The position numbers and the translations under genes are program-made. From NCBI GenBank assembly GCA_020536535.1, contig JAHLWZ010000877.1, positions 1-63,105 of the forward strand: 63,105 bases of DNA, written 5' to 3'. The notes below the pieces were generated by a model. The model ran no database searches. It saw only the letters and a program-made list of their open reading frames with translations, and was not told where the DNA came from. Source of the stretch: Pelomyxa schiedti. Taxonomy: Eukaryota; Protista; Evosea. Shown here one piece after another: positions 1-63,105 of the stretch (the first letter of the stretch is position 1; every line of letters begins with the position of its first letter).

Positions 1-126
1 GCGGCCTCGGGGCGGAGCTGGGGATGATGGACGTGGGGACGGGCGCGATCCTCAGGGACATGGAGGACAACCCGGCCATCAGCACCAGCTCGAGGTGGCG
101 GCGGCGGCTCGTATCAGCAACAGCAA

Positions 127-2294
<2,168 letters not shown>

Positions 2295-2434
2295 AACAAA
2301 AAAAAACTTGTTGTTTTCTTCCCGAAAGTTCTATTCTATTTGAGTTCTTTCCGTCGACAGCGTTTGCCTGCTAAAACGGTTTTTCTTTTTTTATCACCGA
2401 ACCTTGTGAATAAAACAAAAAAGAGACCTGGCGG

Positions 2435-5400
2435 ATGACGAAGAAGAAGGTCAACAAGGGACCACAACCGCAGCAGGGCGCTAGTGTCACTGGTGTTACG
2501 CAACAACTGCAGCAGATCCATGTGAGCCAGGCTCCCCCAAGCCAGATCACGACGTCTACTGCACCTACGCAACAAAAAGTAGCTCAATCTCATTCGGCGG
2601 CGGCCGTCCCACAAGCGCAGGCAACTGCCCCAACCGCGGCAGCACAACCAGGAAAAGCAAAAGGGAAGAAAGGCGCGGGGCCGACGACCGCGCCCGCGAC
2701 CGCGACCGCAACATCAGGCCTTGCGGCGTCGACGCCAATCACGAGTGGCTCACCCAAATCTGGTGCCGCGGCGCCGCCGCCTCCCCAAGCGACGACAGCG
2801 CTTAGCCCTGGGGGCGCGAAGAAGGCAAAGGGGAAGGCACGCGGACCGACCACCACAACGAGCACGTGTACGCTGGCCCATGCAAGTGACACTACTTCGA
2901 CCACGGCGGTGGCCTTGCCTTCTCAGGGTGGTGGTGATCTGACACAAAGGCGCAGGAGGCCAAGTAATGAATTTTGTTTGCTTGGGAGATTTCTTTTTTG
3001 TCTCATTAATTGTTTTCCAGGGCCTCAGGATGACTACTATCTCACGGGATTACCTCCGCCACCAGCCCAAACGAGGAAGGAAGGTCTTCCCATCGAGGTC
3101 ATAACGAACCATTTTGCATATCAAGCCCGTTCCACTGAGTTCTACCAATACCAGCTGAATTTCCAGCCAATTATTCCTTCGAGGTAATTCGTACAAGCTA
3201 TTCCTCGTGTTATTGATAGTTACTCTGCTCTGTACAGATCAATGAGGATTGCCGTAGTCCATGATCAGCTCTGGAGTAAACTAGGACCATTTATTTTTGA
3301 TGGTACCTTATTCTTCTCAACACGAAGGGTTCCAGAGGGGGACCACAAGATCGCCACAAAAAATCAATCAATTCACATTGCCAGTCTAGTTTTTACCACA
3401 ATAGTAAGTTATGCCTTCCTTTAGACATAAGTCCTAATAGGAATTGCAGGTCAGGCCAGGAACTCCCCAAGTCTTTCAATTGTTCAACATTCATTTGAGG
3501 AAGGTTGAACATCCCTTTTTGTCATCTATGACGTGATAAACCTGATTATTTTTTTTTTCACATAGCTACTTGTGAATGTTTTGCATCTTAAAGCAATAGG
3601 CCGAAACTGGTATGACGATGTACATCCGAGACATGTTGCTGGGATCAACAATGTAATTACTGATTTCCATGGTTTTATCTAATATGTCACAGATTGAGCT
3701 ATGGAATGGAGTTATTGCTACACTTTTTCCTGCTGCGGGAGCCCCCTTTTTCACTCTGAACGTTGACCTTTCCCACAAAGTGATTCGAACAGGTTGATAT
3801 ATATGCCAATTTCAATGCATCATTGTCAACCTTTCTATCATCATTAGATACTGTCGCCCAAGAGCTTATGCAAATATTCACGCAAGTAAGAGGTGATGTC
3901 GAACAGTATAAAATACGGGCCAACGAAGAACTTCCAGGACAGACTGTTTTGACTAGGTTTGCGTTGCGCCATTTTTTGCCCTGAAAATTGTTGAACTTTG
4001 GCCTCAGGTACACAAAAATGAATTCTCGTCCATACCAAATCAGCCACTTGGACTGGGAAAAAAGTCCCACAACCTGCTTTGAAAATGACCAGGGCCAGCA
4101 AATGTCATTTGCAGAGTACTATAAGCAGCATTACAGCATCGCACTAAGAGCAACGACTCCACCACTAGTTGCTGTGAAACAAGGGGACAAATTCATATTC
4201 CTGATGCCTGAGCTGTGTTTCATGACTGGCCTGTGGGTTGACCCCCTTCTTTTCCTTTGACTCACACATCGTGAACCTAGATCTGAGGGCATGCGGAAAA
4301 ATTTTACTGTAATGAAAACGCTGGCGGATTATACAAGACTTAATGCCAGTATTTCTGTTACTATCCTTCTCACATTTAATCTTGAGTTAGGCACTCGAGC
4401 TCAAGAGATTATTCAAATTGTGGATGGGCAACTAAACAGTCCTACAGGGAAAGCCAAAATGGCTGAGTTCAGTGCCACGTTAAACCCGGAGTTCATGCGA
4501 ATTAATGCAAGGCGCATTAATCCAGAGAATATTATTTTTGGCCGTGGAATAAGTGCTGGCAGAGAGAGTACTGGCCCTGTTTGTCATATTTATTCTCACT
4601 CTAACAGATGCCAACTGGAGCAATGAATTATCTCGGTTCCCTCCTTTGAGTGTCGTGGCACCTGGAACAATTGCTGTGATATTCCCTGAGCGTTTACAAA
4701 ATGAAACCGTCACGTTGGTCAATGCCTTGTCTCAAATCGGGGCTCCAATGGGATTCCAGTTTCGGGCTGCCTCTATCTCTTTGCAGTATGATAGGCGGGA
4801 TGACTACATTCACGCTGTGCAGCAGGCTGCATCGGTACCAGACGTTAAATTCATCCTCTGTGTCATGTTTTCTGAAGCCAAAGACAAGTAATTTTCATGC
4901 ACTCTGAAGTGAGCTAATTGATTGTGTAGGTATGATGCCATCAAGCAACATTTAACCTCAGAAGCCACTGGGCGTCCCAGTCAAGTCGTCTTGGCGAAGT
5001 AAGAATTATTGTAGGGTTCCCTTGCTTCTAAGCCAAATTTTCTCAGGTCACTTGATCCCCACAAATTAAACACCGTGTGCCAGAGAATTCTATTGCAAAT
5101 AAATTGCAAACTTGGGGGCGAACTGTGGACTGTTGATGTATGTACACCACTTCAAAGTTACGCTCAACTAACTCAAGGCCAGATTCCTTTGAAAGATACT
5201 ATGATCTGTGGCATAGATGTTTGCCATGCACGTGGACGGTCTGTCTTGGGTTTTGTTGGAACAACCAATGCCACCTTCTCGAAGTATCATGCAAATGTGA
5301 CTTTTCACGAACGAGGCCAAGAAGTATCTTCCGCTCTCAAAGTAGGTCACTGCAAATCCTTCTTTCTCGTACTGATATTAGCTGAAGCCTCTTATGATGG

Positions 5401-6114
5401 AAACACTCAAGGCGTACTTTGCAATAAATAAGGCTCTCCCAAAACGTCTCTTTGTGTATCGCGATGGCGTAGGAGATGGTATGCTGAAAGAAGTTCTGGA
5501 GAAGGAAGTTGGGGAATTCGAGACCGCTTTTCAGTCTTTCCCCGGTGTAAGTAGTATCACGAACTCCAATAGTTTAATATCCTCCGTAGTACAAACCAAA
5601 GTTGTCTGTCATTGTAGTCAAGAAGCGCATACACACAAGGCTATTCCTTACCAGTTTGCTTACACATTTGCATCTTTTCCGAACCTAATGGGAAAAAAAG
5701 ATATGGGAAACCCAGGTCCTGGAACCATTGTAGATAATGGTTGCACACACAAAGGGTGGTATGACTTCTACGTTGTCAGCAATGCTGTAACCCAAGGTAA
5801 GTTAACCTGTATCCATTTCACTCTGAACTTTTTCAACAGGAACTGTGACTCCCACACACTACCACGTCATTCGCGATGACAACCTTCTATCTGAATCCCA
5901 GATGCACAGTCTGTCCTTCAAGCTGACCCACATGTATTATAACTGGCCTGGTAACCCCCAAATACACAACGCCAATCAAGCCACTCATATAGAAACAGGG
6001 ACAATTCGAGTACCAGCCCCCTGTCAATATGCACACAAGCTCGCATTCCTTGTTGGACAGAGCACACAGAGGGCCCCGGTGCAACACCTTTGTGACAAGC
6101 TCTTCTTCCTCTAA
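2435..6114 (+). CDS. PIWI-clade Argonaute (PAZ-MID-PIWI), multi-intron
   Basis: PAZ motifs [10 protein letters not shown] and [10 protein letters not shown]; MID motif [11 protein letters not shown]; PIWI motifs [66 protein letters not shown]; PIWI-type terminal LFFL. Confidence 0.96.
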
Positions 6115-6218
6115 AAACCCCAATATTGTTTACTCTACAATTTGAATTGTGACTGTATGAGTACAAGAAAAGACAAAAGAGTTTATTTTTTTGTTTTCTG
6201 CAAAAGATTTGTTCTATA

Positions 6219-7237
<1,019 letters not shown>

Positions 7238-7742
7238 AATGTTTCTTCGTATGTGCTTTTGGTGCCTCCGCTGATACGCGAGAATTGTTGGTACAACAAA
7301 AAACCGAGATCTGTCGTATGTATGAAACAGTGTGCCACAGATCAAACACTCACACGTCACTCCCTCCCCTGAACGCGGCCCTGCTAGACCTTCACTTTTG
7401 TTTTTTTTATTTTAAATGGCTTGAAGTGCACCGAGATTGTTTTGTTTAATTGTGAAATTGTTTTTCCTCCATGGAGCGAAGTCCACCGCGTTCTAGAACA
7501 CCTCGACCAAATGCACACATGACACCCAAAGGGGTTTTCGTCGATGAATAGCAGTATGCATGGGACAGAAGCCCTCAGGGCAGGCCCAGTGGACCCATAA
7601 TCGAGTGAGATTGGCTCCAAGTTCGTAAAGGCCAGTCCAGCTGGTGTGTGGTTTTTTGGTCACTTGTGAGAATCCAGCCGATCTTGCCCCGCTGAAATAC
7701 TCAAAGGCAACGATCGGGAACACAGAAAAGACAAGATTTGAG

Positions 7743-10647
7743 ATGAGTAGGAACGCAACACCAGGAGGTTATGGGTTTGGTAGTGGGGACACCAAGTGGC
7801 CAGTGGCCCCGTGGAAATTCTTCGAGGCGGCGAGGGACGGCAGGGTCGACGTGCTGTCCTCGATGTTACGAGGGGGCACTCATGTCGACTCCATAACCGA
7901 GGGAGAGCCCACCAAGATGGTGTGCCAACGCGTAATTATGGGCGTGGGTGGGTTTTGCAATGTGCTATAATGCATTTCACCTGTATACCCAAAACTAAAG
8001 TTTTGTAGACAGCTTTGCACTGGGCATCAAGGTTTGGACAAGTTAGTTCCGTGAAAGTGCTGTTGTCTGCGGGAGCTTCTGTGAACTTAGCTGTACACAT
8101 CCCCTTCCCCAGTCCCTCACTTTTTTTAATTAACATTTGTACAGACAGTTGTGTAGGACCTCCTTGAATATATTCAAAATTCTAACTGCCTGCCTCTCAA
8201 ATAATTTTCTCTAATTCCTTGAAGTCGGTATGGATATTGATTACACTCTATCTGGGTTTCACTCACACTTCTCCTTTTTGGATCATTTTCTGTGCTTACC
8301 CTGTAGCTTGTATGAACCCAAAACACTCTCACCGGTTTCACTTCGCACCCACAATCTTTCCCTCCTTACTCCCAACTTATTGCATTATACACTTATTCAC
8401 GGTGACAGTCAGTATGTAATCCATATGTTGAAATTTCCCACTTGGAACTCATTACTTCTTTTTTTTCCTTCATGTGCATCTGGAATTCCTTAGTCTGTGA
8501 GTTCCTCTCAAACACTAAATGTAACTGACACCCCTTTCACCTAAAACATAGTACGTATGCATCCTAAATTTGACTTGGAAAATCACACTTACCCTTTCTA
8601 TGGGAAATGTGCTCAATGTACTTTCTTTTGTCTACCATGCTTTGACTGGCACAGTCAGTGTGTACTCCCACGTTTTTCTCACAATTTCTTACCACTTTTC
8701 ACACTTATCATTTGTAATTGTGCACCCTAGAGTGTGGTATGAACTCTAATCTCCTTGTCCCGAATGACTTTTCTGTTACAGCGGGTATTGACTAGTATTT
8801 CCTTCTAAAATATTACTGATTACTTTTGCTCCTCTCTTTACACTCGTAAAGAAGGTATAATTTCCAACATTAAACTTCATTTACTCTTACATTTCATCCC
8901 TTAAGGGAGATGTGTGTTTCCAATTTTTTGTTTTAAAAAATAGACATTACATAGACTGCTTTACATTTCGCATGTCGGGAAAATCATCCCGCAGTGGTAG
9001 AACTACTGCTACAGTATCGAGCGGACACAAACATCAAAGTTATCTTCCAATCGATGTTTAAAAGTAACCTTCAACAAGAACGATGATGGCAAGACTCCTG
9101 TTGACCTTGCTAAGATTGATGCTTTAAGACAACTATTCCGACAGGTTGCAAGCCGCACAGGAACTACATCTCACTGACCTTAACAATAAGATGAACATAT
9201 TACCCACCAGCTCTAACTCTTCTCAAATGCAACAACCCTCTGTCAGCGCCCTAAAAATTCTTTCTTTGTTGATGACTGAATTTGGCCCATACATTACTGC
9301 ATCAAAGGGGGCATTGCCTTCAAATGCTGCTGTAATACCACCGTGCGATGCAGAAGGTGAGCTTGCCTCTTTGGTTCAATCGATAAAATTTGGCATTGAC
9401 CAGGTAAAGGAAATTGAGATCATTGTTACAACGTAAATACCCCACACAGGAAAGGGAAAGGAAACTCCGTGAATTAGAGTGTACACTCACCAAGAAAATC
9501 ATGCAAGAGCAGGAGGTCTCAAGGCAAGCCACTGAAGAAAAAATCCGTGCAACAGAAGATCTATGGAAATCTCGAAAGGAATCCGAGGAACTTGAACAAA
9601 AGGTGCATAAACTTGAGCACACAAACCATCAACTTGAAAAAGAACTCCAAAAACTTCACCAAGAATACGAAGCAGAGGTGAAGGTTCATGAGCCACAAAT
9701 TGTTCTCAATACCGTGAAGAATCCCAAAGAGGTTCAGAGCATGACTACAATTGGAACTGGACTAGCTTCTTCTGAGCTCGCTTCAATGCACAAAATTGGC
9801 ACAGAATTTACATCACAAATAGAAACAACCGCAGAGGAAGTGGTAAAATTTGAAGAATTCCTGCACCGCATGACACAGGGCCTCAAGGGAGCCAGGGAAA
9901 GAGCCCGAACAATTGAGGCACATCTTCAGAATCTAACACAACTGAAAGAGACCCTGTGCATTGAGCGTGACAACCTCGAGAAACAATGTGGCCAGCACCT
10001 CGGAAAATTCCTCACAACACAGAGCTCCATGCAGGAGATCCGTCAAACACTAAGCGAAATGGCAATCTTGCTTGGAAAGGTGGCAAGCACTATCCCCCAT
10101 GATGTTGGCGGAGGTGAAACCACAACTGCAACGGCCCCTTCCAAAGGTAAACTAAAACCTTTCTTCCCCATTAGTGCCTGAAACACTAACACTCCAAACA
10201 AAACAAAACAAAACAAACTAAACAAAAAAAAAAGATGGTTCCAACTTGCTTGGTGCGGAACTCCCGCGGATAGAAAATTTCGACTGTCCCCCGGCACCCC
10301 AGGTGTCATTGACTGCACTTGGAAACATTCTCCTCCAGCTCAAGAAATACAGCCTCGCGGAATGCACAAACTTGATTCAGCAAGGTGTTGCCATTTCCCG
10401 GGACCTCGTGGAACAGTTCGGACAACTGGAGGCCCTACAAAAACGGGTGGAAGGCCTGCGCTCTGAGTGCAAAGAAATCAACCGGATGTATGAGGACAAC
10501 TACATGCTGTCACGAGCACTAGAGGGTGACACCAACTTCCTCTCGTGCCCCAATATTCACCAGCAGGCATTCGAGATGCTCACAACCGCACTCCAAAATA
10601 CAGGCGGTCTTATGCGCAGTGTTTCCGGCAGAACATCGGGTCACTAA
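7743..10647 (+). CDS. Ankyrin-repeat (about 3-4 repeats) plus long coiled-coil protein containing a micro-exon array
   Basis: Exon peptides FFEAARDGRVDVLSSMLRGG, TALHWASRFGQVSSVKVLLSAGASVNLA (8009-8092), TALHFACRENHPAVVELLLQYRADTNIK (from 8955), NDDGKTPVDLA; then E/K/Q-rich heptad region (about 9450-10100) and a last exon ending at 10647; joined via GT-AG introns. Confidence 0.85.
8145..8911 (+). other. Array of 11 phase-0 micro-exons: 8145-8150 ACAGTT (TV), 8225-8227 TCG (S), 8307-8309 CTT (L), 8409-8411 TCA (S), 8494-8496 TCT (S), 8552-8554 TAC (Y), 8655-8657 TCA (S), 8731-8736 AGTGTG (SV), 8782-8784 CGG (R), 8852-8854 AAG (K), 8906-8911 GGAGAT (GD)
   Basis: Each unit is AG + 3 or 6 nt + GT, preceded by a pyrimidine-rich tract; intervening introns are 43-100 nt and nearly free of other AG; the last unit supplies the ankyrin-consensus G-x before TALH. 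Confidence 0.85.
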
Positions 10648-10781
10648 GTGGCAAACGAGGCACAAGAATTTGGCAGTAGTTTCGAACGAGATACTGCAAT
10701 GTTTTTTTTTTCCCTTTCTACTTCGTAGTACAAATATAAATAACAGCCAACAGCCTGAGCCTCAGGGGATTCTGCAGCGGA

Positions 10782-11134
10782 CTAATCAAAGTAAGCAGAC
10801 CGCCGAGGATAGAATTGCTGACAAAAGAAGGAAATAAGAAGATAAAGAAAGTATAAGGTATGCGCTGCCGTGGCAGAATACTACATACAGGGTTACAGTC
10901 ATGCGGGTAAAGTGAGGGAAAGCGTGGACCACCAAGCATATCAACCACCACAATGGTGTCGTGGTCATCCTCCACTGTTGCATCGTCGGTGTTGGTTTCG
11001 TCTTCGGCTTCCTCTTCGTCTTCACTGTAGCCGTCCTCGTGGGGGTTGACGTTGGATGGGCCAACAACACTGGATTCACTTTGGATGACGCCATGCAAAG
11101 AAGGGGGGTGTGCGGTTTCGGCACCGTGTTCCAT
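10782..11134 (-). CDS. Small acidic hypothetical protein, paralogue A
   Basis: Acidic ORF, then PRFPSLYPHDCNP | intron 10888-10818 (GTATGT..CAG) | QFYPRRSAYFD*; motif and intron position shared with paralogue B. Confidence 0.5.
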
Positions 11135-12299
11135 TCAGCTGAATGCTTGTTGGTTGGTTTTGGCGTTTTGTCTCGTGGTGCATTGTCGCCGATATTTATG
11201 GTTTTGGTGTTGCTGCACGAGACAAAATCTGCTGCAACGTAGTTTTTTTCTTGCTTTGTTTTTTTGCTGCATGCGACAAAATCCGGATTTGCAAATCTGT
11301 TTGATGCAACTTTCCTCTCAGTTGCAGTCTATTGGCATTGACTGGCTGTGCTGTTGACTGTCTTGGGGAAAGTGTCCTCGGGAGCGTTTCGGGGACATTC
11401 CCCGAAGGGACAGAGTCTAATCAACGGCGGGAGAGGGGAGATCTACAAACAATCTCAGATCGAGCGTTACAGATGGTTGATTGTTCGTTGCAGTTTCCCC
11501 TAACCATCAAAAAGTGATCTTTGTCTTCGTAATTACGCGTCGCCTCCCGCACGGCACCGAGACGTCAGCAGGCCACAGATTAGAATGCACAATGGTGTAT
11601 AAATATTACCATGATGCTTAACGACAATAACCGACACCAGACAGCCATGTAAAGAAATGCACTTACTTGTCTCTGGGTTATGGTGTGACCATAGCCCACC
11701 CCCAACCACCACCAATGGCCCTGACACCAACATGGTACCAAACCGACCCAGCAGATTGAGACTGAAAAGTTTGAGATAGTGATGATCAAAGACAGAGGAG
11801 AGTCATTTCAGTGATGCCCTGTTCATATGACCCTCATGGTGATAAAATTGCTATGTGTGGTCACCTGCTAGTCACTTGGGCAGCAAAACTCATCGAAGTT
11901 TTTCTTACTGTTGACCCAAAAACTGATGTTTCTCATCAGCTATTCTTGAGGGGTTGAAAACTTGTCTCAGTAATATCCTGGCACCCTGATCACCAGGCAA
12001 GTATGCAGCATTTGCGACGAACTCCCGATGCTCGGGAATGGTTGCCAGCGTGTCCGGCTTTCTGAGCTTCCTCAAGGACATGAGGGACAGGGGACACTGG
12101 AAAAACTTGTTGGAGTATGAACAAAATAACTGAGTTTCTATGTACAGTGTGGTGGTTGTGGATATTTTGTGAGTGGTCATGAGAAAACCAACTTTTTGTC
12201 CAACAAAATACTGGAAGCCAGGAAAGTCATTAATTTAAAGGGTAGCAATATATGAAAAAAAATTTTTTGTAGAAAAATACAACAATGTTATACTATCCC

Positions 12300-12700
12300 T
12301 CACGGCTAGAATCAATCAACAACTGTCCGTCTGTTGTACAGAAATTTCATAGGCAGAACGGTGAGGGTCGAATTTCTGTGAAGATTGGTAACCAAGAAAG
12401 GGCTGGAACACATACGGGATCATAATCATACGGGTATAGTGATGGTACACGCGGGACAGTAGACACTGCAATGACTGGCCCTTCGTCCACGTTAATGGCA
12501 TCGGCTCCATAGTCGTTCTGATTGGGGTTGATTAGAGTAGCACTATCGACTCCGACCTCGTCATCCCCATCGTATTCTTGACTGTCACCGCTCATCGCAT
12601 CATCCCCGTAATACTGGTCATGTATCCCACCGAAATCGACGTCGAAGGCCGCCAAAGTCGTGGGTAAACCAGAGCTGCAATCAGGCGTTGTGTTGTCCAT
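12300..12700 (-). CDS. Small acidic hypothetical protein, paralogue B (3' end uncertain; may extend toward about 11550)
   Basis: Acidic ORF, then PRVPSLYPYDYDP | intron 12415-12376 (GTATGT..CAG) | KFDPHRSAYEIS. Confidence 0.5.
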
Positions 12701-13006
12701 TCCGTAGCTGGTGGTTGGTTTTTTTTTTTTTTTTTTTTATGGCCATTGGCGGCTGTTATCTTGCTACTATGCAGCATGCAGCAAAATTTGTTTTCCGTTT
12801 TATTTTGCTGCAGGGATCAGATCCTTCAAAAAGTGCAGCAAATTGTGCTGCCGCAGTCTCGGTTCGTAGCTTCTTGGAGTGAGGACACACGAGTGGGGTT
12901 AGCGAGTCAAGAAAGAGTTTTTCCCACAGTGGATTCCTGGTGAAGTGCAACTAAATTGTGTTTTACCTGAATCATCAAATTTGATTCCCTTTTGCTGTGG
13001 GGCACA

Positions 13007-16000
13007 ATGGACCCTTTCTTACTTTCGTACTTTCATTTTCCTTTCTTTATTTGCATTCCCCCACCCTCAAAAACAGACCTTGGGACCAAAATGAGTGTTC
13101 CTCCCCCTCAGTGGAGGATGGTACCCCCATACTTTCTTATATACCTCCTTCGAATTTGCAAGGCAAGTGCATGTCTCAAAATTGTTGTTATTTACCAAAA
13201 TGAAGAAAGGTTTCCACTTGGATCCCTACCTGATAACCAGGGTAGCTCCTCTTTTATGTTTTTTGGGTTAAACAAACTAATTCCCAGGTGGAGTGTCTAA
13301 CTTCACAACCACTGATATGGTCAGTCATTCCCTTGCAGGAATCGCAGTGGGCTTGACACCACTCGGCTGTCACATACTTCCTTCACCCTCAAATCAGTAC
13401 AGTGAAGATAGAGGCGGCAGTTCTACCTTACCCTCAGTGTCAGATGGTAGGTACTACTCAATCCCCCTGCAATCCTATGCCAAGGCATGGTCTTTCTAAA
13501 TTACTGTCATATTGACCAAAAGAAAGCTGAGTTGTCACAGAGAAAACCACAACCATATGTTCCCAGCTTTAATGGTGCCCCACTTAGATGCGAGCCAGTT
13601 GACCATAGAATACCACAACAACAAGAACAATACAGCTCTATCACCAGCAGCATCACTTGCATACAATCTCCATGTGGTCCTAACATTCCGGATATGCCTG
13701 CTTCAAACTCCTGTGCCTCTGTCTCATCACTGTGTCGTATTGACCAAAACAAAAAAAAGGTTTCCCCTCTGAACCTCCACTACCAGTCGATGCTACCACT
13801 ACCAGCTCTGATGACGATGAGTGTAAGTAACACTTCCTTCTTTGTTTAGTCTCACAGGTGATCAACACGTAGCTCGAAAACGGGCACCACCACTCAGTAA
13901 AAATGCGGACCCAGCCACTAGGAAGAAAAGAAAGCCACTAGGAACGAATGTAAAGTGCAAGTACTGTGTACACCAAACATGTCACTTACGGACCACAGAA
14001 AGCAATCCATCTCCAGGCACCCACACCAAAATATTCACTAACCAAAGAGTTGATTCTCTGGAATATTATTCTGAGCCACGCATATTTTCTCACAACAGAG
14101 TGGCTCTTTTTAAAGGACACGTAGCCAGGGAGAAGAAAGATGTAGTGTTTCTGTATAATGAACCACTTCCATTTCAAAATGGGCTCTATGTTTTCACATG
14201 TGGAATTTGGGTGGAGGACAATGACCTGGCTTTAACATGTTCATCACTTACAATTGGGAGGAAAGCTCTTTACTTTGATAGCCACTATTGTGTGCCCTTA
14301 CTGCAAAAAAACGGTGAAGCCTTCTCCTGGCCTGTCTATGTGATTGGTCGAGAGTACTGGCATGTGCACCTGGCTGCCATTAACGAGAAAGAAGGCATTG
14401 ATTCAAGTCGAAGACTTCATTCGCCTCTTCACATCCCCGCATTAACAGATATGAGATTGGCTTCAAAGCCTTTGCATGGGGATCTGGTGTCTATGTCTTC
14501 TGCAATGTGGATTTCAGTTTCTACGGATACTCCTGTGTGCATAACGATGGCAACAAACTACCCTTCTCCCTTGTCTATTTCCCCAATACCTCTGCAGGAA
14601 CCGCCTTCTGCATCGCAGTCAGTATGTGGGTCTCAGATATTCTCCAACAATTACTGGGTTTTACCTTCCTGTTGTAAAAGCGCATCACTTCTTGACAACG
14701 GCCGTACAGTGCAAATTTGGGGTGACCCAAAAGTATTTCTTGCACACATGCAAGAATCTTCTTTTTGTATCACTGTGAAGTTTGATGTTTCTAACAGATG
14801 TGGTGTTGGTGTATCAACCTTATGTCGCAAGTCATATTGGATGTGGGAGCATCCTCCCCGCCTGGTGTGGGAGCACCCTCCACAAGTTGTAGGACCAAGG
14901 CCAGCCCAACCCAGCATAGATTATAAGAGTGATGACACGATCGAAGTACAGGTTGACTGGCAAGGAAGAAAGATCTGGTTTTCCATCAAGTCTGAAGAAG
15001 GCCATCAACCCGAAGAACCTTCTGTATGGCTCCCATTGCCACGGGACTCTATTGAGTTGTATCCAGCTGTGCACTTGCATGGAAAAAGTGAAAGTGCGAC
15101 GTTAGTTTCACGTTCTCCCACCATCCTCAATCAAGGACACCTTTATGATACAGGCAACAAAGTAGATGTGGGGGGAAGTACTTCTCACACCTCCTTCACA
15201 ATCTCAGGACACACACCGAATCATGAAATAGGTGCCCCACAGTGGCAAGGTTCCAATATCCCAACTCCAGGGTACCAAGGAAACCAAGAGGAAGCTGCTC
15301 CCAACCCAACAGGTGATATACAGCAAGCCCGGAATTGCGGTACGCAGGAGGAGCACATCTATGCAACAAAGACTGAGGAGAATAAATCCACTTCTCCAAG
15401 TCCTGGCACAGTCCTACCAGACCAACTTGATGCCATCTGTCAAGAAATGGGGCTCCTTCAGATTCTCCCTAAAGATTCGGCCCAACTCGAGTCTCTAACA
15501 ACTGATTTAGAGGAAACCCAAGGTAGACCCTCACCAAGAGCGGCACTGCAGTCAACATTCATTTGTACTAAACCCCCGTTGAATGACCACTGTGTGATAG
15601 AATATATTTCTGACAAGGGAAGTCGGCAAGTCTGGAAGCTTACTCTCAAGGACTGCAGTCTTAAAGCAGCAGAACGGTGTCAATTGGCTTCACTGGTACC
15701 AGGGAATATTCTTTGGATATTTGAGAAAAACCCATTGGCCCAAGTGACAATAATATCAAACCTCTCTGTCATCTGGACCTGCACGGGCTCATGTGTTAGA
15801 GGCAACAGTGGCAACTTGAGAGAGGGGGTCCACCTGGAGCGGATTGAGCTCTTTGCCCCTTTTTCTGAAGACGACACCTCTGAAATTTTTCTGAGATTTA
15901 CCAAAGAGAACAAAGAGGACACAGCATCAGGAGCCACTCGGTTTCATGCAGAAATTAAGGTCACCAAGTGCCGTCTGGAAAAAGCCTTCAGCCGCCTTGG

Positions 16001-19000
16001 CCTGGATGCAGCCACAAAACTGTTGGAAGAGCTCACCAGGCAAGGGGTGGTGCACTCTTCTAACACGGAGGAAACCATTTTGCAAGCCGATTTTGACCTT
16101 GTTGTGGGTTTGAATAGTCAGGATCTCCACATTGTGCGTTGCAGAATCCTTATTCATGATCTATGGGTCTTTGGTCTTCCCATTGGGGGAATCTCTCAGT
16201 TCAATCACAGTGAAGAGATGCCGAAAGATTTATTTTTCACAATGCAAAAGCCATGGGTACAGGATTTAAGTGCAAGTTCAACAACATCAACAGAAAATCA
16301 CTCAAATTTATATACTCTGTTATGTGCAATGAATGTTGCTGTTTCAAACAGTACGGCTACGCTGCTAAAGCTCTTTGTACTTACAGACTATAAACTAGTT
16401 GTGTTTTTGTCACATGAGCCGCAAGGAGGTGCCAGTGAACCCTCAGGCTCTTTTATTTTGCACCTTGACCTTCAAGTGACAACTGACGCCACTGAATCTG
16501 GCCGTAAAAACTACAAGGGGTGTGTGCTACGGCATGCATGCCGAACGTACATTGTGGTGGAACTTGGAGGTCTGTGTCTCGACCTAATAACTGAGGCTCT
16601 TGGTATCCCTGTAGAGAATCTGCCCTTTACTGGGTCCTTCACGTTACTTGAGTTTATAGAAGGGGGCAAGGACCCTAATGACAACACCAACGACCACTTT
16701 TTTGATCTTAACAGCAACTCAACCTTCAACTCAAATTACCTCTATTCTCCTTCTCTATCCCACAGCATTTCGCGGTTACTGTGCAGTAGTGTATCTTCCT
16801 ATTTCTGTCTCAAGGCCGACTTCTCTTGGACCGGGCCCTTTGCTGCTATGCTTGACCTTCCTGGTAGCTGTTTTTCTGGTGAGTGCATGATCTCAGATCA
16901 GGGTCTGCACGTTGTTCTTACATCAACTGGTATTGGATTCCTTGGGCTTAACTCCATATCTGATGTAACTTGCCGACTTGACATTTCTGGTCTGACACTT
17001 CAAAGCACTTTTCCCTTTGCTTATGGCATAAGAATGCAAGCAACATTGCAATATCAATTTTCACTCCAGGGCGGCACAGCGTTACTGGACTTTGAGTCTC
17101 ATCCTGACACTGGCACCCAACTGCCTTTTTCTTTGCCACAACTTAAAAATCTTTCCGTGCATCAACTTCAAGGTGAGGCTGGATTTTGCCTTGGAAGTCA
17201 TTCATTCTTACTTGGTGGTGTCGCTCGAGCAATTTGGACAGATGGACCTCAACCAACAACGAATGCCGTGCTAAAAGTGGCAGTAGAAAGAGGCAATCCA
17301 ATGATAGCCACAGCTTTCCTGTCTTACCCAGAGATTACAATGGGATCACTTATCCGGCTTCTCACTGGGTGCAATTACAAGAATGTCGCATTCCTTGACC
17401 AGGCCTTCCCTATTGTAACGCAGCTGGAACTTTTATACAAAACGGACAACCTCGAACTGGAGTACATTCCCTCAATGAAAAGAATACAAGCAACTAACAG
17501 CACATCTCTGACGAAGTTGATTCAAAAAGAAACTGGGAGACAAGACCCACCCTTGCTGAGAAGCGATGAGAAGTGTATTTCATTTTCTGGACGCTTACAG
17601 TGGCTCGGTATTGATGCTCGTATCACGTTCTTCTCTTTTCCCGCTCTTGGGACTTCCTCACCTTTGAAATTCCGGGTGGCTTTCAAAGAGTGGAAATGCT
17701 CAGTGGGATCGTTAGTTTTATTTGAAATTGGACCGTTTCCAGAAGAAATATTTATCGAACTCAATTTTGACACCGCTCAAGGAACAGCACATTTCCAGGT
17801 TGATGAAAATCTGCAGATTTACCTTCTTCCCTCAATTTTGGAATCGGCCTTGACAATTCCAAGAGTTCTTGAAATTGCCTTCCAAGCCAGAAGAAAGGAT
17901 CTGAGTATAAATGCAGCCCTGGTCTTTGGTAATGTAAGTGGTGACGAAAATACTGTTAAAGTAGTAAGCTCTTTGTATGAACCTTCTGACAAAGAAATTG
18001 TAATGTATGGTCAACTTAGATTTGCTGCAATAGAAAAACTCCACAACATCCAAGTTAACCTCAAGAACTTTGATGTCAAATCCAAACGTGAAGTGACAGC
18101 AGTCGTTATTGCTGGATTGCAGAAATGTATCAGTTGTATTTTCAATGTATGTAAGGAAGCACTGAAGGAAGCCCTGAATGCTATAGAGCAGTGCGCTGCT
18201 CTTCCACAATTCCTCAGGGGACACATTATGCCTATAATTCTCATGGCTGTGTCTGTGGCAAATAAGTGCTCAAACGGTGTCAACCTGGTGGCTTCAATGA
18301 TTCAGCGCCTCACTCCCAGCGTGTTGGATATAAAATTGCTGTGTGTTGATGGAGAGTTATGCTGTGATGGGAAATCTGTTGGTGTAGATGTGAACTTCGA
18401 CATTACACTTTTCAGTCACTCCATCGGAGGGACTATCCATGCAAACCTCACTACTTTACTCAGTGATCTCTGCAAAAAGGTATGACACCTTCTTTTTCCC
18501 CCTTTTAAGCTCTTTGTGCAGTTGATTCAGTTTGTTCTGGTGGAAGAAAAAATACTAATAAGAAACTCCAGACCCATGGGGCCAATCGTGAAACTGTCAG
18601 AAGAGGAGAAGAGCAATATGGAGAAACCCCTAACACAGCTCTGGACCTTGATTGAAGATGTGAAAGAGAAAATACCTGAAAGGATCCTGTCAGATGAAGA
18701 AGCATACCAAACACTTCCACACAGCCTCCTGGCTGATCCACTGCTTTCAGATGCCCCCCAACCACCCACAGAATGCCCGCACTGCAGACAAAGCGTTCCC
18801 CCCACTCGTTTGACCAGTCACGCGAAAGAGTGCCTTCAGAAGACTGAAGTTGGGTGTGCCCAATGTGGAGAGAAAGTCAGAGTGATTGATCAAGAAAGGC
18901 ACGCAAATGAAACGTGCAGAAATAAACGCACCCGTTTACTGTTCTGCAAGTTCTGTCACTCTGAAATTGATCCCTTCAAAATTCAAGAACATGAAAATCG

Positions 19001-21383
19001 AGCATGCGTTGGGCACTGCTCATGCCCAATGTGCAATGAACAGATGGAGAGGAGAGTTTTAGTTGCCCACCTGAAAAGTGGTCATTGTCCAAAAGGCACA
19101 CGTGACGAGGTTTGTGAGAAGTGCGACTGTTTGAAAGAACGACCACATATTTGCAGTTTTGCTAGGTTCTGCTCCAACTGTGGGGAAACTTTTGAAGCCA
19201 CAGAGAAACATTTCTGCAGCCCCGTTGTGTTGTGCCTTTACTGCAATCAACAAATTTTGATTGAAACAAGGGCCGTGCACGAGAGCATTGATTGTGTTTC
19301 TATTCCAGTGTTCTGTGAAGACTGCCACGCAAAACTGCTACCCAACAACCAGACCACAGCATCCAAAAAGCGAAGTGATCATTCATTGGAATGTCCACAT
19401 GCTGCTGTAACCTGCTTTAATTGCATGAAGTCTTTTCCAAGACACGGAATTGGGCAACACAAAGGTACCTGTGAACCAATATTAAGACGCTGCAAAGCTC
19501 CAGGCTGCACCTGTCTTGTTGTACACAGCAGGTATAATGAGGGGGAAAAAGATGGTTCATGTCCTTTCTGTTACAAGCAAACTGGATCTTTTAAGACTCT
19601 TCGATCACACCTGAAGACCTGTGAAAGATTTATTGTGGATTGCCCCTTTTGCCACCAAGATTCTTTTGTTCGGTGCAATGCAGCTTATCACCTGAAATCA
19701 TGTGGTGGATTTCGTGTTCCTTGTCCTATTTGCAAGATCGATGGGTTTTCCTTGAAAACACTCTGTGAACACCTCCTGACTTCTGCAACGTGTTATGTCC
19801 CACTGCCGTGTCCGTATTGCCAAGAGCTTGTGTTATTTAATGGCGCCGCTCCAGATAGTCATCTATCGGTTCACTTTGAGAAATGTGCAAAGGCGAGGAG
19901 AAGATGTACTTTCTGCAACACAATCATCTTCCAGTGTGACCAATGGGAACACCTGAAGTTTAGGTGCGAAGGTTTCACTGTTGCATGCTTTTTTTGCTCT
20001 GCGCCAGTGATAATGAAGGCATTGCCAAGTCATTCTCTCACTTGTCCCGCCGTTAAAGTGAGTTGTTCCTCAGAACAGCTGTGCCTTTTTTGCTGTAACA
20101 ATGTGAAGGACTTATCCAGCCACGTTCCAATCTGCCCAAGGGCGAACAGCCAACAAAGCTGCGTCTACTGTGGCAACGAAATACAACTCTCCAAAATGCT
20201 CGATCACTGGTTGAGGGAGTGCCAGGGTGCCCATTTTTCCGTTGTGTGCCCAAATTGTGACGCCCAGGTTTTGTTCCATGATTTGGATAAGCACTTTCTG
20301 GACTGCCCAAAAGCAACAGTTTTGTGCCCCACATGTGACCAAACTGTATCTGTGAAAAACTACAGAAGGCATCTTCTTGCAGAGTGCAATAACAGCCACG
20401 TACCTCTTAAATGTGGACTCTGTTTACAACAGTGCCCCAGCAGGGATCTCTTTGAGGGTTCTCACTACAACACCTGCAAGGCGTGCTTATGGCCATGTCC
20501 CATTGGAGCAATGGAAGCAAGAAGGACAGCTTCGACACCCCAAGCAGGAACTGCCCACCATTGCAATGAAAACGTGCTTCTTCCTCATCTCGAGGAGCAC
20601 CTGGTGCCAAACGTTGGAGAGGAGTGTTGTGTTTCCTTCAAAGTACCATGCCGGTGTTATCCTAATTGTACTTCAACCTTCCCCAGACGGGAATTGATTC
20701 ACCACATGGAACATGTCTGTGAAGAAAACAAAACCACTTGTGAGTTTTGCAACTGGAATGGACCGATGAAGCACAAAGCCCTGCATGCGAGACAATGTGA
20801 GTACCGCCCAACTAGTTGCGGTAGTTGTAGAGCCACTCTGCCTTGGAAGCATCTGCAACACCACAAATGGAGAGAATGTAAAGGACGCCTGGTATGGGCA
20901 CACCGGCGACTACGCAAACCCCAGCATCTTCCTGTTGGCATCCACACCCCCAGCACAGGACATTGGGGTGACATCTATACCGTGTACCATTATGCTTCTG
21001 GCTGCCCCACTGGGAAGAAGCAGGTTCACCGGTGCTGCCTCCAAGATGTATCCACAGCGACGTGCACTAACCCCAGGTGCCGCACATGCTTGAAGGCGTG
21101 CGCAACAATTTCTTGTTCGAGTGCAGAACTTTGGACCTGTTCCAGGTGCCACAAGCAGGCTCTACGGCAACAACTCGAGAGTGAGTGCTGCACGGTGCCT
21201 ATCGAGGCACAAGTGTGTGCCCTTTGCCTTAAGTCCCCAACGCCCGGGAACGGGTGCGAGCTAGTACCCCTTCGTGACCTCCCTCAAGACATGAGGGATA
21301 AGGGGTACTGGGCAGACACTGATGTCCCACCTGAAAACCACAATTACGTCACCAGCCCACTAGTTATTAACGACTGGTTGTAA
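13007..21383 (+). CDS. Giant (about 2,700 aa) multidomain protein: SPRY/B30.2-like domain, long beta-rich central region, C-terminal array of about 25 TRAF-type zinc fingers
   Basis: Two huge exons (about 13858-18479 and 18510-21383) joined in frame by a GTATGA..AAG/CAG intron; SPRY-like segment FCITVKF..GVGVS..DTIEVQVDWQGRKIWF..LYPAVHL; repeated CxxCx11-13HxxxC units; 5' small exons and start are tentative. Confidence 0.75.
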
Positions 21384-21465
21384 AAAAAAAAACCCTTGCG
21401 CTTTACTTGTGGTGAAATAATAATTACTGCTTGCCGCATATCCCCATCGCCATGTACATCGGTGT

Positions 21466-24436
21466 TCACGTTTTGTTTCTGTGTGGTGGTTGTGGGTTTG
21501 CTTTGTGGGCTGTCAATTCGTCACGGGCACGGTAAAATGCCCTAATTTCTTCGTCCGCCTCTGCAACTCCGGTCAAAGTGGCTGCAGGGCCGCTGTTTTC
21601 AAGCAATGTTCGGCGGTCCTCGGGCATGGTGACTGTGTGGTGTCGAGGGCGAGTGCCCTCCCGAGTTCCTTGGTGCGTTGGGGGTTCCGTGGTATTGCGC
21701 GTTGTGTTGAAGCATTGGGGTTCCAGCACACTCACAGGCTGCTTGAAGGCACCTGAAGAGTGGCGTGAGCTTTGGTGAAGATGTGCGAAAGGACACAACC
21801 TGTTGTGGGTGGCGGATCCGAAGTGATTTCATCGCTGCATTGTTCTGAAATAATTTTACCCAGCAACTGAAAATCACTTTGTATTTTGGAATGCAGCCTC
21901 CGCAGCATAATCTCCAGCGTTTGTGTTGTGCTTTTCAGCGCCTGAAGTTTGGCCATCTCTGCAAAAAAAGTGAGTATCTTCTGTTCAAAAACGTAGAATG
22001 AGGTACGGTTTTTGTAGGATTGCCTCTCTTGTTCAATTTGCCTGCAAAGCTGTTCTTCTTCAATGGTTCTTGGTACTTGTTGTTGAACAGCTTCCGCGCC
22101 AGAAGACTCTTGTCCCTGTTCCAGCAGGAACATAGCTCGCTTCAACCTGTGCTGTTCAATGGCCATCTTCAGGGAGTTTATGTGTTGCCGAGTTGCTTCC
22201 ATTTGTGCCGCAACTGACTTGGCTTGTTTATACATCGATTGAAGGAGTGTTGTGTTTTCCACTACTGCCAAATTGTCGGGGTGTTGCCTTCTGAAGTCCT
22301 CGAAAGAGGGATTTGGACAAGTAGGAAGAAGATGAAGAGTGTCCTGATGGGCATTCTTGCCATATGGTCGTTGTTGTGGCATCATGATGGAAGGTGAGTT
22401 GCCGTTTTGAAGAGCGGATGATCCATGCAAGTCATTCTGAGAGGGCAGTTGTGTCTGTCTGAATTGGTAATGTTCGGGGTGCCTGTTCTGGGGTGGGTCG
22501 TTCAAGTCTGCCACCGCTTTGCCGGTGACTGGGGGTGCTGGCTCCGGGGTATTTTCTTCTTCAGTGTGCGTTCTGTTGCGCATAAGAGACACCAGCATTG
22601 CTACTTCCTTCTCTCGTTCCATCAGTTTGGCTTGCAATTTGTTTGCTGCACGAACGTTATCATTTGTAATCGACATTGATTCGGCACGTGCTTTCCATTC
22701 CAACACTTGCTCTTTCAACAACCTGCAGCATTCCACACTCAAACGGGGGTTTCTCAAAACAAGCACTGAGTTTGGTGACGGGTCCTCAAGGTAGTTTGTA
22801 ACCAGTTCTCTGCATTCGGCAATGTTCACTTCAGCTCCTCCTTCGTCGCCATCACTCGCCGAAGAAGGTTGCATTTGAGCTTTGAGAAGCTCGAGTTGGT
22901 GCCTCAAACGTTCGATTTCAATTTGAGGATCGACGTGCTGGTTGACAACCGCGTGGTTGTGGACACAGGCAACGCGTTGCGCGAATTGACAAGTGGAGAT
23001 GGATTCCGCAAGCGAACTGCAGGTAGGGCTGAGTGTCGCAATCATTGCCGTGCAGCAGTTACCCCCCAAGCTGTCCCGCAACACCTGAGTGATTTTGCTG
23101 TTCCTGTACGGGATGTGTTTGTCTTTTTTCCACAGAGAAGTGATCACTTGCTCAAGGAAATGCAGAGCCTTGTTGATATCTGTAATCATATTTGAGGGTC
23201 AGGTATTGTTGGGGAAAAGGATAATTACATATTGCCTCTCTGAAGCGTTGCCCACTTGAGCCGGTTCGGGTGACCCTCTCAGAGCCAGCGAGATCAACCA
23301 AATGCAATTTGGATCTTCGTGTGGTGTTTGTCCCTTCTGCCTTGGACTCGATGTACACTGTAAATATCTTTTGTTTTTTTAAGTTTTTTCAAAAAAAAGA
23401 GGAAAGATACACAATGTGAACGAGAAGACACAGGATTCATGGGTGTCTCTGCAATTGTTCTGTTTGTATCCCCAAGGAATAACAAGTTTAGTGCCTGTTC
23501 GTGAGTTTCAACTGGATGCTTGTTGAGGTTCATGAACTGCACTTCCCCAGACTCATTCATCCGAAGGTTCACCTGCGAAGGGATATTAACAGGAGAATGG
23601 GGCCACAGAATAACACAACAGCTGAGGTAAATCACTGACCCTGGGAAGCTCTTCCATCGAGTCAGCTTCGTGGTTGGGATCAAGCAAATCATATGCGATT
23701 TCGTTGTAAATTTCCATGTAGGATACTTGCACCCTCCAGTCCAACTCTGTGCGGCGTGATGTTTCATGAAAGATCTTTTGGGAAATATTCATTTAATAAT
23801 TTTACTTAAATATTTATTAGGAGAGGCGAAGGTGGCATACAAGTTCCAATGCCCTTGGAATGATTCCTCGGAGAGAGTAGTGTTTAGTTCCCCCAGTTAT
23901 TGTGAAGGTCTTTCCTTAGCACCAGTCAATTTTTGTTTCACAGGGGGGAGGGGGGCTGGGGAAAGAGACAGGAACCTGAGCCAGTTTGACCATATGCAAA
24001 AAGGGTGGCATTGTAACCCTCTAGCGCCGTCAACACGAGTTTTTTTGCCACGCAATCAAAGATTGTCTGGTGGATGGGATCCATGAGCAAAGAAGATGCG
24101 CGCTTTACAATTGGCACGGGGCGTGGGGGACAACACGACGACGATGACGATGGGAGATGGTGGATGGGGGGGAGATGGGAGCCACACTTTTTGGTCGGCG
24201 CCGTGGCCGAACACCTTGTCGAACCCGAACCGGACCACGCAACGCCGAGACCTGCCGTCGCTCGTCACCACGTCGATCGAGGGGGCGGGCGAGTCGTTGG
24301 GCTTCATCAGCCCCGAGGCCAGCGCGTCGTCGTCGTTCTCCAGCAGGGACAGTATGGGCCTCACCCTCAGATACGTCAGTATCCGAGCCGCGTCGTTCTC
24401 GGCCCCACCCGTCTTGGCGGCGCTCGTTGCATTCAT
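21466..24436 (-). CDS. KIF6: Kinesin-9 family motor, KIF6-like
   Basis: [92 protein letters not shown]; KIF6-type C-terminal motif [18 protein letters not shown]. Confidence 0.9.
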
Positions 24437-24520
24437 CAGACAAATTCCGTTGTCCTTCAGTCGAGGGAATTTCGTTCGGCAAGCTCAATTCCCTGCTTGA
24501 ACCCAGTGCCTCAGATCATC

Positions 24521-27405
24521 ATGGTTCAGAAACTGGGTTCAGTAAATCAAAAATACAAGAGCGACGAAGCAAGCGAGATGCAAGGGGCGTCGATGATGCA
24601 GGTTGGAGCAAGGTCGTTGTACCAAGGCAACCACTACGGCACAACAAAACCCACAGGGTGGAGCGATCCAATTGCGCCCATAACCCAGTTCCAACGACCC
24701 AACGGAGTCCCCGTTCCGCCCGCGGTCCCTCGCGTGAACAACCCCTACGCCCCACAGCAACAGCAACAACAACAACAACAACAAATTGCAAGAGACGACG
24801 TCAGGCGGCCGTTCGAGAGATCTGTTGGCGTTGGATCTGGTGGCGGCAGCGGTTGGGACGATCGCGGCAGATCGTACGAGAGACCTGGCGAAAGGGAGGC
24901 CACGGCGATCAAACCAGAGACTGGCGGCGAATCTTCCTCTGTTTACAACCCCAACAGCAGAATCTTCTTGGGGAACTTGCCGTCGGAAAGAACGTCTAAA
25001 CAAGAGCTCAACGATATATTCTCCCGCTATGGTCGCATTTTGGAGATTGTAATCAGAAAGAGGTATGTGCTTATTGTCTACCTTGTACTTTTTTTTTTTT
25101 TTTCAACAAAAAACCACCTGTCTCAAAAATCCAGTTTCGGGTTCGTACAATTTGAACGGGCATCAAGTGCACAAGCTGCTATTGATGGAGAAAACGGAAG
25201 GTTGATTGGACACTGTAAACTTGGTAGGGAACATATCACGATTACCCTCTCTCATTCCGCACAAGATATCAATCTTGCTGACAGCAGACCGCGGAGAAGA
25301 CGAGATAACTCGCGTTCCAGGTCACCTCCATCAAGGTCACCCCCTTCTCGACATTCCAGTCCCCCCAGAAAGTACAATTCTCTTGACTTTGAGTTGTTTA
25401 TCAAACTTTCATCTTGCAGTGCCGATGTCCAGGCAAATCAAATTCCAATCTCTCAGATTTTCTATGTTGGTCCCTCCCAGCGGTCTTATGCTTCAAAGGT
25501 GGAAGGTCTCTTAAAAGATGAAGTTGGTGAGCTAAATTGCATCCTGATTGTTCCAGTTCATAGCTGCACAGGGTTTTCCTCTGAAATAAAACTCATGGAG
25601 CGCCAAAGCATTCGAGCTGCCCTCCAACACTCTCAGAGTGAAGGTGTGCGTTATGTTATGGTTCTTGGTAGAGAAAACGTGGATCGACGTACAGTTGCAC
25701 TCAATTTGTTGCATGCACTTCCAAATGACAGGCCAGAAGGTAAATTTCAGTGCAGTCTGTCCTCCTCCCTTCACTATGTCCAAAATCTGCCCCACAAATC
25801 AAGTAGCATTCTGTTTATGATGCTCTTAGATTTCTTGTCCCGTTTCTTTTTGTGTCCTCCTTGTGTATCTCTGATATTAGTTAATCAACCAATTTGCATT
25901 TATAAGGCTATGATGACATGAACTTGAATGAAGCCATTGATATGGTCGCCAAACAAGAGTCCTTAGTCTCAGCTAGAAGAAGAATGTTGCAACAGGCCCA
26001 GCTGAATTACCAACAGCCAAATTATCCAGCTCAGACTCCATCTTACACACAAGCTCAACCACGGACATACCCTCCCCCACCCACACAACTACAATACACA
26101 CAAAACCCTCAGATGCAAACCGGTGCAGTTAGGCCATCAGGATTCTCACCAGCACATCCCTACAATCCTCAACCACAGTATTCGGCACAACAACAACCCA
26201 CCTGGTCCCAATCACAATCCCAACCAACATACACAGCTAGTCCCTCCTATGCATCACAGAATTCATCCTACCCCCGCCAACAACCATACACCAACCCAAC
26301 TCAACAAAATCCGACTTATACCTCTGACCAGCTTTACCACACATCACAACCTGCAAACACTACAATGACAAGTGCACAGTACGGTCCTCCCCCCGTTTAT
26401 CCCCCTCAACAAAAAGTACCCATACAACCAACCAGTACACCCGGAAACTCTTCAATCTATCAACAGCAAACACAGTATACACAGCAGTACCCGGCTCAGA
26501 CTCAGCAAATTTCAACACAATCGCAAGCACAGATAATGTCACAACAGGTACAGCCCAACGGGGCATTGCCAACACAAGTGAGGAGTGAAACTGGTTTGTA
26601 TAATTACCAATCCAGCACATCGTTTGTCCCACAAAGCTCTAATGTTTCCGGAAACACTATACCTGGTACATCACCTGTCTATAACGTAGTCCAGCAAAGC
26701 AGTGTCCCAGTACCTCCAACAGTGTCAGGAGGACCATCAGGCAACGTGGGTATCATTCGCAGTAGTGTTGACCCTGCTTCCTATCCACCAAGCCAGCAAT
26801 CACGTCAGTTGTACTCAAACCCGGCAGTACCTACACATTCTCAGCACAGTGATGTAGTTCAAACAAGTGGTTACCCGTACACAACCAATAATGCCCCTCC
26901 TCCAACAACTAGTCAGTATCAGACACAATACACACCAGAGGCACAGCCACAGAGAATGCAGCAGGCCCCGGGGTACTCAACACAAACAACTAATACTCCC
27001 ACAGTGTCCTCTTACACTGATTACAATACCATTGTAAATGCTGTTCAGTCTTTTCAATCCCAAGGCCAATCCCAGCCCAACAACAACAACGTGGTTGTTC
27101 CACAGACAACACAACAGACTCTGGCGCAACAACAGGCCGCTGCCCGCTCCGTAGTCTCTGCAGGTCTGCCTGAACTCGGGGACTTACAGGCCAGACTTCA
27201 GAAAGTAAGTGTAGAAAAGCCAGTAGGACCAGTATCAGTAACCGGGAGTGTAAATCCTTACTTGCACCAGCAGCAACAGCAACAGCAGCAAAGGCCGAAT
27301 GTAGGCACAACCACAGGCCCAACAGCAGCAGCACCAACAAGTTCAGTGATGAATTCCTACACAGTAACGGGGCAGTACTCATCCACTGCTCGTTCTGGGT
27401 GGTAG
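24521..27405 (+). CDS. RRM plus anticodon-binding-like domain protein (NCOA5-like) with long Q/P/Y/S prion-like C-terminus
   Basis: RRM RIFLGNLPS..IFSRYGRI..SFGFVQFE; RS-rich linker; alpha/beta domain SYASKVE..GVRYVMVLGREN..TVALNLL; Q/P-rich exon 25918-27405. Confidence 0.75.
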
Positions 27406-27566
27406 TTGCCAACTACAGTCAGGGAAGAACAATTTTGGTTGTGTTGTCACACTGGAGTGGAGTGGAATGGCACCTTGCACCCCTCATTTTTTCTCACTTG
27501 TACAAGTGTAGCAATCAAACTTTGGACAGTAAAAAGAAAAATTGTTTGTTTTTTTGTGCAATATTT

Positions 27567-28576
27567 TCATTCTATTTGTGTGTCACCTTGTGAAGTTGCT
27601 CCTACTTCAACAAAGCGCAGGGTGGCACCATGGGTGCGGGTTACTTTATCCACTGCCCGGAATTGGCTTGGGTCTATGGTGAACTCCTGATAAAAGGTTA
27701 AGAATTTTGGCATGTGGGAAGGGCAACAAACCATCGTGAGTGTGGGTGTTCTTTCCTCGTGAGTGACAAGCGTAAGTAATGGTACGAGTTCTCCTTTCAG
27801 TGCCTCTACATCCGTGGTTGCGCCGCATGTCAGTCGTAAACGCATAGGCGCTCGTTCAATTGGTATAACTCCGCCATCCTTCAATAGTTTTATTACTTCA
27901 AGTGCCTGGTGGAAAGGTTAGTTTACAATGGCCATAATCACTATGTAGAAACCTGTTGTTTTGCCGAGTGCCGTGAATTGACGGAGTAGTGAATATCGTG
28001 CATGGCACGTTCTACCAACCCCACAGTGAGTGGGTGCTTTGTGTGTGGGTCTACACACTTCTCTGCCACAACAGTGGCAATATCTCGGAACAAAGAATCT
28101 AGGTGTACAGTGCGCTCCTTCTCCGTTACTTGCAGCTCGCCTTTTCTGTGAAGTTTGATTTTTGGTTTTTGAATATCGGTGTGGTATTGTTCTCACTTGA
28201 GTATCTCTATTGCCACCTTCGATTCATCCGTCGTTTTGAAGGCCGCCGTGAGGTCTTTCTTGTTAGCAAGTACTCCTTTGCTCACGTTTGTAAAAATTGT
28301 TTGCATTTGCAGGACTTCAGACAGGTCTGTGACTCTAATAACACGGCTTTAGCACAACATAAAAACAACCAACCCCGAAAAGAAAAAATCAAAAAAAATC
28401 CAATACAACAAACAAAAAGAACGATGCACGCACACTCCAGATCTCCAAGCTAGCACAGTATTTGGGTAACACGCGATTTCGAAACGAACACCGGCTTTGT
28501 TTAACCGCACCACGGCCACATTTGTCAATAGTTTCTGGTTCTGTGGTGTCTTGATAGATCCTCTGCTACCCTTCAT
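27567..28576 (-). CDS. SBDS: Ribosome maturation factor SBDS/Sdo1
   Basis: [29 protein letters not shown]; C-terminal [10 protein letters not shown] and [12 protein letters not shown]. Confidence 0.93.
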
Positions 28577-29274
28577 CTCCGATACACGACTACGAACGCC
28601 TCCTGTGGTTCCAATTAATTAACACCTCGATCAGGATCTGAATAAACGTGGAATCTCAATCGCTAATTTTCCGAATCCCGACAGCAACCCACAATTCACC
28701 TCCAGGCACCGATTGTCCTTTTAATCTCCCGCGGAAGAGAGGCGAAACTTGTGGAGCCCGTCCCGGCCCGGGCTGCCACAGACCACGCTAGGCCCAGATA
28801 GATCAGACGGTGAGTGTGTCTGTGATATCAGTTGTTGTGTGTGGTGTTAGGTAGGTGATCATTGGAAACGCAAAGAGCCTTAAGGGGGGCTATATCCCCT
28901 TCATAGTTTTTTGTTGTTGGTGGGGGGAGGTCACGAAGAAGTGTGGTGTGTATTACTTAGACTCTTGTAATGCTACCAATGCTTATTCTCTTACCAAACC
29001 AAGGAGCGGACACAGACAGCACAGTCCTGGAAGTATCAGAAGAGAAAGGCTGTGTCAAGGTGATGTGGGACAATGGTGAGTGCAACCTATACAGATACAA
29101 CTCCAGAAGGTTGGATGTGCAGGTCCACAACCAACATTAATATTAAAATGGTTTTTTTTTGACCAGGTGCTTCTTGGAGAAAACACTGCTGTGTTGGTTG
29201 TGGTTGTGTCCCAAGGCTCACGACTGGCAAGAAGAGGAACACAAATCAAATCAAATCAACGAAAAAAAATTGCG

Positions 29275-31086
29275 ATGAGCAACAAAATAATGATGAGAAT
29301 AAAGGAGGAGGGGGGCAGCGACTCCGGCAGTGGTGCCGAGGAACTGGATTCCAATGATGACGTCATCGAGAGCAACTCCGGAAGCGGATGTGCTGAATCA
29401 GAAGCTGATGATTCCAGTGAGTCAATGTGTGCTGATGCTGTTTATTCTGGTCATTCTGGTGGCGCTGTGAGCTCCTCTGCGGTGTACAATCCAATGGCTA
29501 AGGTGATGCTGGCCTTTCTGATGTCCCGCCACCCAGTCTGTGGTGCTGCAAGTGCCGCTAGAGTACTCCCAGAGTCCTTCATTTGTATGTTCTTTCGCGA
29601 GTATGTGCTGTGCTTTTGACTTTCAGCTTGGCCCACTGCTCACTGCGCACCATCACTTGTTACACTGTCATTGTGATGGTGCGCAGTGAGCAGTGGGCCA
29701 AGCTGAAAGTCAAAAGCACAGCACAGCGAGAAAAGAAGTGGAAGCGCCACCTGATCAAGCTCAGGGTCTGCCCTCTTACACTTAGTATTGTTGGGGATGT
29801 TGAAGTTGTGGAGATGCCAGTGGTGCACAAGGGTGGTGTCAGATTTGTGAGCCCAACACACTTTCTGCTGGAGGTTCCTGTGTCTTGAAAGCCAAATATG
29901 TTCCAGTATTGCTTGGGAAATATAAACACTGGGGGTGAGCTGGTCAAATTCCTTGGAGTATCTGGAAAGATGAAGGTAGGGATCTGTCAAAAAATATGGA
30001 TATACTCTGGAACTGTCCCAGAGGGTGCAAATGCAGAACCGCTTCATGTTTTGTTCATTGATACTCTCATTGGGAAGAACTGCCCTTGTTGTGCCACAGG
30101 TTTTCATTTTATGTGATACAAAGTTTTCTTACAAATTACCAGAGTGAAATTCTGCTATGATCCCTGATAGATATGCAATGTGGAAGACTTCTGTAAATGG
30201 TGGCATAGTTGTGGTGCCCCTCCCAGTTAAGATGCCCTTATGCTGTATCATTTTCACAGACGTTGAAGTGGCTGTCCTTCTGTGGGCTGATCATACTGAC
30301 ACTGGATCCACAGTTGTACAATTCGATTTCGCTGACGTGAGACAGACATATAGCCTTCAGCAATATTCTGTGTCTCTCTCTGCAAGGCATTCCATACCGT
30401 GGGGAAAAGCAGTCATTGAAAGGGCACTGCTTCTGAGGAAGAGTGACAGTGAGAGGCTTGTTGTTTTTCATACCAAGAACACCGGGAGTGTATACATTGC
30501 CTCAGCGACATCCTGCCAGGAAGTTGTCCATAGTGCCATCAAGTTGATATCACCAGTGAGTGGACTGTTACTGCCGGACCGGTTCCTTCTGATTCACATT
30601 GGATTCGATTATGAAGCTCAACTGTGGGGATGCGACATCACAGCTCAACAGCAACTAGATCCACTGTGCTTTGGCAAGATGAGCCTTCGTCCATCCAAGG
30701 GTGCCATAACCACATGTGTTGTCAAAGCTGCCCACAGCACAGAATCCACTGAGCTTTTCAACAAGCAGAACGACGAAGACGTGGAAGAAGTCAGGAACCA
30801 AGTGACATCAAGCGGAGGTGTAGAAAACAACGGGATTGTGGCCCTGGTGCGCTGTGAGGCGGCAAAGACTCTAGTATTATCAGAAGGGTGGCTGCAACGG
30901 GCGCGGGAGCGGGAGCGAGAGCAAGAGCAAGTGCACGAGCAGCAGCGACGTGGTGGGAAGTTGGGAATCACGCGGCAGCGAGAACGAGTTAGGTTCGTTG
31001 AGCCCCTCTCTGGCACTGCTATAGCTTGCATTGAGTTAGCTGAGGGAACAACGGTTGGGGACTGGTTCTGTTTCCCCTCCTCGTGA
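29275..31086 (+). CDS. Lineage-specific family protein (AFLMSRHPVCGAASAARV N-terminal motif, beta-rich body); frame interrupted near 29600 and 30140, possibly a pseudogene or mis-assembly
   Basis: Successive plus-strand ORFs 29275-29619, 29628-29873, 29907-30100 and 30157-31086 with compatible composition; not all junctions resolve with normal-length introns. Confidence 0.55.
29604..29725. repeat. Perfect 53-bp inverted repeat with 16-nt loop
   Basis: 29604-29656 is the exact reverse complement of 29673-29725. Confidence 0.95.
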
Positions 31087-31396
31087 GTGACGTGCTATGT
31101 GCCCTTGGAATTGATTAGGCCGAGAAGAGAAGTAAAATAAACAATTGAATACCCCGTCTGCTTGTCATTCTATTGGTCGGTGTTACGCAACACAAAATAA
31201 TGGGAACACACCTCTCGTCACTTTTTTCTGCCACAAGTCCCAATTGCAATCGTGTGGACCGGCGCCAGTGATTGTGCGTTTTATCGAGAAGAATCACCAT
31301 CACTTGGTTTTCGTTGAATGTGCTGGATCCTAGAGGAGTTCGGAAAGAAAGTGAGTTCAGCGTCTAATTTAAATTGAGTGCAATGAGTTGAGAGCA

Positions 31397-31837
31397 TCAG
31401 AAGCAGACAGCCGGGTGGTGCGATAACGCGACATCATCCCAACAAGAAGGTGCCGCCACCACGCCCATGTGGTTCCGCCAACACGCCAAGGCCAGCGGGC
31501 GCCCCTTGTTCACATCCCATCCACACCGCTCGTTGCCAGCAGCACCCTCACCACTGCCTTCTTTCCGTATTCGGCAGCTTCGCACAGTGGCGTATGACCC
31601 CCGCAGAAGGTGGGGTTTGTCGCGCCCACGGCGAGGAGCTTCCTCGCGAGCCGCACGTGCCCGCGCGCGCACGCACGCGATGTGGAGCATGGTGGCGCCC
31701 GAGGGTATGATGGGAGTGTTGAAGTCCCAGGTGGGTACGGGAGCCTGGGGCATGTCGCCGTGCACGCACGCACGCACGCATGCGGCGAACGTGGCGCTGC
31801 TCTGTTCCTGTGACAGTGGTGGCGTTGTCATCCTCAC
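31397..31837 (-). pseudogene. Frameshifted ankyrin-repeat gene fragment
   Basis: GATMLHIAC (frame A) -> ARGHVRLARKLLAVGA..GHTPLCEAAEYGKKAVVRVLL (frame B) -> DVNKGRPLALACWRNHMGVV (frame A); first shift falls in a GTGC/GC slippage tract near 31670. Confidence 0.7.
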
Positions 31838-32151
31838 GGTTGGTGGGTTTCAGTTGTTTTGATGGTGGTGGTGGGGGCAAAACTGCTGATGGGGCAAGGT
31901 GTTGGTTGGTTTTCAAACCAAAACTGGTTACAGGTTACTTAAACGGCAGAAAACACTGTGTGCGATGATTCCGTGGTACGGGTGTGAGGAGTGATGGGCG
32001 AAGGATTAGGGAATCTTGGTGTGTCATCGCTTTGTGTGTGTCTTGGTTAAAAAAGGAGCCTGGTAGTAGTCAGTGTGTACCATCGTGTTCTGCTTTCTTT
32101 CGGTTTGATTTTTCAGTTCCACATTTTTTCCTTTCTATTCTTTTGCCCACG

Positions 32152-34616
32152 ATGTCATCTGCGGATATTGCACAACCACGAGACGACAACGGAGGCTCAG
32201 GCACAGACCAACTGAATGAAAAACTCAAATCAATTGCTCCCGACGGTCCCACAATCGGCACCACGGCGTCGTCCAACCCCCCAACCAAAGCAACAACCGC
32301 AGCATCGACAGCTTCAACGTCAGAACAAATTCTCCAACCGCAGCCACAACAACAACCCATAATTACAACTGCCGTACCCGTACCAATTGACACCACAAGC
32401 AACAATCCCGTCTGCTCGTCGTCATCTTCCTGCTCCCATAATTGCACATACTCACGAAACGACGCTGAACCAGTCGAACCGACACTGTCATACAATTCAA
32501 CGATAATTCAGCAGGGGGAAGACAAAGAACGCACTAGGACTCTGGATTCCCAAATTGTGAACCCTCAAAATCAGGAAGTATTACAAGGCCAATTGCAAGT
32601 GCAGGATATAGGTGAAAAGGGCATAATACCACAACAACAACTTCCACCTGCACAGCAACAAGCAGATGACAACACTGTGCAACAAACATCCCATAACTTG
32701 AATGCCGCGGAATCTCGGTACGACCAGCAGCAGGCTCAGGCACAGGTTCAAGTTGAAGTTCAGCAGCAGGATCAACGAACTTTGCCTGAGGATATGCCAA
32801 AAGCCGTGATTGGCCACAGAGAAATGGTTTCTTTCATATCCAGACTGACATTGTTCTAACTTATTTTTCCCTTCCCCTCATTTTCCCCGTGTCACATTTA
32901 CTTTGAAAAAAACCCAACAACCAGGAAAATGTAATGCCAGTAATGAATACCATCACTGGGCGTTCATCTCAACCTAATATGGCTGTACACTCATATGCCC
33001 AGTTGAACCAGGGGGAAATGGAAATGCCTCAAGTAATGCGACCAATGTTTCAACAACAACCAGGGATGGGCCCTGGTGTGCATGGCGTAAATAGTCTGGG
33101 AGTGAATGCACTCCCTCCCAATGAAGATCAGGAAATGTTTACACTCAGACTGAGACATCAGAAGGTTTCTAGTCTGCAACAAGACATGTACCCAACAACA
33201 TTTAACAGGTTCTGTATTGGACTGGGGCGATTTGGCACGAGTATCGTGATGTCAGAAAACTGAAATTGATCAGGCCCCCACGAGAAGTCTCTATTCCCGA
33301 TCCATCTACACTCGTGGGACAAGGGGTTGTATCACCAACCATGGTACAATTACCGCCCAGCAGTGTCAGATATGTGTGTCTCCTCAAAAACCTGCTGCAT
33401 CTTAAAACCTCGAGTAGATCCGCAGTACAACCTCTTTCAAGGGACAAGTATCTCAACAAAAAATCCTCTCCAGAAGAAGTACACATGATTCGGAAGATGA
33501 TATCAATATCTGGCCAGAGGTTTACTTTGTCAATGAAGCCTGGTACTACTACCAACCACAGAACACTGTAATTATGGTACCAAATATATATTATGTGCCT
33601 ATGAGCTTATATTATTCTGCAGCTTGATGAAAATTGGAAAGGGGAGACCATTGAAGTGTGTACGTACATTTTTTTTTGCAATAAATTCAAATCACTACTC
33701 TTTCCAAACAGGCTTTCCTCTCATTCAGTGTGACCGCTGTAAAGATTATGCCACCCCCCAAAAGAAATTCCAAGAGCACATGGTTGGTAACAAGAAGAAG
33801 CATTTCTGCAGCCTAGAGTGCTTTCATTCTCTCACTACAAACCCTCCTCATCACCCACAAGCAATAGCACAGAGCCCTATTCAGCCTTCATCAAAGATGC
33901 ACACACCTCACCACTCTCAACACCAGCCACAGCAGATGTGGACTTCACAAGCAGCCCACATGAGTAGAAATTCATGTAAGCTTCACAATCAAATGCCTTA
34001 ACTTATTCCTTCCCTTCCCTTCGGCTCCAGTAGTCCCCCCAATGATACCCGTTAGCCACGCCATGATACCACCTCAAATGCGCGCACCACCAATGAGAAT
34101 GCCTCTCAACATGATGCCAGGACCTATGTACTATACTCCAAATGCCTATCAACGTAAGTGTTTTCCAACCTAAAGTCAACTAACTCTTGCACAGTAATTC
34201 CAGCACAACAAAACGAAGAAATGGCAGCTCAGCAGCTAGTGGGTCTATCCGGTGATGCCCAGAGGGTCCGAGGCGGAGAACCACTGGAATACCAAACTGA
34301 AGCCGGAAGGAAACGCACAGGAAGCAGGTTCCTAGACGCCGAACCTCCCTATTCCAAGCGCTCCGCACCCGCGATGGTTCCGCAGCAAATGCCGGGAATT
34401 CCGACAATGCTTGTGATGGACCCGGAATCTCAGGTGCAGCAGAACCTGCAGGCACCTCCATCACCATCATTCCTGCCTTACTACACACCACAGCAGAGCG
34501 AGTATCAAACATTCTCACCGTTCATTGACCAGTCCATATTCACACACCTGCCCCCACCTCCTCCAAGTTTGTCCTTGGAGGGCACTTCCTCTCCTGACCT
34601 TTCTCAGCAAGAATGA
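32152..34616 (+). CDS. Q/P-rich protein with an FCS/MYM (TRASH-like) zinc finger
   Basis: Multiple spliced Q/P/M-rich exons; CDRCKD..KKHFCSLECF at about 33728-33825. Confidence 0.6.
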
Positions 34617-34780
34617 ACATAAACCTTCAAAAATAATAAAAAAAAGAAATGTCCAGTCCCAAGCTTTTACTTTATTTTTGGTTTGTTTTGCTTTTTGTGA
34701 TGTTAGTGATGTTGGCACCATTTATGGTGGTTTCTTTGTGTGATACATTTAGTTCTTGGCTTTGTTGGTTTGTTTTACGG

Positions 34781-35826
34781 CTAGCAACAGCCGTCTTTGG
34801 TTGGTTTTTCCTTTTCAGTGTGTGCATCATCATGTCCCTTGGGATCACCACTTTCTTTTCCAATCTCAATGGTTGTGCCAACCTCGTGTGATCTTTCTTC
34901 GGTATCGGCACCTTGGCTTTTAACATATTCTGTAGTTATGTTAAGTTGGGGAAGTAGTGCATATTGTTTCAGTTACCTCTCAACAGTGTTTGGAAGGCCA
35001 CATGGACATTCTGGTCACTAAGGGCTAAAAATAATTACAAAAGTTGTAGTTGCAGATTGCAAAAGGTACCAGAAGTCTCCATAAATGAAAATTTGTTGGA
35101 GTTGGCAAATTCTTGCCCCTCTTCTGTAGTCACCTCACGTAAATCATGTAAATCGAGTTTATTGCCCACTAACATAATAACCAAATTTTTTTCTCCATGC
35201 TCTCTAGAGAAAACATGCATTAAAATCACAGAACAGACTTCATTGCATACCTTAATTCATGGAGCCACTTGGATATGTCCAGAAAAGATTGTTTCTTGGT
35301 GATGTCATAGACTAGTAAAAGGTTAAGTTGGATTGTGTTAGGTTTATTTATTTCATAATGGCGAGAAGGTCAAAACCTAACATAGCCCCAGCAGCACCTC
35401 GATAGTATGCTGATGTTATAGCCCTGTACCTTTCTTGACCAGCTAGAATATGTGTTTGAGAACATTATAAGAAGATAGAGAATGGAGTGTATGAAGAAAT
35501 TGTATTGTGGTGATACGTGCCAGTGTCCCAAATCTGCACTTTGACACTTTTCCCCTCAACCTGCTCAGTGCGGGTTGCGAACTCAACACCAACAGTAGGT
35601 TCTGTTCGAAGGTAGAATTCATTCCTGTGTTTGTTATTAAAGCAGAGTCAATTACGGCACAGAATACAACATACCTCACGAATCGCGTTAGTAGCCCACT
35701 TTTGCCAACGCCGCTGTTACCAAGAACCACAACTTTTTTTTTTTTACACAAAAAGGTCAGTCAGAAATGTATGTAGAGAGGCACTCGATATGTACTTTTG
35801 ACAACAAAGTCCACGTCGTCACTCAT
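34781..35826 (-). CDS. Divergent Rab11-like GTPase (tandem copy)
   Basis: [61 protein letters not shown]; ends KDGCC*. Confidence 0.9.
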
Positions 35827-36255
35827 TTATTTTTTTTTATTGTGTTTGTTTTGTTTGTTGCTGGGACGCTCGGGTTGCTGGTTGGGAAATAAATTAATTT
35901 TACTGCAACAACAACTTTCCGAGAACTCAAAGAGAGCACGCTTAAACGAATGTAACGTGAGTGGGTTTCGCCCTCAATTGTGCCCCAAGCTGCCCTATAT
36001 CCAATACCATAAGGAGAGTTCTAAGAGAGCGCAGCGTTTCTCTTGGTGGAGTGAACCTTGATCAGGGAGTTATCAAGATTGATTGATGAAAGTCTCAACG
36101 CAAGTTGAGAAATGGAAAAAAGACAAGCGAAAAAGAAAAAAAATGATGTTGTTTGTTATGGACAAAAATGTGATACGCGGTGGGCAGATACAACCGATTG
36201 TGGATCCATGCCTGCCGCGTAGCACACCGCAGTGGAACCCGAGCAATGGGCCTGT

Positions 36256-37243
<988 letters not shown>

Positions 37244-37537
37244 TTACGTCGGTTTTGTGTCGTTGTGATGACGCTGTCGCGGGTCTGTGGTTATGGTTTT
37301 TCTTTTTAATTTTGTTTTTTCGGATCTGGGCTTCTAAGACTTCTGGATGGTGTTTTTTCCTTTTGGAACTTTTTTGTTTTCCCGCACTTTCCGGGTAGGT
37401 ACTGCTCTCAACCCCCAGTTGCAAATTTGATCAGTCCGTATCGACACAAAATCGCCCACCACGCTCTTCAACGCAAGAGTGAACAGGAAACTTATTGATG
37501 CAGGAAGGTGGAATGGGTGACTCATAACAGTGTGTGG

Positions 37538-38892
37538 TTACAGGCAGAGGTTGAGCAGTGGCCTCAAACTGCGCAACTCCTGTGTGAGGTTTTTGGCAGT
37601 GTGAGCGGCTGGAGTTTGTTGTAGGTTTAACTCCCGCAATTTGGTGAGCCAGGCTCCCCTATTGCTTTGCCGTGAGGATGAGTCTCCGCACATGAACACA
37701 AGGAGCTCGATGAGGTGGTCGGTTATATTCCCGCAGTGTGAAAGGTTAAGCCGTCTCAAAAGGGGAAGGGAGTGCAGTAGCGCGAGGGCCGTATTGTCAC
37801 AGACCCAGTCACAATGTCTTAGGAAGAGCACTTCAATGTGGCAGTGTGGAATGATAACATCCTGCAAAAAGTGAGGAGAGTTAAATCACAATGATACACT
37901 AGATTCAGTATACTTTGGCAAACCTGAAAAGCCATCGAAGAGACACCAGAAGTAAATGATAAATCAAGGTTAGTAAGGCCATTACAAGTGTAAAAGAGTT
38001 CCTGTTTTGCTTGTTTGCGTATTATTGGTGTATCTTACCGTTACCTGCACGAAGGTATCAGTCAAGTGAACCCAAGCCAAGCTGAGCTTATTTAGGCACC
38101 GTAACGAAGTGACAATATCATCTGTAAGAAGCATATCAGGCGCACGGAAATCAAGCTGCATTGAAGATACGTAAATTAAAACAAGAAAAAAAGAAGGGTG
38201 ATTAAAACCCTTCGTAATTTTGGGCAATTCTTTAGTGACTGAAAAATTCTGGCTTTCCTTATCAACAAAAGTATATTAGGAGTCTGGCATACCAGTTACA
38301 TTTTGACACCTACTGATACAAAGCGACGTTAGTGAGCTTCTCGAGTTCTCCAATATCTTTTGAATAACAATATCACTAAGCAAACTACAATACAGTTAAC
38401 TAACTCTGTAGAAAGTGAGCGTTATTACTGTTGCTTTTCAAAAGATATGGAAGAGAATCTGCAAGTCTCTGAAATGTGGTTGAGAAACGGTCCTGTTGGA
38501 GTGAGTTTTTGCAACAAAAAGTGACCAATTACCTGTTACGTAACATTCCTCCGTCTCACCAAAAGAAAAATCCTGAGGCCATTTCTCATCGAAAAAGACT
38601 CTTGCACTGAAGGCGCTAAGCAATACAAGGCGATGTCCAACATCTCTTACACATCGGAAATGTCGCGAGAAGGCACTTTCTTAATCTGAGAAAGAACCTT
38701 GTGCCTACAATCAAGAGGCATGCACTCTTGTATTCTCCGCGTCAACGCGATAAACTTCCTTTTATCCGCGCACCTCAATTTTCAGTCAGATCTCCCCGTA
38801 CGTTCGTAAAAACCTCACTTGTCGTCTCTCCATTGCGAGCACAGAAGCCGTAAAAGCGCACGACAACACAGTGTCACCAGAGACACCATCAT
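37538..38892 (-). CDS. Cysteine-containing LRR protein (AMN1/FBXL-like)
   Basis: N-terminal SLVTLCCRAL; LRR_CC units such as LTSLCISRCQNVT, LNKLSLAWVHLTD, IEVLFLRHCDWVCD, LRRLNLSHCGNITD. Confidence 0.72.
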
Positions 38893-39102
38893 TACTTTCT
38901 TCCAATACTATGCATGTGCGATTTACAAAATGTTTGTTAGGCTCTTCTGTCACATTACTTTGCCTGCTCGCTTGTCAATGTGTCTTTCGGATCTGGCGTT
39001 TCGTCCGTTGAGCTCACCTTTTTATTTTTTTAAAAAAAAGGAAAAAGGCGCGATGGGGGTGTTGTGTGCGGTGTGTGTCAAATGGTCATTTTGCAATAAA
39101 GA

Positions 39103-39798
39103 ATGTTGGCAGAAGAGCTTACTTGTGATGGTGCGGAGGTGTACCCACAGACCGTTGATAATGTAGCTGTTTGGGATCTCGGTGCCGGCAATGTGAGCAA
39201 TGCGTTGGAAACAACTACCATAGTGTCGATTCCTCGGTTTCCTTCCAACAAGAGGTGCTCTTTTCTGTTCTCAGTGGATGGCCAATAATCCGTGTTGCAG
39301 AGCAAAATGCCAGCTTACGCTGAGAGACATTTCCGTTGCTAACAGTGACAAGAGTGACGGTTCCCCGTCGTCACAACAATATGAGACTCCAGATATGGGT
39401 ATGCCATTTCCTCCCTATACCTTATTACCTACCACCCGCAGATACAACTGCTAAAAACAAAGAGAAGGAGCACCAAGAAAGGTATTATTTCACCAGAATT
39501 TGATACCATAACTAACGAAGTTTCCAGGATATTGCGAAACAGAGTAAATGCCCGACAGCTGAGAATCAGGCAGAAAGAATACCTCATTGTGCGTCTTAGA
39601 AACCAAAACTACACTCACTTAAACATTACATAGGACTTGGAGAAGAGAGTATCCGACCTTACAGCAGTGAACACTGAGCTCAATGCAACAGTCTCCTTGC
39701 TTTCCAATGAAAATGCCCTCATGAAAGAACAAATCAACCGCATACGTGCATATATTGCCACCAGAGCCAATGGTCTTGAGCCTTCACAACAGACCTAA
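39103..39798 (+). CDS. bZIP transcription factor (split by introns; the domain is absent from the ORF track)
   Basis: Spliced: KEKEHQERILRNRVNARQLRIRQKEYLIDLEKRVSDLTAVNTELNATVSLLSNENALMKEQI (N-x7-R basic region plus Leu heptads). Confidence 0.85.
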
Positions 39799-39908
39799 CC
39801 CTCTTGTTGCATCCTCCTTTTCCTGTGATATAAACAGTAGAAATATGTCTTTTTTCAAAATATGAGGGTTTTTTAACTTGCTAATTTGAGTACGATAACT
39901 GTTAGTGG

Positions 39909-41659
39909 TTACAAATCCAAACAGTTTTCCAGTGCACTTGTGTGTAGTAATGTAACCGTGCACATGTGGTTTCTTTTGCAAGCTTCATCGCAATCACTGA
40001 GGTCAGCCATGCCTCTGTTGTGCCACAAGTAGTGCTGGAATACAGTTTCATTGTTGTGCATAGTGTCAATTAATAGTGCAAGGGAATCCCCAGATAGGTT
40101 CGGCAGATTGTACTCAGTGGTGAATGTGTATTCGTATTTCCATTCCAGTAGTTCCCTCTGGTTGGCATCCAGGAGATCAAGATAGTACTGTGTGTAGTCT
40201 GGTTTAAACGTAACGCATAGGGAAAAAAGACAAAACCGGACCTGTGAGTGTGTAGGGACTATCCCTAAGGTAGAAGTATTCCCTTATTTGTGGATTGATA
40301 TGTGATACTGTTGCCACTGATCCTGTTATGAGTACTGGTACATTGTTGCCATTAGTTTGCCACATGACACGGAAACTGTCAGTATGGAGGTGCTGAAATA
40401 AAAAAAAATGAGAAAAAGAAGTAGAAATTTTTATTCTTTACCCCATAGAGGTGGGCAACAATGATATCTGAATAAGCTGAGAAGATTTCTATGTACTTAT
40501 CATTAAATTCTTCGAGCATAGAAAAGCTCCAATCTCTCTCAGAATAACCAGCTGTAAGTAGACAGTTACTATATGTCATAGATAGTTTGCAGTTACGTGG
40601 TACGTGGGCAATTATAAAAACTCTTTCTAACTGCTTTTTAGCTGCTTCTAGGGTAGATTGAAGCCACATAAATTGGTCAGCTGGATCGGGTATTCCAATA
40701 CAAGAAGCTTGTTACTCTGTTAGAATTCATTTGAAAAACCCAGGCATGAGAGATGGGCTTTACGGTTCCAGGAGCAGTAGAACAGCGTATTCAAGAAAAT
40801 AAAACGCAAATCCTGGTGCATGAGGTACTAAATGAAAACGAATTAGAATCAAAACAAAACGAACGAGATTCACACAGTATAATAGCCACCCTTGGAAAGC
40901 GTTTCTAATTGGTCAGGGCCAAGCCATTGGGACCACAGATTTACTGCCTCGACATCAAATCAGTACATCCCACTATGACAATAGATGAACATACAGCTTC
41001 AAACAACCAAGTACTGTTCGGTGACACCACATCCTCAGGATAACTGTCATCTTTAGAATTGGGCCTTAGTAAAAGTCGTGCTGAAATTTTGGAAATATAC
41101 GATTGCCAAGCAACGGGAATACTTGTGTATCAGGAAATAATTGCTTTATCATGTCTGTTGCATTTTTCAGGTACTGAATAATAATATCCTCAGACATCTC
41201 AGACCAGTAGTGTGGTACAATATCTCCTTTGTTTAAAAGCATTAACGGCAAACCAACCCAATAAATTGTTTTGCCCACCAGACCAGATAATGAAGTCAGG
41301 TTCCTCATCCAAAGACTTGGCAAACTCCCATGCACTTTTATAGGTCACATACGGCACATCACATGCATAGTCACCAAAACGCCCTTGCAAGTTTTTCAAT
41401 TCGGTAAATATACACAGTAACAATCTTTGGCAGCAAGTTATGATGACAAACCGGCAGAGCCAACAGAAGACGCGTTCACACAGTGATAAAGATCCACGTC
41501 CGAACCAGGCGCGTAGTAGGGACTGAAATGCACGTCCGCGAGATGGAGAAACCGCCCCCCAGAACCAATCTCCCTCGTACCACCATACAATACGCTCAAA
41601 AGCAACACTACCGCCACAACCACCCAACAACGACACGCCACAGATCTGGACCCTGCCAT
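39909..41659 (-). CDS. Acid sphingomyelinase-like phosphodiesterase (SMPDL3-like), N-terminal signal/anchor
   Basis: FLHLADVH, GRFGDYACD, PDFIIWSGD, VFPLLGN, DPADQFMWL, VFIIAHVP, IVAHLYG, INPQIREY, Cys-containing C-terminus. Confidence 0.9.
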
Positions 41660-41949
41660 CACCCCCGGCAAATTAATTTAACTATGTGGATCTTTCTCCT
41701 GTAGAAACGAGCAAATCGTGTGTGAAATGGATCCAATTCGGGAATTGACTATCGGTGGGGCGGTTCAAGTCGTAACGAAAAAGGTTGTAAGGTTCTATCC
41801 ATTTATTTTACGATACACTGAGAGTTTGGGGTTAGAGTAGTGAGTGGAGCGAGATAAGTATTGTGTGGTGAAGTAACATCTGGAATATAGTTTGGAAACT
41901 AGGTATAGGGCAAATAATATGGTTGGATTGTGTGAGAACGGAATACTGC

Positions 41950-43584
41950 TTAGGGCTGTTCACAGAAACTTTTCAGATTTGCCTGTGCAATGCTGTGACC
42001 TTGTGCCGCAGAGAGTCTCCACAACCTAACAGCCTCCCTGATGTCTTTGGTCACTCCTTCTCCTTTTTTGTAACAGAGTGCGAGGTTGCATTGTGCCCAG
42101 GCATTTCCTTTCTCCATGGCAAGTGAGTACAACCTGATGGCTTCTTGCAAGTTGGCCATAATTCCTTCCCCTCTTTGGTAGCACAAAGCAAGGTTGTTTA
42201 GTGCTTGGTCATTTCCTTGTGCTGCGGCAAGCTTATAGAAATGAACCCCGCGGACTTCGTCTTTGTTTGTACCTACACCATTTCTGTAGCACCAACCCAG
42301 GTCGCACTGTGCTACTGCGTATCCTTTTTCTGCAGATGCGTGATATAGCCGGATTGCTTCCATTTCATCTTTATCCACGCCCTCTCCCATTTGGTAACAC
42401 ATTCCAAGGTTTCTCAGCGCCACAGAGTTGCCTTGGTCAGCAGAAAGTCGATAGAGTCTGACTGCTTCCCGTTCATTTTTTGGCACCCCGTCACCATACT
42501 GGTGGCACAGTGCCAACTTTCTCTGTGCCACTGAATCACCTTGCAATGAGGACAGGGTGTAGAGTCTAATGACTTCAGACATATCTCTCTTCAAGCCCCC
42601 AAGCTCTGAGGCGTAGCACCATGCCAGGTCCCGCTGTGCCATACACACACCTTGTTCAGTTGCCATCCGATAGTACATGATAGCCTCTGTCAGGTTCCTC
42701 TCCAACAATTCTCCGCTCTCATAGCAGCACCCCAGGTTCCACTGCGCAATGCCGTTTCCCTGTGCAGCACTCATCTTCAGCAGGCGAACAGCCTCACGGG
42801 AGTTGGAGTACCCCATGACTCCGCTCTGATGTGCCAGAGCCAGGTTCCTCTGAGCCAGTGCATTCCCACCCTCGGCAGCCGCAGAGTAAAGCGAAAGTGC
42901 CTTGTCCACGTCCTTTGTGACACCATCACCCTTCTCATAACACAGCCCAAGGCTATTCAAGGCCATCACATTTCCCATATCTGCAGATATCGAATAATGA
43001 CGTGCTGCAACTGCGCAATTGGTTGGGCAGCACACGGCCCTGTTATGCATAAACCCCACGAAAAAGTGTGCCAGCGCACTTACTTCGGGCACAGAGCACG
43101 CGGCGTGGATGGAATCCCACAGAAATCTCTGCGAGAACCCGGGGCACCTGCGGATCTTGTCCAAAAAGTCGGTCAGGGGGTACGCCGGGTGCGGCTGCTG
43201 CGACGCGAACAGCGCCGGCTTCACGGAAAACGCGAAGCGCAGCATGAACAGGGCGAAGGCCCAACGCTGGACCCCGAGGATGCCGACGGCGGCAAACGAT
43301 GGCGCCGGCGCCGACGTGCAACTGACGGGCCCCGGATTGGTGCCCCGATTGGGCACATCAGCAGTTTCGTCTGGGGCGCCGCCGACGAGAATCTGCTCTG
43401 GGACCACGAACTTGGTGGGGGCGTCGGTGCCGCCCAGCATCTCGACGCACAAGGAGTAGGTGCCATCAAAATCGCCGCCGTCGAATAGAACCAGGGCACG
43501 GAACACAGCCGGGTCGAGGGACGGCTGTGGCCCTTCGTTTGCCGAGCAACAAGCCTTCTTGCTGCGCTCGTTGTCTCCCATCAT
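41950..43584 (-). CDS. Sel1-like repeat protein (about 10 SLRs), intronless
   Basis: Repeats such as ALNSLGLCYEKGDGVTKDVDKALSLY and AQCNLALCYKKGEGVTKDIREAVRLW. Confidence 0.93.
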   Translation of the reverse strand: MMGDNERSKKACCSANEGPQPSLDPAVFRALVLFDGGDFDGTYSLCVEMLGGTDAPTKFVVPEQILVGGAPDETADVPNRGTNPGPVSCTSAPAPSFAAVGILGVQRWAFALFMLRFAFSVKPALFASQQPHPAYPLTDFLDKIRRCPGFSQRFLWDSIHAACSVPEVSALAHFFVGFMHNRAVCCPTNCAVAARHYSISADMGNVMALNSLGLCYEKGDGVTKDVDKALSLYSAAAEGGNALAQRNLALAHQSGVMGYSNSREAVRLLKMSAAQGNGIAQWNLGCCYESGELLERNLTEAIMYYRMATEQGVCMAQRDLAWCYASELGGLKRDMSEVIRLYTLSSLQGDSVAQRKLALCHQYGDGVPKNEREAVRLYRLSADQGNSVALRNLGMCYQMGEGVDKDEMEAIRLYHASAEKGYAVAQCDLGWCYRNGVGTNKDEVRGVHFYKLAAAQGNDQALNNLALCYQRGEGIMANLQEAIRLYSLAMEKGNAWAQCNLALCYKKGEGVTKDIREAVRLWRLSAAQGHSIAQANLKSFCEQP

Positions 43585-45074
43585 CCACGCCACGGAACAA
43601 GAGAAAGATTGCAAAAAAAAAGGAAGTCCACTGCCAAACTGACGATCATCAGTTCCTCTACCCAAAAGAAGAAGCGATCAATCGTCGAACGACGAAAGGC
43701 GCCGTGCGTGGCATAATTGTGCCACCAATTTACTAGAAGCACAGTCGCAGCTACTATGTAATAGATAGGGTGCAAGCCACACAGTAACGACGTGGGCCAC
43801 TCGGAGCAAAAAAAAAGATCATCGGAGTGGCAGATCTGGGCTCGATAACGTTGTACTACAACAGCCTGGACACCCAGTTAGGCCTTTAGGTTCCGACGCG
43901 AAGGCGACATAAACATACTGCATACCAGCGTCTCCAACAGTCACCCTCCAAGCTGTCAGACAAAATAAACATAATACTGGATCCAAGAACGTTAAGGAAA
44001 GTCTACTGGCGCAGTACAATCGCCAAGAACAAATGGAATCCAACATCGAGAACCGGGTCCCACGGTGTGGCACAAGTGGAGACAGCCAGATTTCCACCAC
44101 GAATCTTGACAGAGGCCAAAGGAGAATTTTGTGCTTGTGTGGTGAAGATGGGTCCTCAGTGTGACAAGCTTTTTGCCGGCTCCAATGACATGATTCCCGG
44201 CTGTATGTGGCATAATCTCCGCTGCATCGAATCCCCACAAACAGTGAGTAAAAAGGGATCGTGTTACATGGGCTATGAGCACTCAGTCATCTATCTACTC
44301 GTTTGAGAAATCCGGCACCAGTGCAGGGATGCCTTTTCAGCAACCAGAGTGGCAGGTCGTTTTTTTTTTGCTTCTTGAACCATTGCCGCTGCAAGTTATC
44401 ACACATGAATAATAATAAGTCAGTACCTGGACTTTTGTGGTTACCCCGCATACTTCGCCAACAAAGCCTCTGGCAGTGCCTCTTTTTTCACGACAGTACG
44501 TTCCAACCAAGTTATTTCCAACATTCACTTAAGTAAGTGCCACCTACAGCTTTATAACATTTCCAAGGATATTCTCCATAGTAAATGCTCCTGCAGTTCT
44601 GCGTTGTGAAGCGGAACTCCAGGATACCGTACGCGGAAGTCCCGCTTAAAAAATGGTGTTGGTACTTCCCACTCTTTTTCCTCCAAAGAGGGTACCACAA
44701 GCTCCAATAACAACACGAAAAGCGGAAAAAATTTGGCTTTTCCCAGGGAAATTTTTACGAAGTTTCCGCAAAGAGGGCAGTCAAAAAAAGAACAAAGAAA
44801 ACAAAACAAACAACTTGTATCACTGCAATGCCGCACCATCGCCGGTCGTCGTGTAGTCATCCCGGGTTGGTGTACTTCGTTTGTTATCACCGCGTAGAGT
44901 TCCCACAGCCCGCGTTTGGGCGTAGATTATTGTGTCTTGTGGAAGATTGGGCTCGTGGGGAGCCCAGCGCTTAAAGGGGTTGCTTCTGACCCCTGAATCG
45001 TACAGTTGCTCCTCACACCCACACCACGCACATCAGGCATCATCAGCAGCCTCATTGGCATCATCAACTCCCAA

Positions 45075-45148
45075 TTCAGACTTCAGGTTCAGTTCAGTTT
45101 CAGTTCACCAGTTCAGTTTCAGTAGTTCAGGTTCAGTTCAGTCTCAGT
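45075..45148 (+). repeat. Degenerate (TTCAG)n simple repeat
   Basis: About a dozen imperfect TTCAG/TTCAGG units. Confidence 0.7.
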
Positions 45149-45869
45149 CTGCAAGGGCAAGCAAGATTTCTTTCAAAAGTAAGTACACTTGTACTCATGA
45201 AATTCAAGCATACCCATTTTTATTCTAGGTGTTTTGTGGAAATTTCCGCATCCACTCTATTCTATTCTATGCTATGCTGTACAGACAAAGAGTAAGCGGA
45301 TATTATAAATTTATAGGAGTTTTGTTTATGTTTGTGCATAAAGCTAGTGGGGAAACAAGGCGTTTTGGAGGGCAAACACACAATGGGAAGAGCCAGGTGA
45401 CAGGATTGCGGGATGTTGTTAAGATACAGAGATTGTCGCCCGACAGCACTGACCCAGAAATTGTCCCCAGCCCCTACGTAGCAAAGCGCACGTTGTCGGC
45501 CTCGCCACACCGAGGCTCTCGTATGGCTCCCAACAACAATCCTCATGGGCGATGGCGGTGTTCCCATCATTTATTGCGGAGGCTACGATGTTTGTTGCGT
45601 TATATACGACACTTCATGTATCTCGGGAAAAACGGTTGGTGTTTAAAAAAGAAAAAAAAAGAAAATTGTTCCGACTTTTTCAGTGAGTGGTCAAAGAGAG
45701 GAGCAAAATAGCATTGCTATGAAAACACAAGAACATCCCCCTTGTTATTCTTCTATTGACCAGCACCTTTACATTGTTGGTGAACAGAACCCAACGGAAT
45801 CTTGCCATAGGGTGATTTGAACTCGGCTGATGAGGTACCTTGCCATTGTTCAATTGTGCTTTTCTTTTA

Positions 45870-47762
45870 TCAGGGTTCGTCGTTGTTAGTGCTAGGGGCC
45901 TCTGTGTTGGCGGAGAGGGTTTCCAACTCGACGGCCGTGGCTTCGCGGACAATGATGGACTTCCAGCCTTTCCACGTTGTAATCACAGCATTCGAGGCAA
46001 TAAGTACTGCCCCGACTATGCTTGTCCAAAAGGGAGTGACGTGCAACACGGCAATAGACCACACTAGCGAGAACAAAACCTAGGTCGCTAAGTCAGTTTT
46101 TGGGCAAAAAAATGACTGAAAGAACCTGAAAATAACTCCCAACTGTTACGCGGCCAGCCCTTCCCAATTGTAGAGACTTGTTAATTAACACTTTTGAATT
46201 GTATTAGTTGAATACAAACATTGAACGTACCCTGGGCAACAAATGAAATAACACCAAGAACCGTCAAGAGTATCCAATCTTTGTCTGTTTGAGGTAGATA
46301 GGGCTTGCTCTTGATGAAGGATAGTGGAAGTGGAACCACCAGGCACCCAAGACTCTGGTAGAATACAAAAACAAGTTGGTGTGCAGCATGTGCCACTTTC
46401 CTATCAAGATGAGAAGACAAGTTGACTATTGCTCTGTCACCTTGTCAGAGCAAATGCTAAAGCCATTAAAATTGCTGAGAGAAGACCAACACTAGCTCCG
46501 ATCAGACGCTGTACAACATCTGTACTGAATATATTATTTCTACTGTAAAAGAGATGGACAATTGCCGTACTTCTCAGCTGTGCGAAAAATGACAGGCGGT
46601 CTTACAATGAGCACCACACCAATGAGACTTAATATCATGGCCAGAACTTCTATTATCCCAATTCTTATTATGCAGGTTGGGAATATTCAACTGAGGAAGC
46701 GACTTACTTCTCTTTGAGTAGTACAAAGGCCCACAGTGCAGTAAAAATAGCAGTGGTGAGGTTTATAACCACCGCATCTGAGAGGGGCAGAAATGAGATA
46801 GAGACAAAATATCCTGAAAGGCCTAAGGCTCCAAAAAACCCACGAAGAGCCAAAGGGAACCTACCATCAAAGACTGTTAGGCTCTTTTGCCAATTCCCAA
46901 TGGTTGACGGTACCAATATTTTCTCGGTCCTAGTGGAGATATGCGCAAAAAAGCCAGGCAAATCAAAGTAAAAGTAGTTTGCACAATTCCCCTCGTGAAC
47001 ACACAAACAAGAGGAGAAACCCCATTGGTATCTAGTAATGTGTCTAAGAAGTCTTATTTCAGAGGAGTAGGCATACTTAAAATCTTTACAAGAAGGGAGA
47101 CCACTGAAAGGATAAAAGCGGCACCAATATTCAAAGCCAGGCCCAGAATATCCCCATTATTTATGCACTTAAAGAATATGGTAGAAATTTTCCCCTGGAA
47201 GGAGGTTACGCTATTTTCAGGAATGTACAGTGTAAGATAGTACTCTGCATCTGCGGCAACAAGTATCATATTCCCGAGGTTTGATCGTGTTTCCTCTGGG
47301 GCGTAATGGGCCGTCATAAACCAGATTTTTGCCTTTACTATCAAAGTAACGCCAATACCACTGCTCCGAAGTATCATCGCCTTCAGCGCCATGGTTTAAT
47401 ACATGTCTTGTGTCTGAATCACTGCCGATGACGCTTGTCGTAGCAGTTGTTGTGGTAGTAGTCGTAGTAGTAGTTGCAGTAGTGATTGGTGCAGGTGTAT
47501 ATGTAGATAATATCGAATTAGATGTGCAAGTGCTGTTTTCTTGCGAGTGTAGGTGCAAGAATGAGCCGGATTTCGCCGCTTCCAACAGCGAAGGCGGTGC
47601 TCCGCTCGACGAAGCGAAAGAGATCGAGTCAAATGAAGCCGGGTCGTAGGCTTCGAGCATATCCACAGGAACACCCTCTACAAGAGGTCGTTCCAAAGAC
47701 TTCTGCACTTCGGCATTCGTAAGCACAACGCGAGATCTCCACGTTCGAAATTGCTCTAGCAT
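45870..47762 (-). CDS. EamA/DMT superfamily transporter (SLC35G-like) with long hydrophilic N-terminus
   Basis: LALRGFFGALGLSGYFVSISFLPLSDAVVINLTTAIFTALWAFVLLKEK, LIGVVLIVRPP, LQLGRAGRVT, FWTSIVGAVLI. Confidence 0.85.
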
Positions 47763-47871
47763 TTGTACGTTTTTTTTTCCTTTTTGTTTTGTGGCCTTGT
47801 TTCTTGAAAAAAATGTTCGTAAAGAACGAGGAACATCATGGATTTCGCAGCTTCCAAGAAAAGCGCCTCTC

Positions 47872-48914
47872 TCAGACTGAGAGATCCAACTTGTTTGTGA
47901 GAGCCTCCCACCGGGCAGCACCCCCAACGTGGGCCAAACAATGAGCCAACGAGTGGGACGAAAGTGACCCCTTGGTGATGTAAAAAGTCCTCCCCCTCCT
48001 CTCCTTCTGAGTCTCGATGAACATCTTGGTGACCTGGTATCTGATGTTGGTCTCGGTCGGGTCCATCTGCGCGTCCTCCTTGGCCTCGCCGTCCTCGGCG
48101 CGCCTCCCATAAGCCAGCATCGCGGTGTACCTCAGCGACGAAGGTGCTCCCTCAGCCGGCGGAACCGCAAGGCAATCGGCGCCGTACTTGGCCTGTGCGG
48201 CGGCAACGTCGAAAGTCACAGGCAAAAGTGGAACGGCTGTGTTCAATGTGGCGTCCCAGTCCCATCCGGTCCGGGGAGTAACCCCCCTCAGGGCGGCCTG
48301 TGTGAATGCATTATGGGATGAAAGCGCAGGGCAAGGGATGCGGCTTGTATACTAATTCACATATAGTACTATTTCATGCTCTATATAAGTATGCATACCA
48401 ACAGGCAGAAAACGGCAAAGTCGGCAGCTACGGTGACCTTTGTGGCGTACTCCTCATACACTCCATGTGAGTTTGATCCACCAAGGTTGTAGTCGTCATC
48501 CACCCTGGTGCGGTAGCAATCCACAAGCCACTCGTGCCTCTTGTGCTCCACCACTCCTGTCATCCACTGGGACGCCACTCCTTGAAACTCATCATTGAAG
48601 CCAACAAACAGGCACAATCACAACGATTGGATGTGCAAACACGCGCAAATTTTGGGTTTTTTGAACGTACCATCAGGGGCGCAAGACGGAGCAGAAGCCG
48701 TTGTCGATGTGGTCGAAGAAGCAGGCGTAGTCGAGGCTGACGAAGCCGGCGGTGTTGTTGTTGTAGAGTTGCAGGACTTTTTGTGTGTGGGCCAGTGTTG
48801 CTTTTGGTGGGCCGACGAGCAGTAGTGCACCGACTTGCATCTGCTGCACCTTAAGGTCGTAGTGGCCCCACACACTGCGCACTTATGGGCCGTTTCTGTT
48901 TGCGCTTGGCTCAT
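47872..48914 (-). CDS. MYND zinc-finger protein
   Basis: CAVCGATTTLRCSRCKSVHYCSSAHQKQHWPTHKKSC followed by a WLVDCYRTRVDDDY-containing domain. Confidence 0.85.
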
Positions 48915-49171
48915 ATTCTAAGTCGGCGTCGGTCGGCGCTCTTGGACAAAAAATAGGCATTTTTAATTGTTCCGCTAAACAAGGAATCAAAAAAAAAGAA
49001 ATTTTCTTAGAGACAAAAAAAAGCCAGCCGGTAGGTAGTATTGGCATAGACAGTGATAATCTAAGATATACAAACAGTGTGGATTGGCTGCACGGTGGGA
49101 AGGTATTTGGCCTTCCTCCCTGCCATGGTGACTTTGGGAGATACTGTAATATTCAGCCTCATGGTGAGGCT

Positions 49172-50196
49172 CTAAAAATGCCCACTACCACCCATTGAAG
49201 TGGTGGCACTAGTGACGCAAGCAACGGGGCTTTGACAGACCCACGCCGCATTCTTTTGCTGTGCCGCGTACATTCGGCAGTATTCTGCAAAAAAAAAAAA
49301 AAAGGGTAAGATATAGAAGGAAACGAATTTGAGTGCAGAGCAACGCACCACGTGAAGAATTCAAAGCATCACTATACTGCTTGAACTGAGTTGGAGTGAT
49401 GAAAAGCTCGAAAGATAACGATAGGAGGAGGGTCAATTCCAGCTTATTCATTTCCGGCAAAGTTACACCTCCAACTTTGCTGTAATGTGCGTTCGTGAAG
49501 AAGTTGTCCTCAAAGTGCTTGATAGCAACCACGATGCTGTGGACGGCATATATTAGTCCCAGGGGTATTCAGCCACTATTATGGGAAGACATACCACGTC
49601 CAGATAATCCGGTGGGCGTTGGTCTCGGTCAGTCTTAGGAAAGGGTGCGTGACGAGCAATCTGTCAAGATAAACCAGCGCCGAAACTATCGTCGCTGGCG
49701 TGCACCCTGAGTACCTCTCGATTCTGCAGGCAAAGTCCTTGAGCGAAATCGAAGGGGGCCGGGAACAGGGCCCGTCAAAGACGGTCGGCGAGAACGGCTT
49801 ATGGGACTGGCTGGCGATCAGACCCTGAAGGAGCAGAGCCAGGGCGTCGGAAATTGTGTCAAAGTCGTTGTAGCCGACCGGAGCCTCAGGCTTCATGACT
49901 AGGAAGGAGTCGTCCGACGTGCCTCCTGTGGGCGCCGAGTCCACATGGTCACAACTTTGTTGGAACGGCTGGGGATCGAACCCGCGACACTTGGGCGACG
50001 AACCGACAGGTATTGGCCTGATCCCACCCATGCGAGACACGTGCATTGTTGGGGAAGTCACGGCGAAGGGGGAATCGAACTCGCTGCTGCACGGGGAAGA
50101 TGAGGAGGTAACCCCTGAGGAGACTGAGGAATCGTCGCAGTCCTCGTCCTCACTGCTGAGGCCTAGGATTGGGTCGTGTGTGGCACAGAAGGCCAT
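49172..50196 (-). CDS. PHO80/cyclin-U(P)-type cyclin
   Basis: PPSISLKDFACRIERYSGC..SALVYLDRL..LTETNAHR, VAIKHFEDNFFTNAHYSKVGGVTLPEMNKLELTLL. Confidence 0.9.
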
Positions 50197-50699
50197 GGCT
50201 TGAGGTTTGGGTTTTGGTTTTTGGTTTTTTTTTTTTTACTTGTGTTTTTTTAATCAATAACTGTTGTTGTTTTGGAGCTGTTGTTGCTGTTTGGAGGGTT
50301 ATATTTTTTTGTTTTCGTTGGCTGGTTTTATGCGGAAAACGGCCCCGGAGGACACATTTGCTGATTCTCGGCTCTTGATCTTGTCGTGAGATGTCGTGTT
50401 TTTGTATTGTGCAAAAGGCATACCATCTATAAAAAGAAAGGACATCCTATGTCACAGGACGGAAGAGACTGGACTTCGGGCTAAAAGGGAAAGTTATTTG
50501 TGTGCCTGTTTCATTTCCCCGAACGCTCAAAGATCCAAAGTAAGAAGGCTCGGGAGTGCACGTCCACGAAACGAAGGGCCTCCCCAACTTGGTCCCGGTT
50601 AGAACAGCTGTGCTATTACAAAACGCAGCCTTAATTAAACCCCGACAGGCAACTGCGAATCCAGGTAATATTGTTTGATTTAGGCCGAAACAACGAGAC

Positions 50700-53600
50700 A
50701 TGGGCCGCGGCAGAGGAGCAGCACGAGGAGGGGGTCGCGGCAGCGCCAAGGGGCGAGGGCGAGGTGGCGGGCGCGGTGGCGGCAGGGGCCGAGGGTCGGG
50801 GAGCGCAGGGGGCCGTGGGCGAGGCCGCGGAGGAGGAGGAGGAGGGGGAGCGCGGGGGCGAGGCCGCGGCGCGGGAGGGAGAGGACGGCCGGCTGCAGGG
50901 CGCGGAGGAGGAGGCGGCAGGGGCAGGGGAAGGGGAACCGGGAGCGGAGGGGAAGGCCGGGGGCGCGGGCGCGGCGGGGGCCGGACCAGGTCCAAGGCGC
51001 CCGATGCTGTGGAGACGCAGGAGAGGCTGTTCGATGCCCGGGACGTCGACGATGGCCTGCGCGGCGCGGGCGTGTCTGGGAAGCTGTCGGCCTTTCTGAG
51101 TGCTTCGGAGGAATTGGAAACGGCTGATATTTTTGACAGGTTTTCTTTTGTTTGTTTGTTTGTGGCGTGACTTGTGCTTTGCTTTGTCGGTAGTTTGTAA
51201 TGGTGTTGTCTATGCGTGAAGCGAAACTCACTGAGATGTTCTAGGAAAAGGAAGCGAGGCAGAAGTGCTTTGCAGGGCCCTTCGGCAAAGAAATCTCGAA
51301 CCGAGGCTCCTGGTGAGGGAATCTCTTTCCCTGATGACCAAGACGACAACGACACTGGAGACTTTGTTGTGCAAGAAGGAAGTGATGACGATGACGACGA
51401 CCACAAAGTAGAGAAACTCAGAGCACGCTGGAGGAGTGCGGATAATGACGAAGATAACCACGAGGACGAGGATGCACACGATGAGGAAGATGAGAACGAG
51501 AATGAGGCCGAGGGTGAGAATGAGAATGAGAATGAGAATGAGAATGAGAATGAGAATGAGAATGAGAATGAGAATGAGAACGAGAACGAGAGCGAGGATG
51601 AGGATGAGGATGATGAAGATGACGACGAAAAAGCCAGAGGCGCGTTGGGCACCACACCGTCACTGGAGAAGGAGGCCGCCCATTCCTCGGAAAGTGATGA
51701 TGGCGAAGATAATGTCCAGAATGATGATACCGAGGATTATGGAGAGGAATGGGAGGCACTGGCCAAACAGTTGGATGCACATAAAAATGATGAGAATGAA
51801 GAGGTCGGCGATAAAAGAAGAGGGGGACAGACAAGGGCCAGGACCAGGACCACTACCACTACTACTAGTACCACCACCACTACCACTGCTGGTAAAAAGA
51901 CTCCTGATCATAAAGCTGAGGAAAATGCGGGTGCTGATGATTTCCCGGGTGGGGACTATGAGGGCGGTGAGGGTGATGATGAGAGTGGAGAGTACGAGGG
52001 TGGCGAGGAGGCCGACGACGGTAGGGGGGATTACAAGGGTGGCGATGATGATTATGATTATGAGGATGATGATGAGGGTGGAGAGTACAGGGGGGGTGAT
52101 GGGGAGGGTGATGTGGTACTGGATAAAGACCTTGTTGGAATGGAAGGACAGATTCATGTACAAAATACCAACTTTGAGTTTTGCTTTTTGCTTACCATTT
52201 TTTTCAGGAAGAGGCAAAACAAATGGAAAAGATAGCCAAGCTTGCTAGTAGTGTAACATCCTCTCCCCAAGATGAATCCTTGCCGATTACGCTTGGGAAG
52301 TTGCATGCACTGTGCAGTGACAAATCCTTAAAAATTGCGAAGTTGGCAATCCTCTCAGAGGTTTTTCTTCATAACCCTACTGTATTTCCAACTAGTACAG
52401 ATGGCAGTATTCAAAGATATTATTCCTGATTACTACATCAATGCTGAACGTCTCAATGAAGTTCTTCCAAATGGAAAGACTTTATCAAAACCTGTACATT
52501 TTTTCCAAAGGAAACTTCTGCATTAATCAGGACAACAAAAAAGGTCTTACGTCAACGCACATATGAAAAGGCTCTGTTGTCCTCGTACCACAAATATCTG
52601 ACATTTTTGGAAACTACAATTAAAGGTAGAGTAGTATTCTGTCTCCAGATCTAACCCTTCCCAGACAGTGAGGAACGTAGACAAGATGCCAAAACTAAAA
52701 AAAATGCAATTGTACAGCCTTGCCGCCTTTTCCCACATTTCACCTTGAACTAGGGCCTTCTTTCAGTTAGCTGCCACGCTCTCTGTGAGCTGATGATCAG
52801 GGCTTCCCACTTCAATTACAATAAAAATATTGTTCAAATGGTGATTCCTCTGATGTTTGACAATGATCCTCAAGTTAATCCAGGTTTCCTCATTCTCTTA
52901 TACTTATTATCACCCAGATAGCAAAGTCATGTTGCGGTCGAGTAGCTCAAGCTTTCAGAGGGGATAAGAGGGGTGACCTAACACTTCAGATTGTAAGAAT
53001 GATAGCCCAAGTTGTCAAGAAGAAATTGGACAGGGTGAAACCTGAGGTACGGAACTTCTTTAAAAAGAAAAAACCGACTTGAACCGAAGGTACTTGAAAC
53101 ATTCTTAGCTCTTCAAGTGACAGAAGGGGTTCAAATTAACCCTGAAATTTCGGGACGAAAGCGATCCGCACAGTACAAGTCCCACCGAGAACGCAAGGTT
53201 CCTTTGCCCAATCCAAGGGACTGAGTGTCTCACATGCTTTAAGCTGAGCAGAATAGAAAAACAAGTGGAATACGAATACAAAGAAGCAGAGGCGGAATTT
53301 AGTCACGAGTATAAGCTGAAGCAGGTAAGGTAGAACGTAAAAACTCTGTCTCTTTACACTCCCCGCAGCAAACTTTGATTCTAGACAGTGTTTTTTCCAC
53401 GTACTTCAGAATTTTAAAAAACAACCCTCGTACCAGGCTCCTCAGTGCTGTTCTAAGGGGTGTTACAAAGTAATTAACATTACCTTAAAGAAGCTATTCT
53501 AACTTTCGCGACAGGTACGCGCATCAAATTAACGTTGAGTTCATGGCAGATATTTCTACTTTGCTCTCTGGTATTATGGCCACATCTGACTCTCCCCTTG

Positions 53601-54977
53601 TTACCATGCAGTGTGCCGAAACGGCATTTCAAGCCATGAAATTACAGGGTTTATTTGCAGTTTCACATTTACTCTCTCCCCAACTTTTCTCACTTGTGCA
53701 ACAGGATTTGTTGCTGACATTGATGTACAGAGCTTTTATTCGGCTGTTTATAATGCATTGTGGAACTTGGCGTGTTGGTATGCTTCTCAACCCTTGGATC
53801 CAATTTATGCTGCTTAGGTCTGAAGACTACCATGTGATGTGCTATTCCTGTCTGCATGCCATGCAACTAATGCTCATTGAACAAAAAATGGTATTTGTCC
53901 TTCGGAAGGCATTGCATTTATTAGTTAACAGACACCAGTGGACCGTGTCGCAGCCTTTGTGAAAAGACTGTGCGTAATTGCCGTGTCTTTACCCTCAAGG
54001 TTCTTTTTTCCCAGAAGTTCAACGAGCGCTAACACCAGAAAAAGATATGCCACGGAAATTCTCTCGGTTGTATCTTTCATCCTTAGTGTACAGTAGAACT
54101 ATTCGTACTTGTTGCTTTCTAAATTTTTTTACAGAAATTCCCCAAAATAAGGAGACTTTTATCTACCGACCAAAGTAGTGGAGGTTAGTTAAACCTTTTG
54201 TTGTAATGGTAATCTCAAAACCTACAAGTTGGTGTCTATCTGTGGGATTTCAAGCAGGCCGACTACTGTAACCCTTGGACCACAAGTCTCTGGGAACTGC
54301 ACTTAGCCAAAGTACGCCCACAAAACAAGTTTCCTCTAACCTCCTAATTCGGAATACAACGAAACAAACAGACACACTATGACTTCACCACAGCCCGCAT
54401 GTCCGGAACCTTGTTTTCAAAGCAAGAAGCAGTGAATTCATCAGTCATAACAACATCAACCACAACAAGTGACCCGATTGTCACTGAACCTAGCGGCCCG
54501 AATGCCAAAATAGCACTTGCCCCACACGCCAAAGTCACCTTCAATGTTCCTACCAATGTGGCACACCCTGGAACGGCCAAGACCAGGAGATACTTCAGAA
54601 GGGTGGTGTCTACTCCAGAAGCAACCGACAGGGAGAGTGTATGGACGGAGTCAGCACTACCTGAGGAAGAAGAAGCTGAAGACAATTATGGTGATAGCGA
54701 GGACAATGGGAATGAGGAGGAAGGTGCTGAAGATGAAGAGGAAGAAGAAGATGATGAGGTGAAGCCAAAAGCCAAGGGTTGTGTTTGTGGGTCAGGGGAG
54801 GGGTCTGCTGTGTGTGTTTGTGGATGGTCAAAGCAGCCTAGGATTTTTGCACAGCAGTTTGTGACCGAGAAGCTGTACCTTGAGAAGCTCCGGCTGCAAA
54901 GAAAGCAGCTCACAATGGAGAGGGTACTCCGGCTACACAAACGATTGCAGGAAGTTAAAAAAATGGGTGATGATTAA
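50700..54977 (+). CDS. NOC3: Nucleolar complex protein 3 homologue with N-terminal RGG and acidic tracts
   Basis: KIAKLASSVTSSPQ, LAILSEMAVFKDIIPDYYI, YEKALLSSYHKYL, ASHFNY, STYFRILK, LLSAVLRGVTKYAHQINVEFMADI; RGG exon joined in frame via intron 51140-51244. Confidence 0.88.
51516..51590 (+). repeat. (GAGAAT)n coding microsatellite encoding a poly-EN tract in NOC3
   Basis: About 12 tandem GAGAAY units. Confidence 0.9.
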
Positions 54978-55107
54978 ATAAATGCGAAGCATTAAGCTTC
55001 AAGAGAAGGAGTGAATTTTATACACTTTGTTGTATGGCAACACCAAACAACAATTTTAAATGTATCGAGACTGCACAAAATGATATTACACTCGTCTGCA
55101 CGAATTG

Positions 55108-58100
55108 TCAAAACTGTGAATTTTTACTGGGAGGCTGTTAGTTATGGTAAAGAGGCAAGAATGGGCACACCAAAATATCGCCGGGTTGTGGTTCTGGGGC
55201 AACCTGGGCTGGATTCAAAAGTCGCCGCAAAAAGCCGCATCTCCTTTTGTGCTTTGGTTTTGCCTTCCTTGGTTTGTACACAGGCACGGGAATAAAAGTG
55301 GAAAGCAACCCTGTTGTTAGTTAGGGGAAAAGTGAAAAGGGAAAAATAAGAAATACCTAAAGGAATAGTAACCACAGCCACTATTAGACAAGTTGCCCAC
55401 TGAACGCCGTTAAGGCCAGGCATTGGTGCCACTCCCATCCACTGCCCAGCAAAACACACTATGATGGTTTGCATGACAACAGTAATAACGAGGATTGCAA
55501 GGAAAAGCCAGTTGGTCCATATTTTAGACCACACATTCCATTCTTCCAAGAAGTGAGCAATGGAACTTTGAAGTGGGAAAATACCGTTATTGACTTTCCT
55601 GCAGTTGATTTCATTGAAAACCTGGCAAAAAACGAAGGCGTTGAATATTATGGTTTGTAGGACATCAGTTTGTTTTTGTATCTCGAAGTCAAAGGCCAGA
55701 TGCTGATCTGGATTGGAAGGACATATTGTGTATTCAGAGAGGTCGATATCTTGTGCATTATCTTTAAGTATGTTAATGGATGTAAACATGGAAGGTAGTG
55801 TCGTACCAACACAGCAGGAGGTAGTTAGTGCTGGACTCAAGGGATCGTTCAACGGCGCATAAGCGCAAGGGACTTTCAAAAAGGGAATATATCTACCACA
55901 GTACAGTAACAGTAACAGAACAAAAATCTATTTGCGTTAGAACAAACTTTGCTCCTGGCAAAGAAACCTGATAAGTAGCGTGAATTATCATTCCCCTAAT
56001 CATAAAGTTTGATATTAGTCTGTCATATCTCCCGAATCTAAGGTGATATTGGTGATCTTAATTTGGGAAATGAAAAAAGTTACGGTTTCCTCTCGAGTAG
56101 TTTTTGGGTGGGCTTTTCAGTTCCCAAGGCGAGAGCGGCCATTGTATCCATTATCATGTTGACCCACAACAGTTGAATAGCCTTCAATGGCGCACCCTAA
56201 TCAACATTAGTGTGAGCCAAACTGTGTGTGTGACAAGACTGTACCCGCTCTGTGATTGCACCAATTACAACAATGGTTAGAGCAACCTTTCATTAATGTA
56301 AGGAAAGTAATGGTTTTGGATCGCTGTGTAACTCACAATATTGACAGTAAGTTGGAATTGAAGGAACTTGCGGATATTATCGTATACACTGCGACCCCAC
56401 ATCACAGCTTTCACAATAGACTTGAAATTATCATCCAATATTACGATGTCTAAAATATGGTAAAAAGAGGATGTTTTCAAGGCAAAGAATACCTGAGGCC
56501 TGTTTTGTAATATCTGTTCCCCGTAGTCCCATGGCTAGCCCCACATCTGCCTCTTTGAGTGCTTGTACATCATTTGCACCATCTCCTGTTACAGCTACAA
56601 CTTCACCATTTTCTATCAACCTATGTTGTGCTAAGAGATTCTTTCAATAAATTGGGTTTTTACCTCTGCACTAGTCTACGTTTATCAGACGGGGCACAGC
56701 GGGCGATTACTTGAAGTCGAGGAAGTAGTTGATCCACTTGTGGATCAGAGAGGTCAGAAAATGTGGGACCTTCTATGGCTTCCCCCCCAGGTTTGAGGAT
56801 GTGGCACTGCTCAGCAATGCGTTTGGCAGTCTCGATACCTTGATTTTTAAATATGAATTGCAGAACAAAAAAAAGTCGCTATACTGTCTCCAGTGACCAT
56901 TCTAACAGTGATTCCCGCATTCTGGCAGTCCAGAACAGCTTGAGGCACTTCAAGGCGTACAGGGTCCTTATTGGAATTAAGTTGAACCAAGGATAGTCAG
57001 TGGTCACACATGTATTCCCACGATCCCATAAAGGGTTAAATTGAAATCAGGAGACTGGGAAAATATTGCTTTTCCTGTGTCACTATCAACAACAATGGGT
57101 ATATCTTGCAAATTGTCATAGATCAACTCCTCCTTAAGTGATTGAGAATGTCAAGTATTTTACATTGGAGATGTACATCTCTACACGAACTTCTCAACGA
57201 CCTATTTGATCCCTGTGATTTGACAGAGTCACGCAGTGATTTAGGTGTTGACGCTCGAAGCTCAGGTACACCACGTGACACCTTCAGATCTTGCTGCATG
57301 GGCTTTGCTCCAATGGAAGATGGTGGTGGGATATCAGAAAACGCCAGACATAGTGTCCTCAGGCCTCGGTGGGCATAGTTCTCAATAAGAGCTGCTAGGT
57401 TACCTCTAAGACTCTCAGAGATGGCTGTTGATTTTCCATCTAGATTCAATACATGGGTGGTTCGTTTTAGTAGAAGTTCTGGTGCACCCTGAAGGAATGT
57501 TGATCAGTGAGTGTGCCAAATTGAAATTGCTCTACCTTGACATGGTTTCTGAGGTACGTGCGGGCACCATCCCAAACAAGTGTAGACATTTTCTTCCTAG
57601 ATGAAGAAAAGGAAAATCTCTGGTAGATATCGTTGGAGTGACTCTGTCTTACGTCATTGTAATCAATTCCTTGAGTAGCTAAGAAAAGGAGGAGGGCACA
57701 TTCAGTCCTGTTGCCAATAGTTTCCTAAATGTCCGATTAGTCTGGGTGATAGCTAAGAATGTACCGGTGGACGGCCGTCTTCACGTTTTATCTGTGTGCT
57801 TGAAGCAGAATTGAGTGAAATTCCTTCTGAGACTACATTAAGTACGTCTTGACCGAAACCAACTGTGGTGACAGGTGCCTCTATAAACTCTTTCCCAGCT
57901 ATCCATCCCTTTTATAGGGGAAAAGGTGTTTGGTTCAAAAAATAACGTAAAGAAAAAACCTGGACAACGGTCATGCAATTTTCTGTAAGTGTTCCAGTTT
58001 TGTCAGAGCAAATATCTTAGGGAAGTTAGGTTTTATTCTTTTTTTTCAGGGAGGGTTGAGCAGTAGGGTTTTACTTGTGCAATTTGACATTGTTTCACAA

Positions 58101-59965
58101 GCCTTGAGATGGCGGACAAGGTTCTTCTGTTTGTACATCTGCTTAATTGAGTAGGCAAGAGATATAGTCACAGCAAGCGGTAGACCCTCTGGTACTGCAA
58201 CAACCTTTTGAATTGGAAGGTGGGTTCGTGATTAATCTTTTTTTTTCCACCATACGACTATAGTTATGGAGATAACAACAAAGTTGACTATTTCTACAGC
58301 GTTCTTCCAGTTGTATCCAACACACTCATACAGTGAAGTGTCGTATTGAGTTATATTAGAGGGTGCTTCAATACAGTTGTCTGTCTTGTACACCCATTTG
58401 CAGTCGTACCTATAGAAGTATTCTGAGTGTTGGACAACCTCTGTGACTTTGGCACACATTAAAGCTGGAATCAACCACCAAAAAAAGAGTACTAAAAACA
58501 CCAGTGTTGCTACAGACATCCCAAATTTCCCAATTACTGGTATGTGTGAATGTGTAAGTCGATAGGGACTCCAATAGTACATGTAGCAAGGGCATCCAAG
58601 TTTTCTTGTAGTGGGGTGTCCTTCTTATCTTCTTCTAAACAAGCCATTGTTTTCCCCCACTCTGTGAATAAGCCAACACAACAGGCCAACATAGTGCCAC
58701 TTCCATCAGTTACCTTTTTTTGTTGTTAGGGTCTTCATGATTCCTTCATATCTCCACCTTGCAACCAGACAGCATAAATGGCTCAGACGAGCTCTTTCTT
58801 ACTGGAAGAGACTCCCCCGTGACTTGACTCTCATCCAGTTTCAAATCTGGAACAGAATGAGTTTTCTACCGATATAAGTATACGCACCAAACCCTTGAAT
58901 GTACAATCCATCAGCTGGAACTTCATCTCCTGTGTCAAGCACAACAACATCACCCACCTGTAATTCTGCAAAGGGAATTTGTACCTGATGTTCCTGTAAG
59001 GAAAAAACCTCCCAGAAGAGTGAAGTGGCTACCATTTCCCCAGCTTTCAACACCTTGACTATTCTTGTTCCTTTTTCCTTCTTTGACAGAGCTCGGAATT
59101 TTAGCTCTTTTGAATAGTTATTGATTGCAGTAACAAGACTGGCAACAAGAACTGCTAATAAAATAGCTGCTCCTTCTATCCAACCTGCAAAACGTGTGAA
59201 TAAAGCAGATGAAGGAAAAAAAGAAATGTACCAGCTTGTCTTTCATCAATTTTTGCCTCATTGACAACTGTTTGGTTGTAGCAATGGTCATTAACATGAA
59301 AATCTATTGTTAGTGTTAGACCCGCTTCATTCCACTCAGGTACCTGGTATTGCCAGACCCAAAATCAAAGATACCAAGGCAGCAATAATTAAAATGATAA
59401 TGGTGGCATCCTTAATTGTTTCAAACCATAAGGACAGAAAGTTCCTGTGTGGAGGCTCTGGGAACACATTGGCACCAAAGCTGTTGGAGTTCAGTCAGTT
59501 GAAAAAAAAGAACAGAAAAGAAAAGAGCCAACAAAAGTGGAGGGAAAAACCACTCAACTGTGAAGTTCTTAGTGCTTCCAGTTGTGGGTCATCAGCTCTG
59601 CCCTGTGTGATGCTTGTATGAAGTTGTGATGCAACTCCAGCCACCCCACGCCATTCACTTAACCGCTTTTTGTCCCTTTTGTTTGAAAAAAAAAAAGAAA
59701 AAGTTACCAAATAACAGGGGCAATTTGGTTTTTTAGGTCATGTTATATGTTCAATAGTGGCTATTTAAAAATCCAACATGTGTCTTCACACCCATAAGTG
59801 TGAGAGTACGTACTTGGTTTTAAGCATCTGCTGGAGTGAAATCGGTTCAACTGCGAATGACATGTCGTGTTCCCCTGGCGGGTTGTCAACCACGACTTCG
59901 GGGGTTGGCGCCGGCGTGGGTTGTTTCGTCGTCGTAGTCGTAGTCGCGCTCGCGCTCGTCATCAT
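55108..59965 (-). CDS. P2B-type (PMCA-like) Ca2+-transporting ATPase
   Basis: [137 protein letters not shown]. Confidence 0.95.
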
Positions 59966-60290
59966 CTCCCTCGCGCCCCAATCAATGCTCTCAGTCCCAA
60001 TCCCAGAGTTCAACCGAATCGGTTTTTTTTCGGGTTTCGTGCCGTCGTTTGGCTTGGGGGTCGTTGCGTTGCTGGCGACAAAAAAAAAAAAACACGAGAC
60101 CGACCAACGGCGCTTGCTGGCGAAATTGGTCCCCCTTGAGATGAAGCCCTGTTGGTTTGATCTTTTGTTTTTGGTTGGTTGTTTGCCAGAATCCTCCTTT
60201 TGGCGAAAAGAACAACGAACAGCTTTCCGAAAAGTTCACACATCACAAAGAAAAAAATCGACTTGTTGTTTATAAACAAGGAAAAATTCG

Positions 60291-62978
60291 TCAGGGTTGC
60301 TGTTCGATGCGCGGTCTCTTTTGCTCAGGGTCGAGTGCAGTTGCTGTTTCTCTTTGGGAATAATTGAGTTGGTTGGTTATTTGTTTATTATGCTTGTGTT
60401 GTATTGGGTGTTTGTGGGGAAGGAAAGGAAGTAGAAGAAAAAAAAACCTGTCACTGGAAGAAGGTTGTTCTGACTTAGCACTGGATGAGATTGAATCGGG
60501 GGGTGTCACTGAAGTGCTGCAACAAGTGTAAACAACAAATTGTGAAGAGGTGTTATCGGCGATCAGTGACAGACACCCTTTGCCAAATCGTCTTGACTGT
60601 GTTGTGGAGTTGTGTGGTTTGTGTTGTGCGAGTTGTGGGAACCCCTTTTTTGTTTGTTTGTTTTGGTTTTGTGTTTGTGGTTTACCCTCCCCACCCTTCC
60701 CTCCCCACACTCTATATAGGATGGGAATGATGTACCATTCTGGATGAGCCCGCTTTCTACTTTCTTGCTCGTCTGATGGTTTATTGGCTCCCTCTGGGGG
60801 TGTTTCTTTGTCTGGGGATCTGTGGTGGTGTCTGTGTGTATGAGAGCCACTGGATTCAGGTGCATCCTTAGGTGTTTTACTGTGCCGGTGATGATGGTGA
60901 TGTTTCTTGGGTGTTGCTTCAGACAAACTTTCATTATTCAAGGGTGGTGCTACAACGTGCTCAGCTGCCGTCTGTGGCAGGTCACTACCAGCAGAAACAG
61001 TGGGCTCTGTCAGCAGTTAAAAGATGGAGGATTTAGTGAGAGTTGAACCGTTTGATGTGTCGGTGGATTTCTCCAAAGCATTGCTACCTCCAGTGGTGTG
61101 ACATTTTTGTACATTAGCAGTATCATCACTTTTCTTGTCTTTTCCTTTATCCAAGTTTTCTCTTTCTTGGTCTCGATCGCGATCTCGGTCCCTGTCCCTG
61201 TCCCGATCCCGGTCTCGGTCTCTGTCACTGTGTCTACCTCTGCCCCGGTCTCTGTCCCTATCCCTGTCCTGGTCTCTGTGTCGGTCCCTCTCCCCATCTC
61301 TTTCCCTTTCTCTTGTTCTTCCTTTTTCCCTTTCACGTTCTCTTTCTCTGTCCCTGTCCCGGTCCCGGTCCCTATCCCGTTCGCGTTCACGTTCACGTTC
61401 CTTATCTCTGTCACTACTTCTATCCCTGTTTTTGTCTCGATTTCTATCTCTCTCTCTATCTCGGTGACGGTCTTCATCTCTCTCTTTCTCTCTAGTTTTA
61501 TCTTTGTCCCGGTCACTATCTCTATCTCTATCTCTAAGTCGGTCTCTGTCTCTAGGTCTCTCCCTACTTCGGCTCCTTGGAGATTTTTCCTCTGTTGAAG
61601 TTGGTTACTGATAAGAAGAGAGAAGGTCTACCGTTAATTTCTACACCAAGTTTCCTGTTTATTGCCTTGAGGGCAGCCTGGACAGCTTCTTTTGTTTCGC
61701 GTTCTTTCCTTGGATCGGGCGGTTTAACAATAGGTTTAATGATTGGGGTCTTTGAATGCTTGACTCTGAAGAAAATAAGTGTGATAAAAGGGCACACAGT
61801 GTAATACTTAATAGGCCTGTCTATTAGTGTTGTTCCATTAAGCAAGACAGCCGCATTAGCTGCAGCAGCATTCTCGAACTCAATGAAGGCAAACCGAGCA
61901 GGGTGTGCATCATCACCAGCCATTCTACAGAAGCCAACTGGTCCACAGGCCTGTCATAGTGAGTTGTTATGTTGGTTAGAAATGACATTGGGTGGTTAAG
62001 TTGTGATTAGTGTTCATTGATTTGAAGTTTTCTTCTGCACGGTGTTGCAGATTAATTATATTCAGGAGATCTTTTTGACAAAATTCACTTTTAAGTGAGG
62101 AAATATTTTGAGTATGTGAAGGAGAGGAACCCGAAAGAAAGTAATGAGTTGCTCAGTGGTTATCTGGGATATATTATTAGAACTCATTTGTAGGAAATCT
62201 GAATGGAACCTTTCCATTGATGTTTCCTACGTAAATAGTGCGTGAAACTTCATCTGCATTTTGCATGTAGCCACTAAGTCCTGGCTAATCAAATGCATTA
62301 CTATTTGGGGGCAGGGAATACAAACAAATGTAAACAGGTAACCACTTCCTCTCAATATAAAGAGGAAAGGCAATAACCCCACCCACCCTTCCCATCAATT
62401 CCCATCCCCACTGTCACGTGCTCCATTTTTTTGTTTTTAAAAGAATACACTTGCATGTAACTCGAAATACCTTTTGAGTTGCCATGGCCTTTTGATCTTC
62501 ATCCTGAGACTCCACCAAGGAACTCCCACCTAACATGCCCAAGGCAAGGCGCTGTTGCTGATGTTGCTGCAGGGCAGCGACCAGTGGGTTGCCCGCAGCC
62601 GCGGCAGCCGCGGCGACAGCAGCAGCGGCTAGATGGCGAATTAGACAACGCTTAGCAGAAATGATTACCGATGGCAGGAGTGCTGGGTATAACAACAGGA
62701 GCTCCCAGTAGAGTGCTAGTAGGGGCAGAAGGTGGTGAGAGACCAAAAGCTGAGGCATTTGAAAATCTAGAAGTCAAGTTACTTGCGCCAGGCCCAACTT
62801 GGGGTTAAAAGAGAGAGAGAGAGAAGAGAAGAGAAGAGAAAGCTCTCGCACCCTTCTGCAAGAGATACAGAAATTGATTTGCCAAGCAACTGGGTGCCAT
62901 TGAGCAACAATGCAGTAGAAGCGTGCTGGGGTTGCTCGAACAACACCAGATACTGCTTAGCGTCGACAGTAGGGTTGA
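60291..62978 (-). CDS. SRSF11/SREK1-like SR splicing factor (two RRMs, RD/RE/RS-rich tail); 5' end missing from window
   Basis: RRM2 SRTIYVGNI..TTEQLITFF..CGPVGFCRMAGDDAHPARFAFIEF..LNGTTLIDRPIKVKHSKTPIIKP matches the SRSF11/SREK1 pattern; partial RRM1 LVLFEQPQHASTALLLNGTQLLGKSISV; RD/RE repeats at about 61150-61570. Confidence 0.85.
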
Positions 62979-63030
62979 AGCTGCGGTTAGGCGGTTAAAA
63001 AGGACGCAGGGCGAGAAAACTGGGTTATGG

Positions 63031-63105
63031 GAGACCGGGGCAGAGGTAGACACAGTGACAGAGACCGAGACCGGGATCGGGACAGGGACAGGGACCGAGA
63101 TCGCG
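63031..63105. repeat. 75-bp exact inverted copy of 61178-61252 at the window end
   Basis: The reverse complement of 63031-63105 equals cgcgatctcggtccctgtcc...ctctgccccggtctc at 61178-61252. Confidence 0.92.

Follow-up and report, generated by a model that had tools for sequence, protein, structure and literature searches.

The window, the whole stretch of 63,105 nucleotides that was analysed, contains a gene of the anaerobic amoebozoan Pelomyxa schiedti that encodes an ankyrin domain and a coiled coil. Its predicted spliced product has roughly 591 residues, and the exon plan is given in Table 1. The exons were searched separately; none matched NACHT, and the gene has no RING finger, a domain present in many relatives of its coiled-coil part. 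The coiled-coil exon belongs to a family with at least 79 genomic matches. Five of the introns are 40-89 nt long, against 862 nt between the exons for ankyrin repeats 1 and 2, a disproportion already pointed out in the first-pass annotation of this DNA.

The sole RNA run (X1; single-cell, 3'-biased) covers positions 9256-10524, with the upstream part, 7743-9255, outside its coverage. The RNA contigs show that the 3' part of the gene is transcribed and spliced; in RNA record 2, position 10146 is joined to 10237 with 2 letters in between. The published annotation splits the gene into three wrong models, one of which reads through the donor of the first micro-exon and ends in 'TVV*', so that the expected failure of gene predictors at this locus is borne out. 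Model Pelo_13292 contains the exon 1 sequence and uses the acceptor of micro-exon 1. In the protein collections, an exhaustive profile search used the coiled-coil exon, and word-index searches used Pelo_13293 and, separately, the aligned exon-1 sequences of the gene and its two paralogues. For transcript-derived proteins these searches gave only the NCBI models Pelo_13292, Pelo_13293, a C-terminal fragment and Pelo_5102 (the model for the paralogue on C417), none of which is RNA-derived. Since the P. schiedti annotation fragments such genes, the ankyrin proteins of this genome are systematically mis-modelled.

Table 1. Predicted exons, introns and candidate micro-exons of the ankyrin and coiled-coil gene.
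Feature	Positions	Strand	Sequence or basis
Exon 1, 59 aa; carries the start codon and the capping helices at the N-terminal end of the ankyrin domain	7743-7919	+	Frame open from ATG to GT donor
Ankyrin repeat 1 exon, 28 aa, 84 nt; ends with conserved Asn and 2 residues	8009-8092	+	Pfam Ank, positions 4-30 of the 33 in the profile (E = 1.5e-7)
Array: 12 GT-AG introns (43-100 nt) alternating with 11 micro-exons (42 coding nt, 14 codons)	8093-8954	+
Micro-exon 1, ACAGTT (Thr-Val)	8145-8150	+	cag/ACAGTT/gtgtag; 3 nt if internal GT used
Micro-exon 2, TCG (Ser)	8225-8227	+	aag/TCG/gtatgg
Micro-exon 3, CTT (Leu)	8307-8309	+	tag/CTT/gtatga
Micro-exon 4, TCA (Ser)	8409-8411	+	cag/TCA/gtatgt; overlapping alternative TAT, 8413-8415
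Micro-exon 5, TCT (Ser)	8494-8496	+	tag/TCT/gtgagt
Micro-exon 6, TAC (Tyr)	8552-8554	+	tag/TAC/gtatgc
Micro-exon 7, TCA (Ser)	8655-8657	+	cag/TCA/gtgtgt; overlapping alternative TGT, 8659-8661
Micro-exon 8, AGTGTG (Ser-Val)	8731-8736	+	tag/AGTGTG/gtatga; 3 nt if internal GT used
Micro-exon 9, CGG (Arg)	8782-8784	+	cag/CGG/gtattg
Micro-exon 10, AAG (Lys); ankyrin consensus position 1	8852-8854	+	aag/AAG/gtataa
Micro-exon 11, GGAGAT (Gly-Asp); ankyrin consensus positions 2-3; conserved terminal unit	8906-8911	+
Ankyrin repeat 2 exon, 28 aa	8955-9038	+	Pfam Ank, positions 4-31 of the 33 in the profile (E = 1.2e-8)
C-terminal capping ankyrin exon, 22 aa	9079-9144	+	Frame and splice sites; in Pelo_13293
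Linker exon, 71 aa; unique within the genome	9191-9403	+	RNA contig over 9256-9400
Intron, 46 nt	9404-9449	+	Spliced out; joint in RNA contig of run X1
Coiled-coil exon, 232 aa and 1 nt	9450-10146	+	RNA contigs over exon
Intron, 88 nt, phase 1	10147-10234	+	Missing from RNA contig
Last exon, 137 codons including split codon; TAA stop	10235-10647	+	Matches C-terminus of annotated protein P0001

Composition of the array at 8093-8954

The 862-nt region parses into eight units of 3 nt and three units of 6 nt, and the introns are, in order, 52, 74, 79, 99, 82, 55, 100, 73, 45, 67, 51 and 43 nt long. The first-pass annotation had proposed this parse from the letters alone, and on recomputation its coordinates, triplets, donors, acceptors and intron lengths were all reproduced, as were the phase (0 in every unit), the unit sizes in multiples of 3 and the in-frame internal GT in two of the 6-nt units (8145 and 8731). 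In the units at 8409 and 8655, the overlapping alternative triplets are shifted by 4 nt. At micro-exon 10, the AG at 8853-8854 abuts the GT donor and forms a weak zero-length alternative (8853-8856). The introns resemble the gene's five remaining introns in length (43-100 vs 40-89 nt) and have a pyrimidine content of 53-69%. The middle triplets of the array are pyrimidine-rich Ser and Leu codons (TCN, CTT) of intron-like composition. The donors read GTRTG or GTGAG in 8 of the 11 units, and three (GTGTAG, GTATTG and GTATAA) are weaker than the consensus of the array class described below. A donor consensus drawn from genome hexamer counts was uninformative because coding sequence dominates these counts. 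No tandem repeat, Rfam family or meaningful ORF was detected within the region, as had been said of the ORFs, and similarity among the 12 introns was not significant (best z = 3.6 of 66 pairs).

The spacing of AG and GT was compared with that in dinucleotide-shuffled sequence. Of 23 AG in the region, 12 have a GT exactly 3 nt further on, compared with 1.27 +/- 1.07 and a maximum of 6 in 5000 shuffles. The properly spaced chain has 11 units, whereas the maximum was 3 in 2000 shuffles and also 3 elsewhere on the 63-kb contig on either strand. The intron interiors contain 3 AG versus 14.9 expected (P = 2e-4). The earlier description of AG-poor introns, with most AGs followed by GT at 3 or 6 nt, thus holds, and the shuffle check it had suggested came out in its favour. 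When a strong donor was required, the acceptor-to-donor spacing in this array and two paralogous arrays was 3 nt in 23 cases, 6 nt in 4 and 1 nt in one, the last an overlapping alternative; no other strong-donor spacing within 0-12 nt was found in the three arrays, the zero spacing of recursive ratchet points included.

Paralogues and other arrays in the genome

Across the 52-Mb genome, exon 1 has two relatives and no more, one on C417 and one on C163, and both bear an array at the same intron position, with 8 and 12 units, respectively. Each paralogue has an 84-nt ANK1 exon, then the array, then an ANK2 exon beginning T-x-L-H. ANK1 identity between the paralogues is just 12-17 of 28 residues. 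The array introns could not be aligned among the three paralogues, and nothing in common was detected among them beyond the splice motifs and the Gly-Asp unit. This 6-nt unit terminates all three arrays (GGAGAT twice, GGAGAC once), and the 14 nt AGGGAGATGTGTGT, comprising the unit and its donor, are identical in this array and the C417 paralogue. Because anciently diverged paralogues keep the array position while the intron interiors are unalignable, the comparison supports selection on the array architecture, as the first-pass annotation had suggested. No DNA-level paralogue of 7743-9145 was found in the genome, and the five loci examined with the nearest relatives of the coiled-coil exon had no adjacent array.

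The genome was also scanned for clustered units, a second check proposed at the outset; a strict three-unit pattern occurred 200 times versus 4 for a reversed control. Donors reading GTGTGT or GTATGT were present in 158 of 210 units genome-wide. A GGNGAY unit, an intron of 43-88 nt and a T-x-L-H exon close 14 arrays at 13 loci, namely in this window and at 12 of 15 other loci surveyed. The array described here has the features of this class: it takes the place of ankyrin positions 32-33 and 1-3, the upstream exon closing with Asn and two residues and the downstream exon opening with T-x-L-H, its terminal GGAGAT (8906-8911) is followed by a 43-nt intron, and it has units of 3 or 6 nt, NAG acceptors, GTRTG-type donors (three of them weaker) and introns of about 45-130 nt. 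Repeat position, Gly-Asp end, unit sizes and splice motifs are shared with the arrays on C219, C418, C687, C689 and C706 and with other ankyrin-kinase arrays. Those are young tandem arrays of ~100-nt cassettes with Gly/Asp/Tyr-rich codons, whereas this array has unrelated introns and Ser-rich codons and lies in a coiled-coil gene, the arrays on C219, C418, C687, C689 and C706 being in kinase genes. Comparison of the copies within each of four young tandem arrays puts the highest entropy at the codon, with no variation at AG or GT or over most of the intron. An nhmmer profile of 69 young cassettes gave no match in the present array. Stop codons in the micro-exons of 15 arrays were not significantly depleted (2 vs 5.5 expected, P = 0.09). 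A few units in other arrays contain a stop codon and would need to be skipped.

Predicted splicing, the putative ankyrin loop and alternative readings

Judging from the sequence, the 862 nt are probably not one intron but twelve short spliceosomal introns and eleven exons, each exon 3 or 6 nt long. We infer inclusion of the micro-exons in the mRNA, together with the splicing order and the loop function given below. A 3-nt exon would have no space for the 3' splice-site factors and the U1 of the next donor together, and since it is too small for both sets of factors, the introns are probably defined singly and removed sequentially. Such stepwise removal would resemble recursive splicing, but every step would leave a codon. 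The variable triplet would occupy donor positions -3 to -1, for which the intronic part of the donor may compensate. Arrays may grow via tandem duplication of 'intron + codon' cassettes that later diverge, as we infer from the young arrays elsewhere in the genome. The present array would be an old one because its introns are no longer alike.

The product would likely carry a 14-residue insert, TV-S-L-S-S-Y-S-SV-R-K-GD, between ankyrin repeats 1 and 2. Its placement in the ankyrin fold was based on Pfam profile coordinates, with the exons searched one by one. Direct joining of 8092 to 8955 drops 5 positions of the Pfam Ank profile, including the conserved Gly, and the next repeat boundary of the gene supplies the same five positions as NDDGK, a hairpin encoded contiguously in the exon at 9079-9144. 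The loop appears to be structurally needed because direct joining leaves the repeat 5 residues short. Five of the 14 residues, at consensus positions 32, 33, 1, 2 and 3, would bring the repeat to its canonical 33 residues, and the remaining nine would extend the beta-hairpin finger as a surface loop. Ankyrin domains normally bind via the face formed by these fingers.

The idea that AG and GT came together by chance in a pyrimidine-rich stretch has only the low G content in its favour and practically no probability left, as it is refuted by the shuffles (0 of 5000 reached 12 AGNNNGT, and 0 of 2000 had a chain longer than 3). It is also improbable that the region is one long intron, removed at once or stepwise with 8092 joined to 8955, in which the AG-NNN-GT units are splicing aids or relics that contribute no codons. 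The RNA coverage, which spans 9256-10524 and carries no evidence of inclusion, would agree with a long intron, as would the intron-like composition of the middle triplets and the lack of significance in the stop-codon test. However, the ankyrin repeat would then be without 5 consensus positions, Gly included, and the use of an acceptor followed by a donor 3 nt further on necessarily retains the triplet in the RNA. At true recursive sites the spacing is zero, as against 3 or 6 in the array. Also against a single intron are the terminal Gly-Asp unit, which is kept in the paralogues and closes the 14 arrays, the codon as the most variable part of the cassette in young arrays, and the length itself, about 10 times that of the introns elsewhere in the gene. 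Very unlikely, too, is an array that is decaying or dead, whether the gene no longer needs it or is a pseudogene; the introns are without mutual similarity, three donors are weak and the RING finger of many coiled-coil relatives is missing, all of which would fit decay, but AG, frame and GT are intact in 11 of 11 units, the flanking exons are all open, the 3' part is transcribed and spliced, and the same plan is retained by two paralogues.

The micro-exons could also be real and be included alternatively, each transcript having a subset of them, which would yield many loop variants per gene. With all units in phase 0 and in multiples of 3, every subset would be in frame. The two units with overlapping alternative triplets and the two 6-nt units with internal donors are consistent with variable inclusion, as are the stop-codon units in a few other arrays, which would require skipping, and the alternative splicing reported, in the accounts of them cited below, for the mini-exons of truffles. 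The conserved strong donors argue instead for efficient use of every unit, and combinatorial inclusion is considered unlikely here. Slightly more doubtful is diversification at the splice level, in which subsets or alternative triplets in different transcripts would give a repertoire of binding loops from one ankyrin gene; a free-living amoeba would then have a somatic counterpart, at the RNA level, of the CDR diversity of antibodies. Pelomyxa harbours prokaryotic endosymbionts, and diversified loops, if made, might recognise these or other microbes.

Comparison with known systems

Recursive splicing ratchet points (Drosophila Ubx, long vertebrate introns) have an AG that abuts GT, leave nothing behind and serve introns of tens of kilobases. 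Stepwise intron removal via internal acceptor-donor pairs is likely here also, but the spacing in the array is 3 or 6 nt, a codon would be left at each step and the region is shorter than 1 kb. The micro-exon genes (MEGs) of schistosomes have exons of mostly 6-36 nt that form most of a small secreted protein. They share with this array runs of symmetric in-frame micro-exons, the skipping of which can vary the MEG protein, whereas the micro-exons here make up 14 of ~591 codons and one loop. LoopDARPins are engineered ankyrin binders with an extended loop, which is synthetic and contiguously encoded. In these, as in the predicted product, an elongated loop lies in a central ankyrin repeat, and the LoopDARPin loop is a recognition element. 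To our knowledge, the microexons of animals and plants are single ones between normal exons and not eleven in succession. Isolated microexons can measure 3 nt or less and are conserved, and annotation and aligners routinely overlook them (PMC7821500, PMC8831610, PMC8632122).

The first-pass annotation had taken a run of single-codon exons in one protein loop to be new. This does not stand, as the NACHT-ANK (nank) genes of Tuber melanosporum have runs of codon-sized mini-exons in their ankyrin repeats (Iotti et al. 2012, Fungal Biol 116:261, as related in PMC9815663 and PMC4986451). The same two accounts mention dozens of 3-bp exons, proposed to diversify a recognition domain, and report alternative splicing of them (PMC9815663, PMC4986451). 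The Pelomyxa array is therefore not a new kind, given the truffle precedent, and no description of such arrays was found in the amoeba literature that was searched. As far as those accounts go, both systems have mini-exons in the ankyrin-repeat region (the flanking exons here match Pfam Ank) and many consecutive 3-bp exons with canonical borders, the 11 units here, 8 of them of 3 nt, being predicted from genomic DNA. The truffle genes are described there as fungal NACHT NTPase receptors, whereas the Pelomyxa gene is amoebozoan, has no NACHT and encodes ankyrin repeats and then a coiled coil. Since the host is an amoebozoan, the resemblance either arose by convergence or predates the fungal family by far.

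If the gene is spliced as predicted, twelve consecutive splicing reactions within 862 nt would add 14 residues, mostly as single codons, and the array would probe the minimal exon size for the spliceosome and the order in which adjacent introns are removed. The occurrence of this design in an amoebozoan and a truffle, in ankyrin repeats in both, suggests a recurrent route to a rapidly evolvable binding loop, in which an 'intron + codon' cassette is duplicated and the codon is then mutated.

Codon-sized units between the ankyrin exons

The coordinates of the gene model are listed in the table below. The first ankyrin exon (ANK1, ending ...GASVNLA) and the second (ANK2, starting TALHFA...) are separated by 862 nt, in which all 11 units of the first-pass annotation were found with their acceptors, triplets and donors. 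In order, these are cag/ACAGTT/gtgtag, aag/TCG/gtatgg, tag/CTT/gtatga, cag/TCA/gtatgt, tag/TCT/gtgagt, tag/TAC/gtatgc, cag/TCA/gtgtgt, tag/AGTGTG/gtatga, cag/CGG/gtattg, aag/AAG/gtataa, and aag/GGAGAT/gtgtgt. The units, eight of 3 nt and three of 6 nt, add up to 42 nt and read TV-S-L-S-S-Y-S-SV-R-K-GD. The 12 spacers measured 52, 74, 79, 99, 82, 55, 100, 73, 45, 67, 51, and 43 nt, exactly as claimed, and their description as pyrimidine-rich and AG-poor was borne out (53-69% pyrimidine; 3 interior AG observed vs 14.9 expected, P = 2e-4). An ORF scan of the region, said to hold no useful ORF, gave no credible one, and no tandem repeat, mutual similarity among the introns or match to an Rfam family was found there.

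The array is more than chance. AG followed by GT after exactly 3 nt occurred 12 times, compared with 1.27 +/- 1.07 (maximum 6) in 5000 dinucleotide shuffles, so the proposed clustering of AG-NNN-GT stood up to shuffling. A chain detector (NAG and GT-R-N-D separated by 3 or 6 nt, successive units 30-130 nt apart) returned 11 chained units in the array; neither 2000 shuffles nor the rest of the 63-kb contig, on either strand, yielded a chain of more than 3. Across the array and two paralogues, the spacing from acceptor to strong donor was 3 nt (n = 23), 6 nt (n = 4), or 1 nt (n = 1, an overlapping alternative), with no other spacing between 0 and 12 nt.

The units at window 8407-8418 and 8653-8664 both read cag-TCAG-T(A/G)TGT and contain overlapping pairs of 3-nt exons 4 nt apart (TCA/TAT and TCA/TGT, respectively), with the frame kept both ways. 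At 8850-8860 (aaagAAGgtataa), the AG at 8853-8854 lies immediately 5' of the GT donor, which gives micro-exon 10 a zero-length alternative resembling a ratchet point. The sole variant seen inside the array was A>T at 8418, position +7 of the donor that follows micro-exon 4, in a low-depth contig of DNA run X4.

Gene model, annotation and RNA

Features of the array gene model in the window
Feature	Position	Strand	Source
Exon 1, from ATG	7743-7919	+	gene model
Ankyrin repeat 1 exon	8009-8092	+	gene model
Array	8093-8954	+	gene model
Ankyrin repeat 2 exon	8955-9038	+	gene model
C-terminal capping exon	9079-9144	+	gene model
Linker exon	9191-9403	+	gene model
Coiled-coil exon	9450-10146	+	gene model
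Last exon	10235-10644	+	gene model
Stop codon	10645-10647	+	gene model

The model has a coding length of ~591 codons, with ordinary introns of 89, 40, 46, 46, and 88 nt. In the encoded protein, two ankyrin repeats lie between an N-terminal capping unit and a C-terminal cap, and are followed by a coiled coil and a C-terminal region. For the last two (window 9450-10644; loci L003-L016), the genome contains at least 79 matches; in annotated relatives they are flanked by MORN repeats and a RING finger, and these relatives are probably E3 ligases. The array gene has ankyrin repeats where the relatives have MORN repeats and is without a RING finger. The assembly searched contained 52,367,397 bases in 5337 contigs, in exact agreement with the 52.4 Mb and 5337 scaffolds of the published Pelomyxa schiedti genome (PMC8887013), for which 7.43 introns per gene are given.

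Standard gene prediction was expected to miss the array and did so: the NCBI annotation splits the one gene at 7743-10647 into three broken models. Pelo_13292 (90 aa) contains exons 1-2 and then TVV-stop, using the first mini-intron and reading through the donor of the first micro-exon; Pelo_13293 (201 aa) opens with spurious exons drawn from the array interior; and the third (272 aa) is the C-terminus. Pelo_5102, the paralogue on contig C417, is likewise truncated at its array.

The run search yielded one RNA run, from a single-cell library, and three DNA runs on which the assembly was probably built. The RNA contigs map only to 9256-10524 and lack 9404-9449 and 10147-10234; thus, the gene is transcribed and spliced. 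Since the RNA is confined to this part and none of the protein collections searched gave a transcript-derived fragment from the 5' half, micro-exon inclusion at the locus is what we infer. The 88-nt intron has its 3' end filled by a low-complexity (AAAAC)n/poly-A tract at 10187-10236; A-rich there instead of pyrimidine-rich, it is nevertheless spliced out in RNA.

Inclusion of the units and proposed mechanism

Judged from the sequence, it is fairly probable that the mRNA carries all, or almost all, of the units in order. Against the Pfam Ank profile, with each exon searched on its own, the ANK1 exon covers positions 4-30 of 33 and the ANK2 exon positions 4-31, so that joining them directly loses positions 32, 33, 1, 2, and 3. 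These five form the hairpin tip, which includes a conserved Gly; they are contiguous as NDDGK before TPVD where this gene passes to its following repeat, and the last three array residues, K-G-D before TALH, match positions 1-3. A direct join, from which the tip and its Gly would go missing, is improbable. The weak points for inclusion are a non-significant depletion of stop codons in the micro-exons of 15 arrays (2 vs 5.5 expected, P = 0.09), middle triplets that are Ser/Leu codons of intron-like composition (other arrays are Gly/Asp/Tyr-rich), and three weak donors. Splicing in of a subset of the units is unlikely, if somewhat less so than the direct join, and a decaying array is very improbable.

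For inclusion, the splicing factors could not bind side by side at an acceptor and a donor just 3 nt apart; the 43-100 nt introns would probably be recognised by intron definition and taken out successively. Such stepwise removal resembles recursive splicing, except that each step would leave a codon behind. Donor positions -3 to -1 of the units are the variable codon, which may be the cause of the unusual uniformity of the intronic donors relative to the gene's ordinary ones (GTTATC, GTTGCA, GTAAAG, and GTAAAC).

The first-pass annotation knew of no described run of eight single-codon exons in one protein loop, and its claim of novelty fails: the truffle nank (NACHT-ANK) family has codon-sized mini-exons in ankyrin repeats, with alternative splicing reported (Iotti et al. 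2012, via PMC9815663, PMC4986451). A literature search for such arrays in amoebae found nothing. By analogy, the array gene appears to work like the nank system, yet it falls outside that family; it is without the NACHT domain of the truffle genes, and the organisms belong to different eukaryotic supergroups.

Paralogues and other arrays

In the genome, the relatives of exon 1 number exactly two, one on contig C417 and one on C163, and both loci were also recovered independently by the splice-pattern search. All three genes share one layout: exon 1, an 84-nt ANK1 exon ending in Asn plus two residues, the array, an ANK2 exon that runs from T-x-L-H to IK, and a cap exon. The arrays contain 11 units in the window, 8 on C417 (A-T-W-A-G-L-G-GD), and 12 on C163 (C-D-S-L-P-I-T-F-I-F-T-GD). 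ANK1 identity is only 12-17/28, and the arrays have no alignable sequence beyond splice motifs and the GD unit of the window and C417, where 14 identical bases comprise the Gly-Asp unit and its donor. Splice signals, frame, and terminal unit have therefore been retained while the intron interiors diverged beyond recognition. At L039 (G000:C417:44500-48500, minus strand), the closest paralogue of the ankyrin module is followed by a protein kinase domain (HRD...DFG), so the array-bearing module has been shuffled among genes of the kinase and coiled-coil types.

The strict pattern YAG-NNN-GTRTG, spaced 35-95 nt and three in a row, occurred 200 times in the genome vs 4 for the reversed pattern. 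In 15 arrays (210 units), the donors included GTGTGT (n = 117) and GTATGT (n = 41), the acceptors were TAG, CAG or AAG, and the median intron was 91 nt. A GGNGAY ending, followed by a 43-88 nt intron and a T-x-L-H exon, is shared by 14 arrays, which lie in the window and at 12 of the 15 other loci surveyed. In four young tandem arrays, copies of a ~100-nt cassette (intron plus codon) are almost the same throughout, apart from an entropy peak at the first two codon positions, with AG and GT invariant; a codon that is the payload under selection would be expected to give this pattern.

A few chained units at loci L041 (G000:C219) and L042 (G000:C163) contain a stop codon, e.g., CAG/TGA/GTGTGT on C219; such units would have to be skipped or be dead, and the one on C163, upstream of the true array, is probably false. 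Locus L035 (G000:C328:1-6000) has two arrays ~2.5 kb apart with identical terminal GD units and nearly identical ANK2 exons, the result either of a tandem duplication of the gene in recent times or of one gene having two array-bearing repeats.
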